Source: Vulcanimicrobiota bacterium (GTDB lineage Bacteria; Vulcanimicrobiota; Vulcanimicrobiia; Vulcanimicrobiales; Vulcanimicrobiaceae). From it: 64,000 nt of DNA. How positions within the stretch are numbered: the first letter of the stretch is position 1; the number at the start of each line of letters is the position of its first letter. The position numbers and the translations under genes are program-made. The notes beneath the pieces are model-generated. The model saw only the letters and a list, made by a program, of their open reading frames with translations. It was not told the DNA's origin and made no database searches. This document shows positions 1 through 64,000 of this stretch, one piece after another. The stretch covers positions 544,001-608,000 of the forward strand of contig CAWGBN010000006.1 of the NCBI GenBank assembly GCA_963820825.1, given 5' to 3'.

Positions 1-918
1 TTCTACTCGCACCCCGCCGTCTACATCATGATTCTGCCGGCCTTCGGCATCATCTCCGAAGTGCTCCCGACCTTCGCTCGCAAGCCGGTCTTCGGCTACA
101 AGCTCATCGCCTTCTCCTCGATGGCGATCGCGCTTGCCGGGTTCATGGTCTCGGCCCATCACATGTTCACCTCGGGCCTCGCGCCGTTCTTGCAGCTGCC
201 GTTCATGATCATCACCTTCGTCATCGGCGTGCCGACCGGCATCAAGATCTTCTCGTGGACGGCGACGCTCTTCGGCGGAAAGATCCACTACTCGACGGCG
301 ATGCTCTTCGCGATCGGTTTCGTCGCGCTGTTTACGCTCGGCGGCATCACCGGCATCTTCCTTGCCGCGATCCCGTTCGATCTGCACGTGCACGGGACGT
401 ACTTCATCGTCGCGCACCTCCACTACGTACTCGTCGGAGGAAGCCTTATGGGAATCTTCGCGGGCATGTACTACTGGTTCCCGAAGATGTCGGGGCGCCT
501 GATGAACGAGAGGCTCGGTAAGTGGCATTTCTGGCTCTTTTTCATCGGGTTCAACGGGACGTTCATCCCGATGCACTGGCTCGGCATTCTCGGAATGCCG
601 CGCGAAGTCGCGACCTACGACCCGCAGTTCCAGTTCTGGAATCGGTTCGAGACCGTCGCTTCCTATCTCATGGCGATCTCGATCCTGATCTTCTTCGTCA
701 ACGCGATCTGGAGCATCCGCAACGGAAAGCGCTCGGGACCGAACCCATGGGGAGCGCGCACGCTCGAGTGGCAGGTTCCTTCGCCGCCGCACTACTACAA
801 CTTCAAACACGTCCCGACCGTCTACGGACTACCGTACGACTTCTCGCAGCCGTTACCGTATAAGGGACTCGAGGACGAGCTTTCCGATACTCCGCCCGTC
901 ACCGCAGGAGCGCACTGA
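1..918 (+). CDS. ctaD: Cytochrome c oxidase subunit I, 5'-truncated by window edge, A2-type
   Basis: Frame 1 reads FYSHPAVY from base 1, then AHHMF and AHLHYV CuB/heme ligand motifs; followed by subunit III. Confidence 0.97.
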   Translation, partial: FYSHPAVYIMILPAFGIISEVLPTFARKPVFGYKLIAFSSMAIALAGFMVSAHHMFTSGLAPFLQLPFMIITFVIGVPTGIKIFSWTATLFGGKIHYSTAMLFAIGFVALFTLGGITGIFLAAIPFDLHVHGTYFIVAHLHYVLVGGSLMGIFAGMYYWFPKMSGRLMNERLGKWHFWLFFIGFNGTFIPMHWLGILGMPREVATYDPQFQFWNRFETVASYLMAISILIFFVNAIWSIRNGKRSGPNPWGARTLEWQVPSPPHYYNFKHVPTVYGLPYDFSQPLPYKGLEDELSDTPPVTAGAH

Positions 919-1532
919 TGTCGGTCGCCACGCTCGCGCACGACGCGCGCGGAGAGGTCGATCAGCTCTATATCGAGACGCGCGAGCTGCGCCTGCAGGG
1001 CTTTCTGCTCTTCCTGATCAGCGACTGCGTCCTCTTCTCGTCGTTCATCTTCGCCTATCTCTACATGCGCAACAGCGGTCAGGGATGGCCGCCGCCGGGC
1101 ATTCAGCGGCTCGACGTTCCCTTCGCCGCCTGGAACTCGGTCGTGCTCTTCGGCTCGGGCGCGACGATGCATTACGCGCTCGAGAACTTCAAGCACGGGC
1201 ACTGGATGCGCTACATCTGGTTCCTGCTCGCGACGATCGTGCTCGGCGCGGGCTTTCTCGGCGGTCAGGCCTACGAGTACACGCACCTGATCTTCAGCGA
1301 GCACGTCACCTGGGCGGGGAGCGGGATCTTCGGCGCGTCCTTCTTTACGCTTACCGGCATGCACGGCTTCCACGTCTTCGTCGGCGTCTGCTATCTCGTC
1401 ACGCTCTTGCTGCAGTCGGCGGCCGGCGTCTACACGCGCGGGAAGTTCTTCGGGATCACGGCCGGTACGCTCTACTGGCACTTCGTCGACGTGATCTGGG
1501 TTGTTCTCTTTTCGATCTTCTACCTGATCTGA
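918..1532 (+). CDS. ctaE: Cytochrome c oxidase subunit III
   Basis: FFTLTGMHGFHV and YWHFVDVIW motifs; TGATG coupling to ctaD. Confidence 0.95.
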   Translation: MSVATLAHDARGEVDQLYIETRELRLQGFLLFLISDCVLFSSFIFAYLYMRNSGQGWPPPGIQRLDVPFAAWNSVVLFGSGATMHYALENFKHGHWMRYIWFLLATIVLGAGFLGGQAYEYTHLIFSEHVTWAGSGIFGASFFTLTGMHGFHVFVGVCYLVTLLLQSAAGVYTRGKFFGITAGTLYWHFVDVIWVVLFSIFYLI

Positions 1533-1543
1533 GGAGCTAACGA

Positions 1544-1759
1544 ATGAATCCGGCCATCATCGAGCGGCTCGGGGCGGTTACCGCCGGCATCGTCGTAGCG
1601 GTCGTTTCGTTCTACTCGCTCTACAAGGATTGGAAGGCGACCGGCGTCGAGAACAACGTCTTCAAGATCATGCTCTTTCTGCTCGGGCTCGGCGCGATTC
1701 TCGCAATACTGGCGGGCCTCAACGTGCTTGGATTCACGGCCCCGGCGAAGGGAGCGTAG
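1544..1759 (+). CDS. Small two-TM membrane protein
   Basis: GAGGAG RBS, two hydrophobic segments, directly after ctaE. Confidence 0.75.
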   Translation: MNPAIIERLGAVTAGIVVAVVSFYSLYKDWKATGVENNVFKIMLFLLGLGAILAILAGLNVLGFTAPAKGA

Positions 1760-1761
1760 CG

Positions 1762-1968
1762 ATGATCGTTCGAGACGACGAGTACCTCGATTTTAGCAAG
1801 GTTCCCGAGAGCCGCGGCATTCCGGAGGCGCTCTACCGCGTCGTCGTCGTCGGGCTTTTGATCATCTTCGCGATCGGTGCCTCCGTCTGCCTCATGTCGG
1901 GCTACGGCCACCACTGGCCCTCCGACAAGACGCTGCGCGTCCCACTCGTCAACTCCTCGCAACCGTAA
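1762..1968 (+). CDS. Small single-TM membrane protein
   Basis: ATG at 1762 after GGGAG; MIVRDDEY... with one hydrophobic helix. Confidence 0.65.
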   Translation: MIVRDDEYLDFSKVPESRGIPEALYRVVVVGLLIIFAIGASVCLMSGYGHHWPSDKTLRVPLVNSSQP

Positions 1969-1978
1969 GCGCAGCCTC

Positions 1979-2422
1979 TTACGGGCCGTTCGCTCCGAGA
2001 TGGACGTGATCGGGCCCGGAGTCTTGGAACGCGGTCTTGCCCGCCGCCGCCATGTTGGTTGACGTATCCGCGGTTCCGGCGAGTCCGATCTGATACGTCC
2101 AGGACGATGCGGCGGCATCGCGTAGGAACTTCTGAAAGCGAGGGTCTCCCGCGTCCAAGTAATCTTGCGGTGTCGCCGATTTCAACGGCCAGCAGTCGGC
2201 CGCATAGCCGTTGGCGTGGCAGTGCAATCCCAGGCCCGAGTCGTCGTGATGATCGCTGCGGACCGCGGTTATTTCGATGTGCCAGCCGTGTGTCTTCGCG
2301 AGATCCAACAGCAGTGCGATGAGTTGCGTTTGGGTGCGATTGGGATCGAGCAGGTCGCCTCGTTCGGTGCCGCGTTGAAAGACTAAGAGATTGACGAGCT
2401 CGTGACGAGCCTCTTGACTCAT
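1979..2422 (-). CDS. Putative M15/Hedgehog-DD-peptidase-fold Zn peptidase
   Basis: H-x6-D (HANGYAAD) and C-terminal HxH (DHVHLG); AAGGAGG RBS; no signal peptide. Confidence 0.65.
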   Translation of the reverse strand: MSQEARHELVNLLVFQRGTERGDLLDPNRTQTQLIALLLDLAKTHGWHIEITAVRSDHHDDSGLGLHCHANGYAADCWPLKSATPQDYLDAGDPRFQKFLRDAAASSWTYQIGLAGTADTSTNMAAAGKTAFQDSGPDHVHLGANGP

Positions 2423-2460
2423 AGTGGGCCTCCTTCAGCCGAGGTTGGATCCGGTAAGTT

Positions 2461-3153
2461 CTAAGCGAGAGCAGTCTTATAGGCGTGGACTCGCTGCCGC
2501 AACGCATCGCCACACTGCGAAACCATCTCGCGCGTCAAGGAGACGCCGTCGGGGAGTGCGACCAACGAGCCAAGATCCCATCGGCAATCGGGGTCGTTCG
2601 TGAAGCCGCACAGGTACCCGTCGGCGTTCGCGCACTCGGCGTGGGTGAGAATCGTGTGTTCGCCGAGGGTGTTTACCGTGCCGTTATCGCCCTGGTGCGT
2701 AGCACCGGCGGTAACCGTACCGAGCGCGTCGATTCCGTAGCGCGTCGCAAAAGCCGCCGCGCACGCGCAGAGGTGCTCGAGTCCGGTGAGCGTGACGGCG
2801 TCGGGTCCAAAATCGTGCTGGCTGGCACCGCTCATACCCGCGATTGAGACGCCGACCGCTCCGGTATTGCGATGCCACGTGTGCGATGCGGGTTCGTTGT
2901 TGTTGACCCCGACGGCGTTATCGCGCGGATCGTGCGTGACGATCATCTTCCAATTACCGCTTTCGTAATCGGCCTCGCCGTTATAATCGCCGAACGTGCA
3001 GCCGAACGGTGCGACCGTCCAGTGCAGATAGAGGCGCGAGATCGCCCCGCCGGGTACGGCGGGCAACGCTCCCAAGAGTGCCCGAGCCTTCTGCAAAACG
3101 TCTCGATTGACCGGTGCCGACGAATTGAAGTTTCCCAATGGATTGAAAGGCAT
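2461..3153 (-). CDS. Putative N-acetylmuramoyl-L-alanine amidase (Amidase_2-like)
   Basis: LYLHWT, SHTWHRNTGAVGVS, THAE and RWDL motifs; no signal peptide. Confidence 0.75.
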   Translation of the reverse strand: MPFNPLGNFNSSAPVNRDVLQKARALLGALPAVPGGAISRLYLHWTVAPFGCTFGDYNGEADYESGNWKMIVTHDPRDNAVGVNNNEPASHTWHRNTGAVGVSIAGMSGASQHDFGPDAVTLTGLEHLCACAAAFATRYGIDALGTVTAGATHQGDNGTVNTLGEHTILTHAECANADGYLCGFTNDPDCRWDLGSLVALPDGVSLTREMVSQCGDALRQRVHAYKTALA

Positions 3154-3172
3154 GTCGATTACCTCAAATACG

Positions 3173-4153
3173 CTACGAGTACAGAAAGCCCGATACCATG
3201 TTGTAGATCGCGGGGAAGAATATGTCGCTGTGCTGACCCGAGAGACCGCCGCCCGTCCATGCTCCCGAAGCGGCGCGCGCCGCGTGAACGGCGGTTAGGT
3301 CGACTACGACCAGCCGCTTCTTCAATGCGAACATCTCCGACGGTTTCGATGCCTCGGCTAGACTAAACGAGTCGGCTCCTTCGAACAGATCGATCGTCGC
3401 TTGAGAAGGTCCGGCGAGTCCGAGAGCCTGGCGCGGATTGAAAAGATTGGCGAGCCGGCCGGCGTCCGCGTACCAGACTTTCAGCGCGAGATCTTGCTGG
3501 GACTTGGTAACGAGCATGCGCAGATTCGGGACCCGATGGACCGACCCGTAAATATCCTTCGACTCGAGGTTGTCTTCATCCGTGGCGGGCTCGATCAGCA
3601 CGATGCGAAACTCCGTGTTCGGCGGAATTGCGATCGCCGAACCGTCGACATCGGTCTGCATATCCTGCAGCGCGGCGCAGACGACTTTGCATCCAAAGCT
3701 GTGGCCGAGCATGAAGACCCGGAGCGGAGTTCCGGCGTTCGGGCGGGCGCGAAACAACAGGCGAAGCATCGCATAGACGGCGTTCCTGCCGACGACGTCG
3801 GCTCGATGTTCCATCGTATAGAAAGTTAGGAGCTGGAGCGCCGTGAGCGGGCTCTTCGGATCTTCGGTGATCTCCGATGGCCAATGGATGCCGATTCCCA
3901 AGTTCTGACGCGGCGCGCGCGGAAAGCCGGGCGCGGCGCCTTGAAACGTTAGGATGGCCGACGCCAGCTCTACCGAGAACTGGTTATAGGTGTCCATCAT
4001 GCCGACGGCCGTAGTCGACCACCCGTGCGAGTAGATGAAGACGTCGTCGAAGCCGAACGGCGTGACCGCCATGGCTTCGTTTATGACGTCGCTCATTCGC
4101 GGATCGAAGAGAATGCCGTTTTCGTTAACCGGGACGTTGATATAGTGAGACAT
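3173..4153 (-). CDS. Alpha/beta hydrolase
   Basis: SHGW oxyanion motif, GHSFG nucleophile elbow, C-terminal HSDI; no signal peptide. Confidence 0.8.
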   Translation of the reverse strand: MSHYINVPVNENGILFDPRMSDVINEAMAVTPFGFDDVFIYSHGWSTTAVGMMDTYNQFSVELASAILTFQGAAPGFPRAPRQNLGIGIHWPSEITEDPKSPLTALQLLTFYTMEHRADVVGRNAVYAMLRLLFRARPNAGTPLRVFMLGHSFGCKVVCAALQDMQTDVDGSAIAIPPNTEFRIVLIEPATDEDNLESKDIYGSVHRVPNLRMLVTKSQQDLALKVWYADAGRLANLFNPRQALGLAGPSQATIDLFEGADSFSLAEASKPSEMFALKKRLVVVDLTAVHAARAASGAWTGGGLSGQHSDIFFPAIYNMVSGFLYS

Positions 4154-4162
4154 CGCCCTTCC

Positions 4163-5062
4163 CTAGCTGTCGGATTTTTGGGGAACCGTTCCTGCGCTGC
4201 GAACGTTCACGAACCGTTTCAAGGTATCGAACCAAAAGGGCGCGCCGAGCAAGATTGCGATCGCCGATATGAGCAGGCCTGCGACCTTGAAGAAGAGGTA
4301 GTGCGACCAATCGCCGCTCGTTTTTAGCGTGACGCACGGAACGGGGGGCGTGGCGGACGGCGGCGCCGCGCTCGCCGGACAGAGCGTTCCGTCGGGCCAC
4401 CCGAGGCGAATGCTCTGGAGGACGAGCGTCGTTACGTAGAGTTCCTGATTCTGCGGCGTGAGCTGGCTGGAATCTAGGACGATCGGCTTCGTCTGGAGTT
4501 GCGAGAAGAGCGCGACGGAGTCGATGTTGAAGATCGTCACGAGCGCAAGACCGATGATGGCGAGGATCACTTGCACTCGCTTGCGATACCATCCACCGAT
4601 CCGGTCCATCTCGTCGTCGTACCATTTTTCGACGCCGGCGATGAAGGCTTTATAGTCGCCGGCAGCTTGATTGGCGATGCGGCTCAGTGCGTCTTTTAGC
4701 CGACTGTCGTCGAGCGCGCCGATTCCGTTGACGGCTTGGCCGAATGCCTGGTCCAGCGACGCCGTAATTGCCGGACCGGTACTGAGCATCCCGGTTATCG
4801 CTAGACTAAACTGTTTGCTGCTCAGATATGAGGGCAGCCGATCGCCGTTAAAGGTCGCGGCGATCGAAGGTTGGGCGAAGAGTTTGTTCTTTAACTCGCC
4901 GGCGAGCGCGGCGTTTTTAGGATCGGCGACCATCGCTTTGATGCCGTCGACCAGGTTGGCGGCCCGTAGCTGCAGAGCGCCCGCGACCGTCTCCTGAACC
5001 CACGATGCAACGACGCTAAAGGTGGCGTAGACCGCGGCGAAGCCAATAATCAGCGCAATCAC
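4163..5062 (-). CDS. Three-TM membrane protein with GAPFWFD motif, function unknown
   Basis: GGAGG RBS plus GTG; three hydrophobic segments; WYDDEMDRIGGWYRKR and LGAPFWFD motifs. Confidence 0.8.
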   Translation of the reverse strand: MIALIIGFAAVYATFSVVASWVQETVAGALQLRAANLVDGIKAMVADPKNAALAGELKNKLFAQPSIAATFNGDRLPSYLSSKQFSLAITGMLSTGPAITASLDQAFGQAVNGIGALDDSRLKDALSRIANQAAGDYKAFIAGVEKWYDDEMDRIGGWYRKRVQVILAIIGLALVTIFNIDSVALFSQLQTKPIVLDSSQLTPQNQELYVTTLVLQSIRLGWPDGTLCPASAAPPSATPPVPCVTLKTSGDWSHYLFFKVAGLLISAIAILLGAPFWFDTLKRFVNVRSAGTVPQKSDS

Positions 5063-5207
5063 GGAGACCTCCGAAGGCGACGGCAGTAGCCCGGTGATCG
5101 TCGGGTCAGACTAGCTTACCAGGGAGGCCCTCGCCGGAGCAAGGTAAGTCTGCGCAGCTCGGCAGTACGCTCGCCTAGCCTGCTGCCGAGCGCGGAGAAC
5201 GGAGAAT

Positions 5208-5804
5208 CTATAGATCGGCGCGCCGTCCGTGGCGCGTCGCAATGCCGATCGCAAGCAGCGGCAGCTCGCCTTCGGGCAACAATCCCGTCGACTTGCCGTC
5301 GATCTTGTGGATGCCGGCGTAGAGCGAGAACTCGACGAGCGCGGGCAGGGTCGCGTTCGGTAACGGCTTCTTGCCGAGCCATTCCCATTCGTACGCGACG
5401 CTTCGATCGTCGAAGAGGGCGGCTGCGTAGCCGCAGCCGTCGACGCGCGAGCGGTCGTCGGGACCGCGGTAGCGCACGTAGCCGTCGAGAATGTAGATTG
5501 GCTTGAACGTCTGCACGTACGCGGCGAACGGCGCGACGAGCACCGCAACGAAGTAACCGCCGAAGGCCACCGCGCCCACGGCGAAGATCCACGCGATCTT
5601 GACGAGCGTCGCATCGGCGGCAACGTGTTGAGACCGCCAAACGATGCCCCACGTGAGCAGACTCATGAAGACCACGCCGAGCAGCGGCTCGATGGCGAGC
5701 GCGAATCGCCCGGTGAGTCCTCGCCAGACAATCTTCCGTTCGGCGCGCGTCCAGCGGCGGCGCACGGCCGTCTGCCAATGCGGATCCCTGCGATCGACCT
5801 TCAC
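5208..5804 (-). CDS. Hypothetical two-TM membrane protein
   Basis: GTG start overlaps the upstream TGA (GTGA); two hydrophobic helices. Confidence 0.7.
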   Translation of the reverse strand: MKVDRRDPHWQTAVRRRWTRAERKIVWRGLTGRFALAIEPLLGVVFMSLLTWGIVWRSQHVAADATLVKIAWIFAVGAVAFGGYFVAVLVAPFAAYVQTFKPIYILDGYVRYRGPDDRSRVDGCGYAAALFDDRSVAYEWEWLGKKPLPNATLPALVEFSLYAGIHKIDGKSTGLLPEGELPLLAIGIATRHGRRADL

Positions 5805-7450
5805 GCGAGCACGCTCTCGGCAGCCGTTGACGCACGCTCGACGATCGTGCGTAGCTCGCTTCCGCGTGCAAGCGTCCCGAGCGCGCGAGCGCCGTTGCCC
5901 TCGATCCGGCTCGTCAGGAAAGCGTCGGCGACTGCGGCGGGCGCGTATTGTACGAGGAGTGCGGCCTGCCATAGCAGCGCCATGCGCTCGCTCAAGTTGC
6001 GGGCCTGTGCCTCATCGGGTTCGCAGGCAAGGTCGGTCTGCAGGCGTTGCAGCGCGCGCGTCACACGGGGCTCGCTCGCCGCAAGGGCGATCTCGCCGAG
6101 GCACGCACGCAGCGAGTCGGGCTGTTTGTGAAGGATCCGCAAGACGTCCAATGCATTGATGTTACCCGATCCTTCCCAAATCGAGTTCAAGGGTGCCTCG
6201 CGGTAGAGGCGCGGCAGGATCGACTCCTCGACGTACCCGTTTCCGCCGAGGCATTCGAGCGCCTCGGCGACGACCGCCGGCGCGCGCTTGCAGACGTAAT
6301 ACTTGGCCAGCGCCGTTCCGATGCGTTTGAGGGCGTTCGCGTCGCGGTCGATTGCCGATTCGTCGATCGCGCGCGCGACGCGCATGCAGAGAACGACTGC
6401 GGCTTCCGACTCCAATGCGAGATCGGCGAGCACGTTGCGCATGAGCGGGTGATCGGCGAGCGTTCTACCGAACGTCCGGCGATAGATCGCGTGGTGGACC
6501 GCCTGGACGAGTCCGGCGCGCACGAGCGCGGCCGAGCCGAGCGCGCAGTCCATGCGCGTATAGTTGACCATCTCGACGATCCGCGCGATGCCCTCGCCTT
6601 CGTCGCCGATGAGCCAACCGTGCGTTTCGTCGAACTCTACCTCGGCCGACGCGTTGCTGCGATTACCGAGCTTGTTCTTCAGCCGAGCGATGGCGAACGG
6701 ATTGCGCGTACCGTCGGCGAGCACGCGCGGCACCAAGAAGCACGAGAGACCACCGGCGCTCTGCGCGAGCACCAGAAACGCGTCGTTCATCGGTGCGCTG
6801 CAGAACCACTTGTGTCCGGTCAGCAGATACTCGTTTCCGGGACCGGGCTGCCCGGCTGCGACGGCGTGCGTGCGATTGGCGCGAAGGTCCGAGCCGCCTT
6901 GCTTCTCGGTCATGCCCATTCCGCAGAGCGCGGCGGACTTTTCGTCGATCGGAATCGGCCGCGCGTCGTACTCGCGCGCGGTAAGCGCGCGACCCCAGCG
7001 CGCGGCGATCTCCGGCTGCGCGCGCACGACCGGCACGCAGGCATAGGTCATCGAGATCGGGCACCCGTGTCCCGATTCGACCTGTCCCCAAACGTAAAAC
7101 TTTGCGGCGCGCCGGACGTGCGGCGACGGCAAGCGATCCTCCCATGGCGCGCCGGCGAGGCCCGCGCGAGCGGCGTACTCCATCAGACGGTGCCACGAGG
7201 GATGAAAGCGCACTTCATCGATGCGACTTCCGAAGCGGTCGTGCGTGTGCAGCTCCGGCGGATGTTCGTTTGCGTCGAATCCCAGCGCAATCGTTTCGGC
7301 GCTCCCGGCAAGCGCTCCGAGCGCTATCAGTTCCTCGCATGGCGCGGCGGTTGCTTCGCGCGCTACCGCCTCGCCGAGCGCGCGGTCGGAGGTGAAGAGG
7401 TTGTAATTCTCGAGCGCCGGCGGCTGATTCTCCACCGTATGGGTGGCCAT
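5801..7450 (-). CDS. aidB: Acyl-CoA dehydrogenase, AidB-like
   Basis: THTVENQPP N-terminus, GMGMTEKQGGSD, GHKWFCSAP, REAPLNSIWEGSGN. Confidence 0.9.
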   Translation of the reverse strand: MATHTVENQPPALENYNLFTSDRALGEAVAREATAAPCEELIALGALAGSAETIALGFDANEHPPELHTHDRFGSRIDEVRFHPSWHRLMEYAARAGLAGAPWEDRLPSPHVRRAAKFYVWGQVESGHGCPISMTYACVPVVRAQPEIAARWGRALTAREYDARPIPIDEKSAALCGMGMTEKQGGSDLRANRTHAVAAGQPGPGNEYLLTGHKWFCSAPMNDAFLVLAQSAGGLSCFLVPRVLADGTRNPFAIARLKNKLGNRSNASAEVEFDETHGWLIGDEGEGIARIVEMVNYTRMDCALGSAALVRAGLVQAVHHAIYRRTFGRTLADHPLMRNVLADLALESEAAVVLCMRVARAIDESAIDRDANALKRIGTALAKYYVCKRAPAVVAEALECLGGNGYVEESILPRLYREAPLNSIWEGSGNINALDVLRILHKQPDSLRACLGEIALAASEPRVTRALQRLQTDLACEPDEAQARNLSERMALLWQAALLVQYAPAAVADAFLTSRIEGNGARALGTLARGSELRTIVERASTAAESVLA

Positions 7451-7465
7451 CTCCGGGCCTTCGCG

Positions 7466-8809
7466 CTAGAGCGCTCCGGCTGCTGCCTTTGCAAGTGACT
7501 GGCTGCGCTCGTCGCGCTGCGATTTCAGCGTGGCCGCGAGGATCAGCGCGATGAAGGCGAAGCCGCAGAACGCAAGGTAGGCGTTGCGGTACCCGACGAT
7601 TTCGCTCGATGCGGCGCCAAAGAGCCCGCCGGCGAGCGAACTGCCGATGATTTGACCGACGATCAAGGCCTGGCTCAACAGGCCAACCGCGGTCGCGCGC
7701 CCGCTCTCGGGGCGTCTCATTCGTAACGATGTAGCGCGTGGGGGCACCGAGCAGCGCACCGAATCCAGCGCCGGCAACGACCATCGCCAGCAAGACGGAG
7801 CGGCAGCGACGCGAACGCGAGCGCAAAGATCGCTAAGCCCAGCTCGGTGAGGACCGCGCCGACGAGCAGTACGTCGCGGCTGCCGACGCGGTCGAGCGCG
7901 CGCCCCGACACGGGAATCACCGCAACGAACGTGAAGGCGCCGAGCGCCGCGATGAAGCCGGCGGCAGCAGTATGAAAGACCCTGCGCGCCGACGAGCACG
8001 GTAGGAATGAAGAAGAGCGAGCCTTCCAAGACGCCGATCACGATCTCGAGCGCGTACGTCTTTATCAGCTGCGGCGTGTGCAGCAGCTCGAGTGGAACGA
8101 TCGGATGGGCCGCCATGCTCTCCCAAATCGCGAACGTCGCGAGAATAACGACGCCCATCACGCCGATCAGCGGACGCGATGCAATCAATCCGTCCATCAG
8201 CCCGAGCAGACCCATGCAGAGCAGCGCGAGGCCGAGAAGGTCGAGCGGGCCGCGGCGTCTCGGCGCCTCGGCCGGAACGTCGGAGATTGCGAGTGCAAAG
8301 ACGACGGCCGCGAGCGGTACGTTTGCGGCGAAGATCCAGCGCCACGAGATGAAGTGCGTGACCAGACCGCCGATGCTCGGGCCGATGACCGCGGCGAGCC
8401 CCCACGTTGCCGCGACGATGCCCAACGCCGCGCCGCGGCGGCCGGCCGGCACCACGTCGCCGATCGTCGCGGTCGCGACCGGAAATATTCCGCCCGCGCC
8501 GAGCGCTTGAATCGCGCGAGCACCAAGAAAGACGGCGTAGCTCGGAGCGGTTATGGCAACGATGCTTCCCGCCGCGAAGAGCGCGAGGCAGGCCAAGTAG
8601 ACGGGCCTGCGGCCATACCGGTCGGCAAGCGTGCTCGCCAGCGCGATCGAAAGCACCGTGACCAGCAGGTAGAGCGTGAATACCCAAGCCAAGTCGGCCG
8701 TCTGCACGCCGAACTCGTGGCCGAGCGCGGGGAGCGCCGGGGAGAGAACGCTAAGGTCGAGGGCCCCGGCGAAGACGCCGAGCGAGAGCGTCCAGAGCAG
8801 ACGGCTCAT
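7466..8809 (-). CDS. MFS drug:H+ antiporter-like transporter with three internal +1 insertions
   Basis: DRYGRRPV motif A and many TMs; MFS-like frame shifts near 7969, 7800 and 7710, then returns to the original frame. Confidence 0.85.
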   Translation of the reverse strand: MSRLLWTLSLGVFAGALDLSVLSPALPALGHEFGVQTADLAWVFTLYLLVTVLSIALASTLADRYGRRPVYLACLALFAAGSIVAITAPSYAVFLGARAIQALGAGGIFPVATATIGDVVPAGRRGAALGIVAATWGLAAVIGPSIGGLVTHFISWRWIFAANVPLAAVVFALAISDVPAEAPRRRGPLDLLGLALLCMGLLGLMDGLIASRPLIGVMGVVILATFAIWESMAAHPIVPLELLHTPQLIKTYALEIVIGVLEGSLFFIPTVLVGAQGLSYCCRRLHRGARRLHVRCGDSRVGARARPRRQPRRTARRRGPHRAGLSDLCARVRVAAAPSCWRWSLPALDSVRCSVPPRATSLRMRRPESGRATAVGLLSQALIVGQIIGSSLAGGLFGAASSEIVGYRNAYLAFCGFAFIALILAATLKSQRDERSQSLAKAAAGAL

Positions 8810-9681
8810 CACGATACGATGCGATCGATCACCATCACCGCGCACATGAGCGCGAGATAGAGCAGCGAGTAGCGAAAGAGCTTGCGCGCCTGCAGGGTGC
8901 TTGCCTGTTCGCGCCACGTGCGAATCGCATCGAGCAGAAAGACTCCGCCGAGTACTGCCGCGGCTGCAAAGTAGAACGCACCCATGACGTGCAGGGGGTA
9001 GAGCGCCAGCGAGGCGGCAACGAGCAGGATGCTGTAGTAAACGATCTCGCGCTTCGTGCGCTCGCGGCCGCAGACGTTTGGCAACATCGGAATCTTGGCC
9101 TTCGCGTACTCCGTCTCGGTCATCAGCGAGAGCGACCAGAAGTGCGGCGGCGTCCAGAGAAAGATCAATGCGAAGAGCCCGAGCGCCGGCGTGCCGACGG
9201 TATGCGTCACCGCGGCCCAGCCGACGAGCGGCGGCACCGAACCGGCGGCGCCGCCGACGACGATGTTGAGCGGCGTGATCCGCTTGAGCCACATCGTGTA
9301 GATCACGACGTAGTAGAGATTGCCGGCGAGCGATAGCCATGCCGCGAGCGGATTGACCAGCGTGAAGAAGAGTGCGAACGAGAGCGCGCCGGTAATGAGC
9401 CCATAGACCGCACCGCTCGTTGCCGAGATGCGGCCCTGCGGAATCGGCCGCGCCTGCGTGCGCTGCATGATGCGATCGATGTCGGCGTCCCATACGCAGT
9501 TGAAGGCACCGGCCGAGGCGGCCGCGAGCGCACCTGCAAGCAGCGTCCAACCGAGCAGCGGCAGCGAGGGAAGGCCGCGAGCGGCCATCACCATCGAGGC
9601 GGCGGTCGTGATCAAAAGCAGCACGATGATTCGCGGCTTCGAGAGCTCGTAATAGTCGCGTAATCCGGCGAGCGCCGTCAT
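8809..9681 (-). CDS. ctaB: Protoheme IX farnesyltransferase (heme O synthase)
   Basis: LSKPRI, DADIDRIMQRTQARP, WTPPHFW. Confidence 0.95.
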   Translation of the reverse strand: MTALAGLRDYYELSKPRIIVLLLITTAASMVMAARGLPSLPLLGWTLLAGALAAASAGAFNCVWDADIDRIMQRTQARPIPQGRISATSGAVYGLITGALSFALFFTLVNPLAAWLSLAGNLYYVVIYTMWLKRITPLNIVVGGAAGSVPPLVGWAAVTHTVGTPALGLFALIFLWTPPHFWSLSLMTETEYAKAKIPMLPNVCGRERTKREIVYYSILLVAASLALYPLHVMGAFYFAAAAVLGGVFLLDAIRTWREQASTLQARKLFRYSLLYLALMCAVMVIDRIVS

Positions 9682-10604
9682 CGCGTGCCCCCTTCGGAGA
9701 GTGCGCCGGTGCGGCGCGGGGCAGCGTCGAGAACGGCGAAGACCGCGGCGACGAAAAAGGCCAAGAAGACCAGCGCGGCATTGACCGCATGCGCCTCGCG
9801 CAGGTCGGTCGGCAGTCGCAGCGCGACGTTGAGCAGCCCGAGCAGTACCTGCATCGCGACCAGCACGCTTCCGAGCGCAACGGCGACGCGCACGCGAACC
9901 GGAGCCGCGTAAGCCCAGGCGAGCGCCAGCGTCGCCGCAGCGCAGAGCAGCGTCGCTCCCGCCGCGAAACGGTGCAGCATCTGCACGAACTGACCGTGCG
10001 TGTAGACGACGACGTTACCGGCGCATCCCGGAATCGAAAGACAGGCGAGCCCCGCACCGCTCGAGCTGACGTATGCACCGATGCACATCGTGACGAACGC
10101 CACGCCGGCCGTGATGGCGAGCAACGACGTCATGAGCGGCGAGATCTCTGCCGTGCGCCTTGACGCATTCGCACTCGCGCCGGAGGCCGCAGCGAAGACG
10201 GCCATCGCGGAGAGCATCGCGATGAGCGCCATCGCGGTTGCCCAATGCGCCACGACCGAGAACGGGGTATTGGCGAGCCGCACGGTTTCGGCGCCGAGAA
10301 AGACCTGCAACAAAAAGACGATCGCGATCGCGGCCATCGTCGGAGCGATGAACGGCGAACGGCGTCGCTGTCGCCACGCGACGGCGATCAGCGCAAGCAC
10401 CAACGGCGCGACCGAAAACGCAAGCAGCCGGTGCGACCATTCCCAGAGCGTCCCATCCCCGAGCGGCGGGAGAAGGCGACCGTGGCAGAGCGGCCAGTCC
10501 GGGCAGGTGAGCCCTGCCCCGTTGATGCGCGTCCAGCTTCCGAGCATCAGCGTCAAGAGGGCGGCGACGTCGGCGGCGAGCGCGAGGCGCAGCAAATGCT
10601 TCAT
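9678..10604 (-). CDS. ctaA: Heme A synthase (COX15/CtaA)
   Basis: GLTCPDWPLCHG, EWSHR, MLHR and terminal H motifs. Confidence 0.92.
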   Translation of the reverse strand: MKHLLRLALAADVAALLTLMLGSWTRINGAGLTCPDWPLCHGRLLPPLGDGTLWEWSHRLLAFSVAPLVLALIAVAWRQRRRSPFIAPTMAAIAIVFLLQVFLGAETVRLANTPFSVVAHWATAMALIAMLSAMAVFAAASGASANASRRTAEISPLMTSLLAITAGVAFVTMCIGAYVSSSGAGLACLSIPGCAGNVVVYTHGQFVQMLHRFAAGATLLCAAATLALAWAYAAPVRVRVAVALGSVLVAMQVLLGLLNVALRLPTDLREAHAVNAALVFLAFFVAAVFAVLDAAPRRTGALSEGGTR

Positions 10605-10712
10605 GCCGTCCTCAGCGTACGTCGCTCGCGCCCCATGGGCAACTACATTTGGGAGGTAAGAATTTTGACGCCCTGGGGAGGCCGCCGGTTGGTGCGGGCG
10701 AAGCGGACCGCC

Positions 10713-11156
10713 GTGAAGCGCTGGTCGGCCCTGGCAGGTTTAACCCTGGGGCTCGTCTTGCTAGTCGGATGTCGCGAAGTTCGCGTGAATACGCTCGCAG
10801 CTGGTACAACCACCGTTCTCGGAGGGGACCAAATCCTTATAGTACGCGATGCCGCCACCCTGAGCAAGCTGGGGATTCGTGCGCCGGTGCACTACAAAAG
10901 CGAGTTCGGCGTCGTATTGCTCATGGGACCGCACGAGCGCACGGGCTACAAGCAGATCGTGGAGTCGATTCGCGCCAGCGCAGAGCGCGTACGCGTCGTC
11001 GCCTTCGAACAAGCTCCCGCCGACGGCGGCGAGCCGTCGCCGCAGTATCGAAGCTACACGCTTTGGATCGTGCCAAACAACGTTTACCGGCGCGGCGTTC
11101 GCGTCGAAGTCGTTACGCCGAGCGACGAACCGATCGCCTCGACGACTCTGCCGTAG
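10713..11156 (+). CDS. Lipoprotein, possibly PrcB C-terminal-like
   Basis: Lipobox LVGC; MGPHERTGYK segment. Confidence 0.6.
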   Translation: MKRWSALAGLTLGLVLLVGCREVRVNTLAAGTTTVLGGDQILIVRDAATLSKLGIRAPVHYKSEFGVVLLMGPHERTGYKQIVESIRASAERVRVVAFEQAPADGGEPSPQYRSYTLWIVPNNVYRRGVRVEVVTPSDEPIASTTLP

Positions 11157-11158
11157 CG

Positions 11159-12259
11159 ATGATCTCCGAACGTAAGCAGCCTTTCGCCGCCGAGCCGATC
11201 GAGGCGCTCGACGTCGCCGTCGAGCGCTTGAATTTTCTGCTCGAGCCGAACGGGGATCCGGCGGAGGCCGGCGGCATCTTGAATCCCGCCGCGACGCGCG
11301 ATTCGAAACAACGACTGGTACTCTATCCGCGCTGCGTTGCGGAAGGAAACATCTCGCGAATCGGAACGATTCGCTCGCGCGAGACGAAGGGCGGCGTCGC
11401 GCTGGAACGGCTCGGCTTCGCATTGGTGCCGGAAGCACCGTACGAGCTGCGTTCGCATCCCGGATACGGCTGCGAAGATCCGCGCGTGACCTACGTTCCG
11501 GCGCTCAAAGCGTACGTCATGGCCTACACGGCTTTCGGCCCCGACGGCCCGCGCATCGCACTGGCGATCTCCGAGGACGCCTATCGCTGGGAGCGGCTCG
11601 GTCTAGTTCGATTCGCCGGCAGCGCGAACGTCACCGGCGACGACAAAGACGCGGCATTCTTTCCCGAACCGGTGATCTCACCGAAAGGGAGGCGCTCTCT
11701 CGCCTTCTACCATCGCCCGATGTTGCATCTCTCGAGCGTCGACGGACGCGCCGCGATTCCGATGATCGAGCGCATGCCCTTCGAGGATCGCGAATCGATC
11801 CGCATCGCCTACGTTCCACTCAATCCGGCGTTGAAAGATCGCGCCAATCTCTGCAACGTCTCCGAGAGCGTCCAAGTGCTCTGCCCCGACGCGCAGTGGG
11901 GCTCGATCAAAATCGGCGCGGGAACGCCGCCGGTCCGCGTCGCGCTCGACGGCGTCGAGGGATGGCTATCGGTCTTTCACGGCGTCGATGCGATCAAAGG
12001 GAAACGCGGCCGCCCCGCGCTGCGCTACAGCGCCGGCATCGTCATTCACGATCTCGAGCGACCCGACCGGATTCTCTATCGTTCGCCCGAGCCGGTCATG
12101 ACGCCGCAGTCGCGCCACGAACTCCGCGGCGTCGTCGATAACGTCGTCTTCCCTAGCGGGATCGATCCGCGCCCCGATCTGGGAGAACGAACCTACGACG
12201 TCTATTACGGCATGGGCGATTATGCGATCGGCGCGGCCCGAATGCGGATTGATGCGTAG
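11159..12259 (+). CDS. GH130-like glycosidase/mannoside phosphorylase
   Basis: LNPAA, GCEDPRV, KDAAFFPE, GAGTPP, NVVFPSG, YYGMGD. Confidence 0.85.
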   Translation: MISERKQPFAAEPIEALDVAVERLNFLLEPNGDPAEAGGILNPAATRDSKQRLVLYPRCVAEGNISRIGTIRSRETKGGVALERLGFALVPEAPYELRSHPGYGCEDPRVTYVPALKAYVMAYTAFGPDGPRIALAISEDAYRWERLGLVRFAGSANVTGDDKDAAFFPEPVISPKGRRSLAFYHRPMLHLSSVDGRAAIPMIERMPFEDRESIRIAYVPLNPALKDRANLCNVSESVQVLCPDAQWGSIKIGAGTPPVRVALDGVEGWLSVFHGVDAIKGKRGRPALRYSAGIVIHDLERPDRILYRSPEPVMTPQSRHELRGVVDNVVFPSGIDPRPDLGERTYDVYYGMGDYAIGAARMRIDA

Positions 12260-12264
12260 CCGCC

Positions 12265-12747
12265 ATGGCTCGGTATCTCGCGCTCTCGGCAGCGATCGTC
12301 TTGGGAGTCGCGATCGTCGTCGCCGGTTGGGTGAATCGCGATCTGATCCGGATCAAGATCGCATCGGTCTACGCGCGCGTTCCCGCGAAGCCGGGCGCGG
12401 CGAATCCGAGGGCGCCGCAAACCGCGCACGCCCTCCAGGGTGACGCTCCGTGGGCGCTCTCGGCGCTCCCGGAATGCCTGAGCCAGACCTCCGAATCGAC
12501 CGGCTCGCAAGCCTACGTCCGCACGCATCTCCCGGCCGGCGCGGCGCGCGTCCGGCCGCCTGCGACGCTGGTTTACGGCGATTGCAGCATTCGTATCGCC
12601 GGCGACGAAGCATACGTGCAGCGGGGCGCCGACCGGCTGCGAATCCCGCCTCACGCGGTCTTTTATCGTGCGAACGGCGTCCTTGCGTTGATACGCGAGA
12701 CGCCCGGTGGCGCCGAACTGCGCGTCTACGAGCCGGCGCAACGATGA
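12265..12747 (+). CDS. Hypothetical membrane-anchored protein
   Basis: N-terminal TM; fits between neighbouring genes. Confidence 0.65.
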   Translation: MARYLALSAAIVLGVAIVVAGWVNRDLIRIKIASVYARVPAKPGAANPRAPQTAHALQGDAPWALSALPECLSQTSESTGSQAYVRTHLPAGAARVRPPATLVYGDCSIRIAGDEAYVQRGADRLRIPPHAVFYRANGVLALIRETPGGAELRVYEPAQR

Positions 12748-12762
12748 TGGAGTGGTTTCGAC

Positions 12763-14354
<1,592 letters not shown>

Positions 14355-14358
<4 letters not shown>

Positions 14359-14717
14359 GCGCCCGCAAAGCCGTCGGTCTGCTGATCGTTCTGCTGGCGG
14401 CGGGCTGTTCGTTCCAGAATCGCAACGAGCGCGAAGCCGACCGGATTACCCGCGCGGTCGTCGCCAACGACTTCAAGCCGGTCCAAAACGACGTGGCCAA
14501 GGGCATCGCGATTACCCGCGTGCAACTTGCCGAGTGGTCCGACGAGCTCGACGCGCAGGGCAAGCTCCTTTCGGTGAAGGAGACGACGGCGAACTGCTCG
14601 CCGGGCTGGCACTGCTTCGACGTGAAGTTTCAAAAGCACGAGTACGTTGAACGGATGCGCTTCGACGAGAACGGAAAGGTCGTCAACTGGGAATTTCACA
14701 TGGCACCGAAGCCGTAA
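14355..14717 (+). CDS. Small lipoprotein
   Basis: GTGA overlap with prfC; lipobox LAAGC. Confidence 0.75.
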
Positions 14718-15691
14718 CGCCTGCAGATATTCGCGCGGCGGCGGAGCGGCTCGCCGGCGTCGCACATCGGACACCGGTCATTACTTCGCGGACGCTCGAC
14801 GCGCGCTGCAAGGCGCAGGTCTTCGTCAAGTGCGAGAACCTTCAGCGCATGGGCGCCTTTAAATTTCGCGGCGCCTACAACTTCCTCTCCTCGCTGACTC
14901 CGGAGCAGCGCCGGTGCGGAGTCGTCGCCTTCTCGAGCGGCAATCACGCGCAGGGCGTCGCGCTGGCGGCGAGCCTGCTCGGCGTTCCTGCGACGATCGT
15001 GATGCCGTACGATGCACCGGAGGTCAAGCTCGCCGCGACGCGCGAGTACGGCGCGCAGATCGTCTTTTACGAACGCGAGCGTGCGGACCGCGAAGAGATC
15101 GCACGAGCCATCGCCGCGCAGAGCGGCGCCGCGCTCGTTCCGCCGTTCGACGATGCGCGCATCGTCGCCGGCGCCGCAACGGCGGGGTTGGAACTGCTCG
15201 AAGATGCGAATCCGCTCGATGCGGTCGTCGTTCCGGTCGGCGGCGGCGGACTGATGGCCGGAACGGCGATTGCCGCCCATGCCGTCGATCCGGCGATTGC
15301 GATTTACGGTGTCGAGCCGCAGCGCGGCGACGACTTCGCGCAGTCGCTCGCGCGGGGCGAGCGGGTAACGATCCCCGTCCCGGTCACGATCGCCGACGGT
15401 CTGCGGACCACCTCGCCGGGCGAGCTGACCTTCGCGATCGCGCGCGAGCACACGCGCGCCGTCGTGACGGTCTCCGACGACGAGCTGCGCGATGCGATGC
15501 GCTTCGCGTTCGAACGAATGAAGCTGGTCGTCGAGCCGAGCGGTGCGGCGGGACTCGCCGCGCTCGTGCATCGGCGCATCCCCGATGTCGAAGGCAAGCG
15601 CGTCGGCGTCGTGATTAGTGGCGGGAACGTCGACGCCGAACGCTACGCGCGGCTACTTCGCGATGTCGCCACAGGAGACGTACTTGCCTAG
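14714..15691 (+). CDS. PLP-dependent threonine/serine dehydratase family protein (start codon uncertain)
   Basis: HRTPV...KCENLQRMGAFK, SSGNHAQG, VPVGGGGL, SGGN; frame is open upstream of ATG 14849. Confidence 0.9.
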   Translation, partial: VTPADIRAAAERLAGVAHRTPVITSRTLDARCKAQVFVKCENLQRMGAFKFRGAYNFLSSLTPEQRRCGVVAFSSGNHAQGVALAASLLGVPATIVMPYDAPEVKLAATREYGAQIVFYERERADREEIARAIAAQSGAALVPPFDDARIVAGAATAGLELLEDANPLDAVVVPVGGGGLMAGTAIAAHAVDPAIAIYGVEPQRGDDFAQSLARGERVTIPVPVTIADGLRTTSPGELTFAIAREHTRAVVTVSDDELRDAMRFAFERMKLVVEPSGAAGLAALVHRRIPDVEGKRVGVVISGGNVDAERYARLLRDVATGDVLA

Positions 15692-16060
15692 GTTCTCCGC
15701 GCTTTCGTGGACGTTGATTGCGTACGGACCGGCGAGCAGCTGATCGATCGTAAGGTTCTTGACGGTCGTGGTCGACTTGCCGTCGACGACGTTGGTGAGC
15801 GCATAGGCGACGCCTTTGATGTCCGCGCACGAGCCGTCGTGAATGTGCGCCGGCTGCGGCGTGGTCGCCGGTGCGCCGGTGAGTGCGATCACCACCTCGA
15901 CGTCGCTTCCCATCGGGGTCAGCGTCGCGGTGCCGATCTCGCCCGAGCCGTTCTGCGCGTTCATAGTGACGGTGACGCCAGAGGTTGCGGCCGACGCCGT
16001 CGAGAGTGCGCCGGCAAGCACCAGTGCGAGGGATCCGAAGAACAACGTGAATCTCTTCAT
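15653..16060 (-). CDS. Secreted CHRD/Cu-Zn-SOD-like small protein
   Basis: Signal peptide; QPAHIHDGSC and YAINVH motifs; AGGAG RBS. Confidence 0.7.
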   Translation of the reverse strand: MKRFTLFFGSLALVLAGALSTASAATSGVTVTMNAQNGSGEIGTATLTPMGSDVEVVIALTGAPATTPQPAHIHDGSCADIKGVAYALTNVVDGKSTTTVKNLTIDQLLAGPYAINVHESAENLGKYVSCGDIAK

Positions 16061-16830
16061 GCAAGCTCCTTTTACGAAGATGGATTATGGGCTGGGTGCT
16101 TTCGCGCCCTCGAGCGCTCGGACCGCTTCGAGCGCCTGTGCCGTCGGCTGCGCATCGGCGCCGTCGACGATATCGAGTAAGGTTGCGGCCTCTCCGTTCG
16201 TCCGCGAGAATGCCGCGGCGCGTTTCTCGTCGCGGGCAGCCTTCGCCGCGGCTGCACCCGCGAAGCTGCTATCCATGAGTGCGGCCAGCTCGGCCGCAAC
16301 CCGGTGCTGTTCGCGCAATGCCGCCGGTGAGATCGTCACCCGAGGATCCATCGCGACGGTAAACGTCTGCGCGAAGGTCTTGCCGTCGACGTCGAGACGC
16401 GCGGTGTAACGCCCCGGAACGACGAGCGGGCCCTGCGGCGTTCGCGGCGTATCGTGCGGCACCGCCGAGATCGGCAGATCCTGTTGGAGCGCGTGCGGCG
16501 ATGGCTCGCGCAAGTCCCAGACGAAGCGATGCATTCCGATACTCGCCGGCGGCCGCACGGACGGGCGCTCCCAGTAGGCCGGCTTGTCAAGGTTCGGAAT
16601 CGGCGCCGGCACCGGATCGTCGCTGGCATACTTGCGCACCTCGCGACCCGCGCTGTCGTAGATCGTGATGATGACCCGCGCAGCGGTTGAGGCGAGCGAG
16701 TAATCGACGATCGCTCCGTCGGGCGGATTCTGGCCGGTCGGCTCTTCGGGCGGCAGCGGCGTGTCGGGGTTCGTGCTTCGCCGCACGCGATAGGTAAGCG
16801 CCGGCGCAAAGAGATGCGTTGCCATCACCG

Positions 16831-16854
16831 TGTCACCCTGAGCCTGCCGAAGGG
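16831..16854 (-). repeat. REP-like repeat inside CDS (CCCTTCGGCAGGCTCAGGGTGACA)
   Basis: Similar to copies at 17280, 40153 and 51007; translates as LRQAQGD. Confidence 0.7.
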
Positions 16855-17279
16855 CGAGCTCGCGCAACGGTTCGACGTCGTCGAGAATCCAGAAACCTCG
16901 CCCGTGCGTCGCGACGATGAGGTCGTTGCCGTGGACGATGACGTCGCGCGCCGACGTGTGCGGCAAGTTGAGCTGAAGCGACTGCCAGTGCGCGCCAGCG
17001 TCGAACGAAACCTCGACGCCGTTCTCGGTCGCAGCGTAGAGCAGACGCGCTTCGACCGGATCCTGCCGCACGGCGTTCACCGGCTGGTTCGGCAGCCCGT
17101 CGACGATGAGTCTCCAGCTCGCGCCGCCGTCGCGCGTCACGTAGACGTACGGTCGCAGATCGTCGAGCCGGAACCGGTTGACGGCGACGAACGCGGTATC
17201 GCCGTCGAAGTGCGAGGCGTCGATTTGCGCGACCTTACTCCACGGCGTCAGCTCCGGCGGCGTAACGTTCTTCCAATGA

Positions 17280-17303
17280 GCCTGTCGCGAGCCTGACGAT
17301 GGA
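17280..17303 (-). repeat. Degenerate REP-like repeat inside CDS
   Basis: TCCATCGTCAGGCTCGCGACAGGC interrupts a TRD...W Asp-box. Confidence 0.5.
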
Positions 17304-19115
17304 TGCGTCGCGCGTGATCCACACGAGTCCGTCGTCGGTTCCGGCCCAAATCGTCCCGCGGCGCACCGGTGAGGGCGCGAGCGCGTAGACGACGCCGCGA
17401 TGCGCGCCGTGCTGCGGATCGTCGCTTTCGAACGTGCCGAGCACGGAGGGTACGCCCGGAGTCTTGCGCGTCAGATCGAGACTGACCGCGCGCCAGCTCT
17501 GACCGCCGTCGGTCGTCGCGAAGACGACGTTCGATCCAAAGTAGAGACGGCGCTGATCGAACGGGTCGAAGGCCAGGGGTTCGGTGCGGACGACGCGGCG
17601 GTCTTTCGAGCGAAATACGATCGGCGAAACTTCTTGCGCTTGGCCCGTGTGCTCGCTGAACTTCTCGACCTTTCCGCCGAAGAAGACGCCGGGGTGCAGC
17701 GGATCGGGGACGACGTAGCCGTACTCTTCGGCACCGACCGGATGCCAGTCGCGTTCGGTCGTCTCTCCCCAATCGCCGCGGCTGCGCACGCATGCCGAGC
17801 CGCTCTCCTGTTGTCCGCCGCAGACCCAATACGGAAAACGATGGTCGGCATTGACGTGATACATCTGCGCGGTCGGCTGGTTGTACCACGAACTCCACGT
17901 CGCGCCGCCGTCGACCGAGATCGCCGCACCTTGATCGGCCGCAAGGGCGACGATCCTCGGATCGCGCGGATTGATCCAGACGTTATGATAGTCGTCGCCG
18001 CCGGGAGCGCCTTTGATCGGAACCAGCGTCTTCCCGCCGTCGGTCGAGCGGTAGGTCGAGGTGTTCGTCAGATAGACCGTCTGCGGATTGGCCGGATCGA
18101 CGGCGAGCGAAACGAGATCGTTCCCGCGCTGCGCAATCTCGTCGGCATCGTTGACGCGGGTGAAGTGCGTGCCGGCGTCGTCGCTCCGGTAGAGGGCGCC
18201 GGAGTCGTCGCCGTTCGCCTCCACATCGGCATAGACGTAGACGACGTTCGAATCGCTTGGTGCTACGGTAACTTCGGTGCGTCCGATTCTCGCCGGCAAT
18301 CCGGAAGTCAACTGCGTCCACGTCGCGCCGCCGTCGCTCGACTTGAAGAGGCCGCTGCCGGCAATTTCAAACGATCCGCCGATCTCCCACGGCGCCTGTC
18401 GCGCCGCCCAGAGCGTTGCGTAAACGGTCTTCGGGATCGCGCGGATCGAGCACTACGTCGAAGCCGCCGGTATCCTCGTTTTTATAGAGCACCCGTTGGA
18501 ACGTCGCGCCGCCGTCGAGCGTGCGATAGATGCCGCGCTCGGCATTCGGGCCGTACGGGTGACCGAGTACCGCGACGAAGAGCCGCTTTGGGTCGGTGGG
18601 ATCGATGGCCATCGAGGCGATCTGCTGCCCGTCGCGCAGACCCAGATGCGTCCAGGTCGTGCCGCCGTCGGTCGACTTGTAGATGCCGTCGCCGACCGCG
18701 AGATCGGGGCGCTGCAAGCCTTCGCCGCTTCCCGCGTAGACGATTTGCGGGTTGCTTGGTGCGACGGCCAGCGCGCCGATCGACCCGGTCGGCTCGCGAT
18801 CGAAGATCGGAACCCAGGTGCGCCCGGCGTTGTCGCTCTTCCAGATTCCGCCGTTGACCGCGGCAATGTAGAAGAGGTTCGGCTGATTCGCGACGCCGTC
18901 GAGCGCGACGGTGCGTCCTCCGCGCATCGGCCCGACGAATCGCCAGCGCAACCCTTGATAGAGCGACGGCGAGAGCGTTTGCGCCGGCGCCGGGATTGGA
19001 GCCGCGGTAAAGCTGAGGACGGTGCACCCCAGAGTACATGCAAGAAGATGACGCATGCCGGGCTGCTTACGACGCGATTTTTCGGTAATCCGCTTGTCGC
19101 GCCAACGCCTGCTGA

Positions 19116-19802
19116 TTATCGCCGGCGTTTGCCGTTGCGAGCCATTCCACGCCGCTTCGGTTGGAAGGGCGCACCGATCTTCCAATTCGTCTTACGCGGC
19201 AGCGACGTGTCGACGTCGTCGCAGCCGATTGGGGTGAACTCGCGGCAATCGCCGGGGCGTGCCTCATAGATGCCGCAGTAGTAACGCCCGCTGCGAGATC
19301 CCATCAAGAAGACGCATTGGTCGGAGATGTCGTCTCCGACTTTGCGCAGCCAGCCGACGTGATATCCGTCGGCCGAGCGGCGCTCGACGACGTACCGGCT
19401 CATCGTCTCTGCGTAACTCATTCCCAGATGATCGGCGATCCGCTGCACGTCGGCCTTGCTGACGAACGGCTCGTACCCGCTGCAGCACTCCGCGCAGCCG
19501 GGCGGGCAGGCGACGTTGTCCGGCATATCCTTTAGATTGGCGCGCGCGAGATCGATGACGCGCCCGATCGCAGCGACGAAGGTCGGGTCGTCGTTATACT
19601 TGTAGACCCATTCCCGTTTGGTGATTTCGTTGGTGTTGTAATAGCGCGACGTCTTTTCGTCGAACTCGATCGTAATGTGCTCTTCGTCGATTTCGATGCG
19701 GTTGACGTGTTCGAGCGGCCGGGCATCGAGCAGCTCGGGGTGCGTCGGCTCTCCGGTCCGTCGCGAATAGTTGCGTAAATTGATGAGGTCAATCGTCTCC
19801 AT
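19116..19802 (-). CDS. YkgJ-family cysteine-cluster protein
   Basis: CPPGCAECC, CVFL, CGIYEARPGDC. Confidence 0.85.
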   Translation of the reverse strand: METIDLINLRNYSRRTGEPTHPELLDARPLEHVNRIEIDEEHITIEFDEKTSRYYNTNEITKREWVYKYNDDPTFVAAIGRVIDLARANLKDMPDNVACPPGCAECCSGYEPFVSKADVQRIADHLGMSYAETMSRYVVERRSADGYHVGWLRKVGDDISDQCVFLMGSRSGRYYCGIYEARPGDCREFTPIGCDDVDTSLPRKTNWKIGAPFQPKRRGMARNGKRRR

Positions 19803-19865
19803 AACGAGTCTTCGATTCCCGTGTCTTGCGGGTGCCGCCTTCGCGAAGCGCCAAAGATAATGCCC

Positions 19866-20828
19866 ATGCAAACGGCTATCGGCGTCGACCTCGGCGGTTC
19901 TCACGTGACCGCAGCGGTGGTCACGGAGGACGGGGCAATCCACCGCCAGCATGAAGAAGATCTCGAAGACCTTCAATTCGAGGCGGTGGTCGCAGCGCTC
20001 GAGACCACGATCGGCATGGCGCTCAAGGATGCCGGCAACGTCGTCGGCATCGGCATCGGCTCGCCGGGAAACATTGACGCGGCCACCGGTTCGGTGCTCT
20101 ACAGCCCAAACTTCGGCTGGAAGGACGTGCCGCTCGGCGAGACGCTGCGCAAAAAGTTTGGAATTCCCGTCTATGTGGCAAACGATGCACGTTGTGCCAC
20201 GCTGGGCGAGTACATGCACGGGACGGGCAAGCTCACGAAGGACTTCGTCCTCTTGACGCTCGGAACGGGGATCGGCGGCGGGATCGTCGCCGGCGGTGAA
20301 CTCCTGCTCGGTCACAAGTGGGGTGCCGGCGAGGTCGGTCACCATCAAATCCGACCGACCGACGGGTTCGTTTGCAGTTGCGGAAAGATCGGCTGCTTCG
20401 AGGCACAGGCCTCGGGCACCGGGCTCATCCGGCACGCCTTTGCCGTCGCGCCCTCCTTTCCGCGCAGCGGTCTGCTCGACGTGGCGCGCGATAAGCTCAG
20501 CTCGAAGAAGATTCGCCGCGCCGCCCAGGCCGGCGACGGTCACGCGCTGGCGGCGTGGAAGAACTTTATCGCGGATCTGTCGATCGGCCTAGCCAATACC
20601 ATCGCCTTCGTCAACCCGGAGCGGATCGCGCTGGGTGGCGGCGTGTCGAGTGCCGGCGACTTTATGCTCGACGCGGTTCGTCCGCAGGTCGACGCTTTAA
20701 CGACGATGGTGCCGAAGGGGACGACCGACATCGTCGTCGCCTCGCTCGGCAACGATGCCGGTCAAGTCGGAGCGGCGGCGGTCGCGTTTCGCGGCGGCTT
20801 GGCCGCGGGCGTTACGGTTGCGGTATAA
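19866..20828 (+). CDS. ROK family sugar kinase
   Basis: [35 protein letters not shown]; alternative ATG at 19860. Confidence 0.93.
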
Positions 20829-22218
20829 CGCCCTCGCGGTTGTCGTCCTTCTCGCGGCGATCGCAGGATCGCCCGCCCGATCGCAGAGCGGCGATCCGAT
20901 TCACAAGATTCACCACGTCGTCATCATCATGCAAGAGAACCGTTCCTTCGATTCGTACTTTGGAACGTTTCCGGGCGCCGACGGCATTCCGATGCGCGAC
21001 GGCGTGCCGTCCGTCTGCGCGCCCGATCCGCAGCAGAACAACTGCGTGCGCCCGTTTCACGATACGAACGATCGAAACGGCGGAGGGCCGCACAACGCCA
21101 ACTCCGCCGTCGACGACATCGACGGCGGACGAATGGATGGATTCATCACCACCGCGCAACGGCGGACGAATCGCCGCTGCGGCGGAGTGAATCCCAACTG
21201 CGGCGGCGGCAGCGACGTCATGGGATACCACGACGGACACGAGCTCGCCAACTATTGGAAGTACGCACGCGATTTCGTGCTGCAAGACCATCTCTTCGAG
21301 CCGAACGCCTCATGGAGTCTGCCGCAGCATCTCTTTATGGTCTCGGAATGGTCGGCGTGGTGCAAGAAGATCGGCGAACCGATGAGCTGCGTCAACGAGC
21401 TCGAGGCACCCGACTTTCCGCCGGACTTCCGGTCGCGCGGCGCGCGATTCAAACCGCCCGCGCCCGGCCGCCCCGATTATGCGTGGACCGACCTGACGTA
21501 TCTTCTGCACGCGCATCACGTGAGCTGGGGCTACTACGTGATGGCCGGCGACCAGCCCGACTGTGCGAATAACTTAGACGACTGCGGTCCGGTCCAGCAG
21601 AAAGCGCATACGCCGGGCATTTGGAACCCGCTGCCCTATTTCGATACGGTCAAGCGCGACGGCGAGCTCGGCAATATTCGCGATCTGCGCGATTTCTACG
21701 CCGCGGCTCGCAACGGAACGTTGCCCAGCGTCGTCTGGCTGACGCCGGCCGGGCCGTATAGCGAACATCCGCCCGCGCTGGTCAGCCGCGGTCAGGCGTA
21801 CGTCACCGGCGTGATCAACGCGATCATGCGCGGCCCCGATTGGAAGAGCACGGCGATCTTTCTCACCTGGGACGATTGGGGCGGGTTCTACGATCACGTC
21901 GCGCCGCCGAGCGTCGACGAGAACGGCTACGGCTTGCGGGTGCCCGCGATGGTGATCAGCCCGTACGCACGCCGCGGTTTCATCGATCACCAAACGCTCA
22001 GCCACGACGCCTACAACAAGTTCATCGAAGACGACTTTCTCGGCGGCGCCCGGATCGATCCGAAGACCGACGGCCGGCCGGATCAACGGCCGACGGTCCG
22101 CGAGAGCGTCCCGATCCTAGGCGACCTGCGCCGCGACTTCGATTTCAATCAGCCGCCGCGACCGCCGGAAATTCTGCCGGGCGGAATCGTTTGGAACGGA
22201 GAGCCGCCGCCTCGATAG
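20818..22218 (+). CDS. Secreted phosphoesterase (phospholipase C/acid phosphatase family)
   Basis: [39 protein letters not shown]; start approximate. Confidence 0.9.
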
Positions 22219-22277
22219 CTACCTAAACGCGCTGCGCCGGGGACGCTCGGTGTGGCGGCACGAAGGTAACGAGCGCC

Positions 22278-24792
22278 ATGGAGGTCGAGGAGCGAGCAAG
22301 CGGCGCGGAGTTCAGAACTCTGCTGCGGCGCCATCGGCTTGCCGCTGGGCTCTCGCAAGAAGCGCTGGCCGAGCGCGCGCGGATGAGCACCGAAGGAATC
22401 AGCGCGCTCGAGCGCGGGTATCGGCGGAACCCGCACCGGGAGACGCTCGTGCTCTTGATCCGTGCGCTCGCGCTGAGCGAAGAGCAGCGTCGAGAGTTTG
22501 AAGCGGCGGCATCGCGACCAGCGGCGCCGCGAGGCGCGCCCCCGGGTACCGCCGGCCGGCCGAGAGAGACGGTCGCACCGCTGCCGCTCGCGCTTACCAG
22601 CTTCGTCGGTCGCGAGACGGAAATTCGTGAGATCGCTGCGTTGGTTCGCGACCGCCGGCTCGTCACCATTACCGGTGCAGGCGGCGTCGGGAAGACGCAG
22701 ACTGCGCTGCAAGTCGGCAACGTGGTCAGCAATTCAGCCGGCGTTGCCGTTTCGTTTGTCGGGTTTGCTTCACTCGGCGATCCGTCGTCGGTGGTCCTAA
22801 CGATCGCCTCCGCGCTCGGCGTGCGGCAAACGGCTGACGAATCGCTACTCGATACGATCGCCGGGTACCTCAGGAACAAGCCCTTGTTGCTCGTTTTCGA
22901 CAACTGCGAACATCTTGTCGTGGAGGTTGCCCGCGTCGCGGAGAGACTGCTGGCGGAGTGCCATACTCTGCGCATCGTCTCAACTAGTCGCGAGCCGCTT
23001 CGCGCTGCGGGCGAATTTGCGTATCGGCTGCCGTCTTTGAGCCTGCCGACGCCCGAAATTGGCGCTACGCATGCGTGCGGAGGATATCGCCGGATTTGCC
23101 GCGCTCGCGCTCTTTCGCGATCGAGCGCGCGCCGTCGACCATCGGTTCGAGATTTCGGACGAGAACGTCTCGGTGGTTGCGGAGATCTGCCGGCGCCTCG
23201 ACGGGATTCCATTGGCGATCGAGCTCGCGGCCGCGCGAGTAAATGCGCTCTCGCTTCAAACGCTCGTCAAGAAGCTCAACGACCGATTTGCCCTCCTGGC
23301 TGGTCAAACGCGCACCGCACTCCCCCGGCAGCAAACGATGCGCGCGACGATCGACTGGAGCTACAATTTGCTTACGCCGCCGGAGCGGCGAGTCTTCGAG
23401 CGGCTCTCCGTATTCGCCGGCGGGTGCACGCTCGCTATGGCCGCGTCGGTCTGCGGCGATGACGGCCAAATCGAGGGCGAGATTTTCGACCTGCTCTCGT
23501 CACTCGTCGACAAATCGCTGATCGCGGCCGACATCAGCGGCGACGAGACGCGTTACGTCGTACTAGAGACGACCCGCCAGTACGCTCGCGAACGGCTCGC
23601 CGAGCATGGCGAGTTCGAGGCAATCGCGGAGCGCCTCGCGCGCACTTTCCTCGAGCTGAGCTGCACGATCGCCGGGTCGGAGGCCACGTATAACGCGCGT
23701 CTCGACCGATCGCCCGAGACCTTGCGCACGATGCGCGCCGAGAGTGCAAACTTCGACGAAGTCATGGAGTGGACGCTTCTGCACCGCACGAACGCGCCTC
23801 TAGGGCAGGAGCTCGCCTGGCGCGTTCCATTCCTCAGAGCGACCGAGGCGCTTCGTTGGCTTCTTTTGGCCACCGAAGCGGTCGACGAGAAGACGCCACG
23901 CTCGCTAGCCCTTTCTCTCACCATCCAGCTCGCATGGTGCTACGTCGATCTGCGCGATCACGAGCGGGCGATTGCCGCGGCTCGTGACGCGGTAGCGCAG
24001 AGCCGGCTCTTAAATGACGCCCGAGCAACGGCTACGGCGCGGCGTCTGCTCGGGCGTGCGCTCACGCATGCGTGGCAGCTCGACGAAGCGCAGCTCGAGC
24101 TGGAACGATCCCTCGCATTCTGGCGCGAATCGGGAGCTCGGCGAGCGGTCGCGACGACCTTGAGCTATCTCGCCTTCGTAGCGGTTCGTCGCGGAACTCA
24201 TTCGACGGCGCGGAGTCTCAATCTCGAAGCGCTCGAAGTGCTGCCCGAAGATGACGAGCGCACCGCCCGGCTGATCAAAGTCGAGCTCGCGCGAGCCGAA
24301 TACGGACTCGGCCGTCACGAAATGGCGCTCGCCTATTCGCGTGAGGTTCTTCCGGCGCTCGAAGCGGAGGCCACCGAAGGCGGGTTGACGTGCGTGATCT
24401 TGATGCTGAACCAATGCACCTTTTTGCTCGCGCTGGACCGCTTCGACGAGGCGGAGGCGGTCGCACAGCGAGCGCTCGCAGTCACCCTCGATCCGCAAAA
24501 TCCACGCCCGGATCTGGCACCGTACGTTGCCGGAACCCTTGCCAAGGTCGTGGTCCTCGATCACGGCCGGCCTTGCGGAACCGATCGCAGCGATCGTTTG
24601 GACATCTGCGCCAAGCTCCTGGGGTGGAACGAAGCGGTCTGCGCCGCACGCAAGGAGTCGGATCCGGATGAGACGGTCGAGGAGCTCGCGATCTTGCGGC
24701 GCGAGCTCGGCGAAGCGTGTTGCCGGGCGCTACTTAGCGAGGGCGCGCTGCTCGATCACGCCGGAGCCGTCGAGCTTATGCAGTCGCTCTAG
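22278..24792 (+). pseudogene. XRE HTH + STAND/NB-ARC-like ATPase + TPR-like regulator with one +1 frameshift near 23057 (probably assembly error)
   Basis: LSQEALAERA...ISALERG HTH; GAGGVGKT; VFDNCEH; LDGIPLAIELAAA in the next frame. Confidence 0.85.
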
Positions 24793-24796
24793 CCTG

Positions 24797-26512
24797 CTAC
24801 ATCTGAGAGAGGCGGGCGAATCCGTGCGATGCCGCGCGCGTGACTTCGCCGATCAGCCGCCGTTCCGACGGATCGAGCTCGAGCCCGTGCGGATGCCCGG
24901 AAAAGAGCACGAACCGGCTAAGCGTTCCCCGCACAAAAATCGGAAATCCAACTGCCGGTGCCGCATCACCGGTAGGCACACGCCCGCCGATCAGCTGCAG
25001 GTCGGCGAAACGGAGCGCACCCTTCGCCTGCTCGAACGAGTCCGCCAGGCGCTCCATGTCGAGGCGTTCGAGGACGTCGTCGTCGCCCCAACCTTCAGCC
25101 GCCTCGCGCCGGAACGTCCCGTCGTCACCGCGCACGAAGACCGCTACCGATCCGATTTCTAAGCTTCCCGAAACGCTGCGCACCAGCGCCTCGTCGATCA
25201 TCTGCGCCGACTCGGTATGAACGAGACCTCTGGCAAGCTCGATCATCGTCCGGCGCGTACGATACTGCTGCGGAAAGAGATGCCGGTCGACGAAATCTCT
25301 GAGCGGCGCATAGAGCCAAGACATCAGCAGGCCGAGCACGAGTGCGGCTGCGACGTTGACGCCGATTCTCGCGACGCCTCCGATCGGAAAGAGCCGCTCC
25401 AAGCGGCCGGCGACGGACCAGTCGAGCAGGACTAACGCGCCGATCGCCAAGCTCGCGAGCACGGCGAAGATCACCGCCTTGTTCACGAAGAAGCGCACCG
25501 AAATAACGCGCTGCTTGACGATCGCATATGCCACCGCGATCGGCCCGGCAACGTTGAGCGTTAACAGGAAATTCCATAGTTCCGAAGGCACGGCGAGGCC
25601 GACGCTGTCAAAGATTCGCGTCGCGACGCTGCCCGCGTAACCGACTAGAAAGCTGGCGATTACCCAGGCCATGCGCGGCCGCTCGTCTTGCCCTTCCGTC
25701 GTGTAGCGAATGCCGAACGTGACGACCGCTAGGGCGTAGAGTGCCGTCGATGCAATCGTAAGGAGACTCTCGAAGCCGGTCGTATTCGTGCCCCGGTAGA
25801 CCAGGCCGACGTTTGCATACACGATGAATGGCGCGACGATAACCGCGAGCCACGGTAACCAGCGGTCGGCAACCGCGCCCACACCGCGCACCTGATCGGC
25901 GGGGAAGCGCAGCGCAAAGACGACGAGAGCGATGGAAGCGGCAAACCATACTATGCCGCAGTAGGCGGAGTAAGCCACAATCCAGGGCGGTGAAATGAGT
26001 GCGGTAAGAATCGGCGACCCGGTCTGCGAACCGGCTGCAAAGAAAAGAAATGCCCACGTCATTCGCGAGGGATGCGCGAGGACGAGCGCAGCCGCAACGA
26101 GGACCGTCGCGATGATGGATAAGACCAAAAGGTAGAAGAACGCAAAGTAGCTCAGCTTTACGCCAAAGCTTGAATGCCCCGAGCGCGCCACGAGCGTTAC
26201 CGCGCGCGCCGGTCCTTTAACGAAGCGAAACGTGGTTCTCGTGCCTGCAAGCGTCAATGGCCAATGAAGATATACGCGCTGCTGCGGCGTGAGTGTCGCG
26301 ACGTCGAGGCGATCGCCGGGCTTCACGCCCGCGTCGGAGGCTGCAGAGTCGGGCAGCACTGCGGCGACGACGCCGTTACTCGAAGCGACGAATCCGAATC
26401 GTGCGTAGTGGACGAACGGCGTCGCGAGGTTGACGAGGGAGGCGATTACGGGAACGCCGGCAATCACCAAGACCGCCGCGATACGCCACAGCCGACGCGA
26501 CCGTTCGCTCAC
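24797..26512 (-). CDS. PDZ + multi-TM + GAF-like membrane sensor
   Basis: DSAASDAGVKPGDRL PDZ signature; multiple TMs; C-terminal FPIFVRGTL...LDPSERRLI GAF-like end. Confidence 0.75.
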   Translation of the reverse strand: MSERSRRLWRIAAVLVIAGVPVIASLVNLATPFVHYARFGFVASSNGVVAAVLPDSAASDAGVKPGDRLDVATLTPQQRVYLHWPLTLAGTRTTFRFVKGPARAVTLVARSGHSSFGVKLSYFAFFYLLVLSIIATVLVAAALVLAHPSRMTWAFLFFAAGSQTGSPILTALISPPWIVAYSAYCGIVWFAASIALVVFALRFPADQVRGVGAVADRWLPWLAVIVAPFIVYANVGLVYRGTNTTGFESLLTIASTALYALAVVTFGIRYTTEGQDERPRMAWVIASFLVGYAGSVATRIFDSVGLAVPSELWNFLLTLNVAGPIAVAYAIVKQRVISVRFFVNKAVIFAVLASLAIGALVLLDWSVAGRLERLFPIGGVARIGVNVAAALVLGLLMSWLYAPLRDFVDRHLFPQQYRTRRTMIELARGLVHTESAQMIDEALVRSVSGSLEIGSVAVFVRGDDGTFRREAAEGWGDDDVLERLDMERLADSFEQAKGALRFADLQLIGGRVPTGDAAPAVGFPIFVRGTLSRFVLFSGHPHGLELDPSERRLIGEVTRAASHGFARLSQM

Positions 26513-26558
26513 CGTTCGCTACGCCTTCGTGCCCGCTCGCTCGGGCCCTGGGCGACCG

Positions 26559-27755
26559 CTAAACCGCGGCGGCCGTTTGCAGCATGCGCACCGCGGCGTC
26601 GTCGGAGGCCGGGATTCGCCCCGTCTCGGTGATCGAGCTGATGAGCGCCGCGATGCGGCGCGAACTGCGACGCGGCGCGACGATCTCTTGATTGTGGCGG
26701 ATCTCGGCGAGGCGCGCGGGATTCGCAATGAGCGAACGCACCGCGGTCACGACCGTCGACGCGCCCTGCAGCGCGATGAGTCCGAGGCCGTTGTGGCGCA
26801 CGAAATCGACGTTGCCGCGTTCTTGACCGGGAACGTAATCGTAAACGACGACCGGAAGCTGTGCGGCATTCGCTTCGGCGAGCGTTCCGGGACCGGCTTT
26901 GGTGACGAGGATATCCACCGCGCGAAAATACTCGGGGATCTTATCGGTGAAGCCGAGCACCTGCATCGGCGTCGGGAGGGTCGCGGAGAGTTCGCCGAGT
27001 TTCTGGGCAAGCGGTTCGTTTCGGCCGCAGACGACGACGAGTTCGATCGGCAGGCGCGCGCGTGCCAGCGCGAGCGCCGTCGAGAGCAATTTGCCGCCCC
27101 CCTCGCCGCCGGCCATCAGCATGACGACCGGCGTATCGGCCGGCAGCCCGAGCTGCGCGCGGAGATCGGCCTTGCTTCCCGTGACGTCGTCGAACTTCGG
27201 ATGAATCGGATGGCCGAGCAGTCGCAGCCGCGAGGGCAGCACGCCCCGGGCGAGCGCGCGGGCGTAGACCTCGCGCGCCGGGACGACGATCGCATCGGCC
27301 TCGGGTACGAGCCACGATTCGTGAACCTTGCCGAGATCGGTGATGACCGTCACGACGGGAACGTGCTGCATGCGCGCGTCGTCGCGCGCGCGCAGGGCCG
27401 CGTGATTGAGCAGCGGATGTATCGAAACGATCACGTCGGGCTGATAGCTGATAAAGAGATCGCGCAAGCGCTCGCGGTAGAGCGGCTCGCAGAATCGGAC
27501 GAGCGCACGGTAGCGGCGCCGGCCGTTGGTTGCGTGATAGAGGGCGCCGTAGATCGGCGGCGCGTATCGCAAGGCCATGCTGTAGCCCAGGCCGAGTTGG
27601 GTGAGCGGGAAGGCGCAATGGGCGGCGACGTCTTCGATCCGGAACTCGTAATCGTGCGGGGACTTCGTCTCTTCCAGAGCTGCGGCAATGGCGTTGGCCG
27701 CGCTGCGGTGACCGCCGCCGGTATCTGAAATCAACAGAAGGGCCCGTTTGGTCAT
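26559..27755 (-). CDS. MGDG synthase/UgtP-like glycosyltransferase (GT28)
   Basis: DTGGGHRSAA, TVITDL, GGEG, TKAGPGT, PGQERGN. Confidence 0.9.
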   Translation of the reverse strand: MTKRALLLISDTGGGHRSAANAIAAALEETKSPHDYEFRIEDVAAHCAFPLTQLGLGYSMALRYAPPIYGALYHATNGRRRYRALVRFCEPLYRERLRDLFISYQPDVIVSIHPLLNHAALRARDDARMQHVPVVTVITDLGKVHESWLVPEADAIVVPAREVYARALARGVLPSRLRLLGHPIHPKFDDVTGSKADLRAQLGLPADTPVVMLMAGGEGGGKLLSTALALARARLPIELVVVCGRNEPLAQKLGELSATLPTPMQVLGFTDKIPEYFRAVDILVTKAGPGTLAEANAAQLPVVVYDYVPGQERGNVDFVRHNGLGLIALQGASTVVTAVRSLIANPARLAEIRHNQEIVAPRRSSRRIAALISSITETGRIPASDDAAVRMLQTAAAV

Positions 27756-27767
27756 TCGATCTCCCGA

Positions 27768-28295
27768 TTAGGCTCTGGCAGGTACCCTCCTGGTCGCACG
27801 CCTGCCGGCATTGCGCGCTCGGCGGCCGGTGCGAGCAAGCCTGGCCAAGAGCGCTCGAGCAGGCGCGTCGTAGAATCGAAAAATGTCGCCAAACTCGACT
27901 TCGGGGTTTCGGTGGTGGCCATCGTGGTCCTCGGGGAGCACGATGGCGAGCGGTCGCAGGAGGGCACGCAGCCACTCCGGCGTGCGCCAGCCGAGCTGGC
28001 CGGTGTGGCGCCACCAGACGTGAAGCTGACCCAGGGCGAGGCCCGCGAGGGCGCCCGGCCACGAGAGCCGCGCGAGCAGCGCCGCGACGGCGAGATAGGG
28101 GATCGATCCGAGCAAGCCGTCGAGCAGGACTGCCGGGTCGGTCGAGATGACCGCATGGTCGAAATAGGAGCGCCGGCGGTCGTGATGCGTTCGTAGATGC
28201 AGCGTGAACCAGAGATGCTGCGGGACGTGATAGAAGAACGTCGAGCCGAAGTCTCCGGCAACGAGCGTAACGATGAGAGCGGTTATAAACGTCAT
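27768..28295 (-). CDS. Sterol desaturase/fatty acid hydroxylase superfamily protein
   Basis: His boxes HVPQH, HLRTHH, HVWWRH, HDGHH. Confidence 0.8.
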   Translation of the reverse strand: MTFITALIVTLVAGDFGSTFFYHVPQHLWFTLHLRTHHDRRRSYFDHAVISTDPAVLLDGLLGSIPYLAVAALLARLSWPGALAGLALGQLHVWWRHTGQLGWRTPEWLRALLRPLAIVLPEDHDGHHRNPEVEFGDIFRFYDAPARALLARLARTGRRARNAGRRATRRVPARA

Positions 28296-29001
28296 ACTCG
28301 CGGCGATGTTGTGTGGCTGCACGGTTCATACCATATACCACACGAAGGCAGCGATTAGCGCATCGGCGCATCTGAGCCGTGCCCTTAACGTCGCGTTAAG
28401 CTGGCCCTGGCCCGCGAACGTCGACGCGCTCAAAGGCGCGATGCTCGTTCGCGACGGACCGCCGCTCGCGCATCCCGAGCTCGCGATCGCGCGAGCGATT
28501 CTTCGCACGAATCCGCGTCTCGCACCGGCTGCCGCGCTGCTCTTCGCCGGTGCGACCGCGAATGCGGCGCGCGCGAACGCGCTTGCGCCGGAGTTTCTCG
28601 GCGCCACGCTACTCCAAGAGTCTGCCTACGATCCGCGCGCGCTCTCCGCTGCGGGTGCGATCGGCATCGCTCAGTTCATGCCCGACACGGCCGCCGGCGT
28701 CGGCGTCGATCCGTACGATCCGTTCGCTTCGATCGACGCCGCCGCGGCGTTGCTCGGCGGCTACGCCGCGGCCTATCGCAATCGCTACGCCGATCCGTAC
28801 GCGACGGCGCTTGCGGCCTACAACGCCGGCCCGCTCGCCGTCGCCGCCTATCGCGGCGTGCCCCCGTACGCCGAGACGCGCGAGTATGTCGCGCTGATCT
28901 ACGACCGCTGGGCGCGCATCGTCTCGTACGAATCGCCGGTCGGCCACCCGCTACCGAGCGAGGCGCAGGCGGCTCACGAGGTGAAGAACAGGCCGAGATG
29001 A
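28273..29001 (+). CDS. SLT-domain lytic transglycosylase, probable lipoprotein
   Basis: QES, GAIGIAQFMP, AAYNAG, ETREYV; LCGC lipobox. Confidence 0.88.
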   Translation: MRAVINVILAAMLCGCTVHTIYHTKAAISASAHLSRALNVALSWPWPANVDALKGAMLVRDGPPLAHPELAIARAILRTNPRLAPAAALLFAGATANAARANALAPEFLGATLLQESAYDPRALSAAGAIGIAQFMPDTAAGVGVDPYDPFASIDAAAALLGGYAAAYRNRYADPYATALAAYNAGPLAVAAYRGVPPYAETREYVALIYDRWARIVSYESPVGHPLPSEAQAAHEVKNRPR

Positions 29002-29480
29002 CGATCTCGCGTGCCGGAGCGGCGATACTGGTCGCCTTCACCGCGGCCGGATGTGCCTTTAATGCAAGTCCCGCCGACGGATTGCGCTTTCAAGCGCCGC
29101 CGGGCTGGCAATCCTCGCCCGGCATCATGGGCTTCATGCAGTTCTGGAAGCCGCCGGTGGGTCGTCATGAGGCGCTCATCCTCTTCAAGTCGCCCAAGCC
29201 GATCAATCCGAGCGACGTCACGGCGCAGCCGGGCGTCGACGACTCCTTGAAGAACACGACGATCCAGCGGCGCGAGAGCATCGTTATCTGCGGGCGGCAA
29301 CCGGCGATCTATATGCAGGCGCGCGGGACGTCGTCCCGCGGCGGTGACGAGTCGCGGGTGGAGATGGTGATGACCACCATCGGCGGCGCGACGTACTTCG
29401 CGCTCTACGCGCGGCCGATGGGTGTCCCGGCGAACCCGATCGCCGAAGCCGCGTTACGGGAACTCTGCCCGAAGCCCTAG
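28998..29480 (+). CDS. Lipoprotein of unknown function
   Basis: ATGA overlap; lipobox AAGC. Confidence 0.7.
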   Translation: MTISRAGAAILVAFTAAGCAFNASPADGLRFQAPPGWQSSPGIMGFMQFWKPPVGRHEALILFKSPKPINPSDVTAQPGVDDSLKNTTIQRRESIVICGRQPAIYMQARGTSSRGGDESRVEMVMTTIGGATYFALYARPMGVPANPIAEAALRELCPKP

Positions 29481-29484
29481 CCGT

Positions 29485-30900
29485 TTGCCGCGCCCAAGCA
29501 TCGTAAAGCAGCTACTCTCGCGCCAGCCGTTGGGCTGGACCGCGGGCGAGGGCCAGGGACCGAAGCTGCGGCGCGTCTTGGGGTGGCCGGCGCTCACCGC
29601 GATCGGCTTGGGGACCATGCTCGGCGGCATCTTCCCGACGATCGGTGCCGGCGCGCATGCGGCCGGTCCGGGCGTCATCCTCGCCTACGTGCTCTCCGGA
29701 CTCGTAAGCCTCTGCGTCGCGCTCTGCTACGCCGAGTTTGCGTCGATGGTGCCGGTCGCCGGTAGCGCCTATACCTACGCGTATGCGACGCTCGGCGAGC
29801 TCGTCGCGTGGATCATCGGCTGGGACTTGATTCTCGAATACGGGCTCTCGCTCGCCCCGACCGCATCGTCGCTCTCCGATTACTTTCAGCACATGCTCGG
29901 CAACGTGGGGATCGTCTTTCCCGCCTGGGCGCAAACCGCGAACGTGCACGCGGCGCATCCACAGATCGATCTATCTGCCGCGATCGTCACGCTCGCGGTG
30001 ACGCTGCTCGTCGCGGTCGGGATCCGCGAGTCGGCCGGCGTCAACGGCGCGCTCGTCGTGCTTCAAATTCTCGCGATGATCGTCTTCATCGTCGCGGTCG
30101 CGCACGCGGTGCATCCGTCGAATCTTCGGCCGTTCACGCCGTTCGGCTATCACGGCGTGCTTGCGAGCACGGCCCTCGTCTTCTTCGCCTACATCGGCTT
30201 CGATACGGTGACCGTCGCATCGGAAGAGGCGAAGAATCCCGAGCGCAACGTACCGATCGGCGTGATTCTGGCGCTGACGATCGGGGGAATTCTTTACGTC
30301 GGGCTCACGCTCTGTACGGTCGGCGTCCTGCGATTCGATCGCCTCTCCGACGGCGCGGCGATGCTCGATGCGCTCGGAGCGGTGAGCAAGAGTCACACGC
30401 TCTACTGGATCGTCGCGATCGGCGGCCTCGCCGGAAATGCAACGGTGATGCTCACCTCGCTGCTCGGACAGGTGCGCATCTTCTACGTGATGGCGCGCGA
30501 TCGAATGCTGCCGCCGGGCGTCGCGCACATCCACCACGTCTTTCGAACGCCCGCGCGCATGACCCTGATCACGGGCGCGATCGTCGCCGTCTTCGCCGCC
30601 GTGCTGCCGTTGACCGAGTTGCTGACGCTGGTGAACATCGGAACGCTCGCAGCCTTCGCAATCGTCTGCGCCGGCGTCTTGGTTCTGCGGATCGTGAATC
30701 CGACGGCGGAGCGTCCTTTCCGAGCCCCGCTCTTACCGCTCTTTGCGATTGCCGGGGGCGCCTCGTGCCTCTATCTCGTCACCGGATTGCAAGTTGCAAC
30801 GTGGGTTCGCTACGGGATCTGGTTCCTGGTCGGAATTTTCGTCTACGCGCTCTACGGCTTTCGTAACTCCCGCCTGCGGGTCGAGCTGATCGAACCGTAA
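29485..30900 (+). CDS. APC-family amino acid permease
   Basis: IGLGTMLGGIF, YAEFASMVPVAGSAY, FFAYIGFD; TTG start approximate. Confidence 0.92.
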   Translation: MPRPSIVKQLLSRQPLGWTAGEGQGPKLRRVLGWPALTAIGLGTMLGGIFPTIGAGAHAAGPGVILAYVLSGLVSLCVALCYAEFASMVPVAGSAYTYAYATLGELVAWIIGWDLILEYGLSLAPTASSLSDYFQHMLGNVGIVFPAWAQTANVHAAHPQIDLSAAIVTLAVTLLVAVGIRESAGVNGALVVLQILAMIVFIVAVAHAVHPSNLRPFTPFGYHGVLASTALVFFAYIGFDTVTVASEEAKNPERNVPIGVILALTIGGILYVGLTLCTVGVLRFDRLSDGAAMLDALGAVSKSHTLYWIVAIGGLAGNATVMLTSLLGQVRIFYVMARDRMLPPGVAHIHHVFRTPARMTLITGAIVAVFAAVLPLTELLTLVNIGTLAAFAIVCAGVLVLRIVNPTAERPFRAPLLPLFAIAGGASCLYLVTGLQVATWVRYGIWFLVGIFVYALYGFRNSRLRVELIEP

Positions 30901-30961
30901 GGCCGCCCAAAAAGGCCTGGGAAGAAGGGTTGCTCGGGCCCCTGCCGGGAAGCGGCGGTCC

Positions 30962-31960
30962 TTGGCTACTCACATCGCGGCCGGCGACCGATTCGAGCTC
31001 ATAACCGTGCCGCAATCCCGCGGCGTGCCCTCGTTTGCGCAAGACGTCGCGCGCGGTCTGACCTCGGAACCAAAGCGCTTGCCGTGCAAGTATTTTTACG
31101 ACGAGGTCGGATCGGCGCTCTTCGATACGATCACGCGCTTGTCCGAATACTACCTCACCGGCGCCGAAGCGGAGATTCTCTCCGAATGGGGATGGCAGAT
31201 CGTTCGTCTGCTCGACGCACCCGTCGATTTCTTGGAGCTGGGGAGCGGCAGCGCGGTGAAGACGCGATTGCTGATCGGCGAAGCGCTGCGCGTGCAGACC
31301 GAGCTTTGCTATAGTCCGATCGACATTTCGACCGAGGCCCTGCGAGCGTCGTCGCTGGCGCTCGTGGAGAGCTTTCCGACGCTTCGCGTCCGGGCCTACG
31401 CGGGCGATTACTTCGACGTGCTCGAGTCGCACGCGGTTCGCCTCGGGGGCAAGACGCTCGCGATGCTGCTCGGCTCGAACATCGGAAACTACGAACCGCT
31501 CGAAGGAGCCGAGCTCTTGCGCCTGCTCGGTGCCGCGCTGCGCTCCGGCGATGGTTTGCTGCTCGGCGCCGACCTCAAGAAGGATCGCGCGACGCTCGAG
31601 CTCGCCTACGACGATCCCACCGGCGTTACCGCGGCCTTCAACCGGAATCTGCTCGCACGCATCAATCGCGAGCTCGGTGCGGATTTCGACGTGCGCAACT
31701 TCAATCACGTCGCGCGCTACGACGCCGTGCGCGGCTCGGTCGATTCGTTTTTGGAGGCGCGTGAGAGCACAACGGTCTCCGTGCCGGCGATCGATTTGCA
31801 AGTAAGCGTTCGCTCGGGGGAACGAATTCACACGGAATCGTCGTATAAATTTAGTGACGAGGACGTCGTTGGGCTCGGCTGCGCCGCCGGCTTTGCGCCG
31901 GCATCGGCCTGGCACGACCGCGCCAACCGCTTCAGTCTGCACCTGTTAGTCAAGAAGTAA
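30962..31960 (+). CDS. egtD: L-histidine N-alpha-methyltransferase
   Basis: KYFYDEVGS, EYYLT, ELGSGS, LGSNIGN, AYDDPTGVTAAFN, IHTESSYK. Confidence 0.93.
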   Translation: MATHIAAGDRFELITVPQSRGVPSFAQDVARGLTSEPKRLPCKYFYDEVGSALFDTITRLSEYYLTGAEAEILSEWGWQIVRLLDAPVDFLELGSGSAVKTRLLIGEALRVQTELCYSPIDISTEALRASSLALVESFPTLRVRAYAGDYFDVLESHAVRLGGKTLAMLLGSNIGNYEPLEGAELLRLLGAALRSGDGLLLGADLKKDRATLELAYDDPTGVTAAFNRNLLARINRELGADFDVRNFNHVARYDAVRGSVDSFLEARESTTVSVPAIDLQVSVRSGERIHTESSYKFSDEDVVGLGCAAGFAPASAWHDRANRFSLHLLVKK

Positions 31961-31970
31961 GGAGCACCCG

Positions 31971-32909
31971 ATGGTTGGCACGCGCGCGCTCTCGCGTTTT
32001 GCATCGGCATTCGTTCTCACTGCGACGCTCGCGGGCGCCGGCTGCGGCGGCAGCCTCGGACCAGCGAATCCGTCCGCGCAAACTGCCTCTTCGAGCGGAT
32101 GGATCGACGCCGGGGGGACCGTCTACCACCGGCCGCATTACGCGCCGAATCGCGAAATGGCTCTGCGCCTTCCGCCCGGACGCGACTACGTGCCCTATCT
32201 GGGCGGCGCCGTCATTCTCAATCCGAAGATTTACTTCGACTTTTGGGGATTCAAGAAATACGGCGACCCCGACCATATCCGGCCGCTGCTCCTCGCTTAC
32301 GCTAAGGCCATGGGCGGGAGCGGTCACAACAACATCGAGACGCAGTACTATCAGGAACTATCCGGCAGCACGAAAGAATACATTACCAACGGCGCAGATC
32401 AGTTCGGCGGCAGCTGGATCGACCCCGCGGCGGTTCCAAAGACGCCGAACGATCCGCAGATTGCGGCCGAGGCGATCAAGGCCGTCGACCACTTCGGCTA
32501 CGATTCGAACGGCGTCTACTTCGTCGTGACACCGCACGGTCGGAGCGAGGCGAACTTCCCCGATCACTGGTGCTCCTATCACGGCACAACCGTCGAGAAG
32601 AAGAAAAACGTGGCCTACGTCTACTTTCCGTACGTGCCCGACGGCGGCACGAGCTGCGGGGCGAACAGCATCGATCCGCCGCCCGGCGAGAGCGCGGCGG
32701 ATGAAGGCGTGACGATCATCGCCGGGCACGAGATCGGCGAAGCGATTACCGATCCGCAGCCCTCGACGGCGTGGGATGGCCCGGGCGGCGAGATCGCCGA
32801 CGTCTGTGCGTTTTTCAATATCGCGAACGACACGTTCGGCAAGAGGAAATTCACGATGCAGGCGATGGTCAGCGACGCGACGGCAAGCTGCGTCCAAACC
32901 TATCCGTAG
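31971..32909 (+). CDS. Secreted lipoprotein with Phi_1/EXORDIUM-like motifs
   Basis: AAGGAG RBS; lipobox GAGC; CSYH, HEIGEAITDP, GEIADVC. Confidence 0.7.
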   Translation: MVGTRALSRFASAFVLTATLAGAGCGGSLGPANPSAQTASSSGWIDAGGTVYHRPHYAPNREMALRLPPGRDYVPYLGGAVILNPKIYFDFWGFKKYGDPDHIRPLLLAYAKAMGGSGHNNIETQYYQELSGSTKEYITNGADQFGGSWIDPAAVPKTPNDPQIAAEAIKAVDHFGYDSNGVYFVVTPHGRSEANFPDHWCSYHGTTVEKKKNVAYVYFPYVPDGGTSCGANSIDPPPGESAADEGVTIIAGHEIGEAITDPQPSTAWDGPGGEIADVCAFFNIANDTFGKRKFTMQAMVSDATASCVQTYP

Positions 32910-33514
32910 CGCGCGCGTCGCTCGGCGAGGCGTAAGAGCGCGTCGGCGGCGATCGCCAGCGTCGACACGGCGAGGCTGCCCGCGACGATCATCTGCGGCT
33001 GATGGAGCGTTAGGCCGTTGAAGATCAGCACGCCGAGTCCCACCCCGCCGACGTAACCGCCGAGCGTCCCGATAGCGATCATCGCGATCGCCGCGATCCG
33101 CACGCCGCCGATGAGCACCGGCAAGGCCTGCGGAAACTCGACGCGCCAGAGAATTTGCCGTGCCGACATGCCGAGGCCGCGCGCCGCGTCGACTTGCGCG
33201 CGGTCGACGGCGGCGATGCCCGCGGCGACGTTGCGTGCGAGCATGAACTGCGCGTATAGAACGAGCGCGACGAAGATCGGCGTGAAGCCGAGCCCAAAGG
33301 CTTCGACGAAGACGGCGAGCATCGCTAAGCTCGGAATGGTGTAGATCGCCCCGAGCGTCCCGAGCAGCCACGGGGCGAGGCGCGGCCGGCGGACCGCGAC
33401 GAGGCCGAGCGGAACGGCGAAGAGGAGCGCGACCGCGAGCGCGACTGCGACCAGCTCGACGTGCGTGGCGGTCAGCGATGCAACTCGCCACGGATGCGCG
33501 ACGATATAGTTCAT
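32900..33514 (-). CDS. Osmoprotectant-type ABC transporter permease
   Basis: TIPSLA and DAARGLGM EAA loop. Confidence 0.9.
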   Translation of the reverse strand: MNYIVAHPWRVASLTATHVELVAVALAVALLFAVPLGLVAVRRPRLAPWLLGTLGAIYTIPSLAMLAVFVEAFGLGFTPIFVALVLYAQFMLARNVAAGIAAVDRAQVDAARGLGMSARQILWRVEFPQALPVLIGGVRIAAIAMIAIGTLGGYVGGVGLGVLIFNGLTLHQPQMIVAGSLAVSTLAIAADALLRLAERRARYG

Positions 33515-34302
33515 CGCGATCGCAAGAGCTCGCGCCCGCGCATGAAATACTCGCGATAGACGTTGTCGCCGGCGTGGACGAGCTCGCGAACGTATGGCGT
33601 GGCGGGCTGCTCGAAGAGCTCGAACGGTTCGCCGGCCTGTTCGACACCGCCATCGCGAACCACGACGATCCGGTCGGCCAAGCGGAAGGCCTCCTCGACG
33701 TCGTGCGTTACGAAGAGCGTCGTCGTCTGCAGCTCGGCGACGATGCGGATCAGCTCGCGCTGCAGGGCGGTGCGGACGACGACGTCGACGGCGCCGAAGG
33801 GCTCGTCCATCAACAGTGCTCGCGGTCGCGCCGCGATCGCTCGCGCGACGCCGACGCGCTGCGCCTCGCCGCCCGATAGTTCGCTGGGACGCCGGCTTCG
33901 ATAGCGGGCCGGATCGAGACCGACGAGTTGGAGCAACGCGTCGACGCGCGCTCCGATCTCGGTTCGGCTCCAGCCGAGCAGCGACGGAACGATCGCGACG
34001 TTCTGCGCCACGGTCATGTTCGTGAAGAGACCGACCGCTTGAATTACGTATCCGATGTTGCGGCGCAGCTCGACGGGTTCGAGTTCGCCGATGTCGGTCC
34101 CGTCGACGAGGACGCGCCCGGCGTCGCACGGGACGAGCCGGTTGACGGTGCGCAAGAGCGTCGATTTGCCGCTTCCCGAGGGCCCGAGCAGAACGACGAG
34201 TTCGCCGCCGCGCACGTCGAGCGAGACGCGCTCGACCGCGTAGCGATCCGAACCCGGATATCGCACGGAGACGTCGTCGAAGCGTATTGCCGCGGGATTC
34301 AT
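33511..34302 (-). CDS. Osmoprotectant-type ABC transporter ATPase
   Basis: GPSGSGKS, LSGGE, MDEPFGAVD. Confidence 0.93.
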   Translation of the reverse strand: MNPAAIRFDDVSVRYPGSDRYAVERVSLDVRGGELVVLLGPSGSGKSTLLRTVNRLVPCDAGRVLVDGTDIGELEPVELRRNIGYVIQAVGLFTNMTVAQNVAIVPSLLGWSRTEIGARVDALLQLVGLDPARYRSRRPSELSGGEAQRVGVARAIAARPRALLMDEPFGAVDVVVRTALQRELIRIVAELQTTTLFVTHDVEEAFRLADRIVVVRDGGVEQAGEPFELFEQPATPYVRELVHAGDNVYREYFMRGRELLRSR

Positions 34303-35168
34303 CGGCGCAGAAACTCTGCCGCGACGTCGGCGGGATCCGCTTGATCGTTCTCGACGGCGGCGTTCATCGCTTGCGCTGCCGCGTCGGTTATTCTCGGCGA
34401 GACGGCGTCGAGCACCACCGCGATCTTCGGACGTGCGGCCACCGTCGCTGCACGGACGACCGGCGCGACGTTGTATGCCGACCAAAAATGACGGTCGTCG
34501 CGCAGCACCAGCAGTCTGTCGGCGGCAATCGCACCATCGGTGGAGAAAGCGCTGGCGACGTCGGCCTTTCCTTCGAGCAGCGCGCGATACTTCAATGCAA
34601 TGTCGTAGGTACGCACTTCGCGAAACGCAAATCCGCCGTAGAATCGCTGCAGGCCGGGCAGGCCGTCGGGGCGCGCGAGAAACTCTTGAATCGTGGCCAA
34701 GCGCAGCGAGGGTGCTTCGCGCGCGACGTCGGAGAGCGTCGCGATCCGGTAACGTGCGGCGATCGCTCGCGTCGTCGCGAGCGCCTGCGAATCGTTCATC
34801 GGCGAGGGGCTTAGCCAAACGATGCCGTAGCGCTTGGCGAAGGCGTCTGCGACCACCGCGTAGGCGGTGCGCGGGTTATTGATCGGCGGGAGATGGAGCA
34901 CGTCGATCAACGCCGTTCCCGTATACTCCGGATAGAGGTCGATGTTGCCGCGCTGCATCGCGGCGATCGCGATCTGCGTCGAGCCGAGATTGAAGAGCCG
35001 CTCGACCCGCATGCCCGCCTTTTCGAGCGATTGCGCGTAGATCTCGGCAATGACGAACGACTCGGTGAAGTTCTTCGAGCCGACTCGGATCGCCGACGGA
35101 TCGAACGCGCAGCCTGTCGCGAGCGGGGCCGCTGCGGCCAAGGCCAGCGCGCGCGCGCGCGAAATCAC
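34299..35168 (-). CDS. Glycine betaine/OsmF-type ABC substrate-binding lipoprotein
   Basis: VGSKNFTES, YPEYTGT, RPDGLPGL, FSTDG. Confidence 0.92.
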   Translation of the reverse strand: MISRARALALAAAAPLATGCAFDPSAIRVGSKNFTESFVIAEIYAQSLEKAGMRVERLFNLGSTQIAIAAMQRGNIDLYPEYTGTALIDVLHLPPINNPRTAYAVVADAFAKRYGIVWLSPSPMNDSQALATTRAIAARYRIATLSDVAREAPSLRLATIQEFLARPDGLPGLQRFYGGFAFREVRTYDIALKYRALLEGKADVASAFSTDGAIAADRLLVLRDDRHFWSAYNVAPVVRAATVAARPKIAVVLDAVSPRITDAAAQAMNAAVENDQADPADVAAEFLRR

Positions 35169-35749
35169 GCGCACCGTGCGGCGAGTCCCAGCAAGAGGTC
35201 GGCACCGAGCGCGAGCACCGCGACGGTGGCCGCACCTTCGAAGAGGAGCACGGGGTCGTCGGTCTGCAGACCGCGGACGATCTCGTCGCCGAGCCCGCCG
35301 GCGCCGATGAACGTTGCGAGCGTTGCGCTCGCTATCGTCTCGGTCGTTGCCGTGCGCAGACCCGCGAACGAGATCGGCAGGGCGAAGGGTACGACGACGC
35401 GCGCGAAGCGCTGCATTTGCGTCATTCCCATGCCGGTCGCCGCGTCGAGCATCGCGCTTGGCACGCCGCGGATGCCGAGATCGACCGCGATGACGATCGG
35501 CGGGATCGCGAGCAGTGCGAGCGCGATGATCGCCGGCGCCGCGCCGACGCCAAGCCACGGGAGCAGCAGCATGAGGACGGCGAGGCTCGGAAGGGTGCGT
35601 CCGATTCCTGCGAGCGCCAGCACCGCGCCGCGCAGCCGTGCCGACTCGGCGGCGAGGATGCCCAGCGGGAGCCCGGCCGAGAGCGCGAGCGCGAGGGCCG
35701 AGAGGGCGAGGACGAGGTGCTCGGTGACGTGCGCGGTGAAATCGGCCAT
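35165..35749 (-). CDS. Osmoprotectant-type ABC transporter permease
   Basis: RTLPSLA, DAATGMGM, IGAGGLG. Confidence 0.9.
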   Translation of the reverse strand: MADFTAHVTEHLVLALSALALALSAGLPLGILAAESARLRGAVLALAGIGRTLPSLAVLMLLLPWLGVGAAPAIIALALLAIPPIVIAVDLGIRGVPSAMLDAATGMGMTQMQRFARVVVPFALPISFAGLRTATTETIASATLATFIGAGGLGDEIVRGLQTDDPVLLFEGAATVAVLALGADLLLGLAARCA

Positions 35750-35818
35750 TCACGCAAGTTTTTTGCCGCTCGGGAGGCGAAACCCGGCACGTACCGCTAA
35801 GCAAAGCTAAAGAGATTC

Positions 35819-37930
35819 ATGATTACCCAGCCGCATCCGAAGCAGGCAACGGTTCCCGTTGCGTCGCTCGACGATCCTTCGCTCTACATCAGTCGCGAAT
35901 TATCGTGGGTCGAGTTCAACGACCGCGTCCTCGAGGAGGCCCTCGACGCGCGAAACCCGCTGCTCGAGCGGCTGAAGTTCGTGGCTATCTACGGAACGAA
36001 TCTCGACGAGTTCTTCATGATTCGCGTCGCCGCGATCAAGCAGCAGATCGAGGCGCAAGTCGTGCGCCGCTCGGAAGACGGGCGAACGCCGACCGAGCAC
36101 CTTGCGGCGATCTCGGACCGGCTGCGCGCCTCGTTGCCGCAACAGATGCACCTGCTCAACGACGACCTGCTGCCTGCGCTCGAGCGCGAAGGCGTCCGGC
36201 TGATGCGCGTCAGCGAGCTCGACGAGGAGACGCAGAGCGCGCTCGAACGCACTTTCGACGAGAGCGTCTTCCCCGTGTTGACGCCGCTCGCCGTCGATAG
36301 CGGGCATCCGTTTCCGTACATTTCGAATTTGTCGCTCTCGCTCGCGGTCGAACTCGAGGAGACGACGCGCGAGGGCGTCGAGCTGCACTTCGCGCGCGTC
36401 AAGATTCCGCCGACGCTCCCGCGTTTCGTGCCCGTCGAAGGAGCCGCGGCGAACGAGCGCCGTTTCGTGCTGCTCGACGATCTCATCGCGCATCATCTCG
36501 ACGTGCTCTTTCCCGGCATGCACGTGCGCGACTCGTATCTCTTTCGGGTAACGCGCGACGCCGATCTCGACTTGCAGGAAGACGAAGCCGACGACCTCTT
36601 GCGCGCGATCGAGTCGGAGCTGCGGCGGCGCCGCTTCGGCGAGCCGGTGCGGCTCGAGATCGAGCGCGGCATGCCCGAGTACATGCGGGATTTTCTCTGC
36701 ACCTCGCTCGAGCTCGAAGCGGTAGACTGCTACGAGATCGACGGGCTGATGGCGCTGAGCGATCTCTGGCAGATCGTAAATTTACCCGATTACGAGAACG
36801 TCCGCGACAAGCCGTTCATGCCCGCGATTCCGCGCCGGCTCGTCGGCGTTACCGACATCTTCGCGCAGATTCGCGAAGGCGACATCCTGCTCCATCATCC
36901 GTACGAGTCGTTCGATCCGGTCATCCAATTCCTCGGCCAGGCTGCCGAAGATCCGAAGGTTCTGGCGATCAAAGCGACGCTCTATCGCACCTCGGGGAAG
37001 AACTCGCCGATCGTGCGCGCTCTGCTCACGGCCGCCGAAAACGAGAAGCAAGTCGCGGTCGTCATCGAGCTCAAGGCGCGATTCGACGAAGAGAACAACA
37101 TCGAATGGGCAAAACGCCTGGAGCGCGCCGGGGCGCACGTGGTCTACGGCTTCGCCAATCAAAAGGTTCACGCGAAGACGCTATTGGTCGTGCGCGAGGA
37201 CGAGGACGGATTGCGGCGCTACATGCACTTCGGAACCGGCAACTATAACGAAAAGAGCGCGCTGCTCTATACCGACTTGAGTCTCTTCACCTGCCGCCCG
37301 GAGCTGGGAACCGACGACGCTCAGGTCTTCAACGCGCTGACCGGATTCTCGAAGGTCACCGACTACGAAGATCTCTGGGTCGCGCCGGTGACCTTCCATC
37401 GCGAGTTGATCGCGCGGATCGAGCGCGAGACCGAGCACGCTCGCGCGGGACGGGCCGCCGGCATCCGCGCGAAGATCAACGCGTTAACGGAAATTCAAGT
37501 CGTGCGCGCGCTCTATAAGGCCTCGCAAGCCGGCGTTCCGATCGATCTGCTCGTGCGCGGCATGTGCGTGCTCCGCCCGGGCGTTCCGGGCGTGAGCGAG
37601 AACATTCGCGTGCGCAGCATCGTCGGGCGTTTCCTCGAGCACTCCCGCATCTACGTATTCGAGAACGGCGGCGAGCGCGAAGCGTTTATCGCGAGCGCCG
37701 ATTGGATGGGTCGCAATCTCGACCGCCGCGTCGAGCTCGCCGTTCCGGTGCTCGACCCGGTCATCGCCGAGACGATTGCCTCGCACCTGATGACGGTGCT
37801 GCTCGCCGACAACGTGAAGAGCCGCGAGCTCCAAGAGGACGGCAGTTACCGCCGGCTCTCACCGGGGCCCGGCGAGATGCCGATCGACGCTCAGCGGGTC
37901 TTTCTCACTCAAGCGCAGGCGCTCGGCTAG
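35819..37930 (+). CDS. ppk1: Polyphosphate kinase 1
   Basis: RELSW, NLDEFFMIRVA, HHPYESF, KVHAK, GRFLEHSR. Confidence 0.97.
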   Translation: MITQPHPKQATVPVASLDDPSLYISRELSWVEFNDRVLEEALDARNPLLERLKFVAIYGTNLDEFFMIRVAAIKQQIEAQVVRRSEDGRTPTEHLAAISDRLRASLPQQMHLLNDDLLPALEREGVRLMRVSELDEETQSALERTFDESVFPVLTPLAVDSGHPFPYISNLSLSLAVELEETTREGVELHFARVKIPPTLPRFVPVEGAAANERRFVLLDDLIAHHLDVLFPGMHVRDSYLFRVTRDADLDLQEDEADDLLRAIESELRRRRFGEPVRLEIERGMPEYMRDFLCTSLELEAVDCYEIDGLMALSDLWQIVNLPDYENVRDKPFMPAIPRRLVGVTDIFAQIREGDILLHHPYESFDPVIQFLGQAAEDPKVLAIKATLYRTSGKNSPIVRALLTAAENEKQVAVVIELKARFDEENNIEWAKRLERAGAHVVYGFANQKVHAKTLLVVREDEDGLRRYMHFGTGNYNEKSALLYTDLSLFTCRPELGTDDAQVFNALTGFSKVTDYEDLWVAPVTFHRELIARIERETEHARAGRAAGIRAKINALTEIQVVRALYKASQAGVPIDLLVRGMCVLRPGVPGVSENIRVRSIVGRFLEHSRIYVFENGGEREAFIASADWMGRNLDRRVELAVPVLDPVIAETIASHLMTVLLADNVKSRELQEDGSYRRLSPGPGEMPIDAQRVFLTQAQALG

Positions 37931-38378
37931 CGAGCTCGAGCACGATCTTCCATTCGTGCGGCATTACCGGCTGCACGGAGAGGCGTTGTCCGCGACGCAG
38001 CAGCGGCATTCCGACGAGCCGCGGTTCGGCGCGCATGCTCGCCAAGGTTACCGGGTGCTCGAGCGCTTCGTCGTACTCGACGTCGACCATGAACCAGATC
38101 GGCTTACCTTGCTTTGCGCGCAGGTCGAAGTATTCGCCGCTCCGGTCGAACTGGGTGAAGTCGGGATAGGCTTCGCGGACGACCTTGCAGATGCCGACGG
38201 CCGCCGGCTCGGCGATGCTCGAATGATAGAAGAGCGCGAGATCGCCCAGGCGCATCTCCATCATATTGTTGCGCGCCTGGAAGTTGCGTACGCCCGTCCA
38301 TGGCGTCGTGCCGTCGCTGCGAAGTTGCTCGAAGGAATAGGCGCTCGGCTCGGTCTTGAGCAGCCAGTAGCGAGCCAT
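37905..38378 (-). CDS. EVE domain protein
   Basis: YWLLKTEP, WTGVRNFQARN, FYHS, RLSVQPV. Confidence 0.92.
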   Translation of the reverse strand: MARYWLLKTEPSAYSFEQLRSDGTTPWTGVRNFQARNNMMEMRLGDLALFYHSSIAEPAAVGICKVVREAYPDFTQFDRSGEYFDLRAKQGKPIWFMVDVEYDEALEHPVTLASMRAEPRLVGMPLLRRGQRLSVQPVMPHEWKIVLELASRAPALE

Positions 38379-38453
38379 TAGCGAGCGCCGTTAGGGTCCT
38401 GTCCGGACAAATCCTGGCGTTGGGCTATCGCCATATGTTATCTTGATGCGGAA

Positions 38454-38936
38454 ATGTCGAGAGGCGTCGTCCGCGCTACGCGTGACGGTTGGGATGGTAT
38501 CGAGCCGGCCGGCTATTCGCCGGATGCCCCAGGCACCGGCGTCATCCGGCACACGATCGTCGGCAGCCGGAAGAACGACCCGAGCGACCCGGGGCCGAAG
38601 ATGGAGCTGCGCTACTTCGAGGTGCAGCCCGGGGCGGCGTCGCGGCTCGAAAAGCACGAGCACGAGCACTACGTCATCGTCCGTCACGGGTTCGGATACG
38701 CCGTCATCGGCGATACCGCAACCGAAATTGGGCCCGACGACGTCATTTACGTCGCGCCGCTCGAACTCCATCAGTTCGTCAATCGCGGACCGACGCCGTT
38801 TGGATTCTTCTGCTTCGTCGACACGTGCCGCGACTTTTCGCAAGCGCCGACTCCCGAAGAGCTCGACCGTCTCGAAGCCTCACCCGCCGGCGCGGTCGCA
38901 AAACCCAACGCCGTTCCGCCTCCAGCAAAACGCTAA
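38454..38936 (+). CDS. Cupin domain protein
   Basis: LRYFEV, KHEHEH, HQF. Confidence 0.85.
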   Translation: MSRGVVRATRDGWDGIEPAGYSPDAPGTGVIRHTIVGSRKNDPSDPGPKMELRYFEVQPGAASRLEKHEHEHYVIVRHGFGYAVIGDTATEIGPDDVIYVAPLELHQFVNRGPTPFGFFCFVDTCRDFSQAPTPEELDRLEASPAGAVAKPNAVPPPAKR

Positions 38937-39280
38937 GTCGTTCAAAATCGCTCGGGGTCTTGCTCGCGGAACCGCTCGTCGGCGACGTCCTGTCGCCTCC
39001 TGCTTTAGCGCTCGCGCGGGCGAGCAAGCTCTGAGCGAAGTGCACCTCCTGTGCCGGCCCGCGCTCGTCGCAAATTCCGCTGAGCAAGATCCCGAGCGGC
39101 TTTGTGCACGACACGAAGCACGCGGCGCGGTTGGCTCTCGTTTCGGGCCGGCCATGGATGGCCGCTTTAAAAGCTTCGGCGCGCTCTCCGTCAGGGCGGC
39201 CCGAAAAAGCGGCGGAGCAGGAGCGCGCAGGAAGCGCGCGACGAGCGTCTTCGCGCGAGCGCTCGGACAACCGCACTACG
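38937..39280. repeat. Two inverted, diverged copies of a structured element with GGA-loop hairpins
   Basis: Units 38937-39112 (-) and 39121-39280 (+) share CGGGCCGGC, AGCAGGA and GACGAGCG; their hairpin stems differ but still pair. Confidence 0.75.
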
Positions 39281-40126
39281 CTACTCGCCGGTTGCAATTG
39301 GGCGCGAGGGGTCGGAGACCCACTCGCTCCACGAGCCGTTGTAGAGACGCGACCCTTCGAGGCCGGCGTACTGCATCGCGAAGTGTCCGGCCGCCGCGGA
39401 GACGCCGGAGCCGCATTGATGCACGATGCGCGTGGGATCGAGGCCCCTGCGCTCGAACTCCGCGCGTAGCTCGGCGCGTGACTTCAGTCGTCCGTCGGGC
39501 GCGAAGTTCTCCTTGAACCAGCGGTTGAGCGCACCCGGAATGTGTCCCGCGACGGGATCGATCGGCTCCGTTTCGCCGCTGTAGCGCTCTTTTGCGCGCG
39601 CGTCGAGCAGTTGCATCGCCGGATCGTTGAGATGTTCGCGCACGTAGGCGGCGTCGACCAGATACTCGGGATGCAGGCGGAGCGCAAGATCGCCCGCGCG
39701 CACGGGCTGCGGCGGCGCGGTGCTGACGGGATGACCGGTGAGATTCCACGCGGTGAATCCGCCGTCGAGTACCGCAACCGCATCGTGACCGATCCAGCGC
39801 GTGAGAAACCAGAAGCGCGGCGCGAACATGTCGCCACCTCCATCGTAGGCGACGATCTGCGTTGCGTTACCGACGCCGCACGCGCGCAAGAAGTCCGCGA
39901 ACACCTCCGGTTGCGGTAACGGATGGCGCCCGTTGCTCCCGGTCTTCGTTCCCGCTAAGTCGTGCTCGAGGTCGGCGAAGAATGCGCCGGGAACGTGCGA
40001 CTCCTCGTAGAGCCGCCGGCCGAGTGCGAAATCGGCGAGCGAGTGGCGGCAATCGAAGACGACGAGATCCGGCGCGCCGAGCCGCTCGTAGAGGTCCTCG
40101 GCCGAGATGATCGTCGTAAAGCTCAC
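39281..40126 (-). CDS. Sulfurtransferase (tandem rhodanese, SseA/MST-like)
   Basis: HVPGA, GRHPLP, GHIPGA, CGSGVSA, YNGSWSEW. Confidence 0.93.
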   Translation of the reverse strand: MSFTTIISAEDLYERLGAPDLVVFDCRHSLADFALGRRLYEESHVPGAFFADLEHDLAGTKTGSNGRHPLPQPEVFADFLRACGVGNATQIVAYDGGGDMFAPRFWFLTRWIGHDAVAVLDGGFTAWNLTGHPVSTAPPQPVRAGDLALRLHPEYLVDAAYVREHLNDPAMQLLDARAKERYSGETEPIDPVAGHIPGALNRWFKENFAPDGRLKSRAELRAEFERRGLDPTRIVHQCGSGVSAAAGHFAMQYAGLEGSRLYNGSWSEWVSDPSRPIATGE

Positions 40127-40512
40127 CGGAGGTTGATGATGGTTTTCGCGCCGTCCTTCGACTCCGCGCCTTCGGCGCTACGCTCGGGATGACTCGAATC
40201 GCCGAACGCTTCTTGTAGCGTGGTTTGCAGTTCGCCGCTCTCGGCCATCGGGCCGAGAATGTCGGTATCGCCGTAGAAGGAGCCTTTGATGAAGACCTTC
40301 GGCAGCGTCGGCCAGTTCGTCATCGCGGCGAGCGCTTCGCGCTTGGGCATGTTCTCCAGCACGTCGACGACTTCGAACGGATAGCCGAAACGATTGAAAA
40401 ACTCGATCGTCTCGAGCGTGAAGCCGCAGCGCGGCGCGGTCTTGGTGCCCTTTCCGTAGACGAGAATCGTGTTCTCGGCGATTTCGCGCTCGATCTCTTC
40501 TTGAAAATCCAT
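40123..40512 (-). CDS. grxD: Monothiol glutaredoxin (Grx4-like, CGFT)
   Basis: KGT...PRCGFT, NWPTLPKVF, GDTD; downstream of bolA. Confidence 0.85.
   Translation of the reverse strand: MDFQEEIEREIAENTILVYGKGTKTAPRCGFTLETIEFFNRFGYPFEVVDVLENMPKREALAAMTNWPTLPKVFIKGSFYGDTDILGPMAESGELQTTLQEAFGDSSHPERSAEGAESKDGAKTIINLR
40153..40193 (+). repeat. REP-like repeat inside glutaredoxin 3' end
   Basis: GTCCTTCGACTCC-GCGCCTTCGGCGC-TACGCTCGGGATGAC; reads HPERSAEGAESKD on the coding strand. Confidence 0.7.
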
Positions 40513-40516
40513 TTCG

Positions 40517-40753
40517 TTAGCCCTCCGCAACGATTGTTTTGAGTTCGACGGCGTGAACGCGGCCGTCTTTGAGTGCCTCTTTGAGCGCGCCGTAGACCAG
40601 CTGGTGCTGCTCGATCAGACTCTTCCCCCGAAATTGCTTAGAACGTACCGTCACATTGAAATGGTCCATCGTTCCGGTGCGATCGACGATGCGGACCTCC
40701 GCATCCGGAAGACCGGCCCGGATCAAGTCGGTGAGCGCCGCATCTCCGATCAC
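40517..40753 (-). CDS. BolA family protein
   Basis: DHFNVTV, FRGKSLIEQHQLVY, VHAVEL. Confidence 0.9.
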   Translation of the reverse strand: MIGDAALTDLIRAGLPDAEVRIVDRTGTMDHFNVTVRSKQFRGKSLIEQHQLVYGALKEALKDGRVHAVELKTIVAEG

Positions 40754-41004
40754 GAACGCAGCCGGGGCGAACCGGCCTTGAGCGCCTCGGCCAGACCGCG
40801 CGCTTCGCCGAGCGTCTCGGGAAGGCGAGTCGCGCCGCGAGAGAGCGCCGCCGTGACCCCGCTTGCGAGGACGACGCCGGTAACGCCGAGCAAGACCGCG
40901 GGAATTCCGCTGGCCTTTAACGGTCCGATCTCGATCGTGAAGGTGCGCTGTACGCGCGCGAGACCGCGAAAGAACGCGCGCAGGGAACGGCCGGGGGTAT
41001 TCAT
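40750..41004 (-). CDS. Small hypothetical membrane protein
   Basis: GTGA coupling to bolA; one TM; start uncertain. Confidence 0.55.
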   Translation of the reverse strand: MNTPGRSLRAFFRGLARVQRTFTIEIGPLKASGIPAVLLGVTGVVLASGVTAALSRGATRLPETLGEARGLAEALKAGSPRLRS

Positions 41005-41136
41005 CGTCCGCGTTCTTACGTCGCGGCCTTGGGGAAGGCCTGGCCCGAGCCGCACTGAAGCGAGCCGCCACCAACCCGCTGTTTTGGCGCGCTCTCGCGA
41101 GGCGCGGGAGCCGAAAGGCCCGAATGCGCGCATGAA

Positions 41137-42144
41137 GTGACCGGCGTTTCTCGTTCGCTCCTCGCATTGGTAATCGCGGCGGCCGCGGCCGCGGCCGTGG
41201 TCGCGCACGGGACGATCGACGTTATCGCCGATTTTTTGGTCGCGCACGCAAGCTACGACGACGTTTCCAGCCACGACTCGCGCGGGCTGGTCGTTACGAT
41301 CGCCGCTCTGTTCGCCGGTGTCGTTGCCTTGCATGGCCTGCGGCTCTGCTGCGACGTGGCGGCCAATCGAACGCTTGCGTCGATGCGGGCGCCGAGCTGG
41401 CGGAGCGCACCCTTCTTCGTCGGTGCGACGATGCTGCTCGCATCGGTGATCGTCCCTTTGATGGAGGTATTCGACTCGCGATTGGCCGGTACGACGGTGA
41501 CGGACCTCGACGACGCGTTCGGCGGATCCGTGCTCCTCGGCCTGGTCACGACGCTCGCATGCGCAGCCGTCACCGCGATCGCAGTGTTCGCATTGGCGCG
41601 CTGGATTCTCTCGCATCGAGAGCGTATCATAGCCGCGATCGCCGGGATTACTCGCTCCCGTTCGCAAGCGCTTACCGGCCTTCGGCGCTCGCGCACCCTC
41701 GCCGATGCTCCAATCTGCCCGCGCAGGCTTTCCGCACTGCGGCGCGGTAAGCGCGCCCCTCCCCGTCAAGCCCTTCGCCACCCACAAACACTCGATACAC
41801 ATTGCGAGGGCAGATATGCTTCCTATGCTTATTGCGGCGTGCTGCATGATCGGCGGCACGGTCCAGACGCCCGGCGGCGCGCCGATTGCTCACGCGCAGC
41901 TCTCGCTGCGCGGTCCGGCCACCACCCAGACGACGACCGACGACAAAGGCGAGTTCTCGGTTCAGATTCCTCCGGGGCGATACGATCTCGCCGTCGTCGC
42001 GCGCGGATACTTGACGGTGACCGTCAACACCGGCGAGGTCACCGACGGTTCGCGAATCCGGGTCGTGCTCGAGCCGAGCGATACGCCGAAGCTGCGTACC
42101 ATCGGACAAGTCACGGTGAACGGCGGATTTACGCTCGATCGTAA
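41137..42144 (+). CDS. Four-TM upstream protein with RAPP motif (candidate ribosome-arrest leader); true 3' end uncertain
   Basis: Four hydrophobic helices, Arg-rich linker, RRGKRAPP with RAPP at 41752-41763; ORF continues out of frame into the receptor gene. Confidence 0.7.
   Translation: MTGVSRSLLALVIAAAAAAAVVAHGTIDVIADFLVAHASYDDVSSHDSRGLVVTIAALFAGVVALHGLRLCCDVAANRTLASMRAPSWRSAPFFVGATMLLASVIVPLMEVFDSRLAGTTVTDLDDAFGGSVLLGLVTTLACAAVTAIAVFALARWILSHRERIIAAIAGITRSRSQALTGLRRSRTLADAPICPRRLSALRRGKRAPPRQALRHPQTLDTHCEGRYASYAYCGVLHDRRHGPDARRRADCSRAALAARSGHHPDDDRRQRRVLGSDSSGAIRSRRRRARILDGDRQHRRGHRRFANPGRARAERYAEAAYHRTSHGERRIYARS
41770..41811 (+). promoter_or_regulatory. Putative SD-sequestering hairpin of the TonB-dependent receptor
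   Basis: GCCCTTCGC (41770-41778) can pair with GCGAGGGC (41804-41811), which contains the GAGGG SD before ATG 41816. Confidence 0.5.
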
Positions 42145-44248
42145 CGTGATCCCGGAGATGGACGTCTCACGCGCGCAGATGGATGCGCTCGGATACACGC
42201 AAGTGCTCGAGGCACTCCAGCAAGTGCCGTCGGTGGTCATTCAGCGGCCCGATGCGGGTGCGCCGACGACGCCCGCGGTCGTCTCGCTGCGTGGGCCCGA
42301 TCCGTCGGAGGCAATGGTCACGCTCGACGGCCAGCAGCTCAACGACGGAAATACCGGCGATATCGATCTCTCGCAGTTTGCGGTGCCGGCATTCAATAGC
42401 GTCAACGTCACCGAGGGTCTCGGGCCAACCGACTTGGAGGGAAGCAATACGTTCGGCGGCGCGGTCAACTTCGTCTCGCTGCGTCCGACGCAAGAGGATC
42501 ACTTCAGCTTATCCACCTCGGCGGGCTCCTACGGAGCGACCCAGACTTGGCTCAACGCGACCGGCGCGATCGGAAAGCTCGGCTACGCCATCGCCGGCGA
42601 CAACTTCCAGCAGATCGGCCAAGTAAACGAGTACGATTGGATCGTTCCTTCGAACAATTTGCCGACCTACTGCGGCCCGCAGACCAAGACGAAGACGCCG
42701 AACTGTCCCTTCCAAGCGCACCTCGGTTCGACGATTTCGGCGCGACTGGGACTCGTCAACCTCGATTACAATTTCTCCCAGCGCTCGGACGTCGGTTTTC
42801 GCGTCTTCACGCTCGGGGACAATCGCGACGAATCGAGCGCATTGAACGGAATCGCCGGGAATCCGACCTGCGTCTTTAGCGGACCGGGGCCGGGCTGCGC
42901 CTTCGGACCGTCGGGATCGGGGTCGCAGAACGAGGTGGCAAATCCCGCCTACGGCGACCACATCGGCCAGGGCAGCGCGAACTTCGCGCAGAGCATCCGC
43001 GCCTACGACGGCTACTCGCGAACGCCGTTGGGCTCCGGCATTCTTCTAGCCGACTTTTTTGCGACCGACAACAACATCGATTTCCAAGGCGGTGCGATTT
43101 CGCCGTACGACGTCTCGCACGTCGACACGCGCTACAGCGAGGGACTTTCGTGGGGCAGGACGTTCGATGGAGGCGAGTTCGCATTCGGCGGATATCTGCG
43201 CCAAGAGTCGCTCGCCGGGCTGGGCATCACCGAGACGCTCGGGCAGGGCATTCAATCGTACTTCTTCCGCGGCGCTCAACAGTTCGGAAACGTCAGGCTC
43301 TCCGGCGGACTCTACGATTCGCAGTACTCGACCTTCGGCAACACGCTGAACTGGCGGTTGGGATTGAGCGACGATCTCGGCTCCTCGAGCGTGGTGCGCT
43401 TCTCGGCCGGGACCGGCTTTCGGGCGCCGTTGCTCGCCGAACGCTACTTCTTCCCGCCCGTTACCGTAAACGGAAAGACCCAGCCGAATCCCGCGCTCGG
43501 GCCGCCCGATCAGAACTGCGTCGTTCCCAACGGAAATCCCGACGAACTGCCGGAGCACGCGACCGAGTACGAGCTCAGCTTCTCGCATCTCTTCTCGAGC
43601 CGTTCGAGTCTCGACGTGTCGATCTATCGCTCGAACCTGCGCGATACGATCGAGAACTATTACCCGGGCGGCGGCGCGCAGAGCTTCTGCGGAACCGCGC
43701 TCGGCTTTGCTTACGAGATTCCGATCAACATCGGCAACGCCGTCTACGAAGGCGCCGAAGCGCGATACAAGCAGACGTTTCCGAGCTTGAACCTCACGAC
43801 GACGCTCTCGTACGGGCTCAACGTCGCCTATCCGTACGCGCTCGGCCCGTGGGTGTCCAACCCCACGTCGGGCGGCACGCTCGTCGACAACCAGCAGTTC
43901 CTCGGCGTACCGCAACAGCAAGGTTCGGCCGTCTTCACCTGGGCGGAGAACGGCTGGCACGCATCCACCGCGTTTACGTTTGCGGGTAGAAATAACACGC
44001 TCTCGCAGCCGCCCTATACGCTCATCGACGGCGCCATCGGCAGGAACTTCGGCCGGCTCGACTTCACGATCGCGGCGACGAACATCTTTAACGCCGCCTC
44101 GGGTCCGTTCACGCTCTACGATGCCGGAGTTCCCTATCGCGGGCTCTACTCCGGCCCGAACAACACGTCGTACCTGGCCAATACGCCGACCGACGCGCTC
44201 TTCATCGAGCCGGCTTCGGTCAAGTTCATCGTAACCTTCCACCAGTGA
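41816..44248 (+). CDS. TonB-dependent receptor with N-terminal carboxypeptidase-regulatory-like domain
   Basis: TTTDDKGEF...PGRYDL; plug SLRGPDP...VTLDG; FGGAVNF; GTGFRAP; LPEHATEYE. Confidence 0.9.
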   Translation: MLPMLIAACCMIGGTVQTPGGAPIAHAQLSLRGPATTQTTTDDKGEFSVQIPPGRYDLAVVARGYLTVTVNTGEVTDGSRIRVVLEPSDTPKLRTIGQVTVNGGFTLDRNVIPEMDVSRAQMDALGYTQVLEALQQVPSVVIQRPDAGAPTTPAVVSLRGPDPSEAMVTLDGQQLNDGNTGDIDLSQFAVPAFNSVNVTEGLGPTDLEGSNTFGGAVNFVSLRPTQEDHFSLSTSAGSYGATQTWLNATGAIGKLGYAIAGDNFQQIGQVNEYDWIVPSNNLPTYCGPQTKTKTPNCPFQAHLGSTISARLGLVNLDYNFSQRSDVGFRVFTLGDNRDESSALNGIAGNPTCVFSGPGPGCAFGPSGSGSQNEVANPAYGDHIGQGSANFAQSIRAYDGYSRTPLGSGILLADFFATDNNIDFQGGAISPYDVSHVDTRYSEGLSWGRTFDGGEFAFGGYLRQESLAGLGITETLGQGIQSYFFRGAQQFGNVRLSGGLYDSQYSTFGNTLNWRLGLSDDLGSSSVVRFSAGTGFRAPLLAERYFFPPVTVNGKTQPNPALGPPDQNCVVPNGNPDELPEHATEYELSFSHLFSSRSSLDVSIYRSNLRDTIENYYPGGGAQSFCGTALGFAYEIPINIGNAVYEGAEARYKQTFPSLNLTTTLSYGLNVAYPYALGPWVSNPTSGGTLVDNQQFLGVPQQQGSAVFTWAENGWHASTAFTFAGRNNTLSQPPYTLIDGAIGRNFGRLDFTIAATNIFNAASGPFTLYDAGVPYRGLYSGPNNTSYLANTPTDALFIEPASVKFIVTFHQ

Positions 44249-45258
44249 CGGAGGTGATGCGGGCCCTTCGTCTCCACGAGATCGGCGGCCCCGCAAACCT
44301 TCGCGTCGATGCGGTCGGCATTCCCGAGATTCGCGCCGACGAAGCGCTGGTGCGGGTGCGGGCAGCCGCGCTCAATCGCCGCGATCTCTTCATCACGCAA
44401 GGGCTATATCCGAAGATCCGCCTGCCGGTCACCCTTGGATCCGACGGCGCGGGTGAAGTCGCCGCGCTCGGCTCGGTCGTCGCCGATCTCGAAGTCGGCG
44501 ACGAGGTCGTGATCGATCCGATGCTGGGGTGGGGCGACGACCCGCGCGTCTGGGATGCGGGCAACGCGACGATTCTCGGCATGCCGCGCGAGGGAACCTT
44601 TGCTCAGTACGTCGCGGTGCCGCTCGACAACGTCTATCGTAAGCCGAAGCCGCTCTCGATGGAGGAGGCCGCGGCTATACCGCTCGCCGGCTTGACGGCG
44701 TACCGCGCGCTCTTCACCCGCGGCGCGGTGAAGCCGGGGGAGACGGTGCTCGTCACCGGTGTCGGCGGCGGCGTTCAGACCTTCGTGCTGCTCTTCGCCA
44801 AGCACGCAGGCGCACGCGCGATCGTTACCTCGAGCAGCGATGCAAAACTCGAGCGCGCGCGCGCACTCGGGGCCGACCTCGCGATCAACTATGCGACGAA
44901 CCCTGAGTGGACGACGCTGCTGCGCTCGACCGGACCGGTCGACCTCGTCGTCGACTCGTCGGGCGGCGAGACGTTACGCAAGGCGCTCGACATCGTACGT
45001 CCCGGCGGACGGATCGTCGTCTACGGCGGCACGAACGGCGACGCCACGATCAAACCCTTTCCGCTCTTCTGGAAACACGTAACGATCCTCGGCACGTCGA
45101 TGGGGAGTCCGCAAGACTTCGCCGCGATGCTCGAGCTATTCGAGGATGGGCTGCGGCCGGCCGTCGACCACGTCTTTGCGCTCGACGATTCCGTTGCCGC
45201 GTTCGAGCGTTTGGCCGCGGCGGATCAGTTCGGGAAGATCGTCGTTCGGACCGGCTAG
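44245..45258 (+). CDS. MDR-family (quinone) oxidoreductase
   Basis: AALNRRD, LGSDGAG, TGVGGGV, QFGKIV; alternative ATG at 44257. Confidence 0.9.
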   Translation: MTEVMRALRLHEIGGPANLRVDAVGIPEIRADEALVRVRAAALNRRDLFITQGLYPKIRLPVTLGSDGAGEVAALGSVVADLEVGDEVVIDPMLGWGDDPRVWDAGNATILGMPREGTFAQYVAVPLDNVYRKPKPLSMEEAAAIPLAGLTAYRALFTRGAVKPGETVLVTGVGGGVQTFVLLFAKHAGARAIVTSSSDAKLERARALGADLAINYATNPEWTTLLRSTGPVDLVVDSSGGETLRKALDIVRPGGRIVVYGGTNGDATIKPFPLFWKHVTILGTSMGSPQDFAAMLELFEDGLRPAVDHVFALDDSVAAFERLAAADQFGKIVVRTG

Positions 45259-45866
45259 CGCTCCGGTTTGCCGTCGCAGCTTCCGTCGGGCGGCGGCGCG
45301 TCGCGATAGATCGGCCCGGCGTGCGCGACCGGCATTCCGTCGCGCGGCCAAAGCACGACCGGCACTGCGCCCCCCGGCGTCAGCTTTCGTTCGCACGCGA
45401 TTACCGCGTGCGATTTCGACTTCGCCGTCCCGCCGATCCAGAGATCGAACCAGAGCTTGTGACAACCTTGGCTGCCGCTGCCGCTCTTAGGCCCCGACGC
45501 GGCGCAGAGATCCTCGCGAATGAAGTACTGCTTGATGAACGGCACGTAGATCTTGGTGCCATAGGGAATCGTCTTACTGTTCGCGCGTTCCGTTGCAAAG
45601 GTCGTCGGATTGCAGTACGTGCCGTCCCCGCCTGCGCGCCGGTGAATCACCGGGTGGGCGATTTGATCTCCCGGCGGCGAGTTGTCGGGCCAGCCGTAAA
45701 AGGTAATCGTCGCGCGAACGCGCGCCGGATCTTGCTTCACGACGTAGCATGACTGCGGTCGTACCGCAGTGGAGTGCGAGGTAGGAGGCGCCGGGTTCGT
45801 TATCGCTTGCGGTCCGCACGCCGCAAGCGATACGATGCCGAGCAGAGCCGCGAGCCGGCCGTTCAT
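45255..45866 (-). CDS. Cys-containing lipoprotein, possibly 3D/double-psi barrel-like
   Basis: Lipobox LAAC; TFYGWPDNSPP, GTKIYVP, EDLC, FDLWIG. Confidence 0.65.
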   Translation of the reverse strand: MNGRLAALLGIVSLAACGPQAITNPAPPTSHSTAVRPQSCYVVKQDPARVRATITFYGWPDNSPPGDQIAHPVIHRRAGGDGTYCNPTTFATERANSKTIPYGTKIYVPFIKQYFIREDLCAASGPKSGSGSQGCHKLWFDLWIGGTAKSKSHAVIACERKLTPGGAVPVVLWPRDGMPVAHAGPIYRDAPPPDGSCDGKPER

Positions 45867-46771
45867 AACGAGTATGAGTTCAGCGACTCCAGCCGCAGTT
45901 CCGTTCCGAGCTCGGCGACGATGAAGGCGGCCTCGTCGGGTCCGACCATCTCCTCGATGCGCGGGTTGAGGATCGTCGCTTCGTCGGCGGTCATCGCCCG
46001 GTCGAGCGGCCGCGAGACGACGCGACCCTCGTTCTCGAGTGCGATAAGGTGCGCGAGAATCTGACGCGCCATCGCGGGCCAGAGCACCTGGCGCTGCGGC
46101 GAGTAGATGCGCTTCACGAGATCGGGAATCGTCAAGGCTCCGTCACGCAGCGCGTCGAGAATCTGCTGCTCGCGCATCTGGCGGTGTTCGATGTACTCCT
46201 CGATCTTGGCCGCGGGATCGGTGACGGCCGGTCCGTGTCCGCCGTAAATAGTGCGCGCTTCGCCGAACTCGTCGGCGAGGCGCCGCAGGGTCTGTTGATA
46301 GGGGCGCATCGCACCACCGGGCGGAGCGATTACCGTCGTGCCTTCACCGAGAATCGTATCGCCGGTGAAGAGCGCGCCTTCGTCACGCAGATAGAAAATC
46401 GCGTGGTCGAACGTATGTCCTGGCGCGTCGATCGTGCGCAGCGCCAGGTCGCCGGCGCGCAGATCGCCTTCGAGCGGAAGATCCGCGTCGTGCGGAATCT
46501 TACTCTTTGGGTGCGCGTAGAGCACCGCTTGCGTTGCGGCGATCAGTTTCGGCGCGCCGAGCCAGTGATCGGGATGGCCGTGCGTGATCGCGATCGTGCG
46601 GATCGCCAAGCCGCGACCCGAGGCGGCTTGCACGATCGCATCGATGTGGGCGTCGATCGGGGGCCCGGGATCGATCACCAGCGCTTCGCCGTTTCCGCAA
46701 TCGAGCACGTAGGCATTCGTGCCTTGCAGCGTCATCGCCGATGCATTGGGGGCGCGAACCGGCGTTACCAT
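45863..46771 (-). CDS. MBL-fold metallo-hydrolase (LACTB2-like)
   Basis: GTNAY, THGHPDH, PGHT, FTGD, GHG. Confidence 0.9.
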   Translation of the reverse strand: MVTPVRAPNASAMTLQGTNAYVLDCGNGEALVIDPGPPIDAHIDAIVQAASGRGLAIRTIAITHGHPDHWLGAPKLIAATQAVLYAHPKSKIPHDADLPLEGDLRAGDLALRTIDAPGHTFDHAIFYLRDEGALFTGDTILGEGTTVIAPPGGAMRPYQQTLRRLADEFGEARTIYGGHGPAVTDPAAKIEEYIEHRQMREQQILDALRDGALTIPDLVKRIYSPQRQVLWPAMARQILAHLIALENEGRVVSRPLDRAMTADEATILNPRIEEMVGPDEAAFIVAELGTELRLESLNSYSL

Positions 46772-47565
46772 GCGTTCTCGAGTGCCGCCGGTATCGCGAA
46801 GTCGTCGCCCGCATCGGCCGGGACGATCGTCAGCACGGGTTTGCTGCGCGCGAACTCGAGCGCCGCATCGACCGAGTCGAAGGCGGCGAGGCGCGCGAGA
46901 TGTTTGATCGTCGGATAGACGAGGTGCATCGTCCCGGCGCGCCCGCGATCGAGTGCCGCGGCCGGTGAGATCCAGATGCCGTCGTGCGTTTCGAATGCGT
47001 CCGCAAGCGGATCCTGGCCCGGCGGCGCGACGGCGAAGAAGAAGTGCGTGTTGTAGCGCCGCGGTTCGCTCGGCGGCGTGATCCAATGCGAGAAGAGCGA
47101 GAGCGCCTCGGCGTCGGCGTACCAATCGTGCGCCGTAAGAAAGTCGGCGAAGGCAAGCCTCTCGTCGCGCACCGCGACGCGCTCGCCGGCCGCGCGCTCC
47201 CACTCGTCGCCGGATGCGTCGATCGGCAACCCGCCGGTTGTACGTGCCAAGAGCACGCCGGTCTCTTCGAAGAGCTCGCGCAGCGCGGCGACGGTCAGGG
47301 CCCGCGCCGACTCGCGATCGACCGGCGGCTCGTCGCAGGCCAGCGCTTCGGGAAGTGCGGCGCGAAACTCGCGGTCGAGACGGTCAGCTTGCAGCCCGAG
47401 CGTGCGCGCGCGTACCGCCTCGGAGCGATCCTGGTCGGCGATGGTACCGCCGGGAAAGACGAATGCGTCCGGCGCGAAGGCGCTGCTCGCGCTGCGACGC
47501 GTCAGATAGACTTCAAATGGCGGCCGCGCCAAGATCACCGTCGCCGCCAACCGCACCCTGCTCAC
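46765..47565 (-). CDS. NUDIX hydrolase (NUDT19-like)
   Basis: VFPGG, AALRELFEETG, HWITP...RRYNTHFF. Confidence 0.88.
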   Translation of the reverse strand: MSRVRLAATVILARPPFEVYLTRRSASSAFAPDAFVFPGGTIADQDRSEAVRARTLGLQADRLDREFRAALPEALACDEPPVDRESARALTVAALRELFEETGVLLARTTGGLPIDASGDEWERAAGERVAVRDERLAFADFLTAHDWYADAEALSLFSHWITPPSEPRRYNTHFFFAVAPPGQDPLADAFETHDGIWISPAAALDRGRAGTMHLVYPTIKHLARLAAFDSVDAALEFARSKPVLTIVPADAGDDFAIPAALENAW

Positions 47566-47606
47566 GAACGGCTAGTCTGCCCGCGCGGCCCGGCGAATAC
47601 CTTTCC

Positions 47607-48041
47607 ATGCGAATAGCGCTCGGCAGCGACATGGCGGGAGAGCTCCCGGAGGCAATCGACTTATGGTTGCGCGCGCACGGCCACGAGGTGGCGCGGTTCG
47701 GCGCGCTCGCGCCGGGCGAAGAAGAGGCATGGCCCTCGGTCGGCCGTGCGGTCGCGCAATCCGTCGCCCGCGGTGAGTCGGAGTACGGCGTGCTCTGCTG
47801 TTGGACCGGCACCGGCGTGAGCATCGCCGCAAACAAGGTTACCGGCGCTCGAGCCGCGCTCTGCGCCGACGCCGCGACCGCGGGCGGCGCGCGCGAATGG
47901 AACGACGCGAACCTGCTCTGTATGAGCCTGCGAGCGACCTCGATTCCCGTAGCCCAAGAGATGCTCGAAGCCTGGTTCGCCGGCACGCCGACGCGCGACC
48001 CGGCCTACCGCGCAATGATCGACGCCGTCCGCAACAGCTAG
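47607..48041 (+). CDS. RpiB/LacA/LacB sugar-phosphate isomerase
   Basis: IALGSD, CWTGTGVSIAANKV, WNDANLL. Confidence 0.9.
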   Translation: MRIALGSDMAGELPEAIDLWLRAHGHEVARFGALAPGEEEAWPSVGRAVAQSVARGESEYGVLCCWTGTGVSIAANKVTGARAALCADAATAGGAREWNDANLLCMSLRATSIPVAQEMLEAWFAGTPTRDPAYRAMIDAVRNS

Positions 48042-48045
48042 AGCG

Positions 48046-48085
48046 AAAGAAAAAGCAGAGGGGCGGGGCACTCGCCCCACCCCCA
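48046..48085 (-). terminator. Rho-independent terminator
   Basis: GC-rich stem GGGGTGGGGC/GCCCCGCCCC followed by a T-rich tract on the minus strand. Confidence 0.7.
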
Positions 48086-48178
48086 GAATCTGCCGTTCAC
48101 CGGAGCGTAGAACTCACGCTACGAATCCGGCCCTCTCTCTCGGCGGTCGCGACGACGAGTCGCCGTCCAAACCCGAGA
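48046..48178 (-). ncRNA. Candidate small RNA
   Basis: Lies between a sigma70-like promoter and a terminator; internal hairpins; no ATG ORF. Confidence 0.4.
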
Positions 48179-48183
48179 GGCCG

Positions 48184-48213
48184 ATTCTAACAAAATCAGG
48201 TGCCCCGATTCAA
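48184..48213 (-). promoter_or_regulatory. Sigma70-like promoter TTGAAT-N18-TAGAAT with extended TG
   Basis: Direct motif match on the minus strand. Confidence 0.55.
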
Positions 48214-48600
48214 TACGTCTGGAAGAAATAACCAACCGCCGAGAAGGAGCAAGCACCAGTTTATTGCGTGCGAGGTCCAGCAGAACGGGCACGCCCGGCG
48301 GGTCACGAAGATCAGCGAGTAGCCCAGATAGAGCGATGACGCCGCCGCCAAGAGCATCGCTGCCAGGAAAACGAGCTCGGCGGCCGCTCCGCGTACGAGC
48401 CAGACTGCGACGGCGACGGCCGGATAGTAGATCGTTCCGACCATCGAGTTAGGAAGACCGAAAAGGTGCGCCCTGGGCGTTTTTACCACGCTGGGACCTT
48501 CAATCTCGCCTCGTGCAGCTCGCCGGCTCTTATTCAGCATGAAAAGCGAGGCGTAGAGCCCAACTCCGCACAATAACGTGATGATCCCCTTGACAACCAC
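48196..48600 (-). CDS. Vitamin K epoxide reductase (VKOR) family protein
   Basis: SVV...LFGLPNS, CPFC, TM helices. Confidence 0.8.
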   Translation of the reverse strand: MVVKGIITLLCGVGLYASLFMLNKSRRAARGEIEGPSVVKTPRAHLFGLPNSMVGTIYYPAVAVAVWLVRGAAAELVFLAAMLLAAASSLYLGYSLIFVTRRACPFCWTSHAINWCLLLLGGWLFLPDVLNRGT

Positions 48601-48603
48601 CGC

Positions 48604-49254
48604 TTGAATCGCCTCCTTCGCAAGGGTGCGGCCCTCGCGCTGCTCGCCGCTTCGTTTTTGCTGGCATATCTGGTCATCCGCGATCAACCGCGCGTTGCGC
48701 ACGAGATTCGGACGATCGGCCCCTTCGCCTACCCGCTCGCCGTTGCAGTCTTTGTGGTGGTCGCCTCGGCGCCGTTTTCGGTGACCGACGCGCTCGCGAT
48801 CATGAACGGCGCGATCTTCGGCCCGGTCAAGGGAACCCTCGTCGACATCTTCGGTCTCATCGGAGCGGCGCTGCTGGGATATTGGATCAATCGTCACGCG
48901 ACGCGCCTTTGGCGTCTCGAAGAGTACTTGCACCGGCTCCCCGCCTGGGTCAAGCGCTTCCCGGTCGGCTCGCCCGCGTTCTTGCTCGCAGTGCGCGTCA
49001 TTCCCGGTTTCGGCGGAACGGTCGCCACCGCGAGCGCGGCCGCGTTTCGCGTCCCCGTCTGGGTACACGTTTGGACGATGTGCGCGATCGCCATTCCCAT
49101 CTGTGCCCTGCTGACGATCTTCGGCGACCGGGTTACGGTTGCGCTGCACGGATACGAGGCGCGCGCGCGGCACTACGCTCGCCATTACTGCGAAACGCAC
49201 CGCTGCCCGCACTTTCACTTCCGCCGTTTCGAAACGGCCTCGCCGGCGCCGTGA
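48604..49254 (+). CDS. TVP38/TMEM64 (DedA/VTT) family membrane protein
   Basis: GAIFGPVKG, GAALLGYWI, RVIPG. Confidence 0.8.
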   Translation: MNRLLRKGAALALLAASFLLAYLVIRDQPRVAHEIRTIGPFAYPLAVAVFVVVASAPFSVTDALAIMNGAIFGPVKGTLVDIFGLIGAALLGYWINRHATRLWRLEEYLHRLPAWVKRFPVGSPAFLLAVRVIPGFGGTVATASAAAFRVPVWVHVWTMCAIAIPICALLTIFGDRVTVALHGYEARARHYARHYCETHRCPHFHFRRFETASPAP

Positions 49255-50438
49255 CGACGCCGCAGATCGTTACCGAGACGAGCGGCTTCGAGCGGCTCTG
49301 CAAGCGCGTAAGCGAGGCGGAACGCGTCGGGATCGATACGGAGTTTCACGCCGAGCGAACCTACTCGCCACGGCTCATGGTGGTGCAGCTTGCCTTCGAC
49401 GACGGCGCCGCAATCGTCGACGCGCTCGCGCTCTCCAATCTGCGCCCGCTCGCGCTCGCGCTGACGCATACGACGGTGGTCGGCCACGCGCTCTCGGCCG
49501 ACTTGAAAATTCTCGCGGATCGATTCGATCTCGTGGCGCCGCGCGTCTTCGACACGCAGATCGCCGCGGCGTTTCTCGGCTACGGCATGCAGGTTTCGCT
49601 CGCCGACTTGGTGCGCGGCGTATGCGGCGTGCGGCTCGCAAAATCGCAGACGGTCAGCGATTGGTCGGCGCGCCCGCTCTCCGACCGTCAGATCGAGTAT
49701 CTCGTCGGCGACGTCGCCTACCTCTTGCCGCTCTACGATGCGTTGCGTGCGCGCCTGGAGGAGAACGGGCGCTACGAGTGGGTCTACGAGGAGTGCGCCG
49801 AGCTGGGCGATATCGAACGCTATCGCACCGACGAGCGGCGTGCCTATCTACGAATTCCGGGCGCGACGCGCATGAGCCGCCGCGAGCTCGGCATCCTCAA
49901 CGAGTTGGTGAAGCTGCGCGATGGAATTGCGCGCGATCGCGATATTCCGGTTCGGTACGTGCTGCCCGACGACGTCGTTGCCGGTCTAACGACACTCAAG
50001 CCTACGTCGATCGAGGAGCTCGGCCAACTCCGGCGGCTCGATGCCGGGATGAAACGTCAGCTCGGCAACGCGATTCTGCAAGCCGTTGCGCGGGGGCAGG
50101 CGCTCGACGAAGCCGATCTCCCGCAACGTCCGTCGCGGCCGGCCGCGCCCGCGCGCGACGCGCTCGTTTCGCTGCTCGGCGCGGCGGTTGCGGAGATCGC
50201 GCGGGACGCCAGCCTGCCGCCGAGTCTGCTCGTACCGCGCGCGGCGATCGAGCGCCTCGCGCGCGAGGTGCCGCAAGACCGAACCGCTTTCGAGCGCGTA
50301 CTCGCGCTGCAACCCTGGCGCCTATCGCTGGTCGCCGATCCGCTCTGGCGTCTGCTCACCGGCGGGGCATCGCTCAAGATCGAAGGCTACGCGCACGGCG
50401 ACCCAAAAGTACGGCTATCCGATGAATCACCCCAATAG
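49251..50438 (+). CDS. rnd: Ribonuclease D
   Basis: [31 protein letters not shown] region. Confidence 0.9.
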
Positions 50439-53184
50439 CTTCAAAGCGCTCGATACGCTGCGCGCCGGAGATCGCACGTATCGATATTTTCGTCTCGACG
50501 CGCTCGAGCGAGCCGGCATCACCACGCTTGCGCGGCTCCCCTTCTCGCTCAAAATCTTGCTCGAGAATCTCCTGCGTTTCGAAGACGGACGGGTCGTCAA
50601 ACGCGACGACATCGAAGCGTTGGCGCGCGGCGGGCGAGCGCGCCACGAACGGGAGATTGCGTTCACCCCGGCGCGGGTGCTCTTGCAAGATTTCACCGGC
50701 GTCCCCTGCGTCGTCGATTTGGCGGCGATGCGCGACGCGATGTCCGCCATGGGCGGCGATCCGAAGGCGATCAACCCGCTTCAACCCGTCGAGCTGGTCA
50801 TCGATCATTCGGTGCAGGCCGATTACTTCGGCACGGCCGACGCGCTGGCGAAGAATACCGATCTCGAGTTCGAGCGCAACCGCGAGCGCTACGCATTCCT
50901 CAAGTGGGGCCAATCGGTGCTCTCCGGCTTTCGCGTCGTACCGCCGGGAACGGGAATCGTCCACCAGGTCAACATCGAGTATCTCGCACGCGTCGTCTTC
51001 GCATCTCCCTTCGACAAGCTCAAGGCAAGCTCGGCTCGGGCTGAGACGGATGCGCCGCCTCTTGCCTATCCCGATACGGCGGTCGGCACCGATTCGCACA
51101 CGACGATGGTCAACGGCCTCGGCGTTCTAGCCTGGGGCGTCGGCGGAATCGAAGCGGAAGCGGCGATGCTCGGGCAGCCGGTGACGATGCTCATTCCCGA
51201 GGTAGTCGGTTTTCGCTTGGATGGTGCGCTGCGCGAAGGCGTGACCGCGACCGATCTCGTGCTTACCGTTGCGGAGATGCTTCGGCGCAAAGGCGTCGTC
51301 GGAAAGTTCGTCGAGTTTTACGGCGCGGGCCTATCGGCATTACCGGTCGTCGATCGTACCACGATCAGCAACATGTCGCCGGAGTTCGGCTCGACGGTCG
51401 CGATCTTTCCCATCGACGATCGCACGCTGGAGTACCTGCGTTTGACCGGACGATCGGCCGAGCAGATCGCACTGGTCGAAGCCTACGCGAAGGCGCAAAG
51501 CCTCTTTAGAACCGATGCAACGCCCGATCCCGAGTTCGCCGATTCGCTGGCGCTCGATCTCGGCGACGTCGAGCCGTGCCTCGCCGGACCGCGCCGTCCG
51601 CAGGACCGCGTTCCGCTCGCCCGCGTGAAAGACTCCTTCGAAAGCGCGTTCAACGAATGGGTCGCCCAACGCGAACGCCCCAACGGCGCAGTCTCGCGCT
51701 TCGAAGATGAAGGCGGCGGTGGAACCGCGACGGTCGTGCAGACGCTCGACGAAGTCGACGACGGATCCGTCGTGATCGCCGCGATCACCAGCTGCACGAA
51801 CACCTCGAACCCCTCGGTCTTGATCGGCGCGGGCCTGCTCGCGCGCAACGCCGTCGAGCGCGGTCTCGAAACGAAAACGTGGGTCAAGACCTCGCTCGCT
51901 CCCGGATCGAAAGTCGTCACCGATTACTTGGAGAAGGCCGGATTGCAAGAGTATCTCGATCGCCTCGGCTTCAACCTCGTCGGATACGGCTGCACCACGT
52001 GCATAGGAAACTCTGGACCGCTGCCGAGCGACGTAGCCGAAGCCGTCGCCGACGGCGACCTCGTCGTCGCCGCGGTGCTCTCGGGCAATCGCAACTTCGA
52101 AGGGCGCATCCATCCGCAGGTTCGTGCGAACTATCTCGCCTCGCCGCCGCTCGTCGTTGCCTTCGCGCTCGCCGGACGCATCGATATTGACTTAACGACC
52201 GAGCCGGTCGGGAGAGGAAGCGACGGCAAACCGGTCTTTCTCCACGAGATCTGGCCGAGCAACGACGCGATCGCGGCAACGATGGCGCAGTGCATCAGCG
52301 AGGAGATGTTCGAGCGCGAGTATGCCGACGTTTTTAAAGGCGACGCAAACTGGAACGGATTGAACGTGGCCGCGAGCGAGCGGTATGCGTGGGATCCGCA
52401 CTCGGAGTACGTCAAGCAGCCGCCCTATTTCGAGGGCATGCCCGCGCAGCCCGCGCCCGTTCGCGACGTTCTCGGCGCGCGCGCGATCGCGGTGCTCGGC
52501 GATTCGGTGACGACCGATCACATCTCGCCGGCGGGGAGCATCGCCCGCCATAGTCCCGCGGGAGCCTATCTCACCGAACGGGGCATCGAGCCGCGCGATT
52601 TCAACTCGTACGGCGCGCGCCGCGGCAATCACGAGGTGATGGTGCGCGGAACCTTCGCCAACGTGCGGCTGCGTAACGCGCTCGTCCCCGGCGTCGAGGG
52701 CGGGTTCACGCGATATTTGCCGGCCAACGAGGAGCTCTCGATCTTCGACGCATCGCGCAAGTACGCCGACGACGGCACGCCGCTCATCGTGCTCGCCGGC
52801 AAGGAGTACGGTTCCGGATCGTCGCGCGACTGGGCGGCGAAGGGCCCGTATCTGCTCGGCATCAAGGCGGTGATCGCCGAGTCATTCGAGCGAATCCACC
52901 GCAGCAATCTCATCGGAATGGGCGTGCTGCCGCTGGAGTATCTCGACGGCGCCGACCGATCGACGTACGGACTCGAGGGCGAGGAGATCTACGACATCAC
53001 CGGACCAGCGGCGGGAATTCAGCCGCGCATGAAACTTCACGTGAAGGCGACCGATCCGCGCACCAAACGGGCGATCGAGTTCGACGTTCGCCTGCGCATC
53101 GATACGCCGAACGAGACCGAATACTACCGCAACGGCGGTATTCTGCAGTACGTGCTGCGCCAACTGCTCGCCGCGTCGCGGTAA
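50422..53184 (+). CDS. acnA: Aconitate hydratase A
   Basis: [46 protein letters not shown]. Confidence 0.97.
51007..51044 (+). repeat. REP-like repeat inside acnA
   Basis: CCCTTCGACAAGCTCAAGGCAAGC...GCTCGGGCTGA; translates as [12 protein letters not shown]. Confidence 0.65.
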
Positions 53185-53201
53185 GCAACGCGCCTACGCT
53201 C

Positions 53202-53579
53202 CTAGGGCGCTTTGCGCTGATGGATCGCAAAGTTGTTCCCTTCGGAGTCTTCGCACCACGCGACGCGGCAGTTCGGCGTATCGAGCACTCCATCGGTGAA
53301 GAAGCGGACGCCCGCCTCGCGTAACCGCTGCGCCATTTCGTCGATCTCCGAAACGGCGAACATCACGCCGCCGCACGGGTACCAGCTGCCGTCGGGCATG
53401 GCGAAGATCCCGAACGTGCTGCCGTCCTCGAGCGCGTATTCGCTGCCGTGATCCCATCCTGCGGCGATCGGCCGTAGGCCGAGCAAATCCTGATAGAACT
53501 CCGTGGCGCGAGCTAAGTCTTTCGCGAGGTAGTGGTGCGCGTCGATCCCCGCGGCGCGCGTGGTCTCCGTTGCCTTCAC
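53202..53579 (-). CDS. VOC/glyoxalase family protein
   Basis: FYQDLLGL, VMFAV, DSEGN; GAGGGGG RBS. Confidence 0.88.
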   Translation of the reverse strand: MKATETTRAAGIDAHHYLAKDLARATEFYQDLLGLRPIAAGWDHGSEYALEDGSTFGIFAMPDGSWYPCGGVMFAVSEIDEMAQRLREAGVRFFTDGVLDTPNCRVAWCEDSEGNNFAIHQRKAP

Positions 53580-53633
53580 GATTCCCCCTCATATTTTACG
53601 GTCGAAACTCCCTACGAGCATAAGCGCCATAGT

Positions 53634-53653
53634 TGACAGAATCTGTCATATTT
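53634..53653. promoter_or_regulatory. Palindromic operator TGACA-N5-TGTCA(TATTT)
   Basis: Between divergent VOC and WYL genes; second copy at 55021. Confidence 0.7.
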
Positions 53654-53671
53654 GCGTAGTTTGATGGAACC

Positions 53672-54616
53672 GTGAAGGCCGACCGGCTCATCTCGCTGCT
53701 CCTGCTGCTGCAATCGCGCCGCCAGTCTTCGGCGCGCGTTCTCGCCGAGCGGCTCGAGGTTTCGGAGCGGACGATCTATCGCGACGTGGATGCGCTCTGC
53801 GCGGCGGGCGTGCCGGTCTACGCCGAGCGCGGCGTCGGCGGAGGCATCGTCTTGGCCGACGGCTACCGTCGCGCGCTGACGCACTTTAACGAGGAAGAGA
53901 TACGCGCGCTCTTCATCTCGGGAGCGAGCGCGCTTGCCGATCTCGGGCTCGACGCGGGCTTCAAACGCGCGCTCGAAAAACTTCACGGCGGACTCGCCGA
54001 CGTCGCGCAGCGTGCGGCGGAGAAGTCGCGCTCGCGCATCCACCTCGACGCGCGCCGCTGGAATCAGGCCGAGCCGCCGCGCGCCTTGCTCTCGGCCTTG
54101 CGCCACGCCGTTTGGGACGATCGCCGCGTTCGCATTCGCTACGAAGGTCGCAACCGCGCGCCGTCCACGCGCACGATCGATCCGCTCGGCTTGGTTTCGA
54201 AGGCCGGCGTCTGGTATTTGGTCGCGCGCTACGACGGCGAGCTGCGGAGTTTTCGCATCGAACGAATCCGTTCCGTCGACGAGCTCGTGGAGCGCTTCGC
54301 CCGTCCCGAGGACTTCGATCTCGAGCGATACTGGAGCGAATCGTCGGCGCGTTTCGCCGAGGCTTCACGCAGCAGCGATTGCGTCGTCACGCTTCGCGTA
54401 CGCAATGACGCCCTCGAGCGCGTTACGGCGTATTGGCCGGCCGAGATCGTCACCCGGCGCGCGCGCGACGCGGTCGTGCGCGTGACGTTTCCGGGTCCCG
54501 AGATAGCGATATTTCAAGCGGTCGCATGGGCGGAGGGTGCGGAGCTGATCGAGCCCGCCGGACTGCGCAGCGAGATCGCTGCGCGCGTGCGGCGAGCCCT
54601 CCGGCGGTACGCTTAG
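53672..54616 (+). CDS. HTH-WYL-WCX transcriptional regulator (YafY/DriD/PafBC-like)
   Basis: LEVSERTIYRD HTH; WYLVA; FRIERI. Confidence 0.93.
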   Translation: MKADRLISLLLLLQSRRQSSARVLAERLEVSERTIYRDVDALCAAGVPVYAERGVGGGIVLADGYRRALTHFNEEEIRALFISGASALADLGLDAGFKRALEKLHGGLADVAQRAAEKSRSRIHLDARRWNQAEPPRALLSALRHAVWDDRRVRIRYEGRNRAPSTRTIDPLGLVSKAGVWYLVARYDGELRSFRIERIRSVDELVERFARPEDFDLERYWSESSARFAEASRSSDCVVTLRVRNDALERVTAYWPAEIVTRRARDAVVRVTFPGPEIAIFQAVAWAEGAELIEPAGLRSEIAARVRRALRRYA

Positions 54617-54957
54617 CTCTTGCGCTGATGGATGATGATCCCGTTACCTTCGGGGTCCTGGCCGAAGGCCATGAAGCAGACGGGCGATTCCATCACGTCG
54701 CTCAACTGCAGTCCCTTCGCGCGATAGTGCTCGACCGCACCCTTCGCGTCGTCGACGGCGAACATGACCGCGCCGCCCGTCTCGCCGTCCTCGGGCTTCC
54801 AGACGCCGAAGGTCGAGCCGTCGGCAAGCGTAAACTCAGCGCCGCGTCCCTGATCGTCGATCTCGGTCGGCTGCATCCCCAGCACGTCGCGGTAGAAAGC
54901 GATCGCGGCTTGCGGATCCTTTACCAGATAGGCCGCGATGTCGATGCCTTTAATCAT
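54613..54957 (-). CDS. VOC/glyoxalase family protein
   Basis: FYRDVLG, VMFAV, DPEGN; paralog of 53202-53579. Confidence 0.88.
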   Translation of the reverse strand: MIKGIDIAAYLVKDPQAAIAFYRDVLGMQPTEIDDQGRGAEFTLADGSTFGVWKPEDGETGGAVMFAVDDAKGAVEHYRAKGLQLSDVMESPVCFMAFGQDPEGNGIIIHQRKS

Positions 54958-55020
54958 GAATCTGCCTCTCCTGTCGGTCGTTGCCTGTGTGCTATTGCCA
55001 AGAGGGTAGCAGGCTAAACA

Positions 55021-55040
55021 TGACACTTACTGTCATATTT
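55021..55040. promoter_or_regulatory. Palindromic operator TGACA-N5-TGTCA(TATTT)
   Basis: Upstream of the second VOC gene; matches the 53634 copy. Confidence 0.7.
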
Positions 55041-55057
55041 AAAGCCGCCGCGCGGCG

Positions 55058-56620
55058 TTAGAGCATCACGCGCCGGAAGTCGGCCAAGAGCTCGGCGATG
55101 TAGACGAGGAAGCGCGCGGCCCCGGCGCCATCGATCGCGCGGTGATCGTAGCTCACGCTGATCGGCAGCATCAGGCGCGGGACGAAGCTCTTGCCGTCCC
55201 AGACGGGTTTGGTCGACGTCCGGGTCGCGCCGAGGATTGCGACCTCCGGCGCGTTGACGATCTGTGTAAAGGCCGTGCCGCCAATTCCTCCGATCGATGA
55301 GATGGTAAAGCTGCCGCCCTGCATCTGCGCGAGCGTGAGCTTCCCCTCGCGCGCTTTGCCGGCGAGCTCCTGCGCCTCGCGCGCGATCTCGATCAATCCC
55401 TTGGAATCGGCCTCCTTGATCACCGGAACGATGAGTCCGCCGGGCGTGTCGGCGGCGAATCCAATGTTGTAGTACTGCTTGAGTATCAGCTCGTCGCCGT
55501 CGAGCGACGAGTTGAACTCGGGGAAGCGTTGGAGCGCCGCGACCGAGGCGCGAATCAAGAACGCGAGCATCGTCAACTTCGGGCCGCCGGATTTCACCTG
55601 CTCGGCGTTGACCTCGTGCCGAAGCTCCTCGATCGAGGTAACGTCGGCCTCGTCGTAGTTGGTAATGTGCGGCACCTGCACCCAATTGCGATGCAGGTTT
55701 GGACCGGAGAGCTTCTTGATGCGCGAGAGCGGACGGCGCTCGACCGCGCCGTACTGCGCGAAATCGAGTTTCGGCCACGCCGGCAGTCCCGGGAACGGCG
55801 ATCCGGTCGCCGACGAGCGGCTCTGCAGCGCGCTCTTGACGAAGCCTTGCACGTCCTCGCGCGTGATGCGTCCGTTCGGGCCGCTGCCGCGCAGACCACG
55901 AAGATCGACGCCGAGCTCGCGCGCAAAACGGCGAACCGCCGGGCCGGCGTGCACCATTGCGTCGCTCGCGCTCGAAGGCGCAGCGACCGGTGCTTGCGGT
56001 TGCGGGGGCGATGATGCCGGCGGTTCTTTCGCCGCGCGAGCGGTGCTCTTGGGAGCGGCGGGCGTCGCAGGCTGCGACGCGGAGCTGAGAACCGCAATCG
56101 TCGAGCCTTGCGAGACTCTATCGCCGACCTTGACTTTGACGTCGGTAACGACGCCGTCGACTTCGGCCGGCACTTCCATCGAGGCTTTCTCGCTCTCGAG
56201 CGTGATCAGCGAGTCGTTCGTCTTGACGCGATCTCCGGGTTTGACCAAGACTTCGATCACCGGCACGTCTTTGAAGTCACCGATATCGGGGACGCGAACC
56301 TCGACCGCCGCTGCCGGAGCCGCGCTCGGCGCTGCGGCGGACTCCTTCGCGCTCGTCGCCGCGGCTTTGGGGACTTCCGCGCCGTCCGAGCTCAAGACGA
56401 GGATCGTCGAACCTTGCGAAACTCTATCGCCGACCTTGACTTTGACGTCGGCAACGACGCCGTCGGCTTCGGCCGGCACCTCCATCGAGGCCTTCTCGCT
56501 CTCGAGCGTGATCAGCGAGTCGTTCTTCTTGACGCGATCTCCGGGTTTGACCAAGACTTCGATCACCGGCACGTCTTTGAAGTCACCGATATCGGGGACG
56601 CGAACTTCGATCTGACTCAT
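55058..56620 (-). CDS. aceF: Pyruvate dehydrogenase E2 with two lipoyl domains
   Basis: Two LESEKASMEV lipoyl motifs, PAVRRFARE binding domain, DHRAIDG. Confidence 0.95.
   Translation of the reverse strand: MSQIEVRVPDIGDFKDVPVIEVLVKPGDRVKKNDSLITLESEKASMEVPAEADGVVADVKVKVGDRVSQGSTILVLSSDGAEVPKAAATSAKESAAAPSAAPAAAVEVRVPDIGDFKDVPVIEVLVKPGDRVKTNDSLITLESEKASMEVPAEVDGVVTDVKVKVGDRVSQGSTIAVLSSASQPATPAAPKSTARAAKEPPASSPPQPQAPVAAPSSASDAMVHAGPAVRRFARELGVDLRGLRGSGPNGRITREDVQGFVKSALQSRSSATGSPFPGLPAWPKLDFAQYGAVERRPLSRIKKLSGPNLHRNWVQVPHITNYDEADVTSIEELRHEVNAEQVKSGGPKLTMLAFLIRASVAALQRFPEFNSSLDGDELILKQYYNIGFAADTPGGLIVPVIKEADSKGLIEIAREAQELAGKAREGKLTLAQMQGGSFTISSIGGIGGTAFTQIVNAPEVAILGATRTSTKPVWDGKSFVPRLMLPISVSYDHRAIDGAGAARFLVYIAELLADFRRVML
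56097..56610. repeat. Near-identical ~208 bp direct repeat (lipoyl domains)
   Basis: 56097-56304 vs 56403-56610; about 8 mismatches by manual alignment. Confidence 0.85.
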
Positions 56621-56631
56621 GTGCGAGATGC

Positions 56632-59316
56632 CTATACCGTAATCGGGTTGGGCTTGTTGGGATCGATATTATACTTCTCGAGCGCCTTGCGCACCGTCGC
56701 GCGTTCGATCGTGCCTTCGTCGGCGAGGGCGACGAGCGCCGCGACGGTGACGAAATGCCGGCCGACTTCGAAGAACTCGCGCAGCTTGCGCCGGAAATCG
56801 CTGCGGCCGTAACCATCGGTGCCAAGCGCGACGTAGCGGCGTCCAATGAAGGGATGAATCTGCTCGGCGAAGGTGCGGATGTAATCGGTCGCTGCGATCC
56901 CCGGACCGGGGCGTCCATCCAGAGACTCCTCGACGTACGAACGGCGCGGCGGCTCTTCGGGATGGAGCATGTTCCACCGCCGCGCGGCGACGCCGTCGCG
57001 CTGGAGCTGGTTGAAGCTCGTCACGGCCCATACGTCGGCCTTTACGTTCCACTCGTCGGCAAGCAGATCGGCGGCGGCCTCGACTTCGCGCAGGATCGCG
57101 CCGGAGCCGAAGAGCTGCACCCGCGGCGCTTTGTTCTTGCTCGAACCCGCATCGCGAAGGAGATACATCCCGCGCAGAATGCCCTCGCGCGCGCCGGACG
57201 GCATCGCCGGGTGCTGGTAGTTCTCGTTCATCAGCGTGATGTAGTAGTAAACGTCTTCCTGCTCGGCGAGCATTCGCCGGACGCCGTCTTGGATGATCAC
57301 GGCGACTTCGTAGGCGTAGGTGGGGTCGAAGCTCATGCAGTTCGGAACGAACGAGGCGGCGACCTGACTGCTCCCGTCTTCGTGCTGCAGCCCTTCGCCG
57401 TTGAGCGTCGTACGCCCCGAGGTTGCGCCGAGAAGAAAACCGCGCGTCCGGCTGTCGCCGGCCGCCCACGTGAGATCGCCGACGCGTTGAAAGCCGAACA
57501 TCGAGTAAAAGATGTAAAACGGAATCATCGGCAGGTTGTGGTTCGTGTACGAGGTGCCGGCGGCGATCCACGACGAGAGCGCGCCCGCCTCGTTGATTCC
57601 CTCCTGCAGAATCTGTCCGAGCTTATCCTCGCGGTACCACATGAGCTGTTCGGCATCTTGCGGGTGATAGAGCTGGCCGACCGACGAGTAGATGCCGAGC
57701 TGGCGGAACATGCCTTCCATGCCGAATGTGCGCGATTCGTCGGCGACGATCGGCACGACGCGCGGACCGATCTCGCGGTCGCGCGCGATCGCGTTGAGGA
57801 CGCGAACGAAGGCCATGGTGGTCGAGATGTGACGATCGCCCGTGCTCTGCAACTGCGCGTCGAAGGTGGAGAGCTCGGGCACCGTCAGCGCGACCGACTT
57901 GCGGCGGCGCTGCGGAACGCTGCCGAGCGCGGCGATTCGTTCGCGCAGGTAGCGCATCTCCGGTGCGTCCTCCGGTGGCCGGTAGAACGGGATCTTCTCA
58001 CCGGCGATTGCCGCATCGGAGATCGGCAGCGTAAAGCGATCGCGAAAGACGCGCATCGCCTCGACTTCCATTTTCTTCGCTTGGTGGGCGATGTTCTGTG
58101 CCTCGCCGGCCTCGCCCATGCCGTATCCTTTGATCGTCTTGGCGAGCACGACCGTCGGCTGGCCGCGATGTTCGAAGGCGGCCTTATATGCGGCGTAGAC
58201 CTTGATCGTGTCGTGGCCGCCTCGCCGCAGATCCCAAATTTCGTCGTCGGTCCAGTCCTCGACGAGCGACTTCGTCTCGGGATAGCGTCCGAAGAACTCG
58301 TCGCGCACGTACTTGCCGTTGCGTGACTTGAACGTCTGATAATCTCCGTCGACGCACTCGGTCATCAGTTGGACGAGGCGCCCCGTCTTGTCGGCGGCGA
58401 GCAGCGGGTCCCAGTTGCTTCCCCAGATGACCTTGATGACGTTCCATCCCGCGCCTTTGAAGACGCCCTCGAGCTCTTGGATGATCTTGCCGTTGCCGCG
58501 CACGGGTCCGTCGAGGCGCTGCAGGTTGCAATTGACGACCCAGATGAGATCGTCGAGCTTCTCGCGTCCGGCCAGCGAGATCGCGCCGAGCGATTCGGGT
58601 TCGTCCGTCTCGCCGTCACCGACGAATGCCCAGACTTTCCGGCCGGAGGTGTCGAGCAGCCCGCGGTCGTGGAGATAGCGCATGAAACGCGCCTGATAGA
58701 TCGACATGATCGGTCCCAGGCCCATCGAGACCGTCGGGAACTGCCAGAAGTTCGGCATCAGCCAGGGATGCGGATACGAGGAGAGGCCCTTGCCGTCGAC
58801 CTCCTGACGAAAATACTCGAGCTGCTCTTCGGTGATCCGCCCTTCGAGAAAGGCGCGCGCGTAGACGCCAGGCGACGAGTGCCCTTGGAAGAAGACGAGG
58901 TCTCCGCCGAACGACTCGCTCGGCGCGCGGAAGAAGTGATTGAAGCCGACGTCGTAGAGCGTCGCCGCCGATGCGAAGCTTGCGACGTGGCCGCCGAGTT
59001 CCGAGCTGACTTTGTTCGCGCGAACTACCATCGCGAGCGCGTTCCAACGCTCGTAGTGGCGCAAGCGCGCTTCGAGCTCGCGATCGCCGGGAACCGGCGG
59101 TTGGCGATCGGCGGGAATCGTGTTGACGTAGGGCGTCGTGAATCCGAGCGAAATATGCGCGCCACCGCTCTGCGCCTCGTCGACGAGGCTCGCGATGAGC
59201 TGACGCGCGCGTTCGTGGCCTTCGACGGCGAGCACGCCGCGCATCGCTTCGAGCCATTCGCGCGTCTCTTGCGGATCGGGATCGGGAGAGAGAGTCGACA
59301 TTACCGCAAGGCTCAT
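56632..59316 (-). CDS. aceE: Pyruvate dehydrogenase E1, homodimeric type
   Basis: DPQETREW, QGHSSPG, GDGETDE...NCN, NGEGLQHED; alternative ATG at 59301. Confidence 0.97.
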   Translation of the reverse strand: MSLAVMSTLSPDPDPQETREWLEAMRGVLAVEGHERARQLIASLVDEAQSGGAHISLGFTTPYVNTIPADRQPPVPGDRELEARLRHYERWNALAMVVRANKVSSELGGHVASFASAATLYDVGFNHFFRAPSESFGGDLVFFQGHSSPGVYARAFLEGRITEEQLEYFRQEVDGKGLSSYPHPWLMPNFWQFPTVSMGLGPIMSIYQARFMRYLHDRGLLDTSGRKVWAFVGDGETDEPESLGAISLAGREKLDDLIWVVNCNLQRLDGPVRGNGKIIQELEGVFKGAGWNVIKVIWGSNWDPLLAADKTGRLVQLMTECVDGDYQTFKSRNGKYVRDEFFGRYPETKSLVEDWTDDEIWDLRRGGHDTIKVYAAYKAAFEHRGQPTVVLAKTIKGYGMGEAGEAQNIAHQAKKMEVEAMRVFRDRFTLPISDAAIAGEKIPFYRPPEDAPEMRYLRERIAALGSVPQRRRKSVALTVPELSTFDAQLQSTGDRHISTTMAFVRVLNAIARDREIGPRVVPIVADESRTFGMEGMFRQLGIYSSVGQLYHPQDAEQLMWYREDKLGQILQEGINEAGALSSWIAAGTSYTNHNLPMIPFYIFYSMFGFQRVGDLTWAAGDSRTRGFLLGATSGRTTLNGEGLQHEDGSSQVAASFVPNCMSFDPTYAYEVAVIIQDGVRRMLAEQEDVYYYITLMNENYQHPAMPSGAREGILRGMYLLRDAGSSKNKAPRVQLFGSGAILREVEAAADLLADEWNVKADVWAVTSFNQLQRDGVAARRWNMLHPEEPPRRSYVEESLDGRPGPGIAATDYIRTFAEQIHPFIGRRYVALGTDGYGRSDFRRKLREFFEVGRHFVTVAALVALADEGTIERATVRKALEKYNIDPNKPNPITV

Positions 59317-59419
59317 TTGAGCCGGAAGAGCTCATCTCTTCCCAATGGCCTCCTCCAATCGGTAGGCTGGCTGGTTCCGCTTGGACGGAGGGCGTGGCCT
59401 CGACGGAGGGTAAAATCGC

Positions 59420-61177
<1,758 letters not shown>

Positions 61178-61256
61178 AGCGCTCGCGCTGCTGCTCGCAT
61201 GCACCGGCGCGACCGCAGCGACGCATCCGTCCTGGCAAACGCCCGGTACGCCCGCA

Positions 61257-62222
61257 GTGCTCTCGCAGCCGGTGGTCTTCGAAAATGCAGGTGCGGTTCT
61301 GCACGGGACGCTCTATCGGCCCTCCGCGTTGCATCCCGTTGCCGCGGTCGTCGCCTTCCATAGCGCCGGGGTCGGCCGCGCGGGCGCGGCGCTCTTCGTC
61401 CATCTGCGTCAGGGCCTGCCGGCGGTTGGGATCGCGGTGCTCGTCTACGACCGCCGCGGCAGCGGCGCGTCGACCGGAACCGCAAACGTGAGTTACGAAA
61501 CGTTGGCCGACGACGGAATCGCCGGCGCTCGCGCCATCGCTCGGCTCTCCGCGATCGATCCAAGGCGGATCGGCTACTGGGGATTGAGCCAAGGCGGGTG
61601 GCTTGCGGTCTTCGCGGCCGAACGCGATCCCCGTGCCGCGTTTGCGGTTTCGGTCTCGGCGCCGCTCGTAACGCCGGAGGCGCAGATGGAGTTTGCGATG
61701 GCCAACCGGCTGCGCGTCAACGGATACTCGCAGTCGGACGTCAACGCGATGCTCGCGGCCCGCACGGCGTGGACCGGCTACCTGCGCGGCGACGTGCCGC
61801 GCGCGAGGGCCGTCGCGGCGCTTTCGAAGATCGACACGAAGCCATGGTTCGATCTCATGTACATGCCGTCGGCCAAGGAGTTGACGACGAACCCCACCGC
61901 TTCGTCGTGGCGCGCGCAGATGGACGACGATCCGCTCGCGGCGCTCGAACGCGTGCGCGTTCCGGCGCTCTTCATCTACGGCGGCAGCGACCCGTGGATA
62001 CCGGTTGCCACCACGATCGACCGGCTGCGCGCGCTGGCGAGAACCAGATCGAACGTCGAGTATGCGGTGATCGCGGAGGCCGATCACGCAATGCGGTTCG
62101 TGCCGCGCGAAACGATGGATGTGAGTCCGGCCGCGTTGGAGCTAGACGTGCCCCAAGCGCCGGCCTATTTCATGCTGCTTGCGTCGTGGTTGACGCGACG
62201 GCTCGCAGGAGAAGAACGCTGA
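61257..62222 (+). CDS. Alpha/beta hydrolase, probably exported; true start may be upstream
   Basis: YDRRGSG, GLSQGG, YGGSD, ADH; signal-like in-frame sequence upstream. Confidence 0.85.
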   Translation: MLSQPVVFENAGAVLHGTLYRPSALHPVAAVVAFHSAGVGRAGAALFVHLRQGLPAVGIAVLVYDRRGSGASTGTANVSYETLADDGIAGARAIARLSAIDPRRIGYWGLSQGGWLAVFAAERDPRAAFAVSVSAPLVTPEAQMEFAMANRLRVNGYSQSDVNAMLAARTAWTGYLRGDVPRARAVAALSKIDTKPWFDLMYMPSAKELTTNPTASSWRAQMDDDPLAALERVRVPALFIYGGSDPWIPVATTIDRLRALARTRSNVEYAVIAEADHAMRFVPRETMDVSPAALELDVPQAPAYFMLLASWLTRRLAGEER

Positions 62223-62224
62223 CC

Positions 62225-62707
62225 GTGCGGCGACCCTGCGCGGTGCTCTTCGATCGCGACGAGACGATCGTCGTCGACGTGCCGTTCAACGGCGATCCGG
62301 ATAGAGTCGAGCCGGCGCACAACGCGCGCGCGCTGCTCGACCGCTTACGTGCGGCGGGACTCCCGCTTGCCGTCGTCAGCAATCAGAGCGGCGTCGGACG
62401 CGGATACATCACCGCCGCCCAGGTCGATGCGGTCAATCGCCGGATCGACGAGCTGCTCGGGCCGTTCGCGGGGTTCTTCGTCTGTCCGCACTCGCCGCAG
62501 GATGCCTGCGAGTGCCGGAAGCCCAAGCCGAAGCTCATCTTCGATGCGGCGCGAGCGCTCGGCGTCGATCCGGCCTGTTGTGTCGTCGTCGGCGATCGCG
62601 AGAGCGACGTTGAGGCGGCGCGCAACGCCGGCGCGATTCCGCTCAAAGTCGACGGATCCGACGGGCTGGAGGCGGCCGTCGACGCTATCCTGGGCGCGCT
62701 CGAATAG
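62225..62707 (+). CDS. HAD-IIIA phosphatase (GmhB/HisB-like)
   Basis: FDRDET, SNQSG, CPH...CECRKP, VGDRESD. Confidence 0.88.
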   Translation: MRRPCAVLFDRDETIVVDVPFNGDPDRVEPAHNARALLDRLRAAGLPLAVVSNQSGVGRGYITAAQVDAVNRRIDELLGPFAGFFVCPHSPQDACECRKPKPKLIFDAARALGVDPACCVVVGDRESDVEAARNAGAIPLKVDGSDGLEAAVDAILGALE

Positions 62708-63355
62708 TTATTGCTGGGTGTTGGCGTCGAGCCAGTAGTCGACGTCGAGACCGTGCGCGGGCAGCACGATGAAGGCCGTCGCCGGCAGATGGACGCTTCG
62801 CGCCAGCCGCTCCCACGTCGAAAGAACGCGGACCACGTAGGCCTGCGTTTCGTCGTAGGGCGGAATGCCGCCGTACTCGCTGACGGCGTGCGGGCCGGCG
62901 TTGTAGGCCGCGAAGACTAAGTTGTAGTTCTTCCGTCCGAAGCGCTGGATGAGCCCGCGCAGATAGCGCGCGGCTCCCGAGAGGTTCTGCTTGGGATCGC
63001 GCGGGTTCACACCGAGCAGCGCCGCGGTTCCGGGCATGAGCTGGCCGAGTCCGATCGCCCCCGCCGACGAGACCGCGTGCGTATGCCAGCGCGACTCGAC
63101 GGTGACGATCGCCACCAGCATGTTGGCGTCGATCCGCCAGCGTTCGGCGTTGACGAGCACCCGCCGGGCCAGATCGCGGCTCTCCCAACCGGGGAGTTGC
63201 GGATTGATGTGACGCAGCACTTTGGCATAGACGGCGATCGCCGCAGGGGTCGCCGCGACGGGAGGGTGGGACGCGAGCGCCGGCGTGGTGCTCAGCGCGA
63301 GCAAGCCACATACGAACGAGGCTCCCGCCAGGAAGCTGGCGATGGTCCTTCGCAT
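62708..63355 (-). CDS. SLT-domain lytic transglycosylase
   Basis: Signal peptide, [25 protein letters not shown]; alternative start at 63379. Confidence 0.9.
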
Positions 63356-63562
63356 ATGGGGCCCGTGGGTTCGCGCCATCCCTCAGAGCCGCCTTCCGAG
63401 GCGGCGCCGCCTGGGGCACCTCGGTATCGCTGGCGAGCGCTGGCGATCGTCATCGGCCTCTTGGTCGTATTGTGCGCGATGATTGCGTGGTCGCAATGGT
63501 ACGCAATTCACGTCAACGTTCCGCGATATCAAGCGCAGCACGTACACACGGCAACGCATTGA
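63356..63562 (+). CDS. Small single-TM protein
   Basis: RYRWR followed by a hydrophobic helix; start uncertain. Confidence 0.55.
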
Positions 63563-63648
63563 GGCGCTGCTTTGATAGTTCTTTGATTGAAGTTGCGAAG
63601 GAGTCCCGGCTGCCCCGCCGCTAGAGCAAATCGAGGAGGTTTTTGGAG

Positions 63649-64000
63649 TTGATCGCCCACGCACTTTTATTTACGCTCGTCGCCGCCGCGCCGACCGCGT
63701 CGCCGGCACCGCCCTCTCCCTTGCCGCCCAAGCCGGTCGTTACGGCGTCGCCCTCGCCGACGCCGAGTCCGGGTCCGGCGTTCGGCAACATGCGCTGGCG
63801 CGCAATCGGTCCGGCCGCGGCCGGCGGACGCGTCGCGGCGGTCGCCGGCTCGGCGACCGACCCAAAACTCTACTACCTCGGAGCCGCCGGCGGCGGCGTC
63901 TGGAAATCTTCGAACGGCGCGCAGACGTGGGATCCCGTCTTCGAAAAGGAAGGCGTGGCTGCGATCGGCGCCGTGACCATCGATCCGACCGATAATAAGA
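63649..64000 (+). CDS. VPS10/BNR-repeat secreted glycosyl hydrolase-like protein, 3'-truncated by window edge
   Basis: GAGGAGG RBS, TTG start, Pro-rich linker, WRAIGPAAAGGRV, GGVWKSSNGAQTW. Confidence 0.85.
   Translation, partial: MIAHALLFTLVAAAPTASPAPPSPLPPKPVVTASPSPTPSPGPAFGNMRWRAIGPAAAGGRVAAVAGSATDPKLYYLGAAGGGVWKSSNGAQTWDPVFEKEGVAAIGAVTIDPTDNK

Follow-up and report, generated by a model that had tools for sequence, protein, structure and literature searches.

The motifs RAPP and RGPP cause a robust ribosome arrest that is refractory to EF-P, and they are enriched upstream of TonB receptors according to Fujiwara et al. 2025 (PMC12992588). The leaders described there are small membrane proteins with a C-terminal RAPP or RGPP, and they precede metal-related genes, TonB receptors or ECF sigma factors. 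Almost all of those located ahead of TonB receptors feature a signal peptide and not multiple transmembrane (TM) helices. The same survey includes 4-TM leaders of Streptomyces lividans with a predicted His/Met metal site (SLIV_18480, SLIV_33595/33605), which are likened to the family analysed here by description only. The one studied leader of a TonB receptor is CruR (Bp2923, DUF2946/PF11162) of Bordetella pertussis, a copper-responsive leader of the TonB-dependent transporter gene bfrG (PMC9426467). CruR is a small signal-peptide protein that contains a CXXC motif and senses copper. It stalls the ribosome once its two Pro codons occupy the P and A sites (PMC12992588) and is reported to signal via Rho-dependent termination over a 162-bp spacer and not via an SD hairpin (PMC9426467). 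In CutF of Rhodobacter capsulatus, stalling of a nascent exported protein couples extracytoplasmic copper to downstream translation (as reported in PMC9973294); CutF is a small exported protein encoded upstream of a multicopper oxidase, whereas the leader described below is polytopic and lies ahead of a receptor.

A different output is known from SecM, where the SD of secA is reported to lie in a stem-loop that is opened by the stalled ribosome. The targets of SecM-type systems are components of the Sec/YidC machinery and the arrest is released by translocation, unlike the receptor target found here. The pairs MifM-yidC2 and VemP-secDF2 also feature a SecM-like SD stem-loop with the 5' arm at the stall site. 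The SecM arrest sequence is RAGP in another context, and the present leader contains RAPP. For ApcA, ApdA and ApdP, their discoverers report that no SD hairpin was found.

The present locus lies in a 64,000-nucleotide stretch of DNA, referred to as the window (contig CAWGBN010000006.1 of assembly GCA_963820825.1, positions 544,001–608,000, forward strand), and all locus coordinates are window positions (Table 1). With CruR, the locus shares a leader ORF directly ahead of a TonB-dependent receptor, RAPP within a few residues of the leader's C-terminus, and a constant distance between the arrest motif and a conserved sensor motif. Unlike CruR, the window leader is a 4-TM protein that lacks CXXC and does not match PF11162; its spacer measures 52 nt, and the junction carries a stem over the SD. 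With SecM-secA, it shares a downstream SD in a stem-loop whose 5' arm is at the stall site, where a stalled ribosome would prevent the stem. The background used by the original prediction, RAPP arrest in CruR/DUF2946 leaders ahead of a TonB receptor and opening of the SecM stem-loop by stalling, agrees with these reports. RAPP/RGPP leaders ahead of TonB receptors were already known, the one studied case being a small Cys-motif peptide that acts via Rho, and the family is best read as a variant within this CruR-like class. New here are the combination of a predicted RAPP/RGPP arrest site with a conserved SD pairing that would act as a switch in the style of SecM, the use of the arrest codons themselves as the anti-SD, and the tie of both to a large, strongly conserved and unannotated 4-TM domain with invariant residues predicted to face the periplasm.

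Table 1. Features of the leader and receptor locus in window coordinates.
Feature	Position	Strand	Remarks
Leader/sensor ORF including the arrest motif	41137..41763	+	GTG start, 209 codons, four TM helices, predicted N-in/C-in
Conserved polar cluster H24, D28, D32, Y40, D41, H46, S48, R49	41206..41283	+	Outer TM1 and loop 1 (predicted periplasmic)
M109-E110, D113, G129-G130-S131	41461..41529	+	M109-E110 and D113 at the predicted outer end of TM3; GGS before TM4
Arg-rich linker, residues 159-205	41611..41751	+	Predicted cytoplasmic; sequence poorly kept, length fixed
Arrest motif R-A-P-P (CGC GCC CCT CCC), residues 206-209	41752..41763	+	Predicted stall with CCT (41758-41760) in the P site and CCC in the A site
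Leader-frame continuation past the motif	41764..42144	+	Unconserved, crosses the receptor start out of frame
Stem 5' arm (anti-SD), GCCCTTCGC	41770..41778	+	+13 to +21 from the P-site codon
Stem 3' arm, GCGAGGGC	41804..41811	+	Includes the receptor SD GAGGG (41806-41810)
TonB-dependent receptor	41816..44248	+	ATG start at 41816; CarboxypepD_reg, Plug and TonB beta-barrel (Pfam)

The leader ORF and its membrane domain

The leader begins with a GTG codon at 41137, where its start had originally been placed, and its homologs can be aligned from residue 1 through the arrest motif. The end that had been placed near 41818 did not hold, as the first stop codon is at 42142–42144. The leader frame comprises 335 codons in total and overlaps the receptor gene in a different frame, with 126 unconserved codons beyond RAPP. 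GC3 favours the leader frame only up to approximately 41620 and the receptor frame from approximately 41700.

Kyte-Doolittle windows over the first 209 codons identified hydrophobic segments at residues ~1–36, 47–76, 90–113 and 127–160, and AlphaFold2 places helices at residues 2–34, 47–76, 88–116 and 132–159, both in agreement with the 4-TM protein proposed earlier. Loop 1 is predicted to face the periplasm by the positive-inside rule, because it is net acidic, whereas Arg accumulates in loop 2 and in the C-terminal region. The polar cluster of TM1 and loop 1 exhibits 92–100% conservation among 136 diverged members, and the residues at TM3 and before TM4 exhibit 90–100% conservation in the same set; the distance from ME..D to GGS is 20 residues in 110 of 119 members. 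Attention had been drawn to His residues in and near the first helices, which in the window leader are H24 (AHG), H37 and H46 (HASYDDVSSHD) and H66 (LHG). Conservation of these is uneven: H24 and H46 are kept family-wide (98–100%), H37 is present in 73% and H66 is unconserved. The Arg-rich linker described ahead of RAPP was found, with 13 Lys and Arg among the 51 residues 159–209, and the distance from GGS to the motif is 76–79 residues in 124 of 133 members. The window leader contains no CxxC, as had been stated, its cysteines being C71, C72, C141 and C193, and no Cys is found among the positions with at least 60% conservation in the 136 members.

No Pfam family was identified for the window leader at E ≤ 0.01, and none of relevance for 13 relatives at E ≤ 1; PF11162 (DUF2946/CruR) was absent at both thresholds. 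No NCBIfam model corresponds to the leader family, and Foldseek against the PDB provided no match at E ≤ 0.001. VIA-align gave Z values of 8.6–10.2 to YbbP, FtsX, BceB and the pneumococcal ABC transporter 5xu1 and of 7.4–7.6 to LolC and MacB, with 6–12% identity in each group; all of these values to FtsX/MacB-type (type VII ABC) proteins are below the level that is meaningful for helical bundles and represent generic four-helix matches. Across Pfam, NCBIfam, Foldseek and VIA-align, no known fold or family points to the ligand of the leader. Rfam returned zero matches in 40500–42500, and the promoter and terminator scan identified no promoter and terminator-like sites only at chance level.

The arrest motif and the linked receptor

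The RAPP codons are read in the leader frame where they had been located, and with the preceding Lys the motif is K-R-A-P-P (codons 205–209, 41749–41763). The assignment of P and A sites is by analogy with the CruR toeprint of PMC12992588. The R, P and P of the motif are invariant among the 136 members. The expected conservation of RAPP/RGPP in homologs was observed at every depth of sampling: R[AG]PP is found at about residue 206 in 68 of 70 database relatives (the motif-less ones are partial sequences), in 135 of 145 representatives from 50% clustering (the other 10 match the profile only in part) and in 51 of 53 distant metagenomic copies (the remaining two are truncated by contig ends). 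The first Pro codon is the rare CCT (CCU) in 69 of 81 junctions versus a genome-wide usage of 4.8%, and CCT comes first in only 14 of 51 distant metagenomic members.

The tail that follows the motif is unconserved among relatives, ranging from 1 to 186 codons, and 115 of 135 relatives end 3–10 residues past R[AG]PP. The leader stop is downstream of the receptor start in 49 of 81 junctions and five codons past the motif in another 28, which belong to paralogs. Within the window ortholog group, the leader frame is open for 11–126 codons past the motif and spans the receptor start in 28 of 30 junctions. Three features of the arrest-leader class are present in the window, namely R-[A/G]-P-P near the functional C-terminus of a protein of <300 aa, TM segments (four helices) and a downstream gene on the same strand at 52 nt.

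The receptor ATG is 52 nt past the Pro-Pro codons and this start is conserved in orthologs. NCBIfam provided only generic TonB models for the receptor, every one below cut-off. Adjacency of leader and receptor, which the original prediction had proposed to follow through homologs, is widespread: 82 of 87 genomic copies of the leader are followed by a receptor homolog at no more than 500 nt, and CarboxypepD_reg is present in 42 of 45 ORFs downstream of distant metagenomic copies, with Plug and barrel domains where length allows. Units of leader and receptor also occur in tandem, and two distant members sit ahead of ECF sigma genes instead. The distance from the end of Pro-Pro to the receptor start is 47–64 nt in 79 of 81 junctions, mostly 52–58 nt, and it is looser in the distant metagenomic members at 50–96 nt.

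Other arrangements of the junction were considered and set aside. The receptor frame, which is open upstream in the window, suggested a frameshift fusion of leader and receptor at the stall site; this was rejected on finding the frame shut between motif and ATG in 8 of 36 orthologous-clade junctions. An in-frame fusion (open-frame values ~1100) was rejected since the paralog in the same genome stops five codons past RGPP. An ATG located 4 nt past Pro-Pro is absent in the window and several relatives, and it was not adopted as the receptor start because the start at +52, together with its SD, occurs universally. The paralog in the same genome is flanked by rpiA and a phospholipase C/acid phosphatase-like gene, which are uninformative on the receptor substrate.

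Predicted pairing of the receptor SD with the stall site

The stem that was predicted to start at 41770 and cover the receptor SD does pair over GAGGG. Its 8 bp enclose a loop of 25 nt, T41774 bulges out, GAGGG lies 5 nt ahead of the ATG, and the MFE of 41752–41821 is −11.6 kcal/mol. The window stem alone is no better than chance in GC-rich DNA (rank 0.24 among 150 control windows), and this hairpin is the weakest example in the family; the significance of the stem therefore comes from its conservation across relatives.

In the MFE structure of 79 of 81 junctions, at least four of the six SD bases find their partners within the 28 nt that begin with the Arg codon, versus 52% for shuffled sequences. 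The partner in these junctions is the Pro-Pro codons or the bases just 3' of them, and the SD is paired to the Pro-Pro codons themselves in 41 of 51 junctions of subfamilies B and C. SD pairing at the stall site recurs across subfamilies with differing sequences, in line with the hairpin conservation that the original prediction had proposed to test. The stall window exceeds 95% of control windows in 56 of 81 junctions. For the ortholog stem, 85.4% of cells are paired versus 35–54% in slid controls, and both-sided changes occur in 5 of 11 pairs; the orthologs mostly have a longer 5' arm that begins 3 nt earlier than in the window. RNAalifold missed the stem in a mixed set of 36 junctions, and the closing helix of a 14-sequence GUG subclass exhibits no double-sided compensatory change. 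The relatives are not independent of each other, so the counts overstate the support.

The effect of a stalled ribosome was modelled for the same 81 junctions. The median opening energy of the RBS is 14.0 kcal/mol in free mRNA versus 9.6 kcal/mol with the stalled footprint, and the median fall is 4.2 kcal/mol compared with only 1.0 in the window (13.3 free versus 12.3 kcal/mol stalled, SD unpaired probability 0.00 versus 0.01). Modelled exposure of the SD on stalling is modest, with the median unpaired probability rising from 0.03 to 0.21, and the opening energy shifts by less than 1 kcal/mol in 11 of 81 junctions. In the window, a footprint to +15 leaves a shifted 6-bp remnant over the SD, which stays paired in the constrained fold. 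Because the window and the three relatives nearest to it have a stem that begins 13 nt past the P-site codon, a stall there would melt only the outer three of eight pairs; the arm of most orthologs is 3 nt closer, so that 6–7 of 11 pairs would be lost.

Proposed mechanism and alternatives

A 4-TM protein with a stall motif lies ahead of a receptor whose SD is paired to stall-site RNA, and this leader is most likely a regulatory switch that turns synthesis of the receptor on or off according to a signal perceived beyond the inner membrane. The leader is probably a RAPP/RGPP arrest peptide that combines a polytopic sensor with an SD hairpin as its output, as in SecM, and the sequence comparisons support the original prediction of an arrest-peptide sensor. 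In such a mechanism, the leader would be translated and its four helices would insert in the inner membrane with the invariant His/Asp/Glu/Met/Arg cluster on the periplasmic face. The ribosome would arrest at K-R-A-P-P with Pro208 in the P site and Pro209 in the A site. In free mRNA the receptor SD would be base-paired to the arrest codons or the next 4–16 nt; the parked ribosome would occupy or unwind this 5' arm, allowing a 30S to start on the receptor 52 nt downstream and keeping the receptor ON. Binding of a periplasmic ligand, most likely a metal that the receptor imports as a cation or a chelate, would fold the membrane domain, and tension via the fixed-length linker would free the arrest. 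The ribosome would then depart, the stem would re-form and receptor synthesis would be OFF. The on-sign of the arrest is proposed here; in CruR, arrest keeps the receptor on and metal relieves the arrest, according to PMC9426467.

More tentatively, and at somewhat less than even confidence, the leader may be a one-piece trans-membrane sensor composed of a periplasmic metal pocket of His, Asp, Glu and Met, a mechanical tether and CCU CCN as the anti-SD, with a dedicated copy for each TonB receptor paralog (2–5 per genome) and occasionally for an ECF sigma. If this is true, outer-membrane uptake in the lineage would be controlled for the most part independently of transcription factors and FecR-type signalling.

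An output like that of CruR would have the stalled ribosome mainly block Rho loading on a C-rich, G-poor spacer, with the SD stem secondary and arrest release terminating transcription ahead of the receptor. In the literature covered, no other mode of action has been demonstrated for RAPP leaders that precede TonB receptors (PMC9426467), the window loop (41779–41803) is C-rich and G-poor, and distant members have longer spacers (70–96 nt) and no CCU bias. It is nonetheless unlikely here, as the spacer is 52–58 nt in most copies versus the 162 bp of B. pertussis (PMC9426467), most of the spacer is folded, and SD pairing and rare-codon choice would have no role under Rho.

Coupling without regulation is quite unlikely. 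The 4-TM protein would then be a working inner-membrane partner, and translation of its 3' end would melt the stem, with no more than a pause at Pro-Pro and no ligand sensed by the nascent chain; synthesis of the receptor would simply accompany that of the partner. The predicted structures are consistent with this in that the pairing would be opened by any ribosome passing the Pro-Pro codons, the membrane domain is conserved as strongly as that of a functional protein, and leader and receptor are always neighbours. The free tail and stop position, by which 49 of 81 leaders enter the receptor gene out of frame, are however hard to square with an important role for the completed protein. R[AG]PP is also a proven strong arrest sequence that proteomes avoid (PMC12992588), and a linker of fixed length and free sequence fits tunnel or force geometry.

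The modelled footprint in the window, which removes just three of eight pairs and leaves the SD paired, would also suit a reversed sign in the window ortholog group. Arrest would then correspond to a largely closed stem and the OFF state, and release would activate the receptor as freed ribosomes read through the stem, SD and start codon and unfold them transiently, a passage permitted by the leader frame that remains open over the receptor start in nearly all junctions of this group. This reversal is very unlikely, since equal spacing and pairing logic are found in the paralogs that stop five codons past the motif (28 of 81), most orthologs would lose 6–7 of 11 pairs on stalling, and a ribosome crossing the RBS also occludes it. 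A monitor of membrane insertion, in which Sec/YidC-driven helix insertion releases the arrest and the receptor reports insertion capacity and not a ligand, is the mode of the known ApcA, ApdA, ApdP (RAPP) and SecM/MifM and fits a polytopic leader, but is highly improbable given that what follows the leader is a TonB receptor or, in rare cases, an ECF sigma factor and never sec or yidC, that TM4 ends ~50 residues before the stall site, so that all four helices should already be outside the tunnel at arrest, and that insertion does not need the invariant charged cluster.

The leader family comprises at least 278 clusters at 50% identity and, with its clearly covarying parts, would provide a well-defined system for the release of a ribosome inside the cell by a ligand outside it. 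As an arrest-peptide switch, it would explain the regulation of many of the outer-membrane receptors in an uncultured soil and peat phylum. Named members belong to Eremiobacterota/Vulcanimicrobiota only, and the named matches of the profile search are all Eremiobacterota-type MAGs. The names Eremiobacter, Baltobacter and Cybelea do not occur in the PMC12992588 supplements that were covered, and its gene lists may still hold members. The nearest clusters in the ESM Atlas are two from Vulcanimicrobiota and one that is mostly Actinomycetota, the latter a candidate lead.

The leader ORF and its receptor gene

The ORF preceding the TonB-dependent receptor gene of the window encodes a protein with four hydrophobic segments in Kyte-Doolittle windows (residues ~1-36, 47-76, 90-113 and 127-160), and AlphaFold2 places helices at residues 2-34, 47-76, 88-116 and 132-159 (mean pLDDT 73.7). 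The fourth segment is followed by an Arg-rich stretch (13 Lys and Arg within residues 159-209) that closes with R-A-P-P (R206-P209), which agrees with the original prediction of a four-TM leader with an Arg-rich linker and RAPP. From the loop charges (positive-inside rule), both termini and loop 2 are predicted to be cytoplasmic, whereas loops 1 and 3, which are acidic, would be periplasmic. The stem that was proposed to cover the receptor SD from position 41770 is also present; it has 8 bp and one bulged T, and the GAGGG of its 3' arm lies 5 nt ahead of the receptor ATG. The span first assigned to the feature, 41137..41818, holds for its GTG start but not for its end, as the leader frame stays open until well inside the receptor gene, which it overlaps out of frame. 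Third-position GC favours the leader frame to ~41620 and the receptor frame from ~41700.

A BolA-like / monothiol-type glutaredoxin / rhodanese gene row lies upstream on the opposite strand, and the GTG of a downstream zinc-type alcohol dehydrogenase family gene overlaps the receptor stop by 4 nt. The receptor (N-terminus at 41816-41860) and those of the orthologous loci L033-L066, L070 and L074 begin with ML[PH]xL[IV]AACC followed directly by CarboxypepD_reg. Receptors of this clade do not have a positively charged signal peptide of normal length, and their N-terminal IAAC/VAAC stretch resembles a lipobox; the paralogous receptors have ordinary signal peptides.

Positions of the leader, stem and receptor in the window and of related loci (L numbers, loci of relatives or same-genome copies; G000:C6, source contig of the window)
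Feature	Position	Strand	Detail
Leader ORF	GTG 41137, open to 42144	+	translation starts VTGVSRSLLALVIAAAAAAAVVAHG...
Predicted arrest motif R-A-P-P	41752-41763	+	codons CGC GCC CCT CCC
Stem 5' arm	41770-41778	+	GCCCTTCGC
Stem 3' arm	41804-41811	+	GCGAGGGC, holds GAGGG SD (41806-41810)
Receptor	from ATG 41816	+	CarboxypepD_reg, Plug, TonB beta-barrel
Upstream gene row	39281-40900	-	BolA-like / glutaredoxin / rhodanese
Alcohol dehydrogenase family gene	44245-45258	+	GTG 44245
Distant members ahead of ECF sigma factor in place of receptor	L113:4136-4717, L127:1020-1598		Sigma70_r2 + r4
Leader with lipoprotein-like ORF	L072:6550-7942		signal ...VVMAGC
Second leader-receptor unit	L109:3846-7148 (G000:C6:524846-528148)		leader end ...AKRGPPQTRFA*
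Third multi-TM protein	L110:4123-4776 (G000:C6 ~296.3-299.8 kb)	-	end ...GLRAPPPFVLFTYFAT*, codons CCG CCT CCT
CarboxypepD_reg protein of the third unit	L110:1320-4067	-	GAGAGGAG ahead
Broken receptor frame	L091:6658-7000		
Second-hairpin copies	L067, L076, L077, L083 (10134-), L087 (6550-), L095, L103 and others		GUG-start subclass
Receptor N-termini with His/Asp-rich runs	L078, L079, L088, L092, L098, L100, L101, L102, L104, L157		

A conserved leader family linked to receptors

The leader belongs to a real, conserved gene family with no match to any Pfam or NCBIfam model. All family counts come from relatives of common ancestry and therefore overstate independent support. With the first 211 residues as query, relatives were found in 34/36 other genomes of the same genus, 0/5 of a second family and 2/19 of a third, often as 2-3 copies per genome, some ~3.2 kb apart. 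A profile search of 301 genomes of the phylum identified the leader in 108, comprising its own family (104/206, with its own genus at 58/58) and one other family (3/22), and gave no match in 19 further families (0/72 genomes). All 70 matches from a search of 5.8 billion proteins are annotated as hypothetical and carry no Pfam domain; those with names belong to Candidatus Cybelea, Tumulicola or Eremiobacteraeota, apart from a few MAGs labelled otherwise. An HMM search of 1.84 billion representatives gave 278 clusters (E <= 0.001). The 76 genomic loci with the leader are labelled Eremiobacteraeota, Vulcanimicrobiota or Cybelea almost throughout, and the named matches of a second profile search were again confined to MAGs of these groups.

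The motif is conserved in homologs as anticipated: R[AG]PP is found in 68/70 of the protein matches (the two exceptions cover just 46% and 35% of the query), in 135/145 representatives (80 RGPP and 55 RAPP; the ten exceptions match the profile in part) and in 51/53 distant metagenomic copies, the remaining two being cut close to contig ends. Across 136 aligned, diverged members, R206, P208 and P209 never vary. Past the motif the sequence is unconserved, with 3-10 residues in 115/135 representatives and 1-186 codons among genomic copies, and the leader frame is open past the receptor start in 49/81 distinct junctions (motif to receptor start); R[AG]PP thus behaves as the functional end of the leader. 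The first Pro codon is CCT in 69/81 junctions and in 14/51 distant members. In 1081 long ORFs of the window's genome, CCT accounts for 4.8% of Pro codons, and CCTCCT and CCTCCC together for 3.1% of Pro-Pro dicodons.

Receptor adjacency is likewise retained. Among 87 leader copies from the window and the 76 loci, 82 have the motif and, no more than 500 nt downstream, the start of a receptor homolog. Among the five that remain, one precedes a receptor-like ORF cut by a contig end, three are themselves cut by contig ends, and one (L072) has the usual AAGGAG...GUG junction followed by a lipoprotein-like 442-aa ORF with no Pfam hit. For the distant members, 45/47 downstream ORFs were domain-checked, leaving out two near-duplicates; 42 contain CarboxypepD_reg (joined by Plug and barrel in those of sufficient length), two are ECF sigma factors and one is a hitless 57-aa fragment. 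In L091 the receptor frame is broken shortly past the usual GUG start and a homologous frame resumes ~390 nt after the motif, reflecting either a pseudogene or an assembly error.

A second unit in the same genome (L109), ~16 kb upstream of the window, encodes a 224-aa leader and a receptor with a normal signal peptide, and adjoins rpiA and a phospholipase C/acid phosphatase-like gene. At a third locus (L110), a multi-TM protein of 218 aa precedes a 916-aa CarboxypepD_reg protein, which begins ~85 nt past the CCG CCT CCT codons and ~52 nt past the stop codon. No homology between this 218-aa protein and the leader family was detected (hhalign probability 9.7%), and it appears to be an independent leader built to the same plan.

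Pairing of the receptor SD at the predicted stall site

According to Fujiwara et al. 2025 (PMC12992588), RAPP and RGPP cause robust, EF-P-refractory arrest, and ORFs with these motifs show enrichment ahead of TonB-dependent receptors, where "almost all" have a signal sequence. In the same study, arrest in vitro was seen for seven S. lividans examples, among them four-TM proteins that precede metal genes and ECF sigma factors. CruR, a DUF2946 (PF11162) protein with CXXC, stalls with its pair of Pro codons occupying the P and A sites (PMC12992588); by blocking Rho, it sustains bfrG expression until the arrest is lifted by copper (Roy et al. 2022, PMC9426467). The SecM stem-loop hides the secA SD, whereas no SD hairpins were predicted for the RAPP peptides ApcA, ApdA and ApdP (Sakiyama et al. 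2021, PMC7897499). The present family may work like these leaders, combining a RAPP/RGPP arrest site with a SecM-type output. It falls outside DUF2946 because it has no Pfam match, is polytopic and, as originally noted, contains no CXXC. It is not mentioned in the literature examined on RAPP/RGPP, CruR and SecM arrest, and its lineage names are absent from the searched supplement files of PMC12992588.

In the reading considered most likely, and a fairly probable one, arrest at Pro208/209 would keep the anti-SD in or at the ribosome so that the receptor is translated, and ligand-driven folding of the periplasm-facing domain would free the ribosome, allowing the stem to shut the receptor off. 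One rival is unregulated coupling of leader and receptor translation, and another is a CruR-like Rho output. Between the Pro-Pro end and the start codon of the receptor lie 47-64 nt in 79/81 junctions (52 nt in 35; 73 nt in the other two), independent of the leader stop position, and 50-96 nt in distant members. When each junction was folded between its Arg codon and start codon, at least 4 of 6 SD bases paired with the initial 28 nt, which comprise the motif codons and the next 16 nt, in 79/81, vs 52% once those 28 nt were shuffled. In 56/81 junctions, where ~4 are expected, the SD region also binds more strongly to the stall window than to 95% of 150 leader-CDS control windows.

The SD partner varies by subfamily. 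It is (GAU)GCCCUUCGC directly past the motif in the window's orthologs and the Pro-Pro codons CCUCCU themselves in 41/51 junctions of subfamilies B and C; the GUG-start subclass adds pairing of the Arg-Gly codons CGCGGA with UUCGCG at the start codon, a helix with conserved or wobble pairs only. In a 36-junction alignment of the orthologous clade, 85.4% of stem cells are paired vs 35-54% when slid by 1-3 columns, 5/11 pairs show both-sided changes, and the covariation score is 0.125 vs 0.090 in shuffles (1/500 reach 0.125). RNAalifold did not recover the stem from the mixed 36 junction sequences. Copies of the GUG-start subclass such as those tabulated also carry a second hairpin directly 3' of the Pro-Pro codons, which varies in sequence yet remains self-complementary (e.g. 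GAUGGUGC...GCACCAUC, GGUGGUGCC...GGCACCAUC).

When a stalled-ribosome footprint spanning -15 to +14 relative to the P site is modelled, the median probability that the SD is unpaired shows a small rise over the 81 junctions, from 0.03 to 0.21, and the median RBS opening energy falls from 14.0 to 9.6 kcal/mol (10.9 in random 20-nt receptor-CDS windows). This energy drops by 3 kcal/mol or more in 55/81 junctions and by less than 1 kcal/mol in 11/81. The window is one of the weakest cases: its 5' arm begins at +13 from the P-site codon, so the footprint covers just 3/8 pairs, the model retains a shifted remnant of 6 bp (opening 13.3 vs 12.3 kcal/mol), and its rank against controls in the duplex test is 0.24. 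A further rival applies at this point, in which the sign of regulation would be reversed within the window's ortholog group.

The membrane domain and its candidate ligand

Residues H24, D28, D32, Y40, D41, H46, S48, R49, M109, E110, D113 and G129-G130-S131 are 90-100% conserved among the 136 members, H24 and H46 being among the His residues first noted. All of them map to the predicted periplasmic face, formed by loops 1 and 3, the outer end of TM3 and TM1 in its outer half. The linker from TM4 to the motif is poorly conserved in sequence and fixed in length, with 76-79 residues from GGS to the motif Arg in 124/133 members; at the predicted stall all four helices should already have left the exit tunnel, so that just a short tether would remain. 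In the last rival, the leader would monitor its own insertion. Fold searches with the leader gave nothing specific.

For the preferred ligand-release reading, a metal or metal chelate is the favoured ligand because of the invariant His/Asp/Glu/Met cluster, the analogy with CruR, and the His/Asp-rich stretches of several paralogous receptors; haem or another cationic ligand is a possible alternative. These stretches (e.g. HDDHDRDH, DHDNDHDHDHHHD) directly follow the signal peptide, and their composition suggests divalent metal binding.
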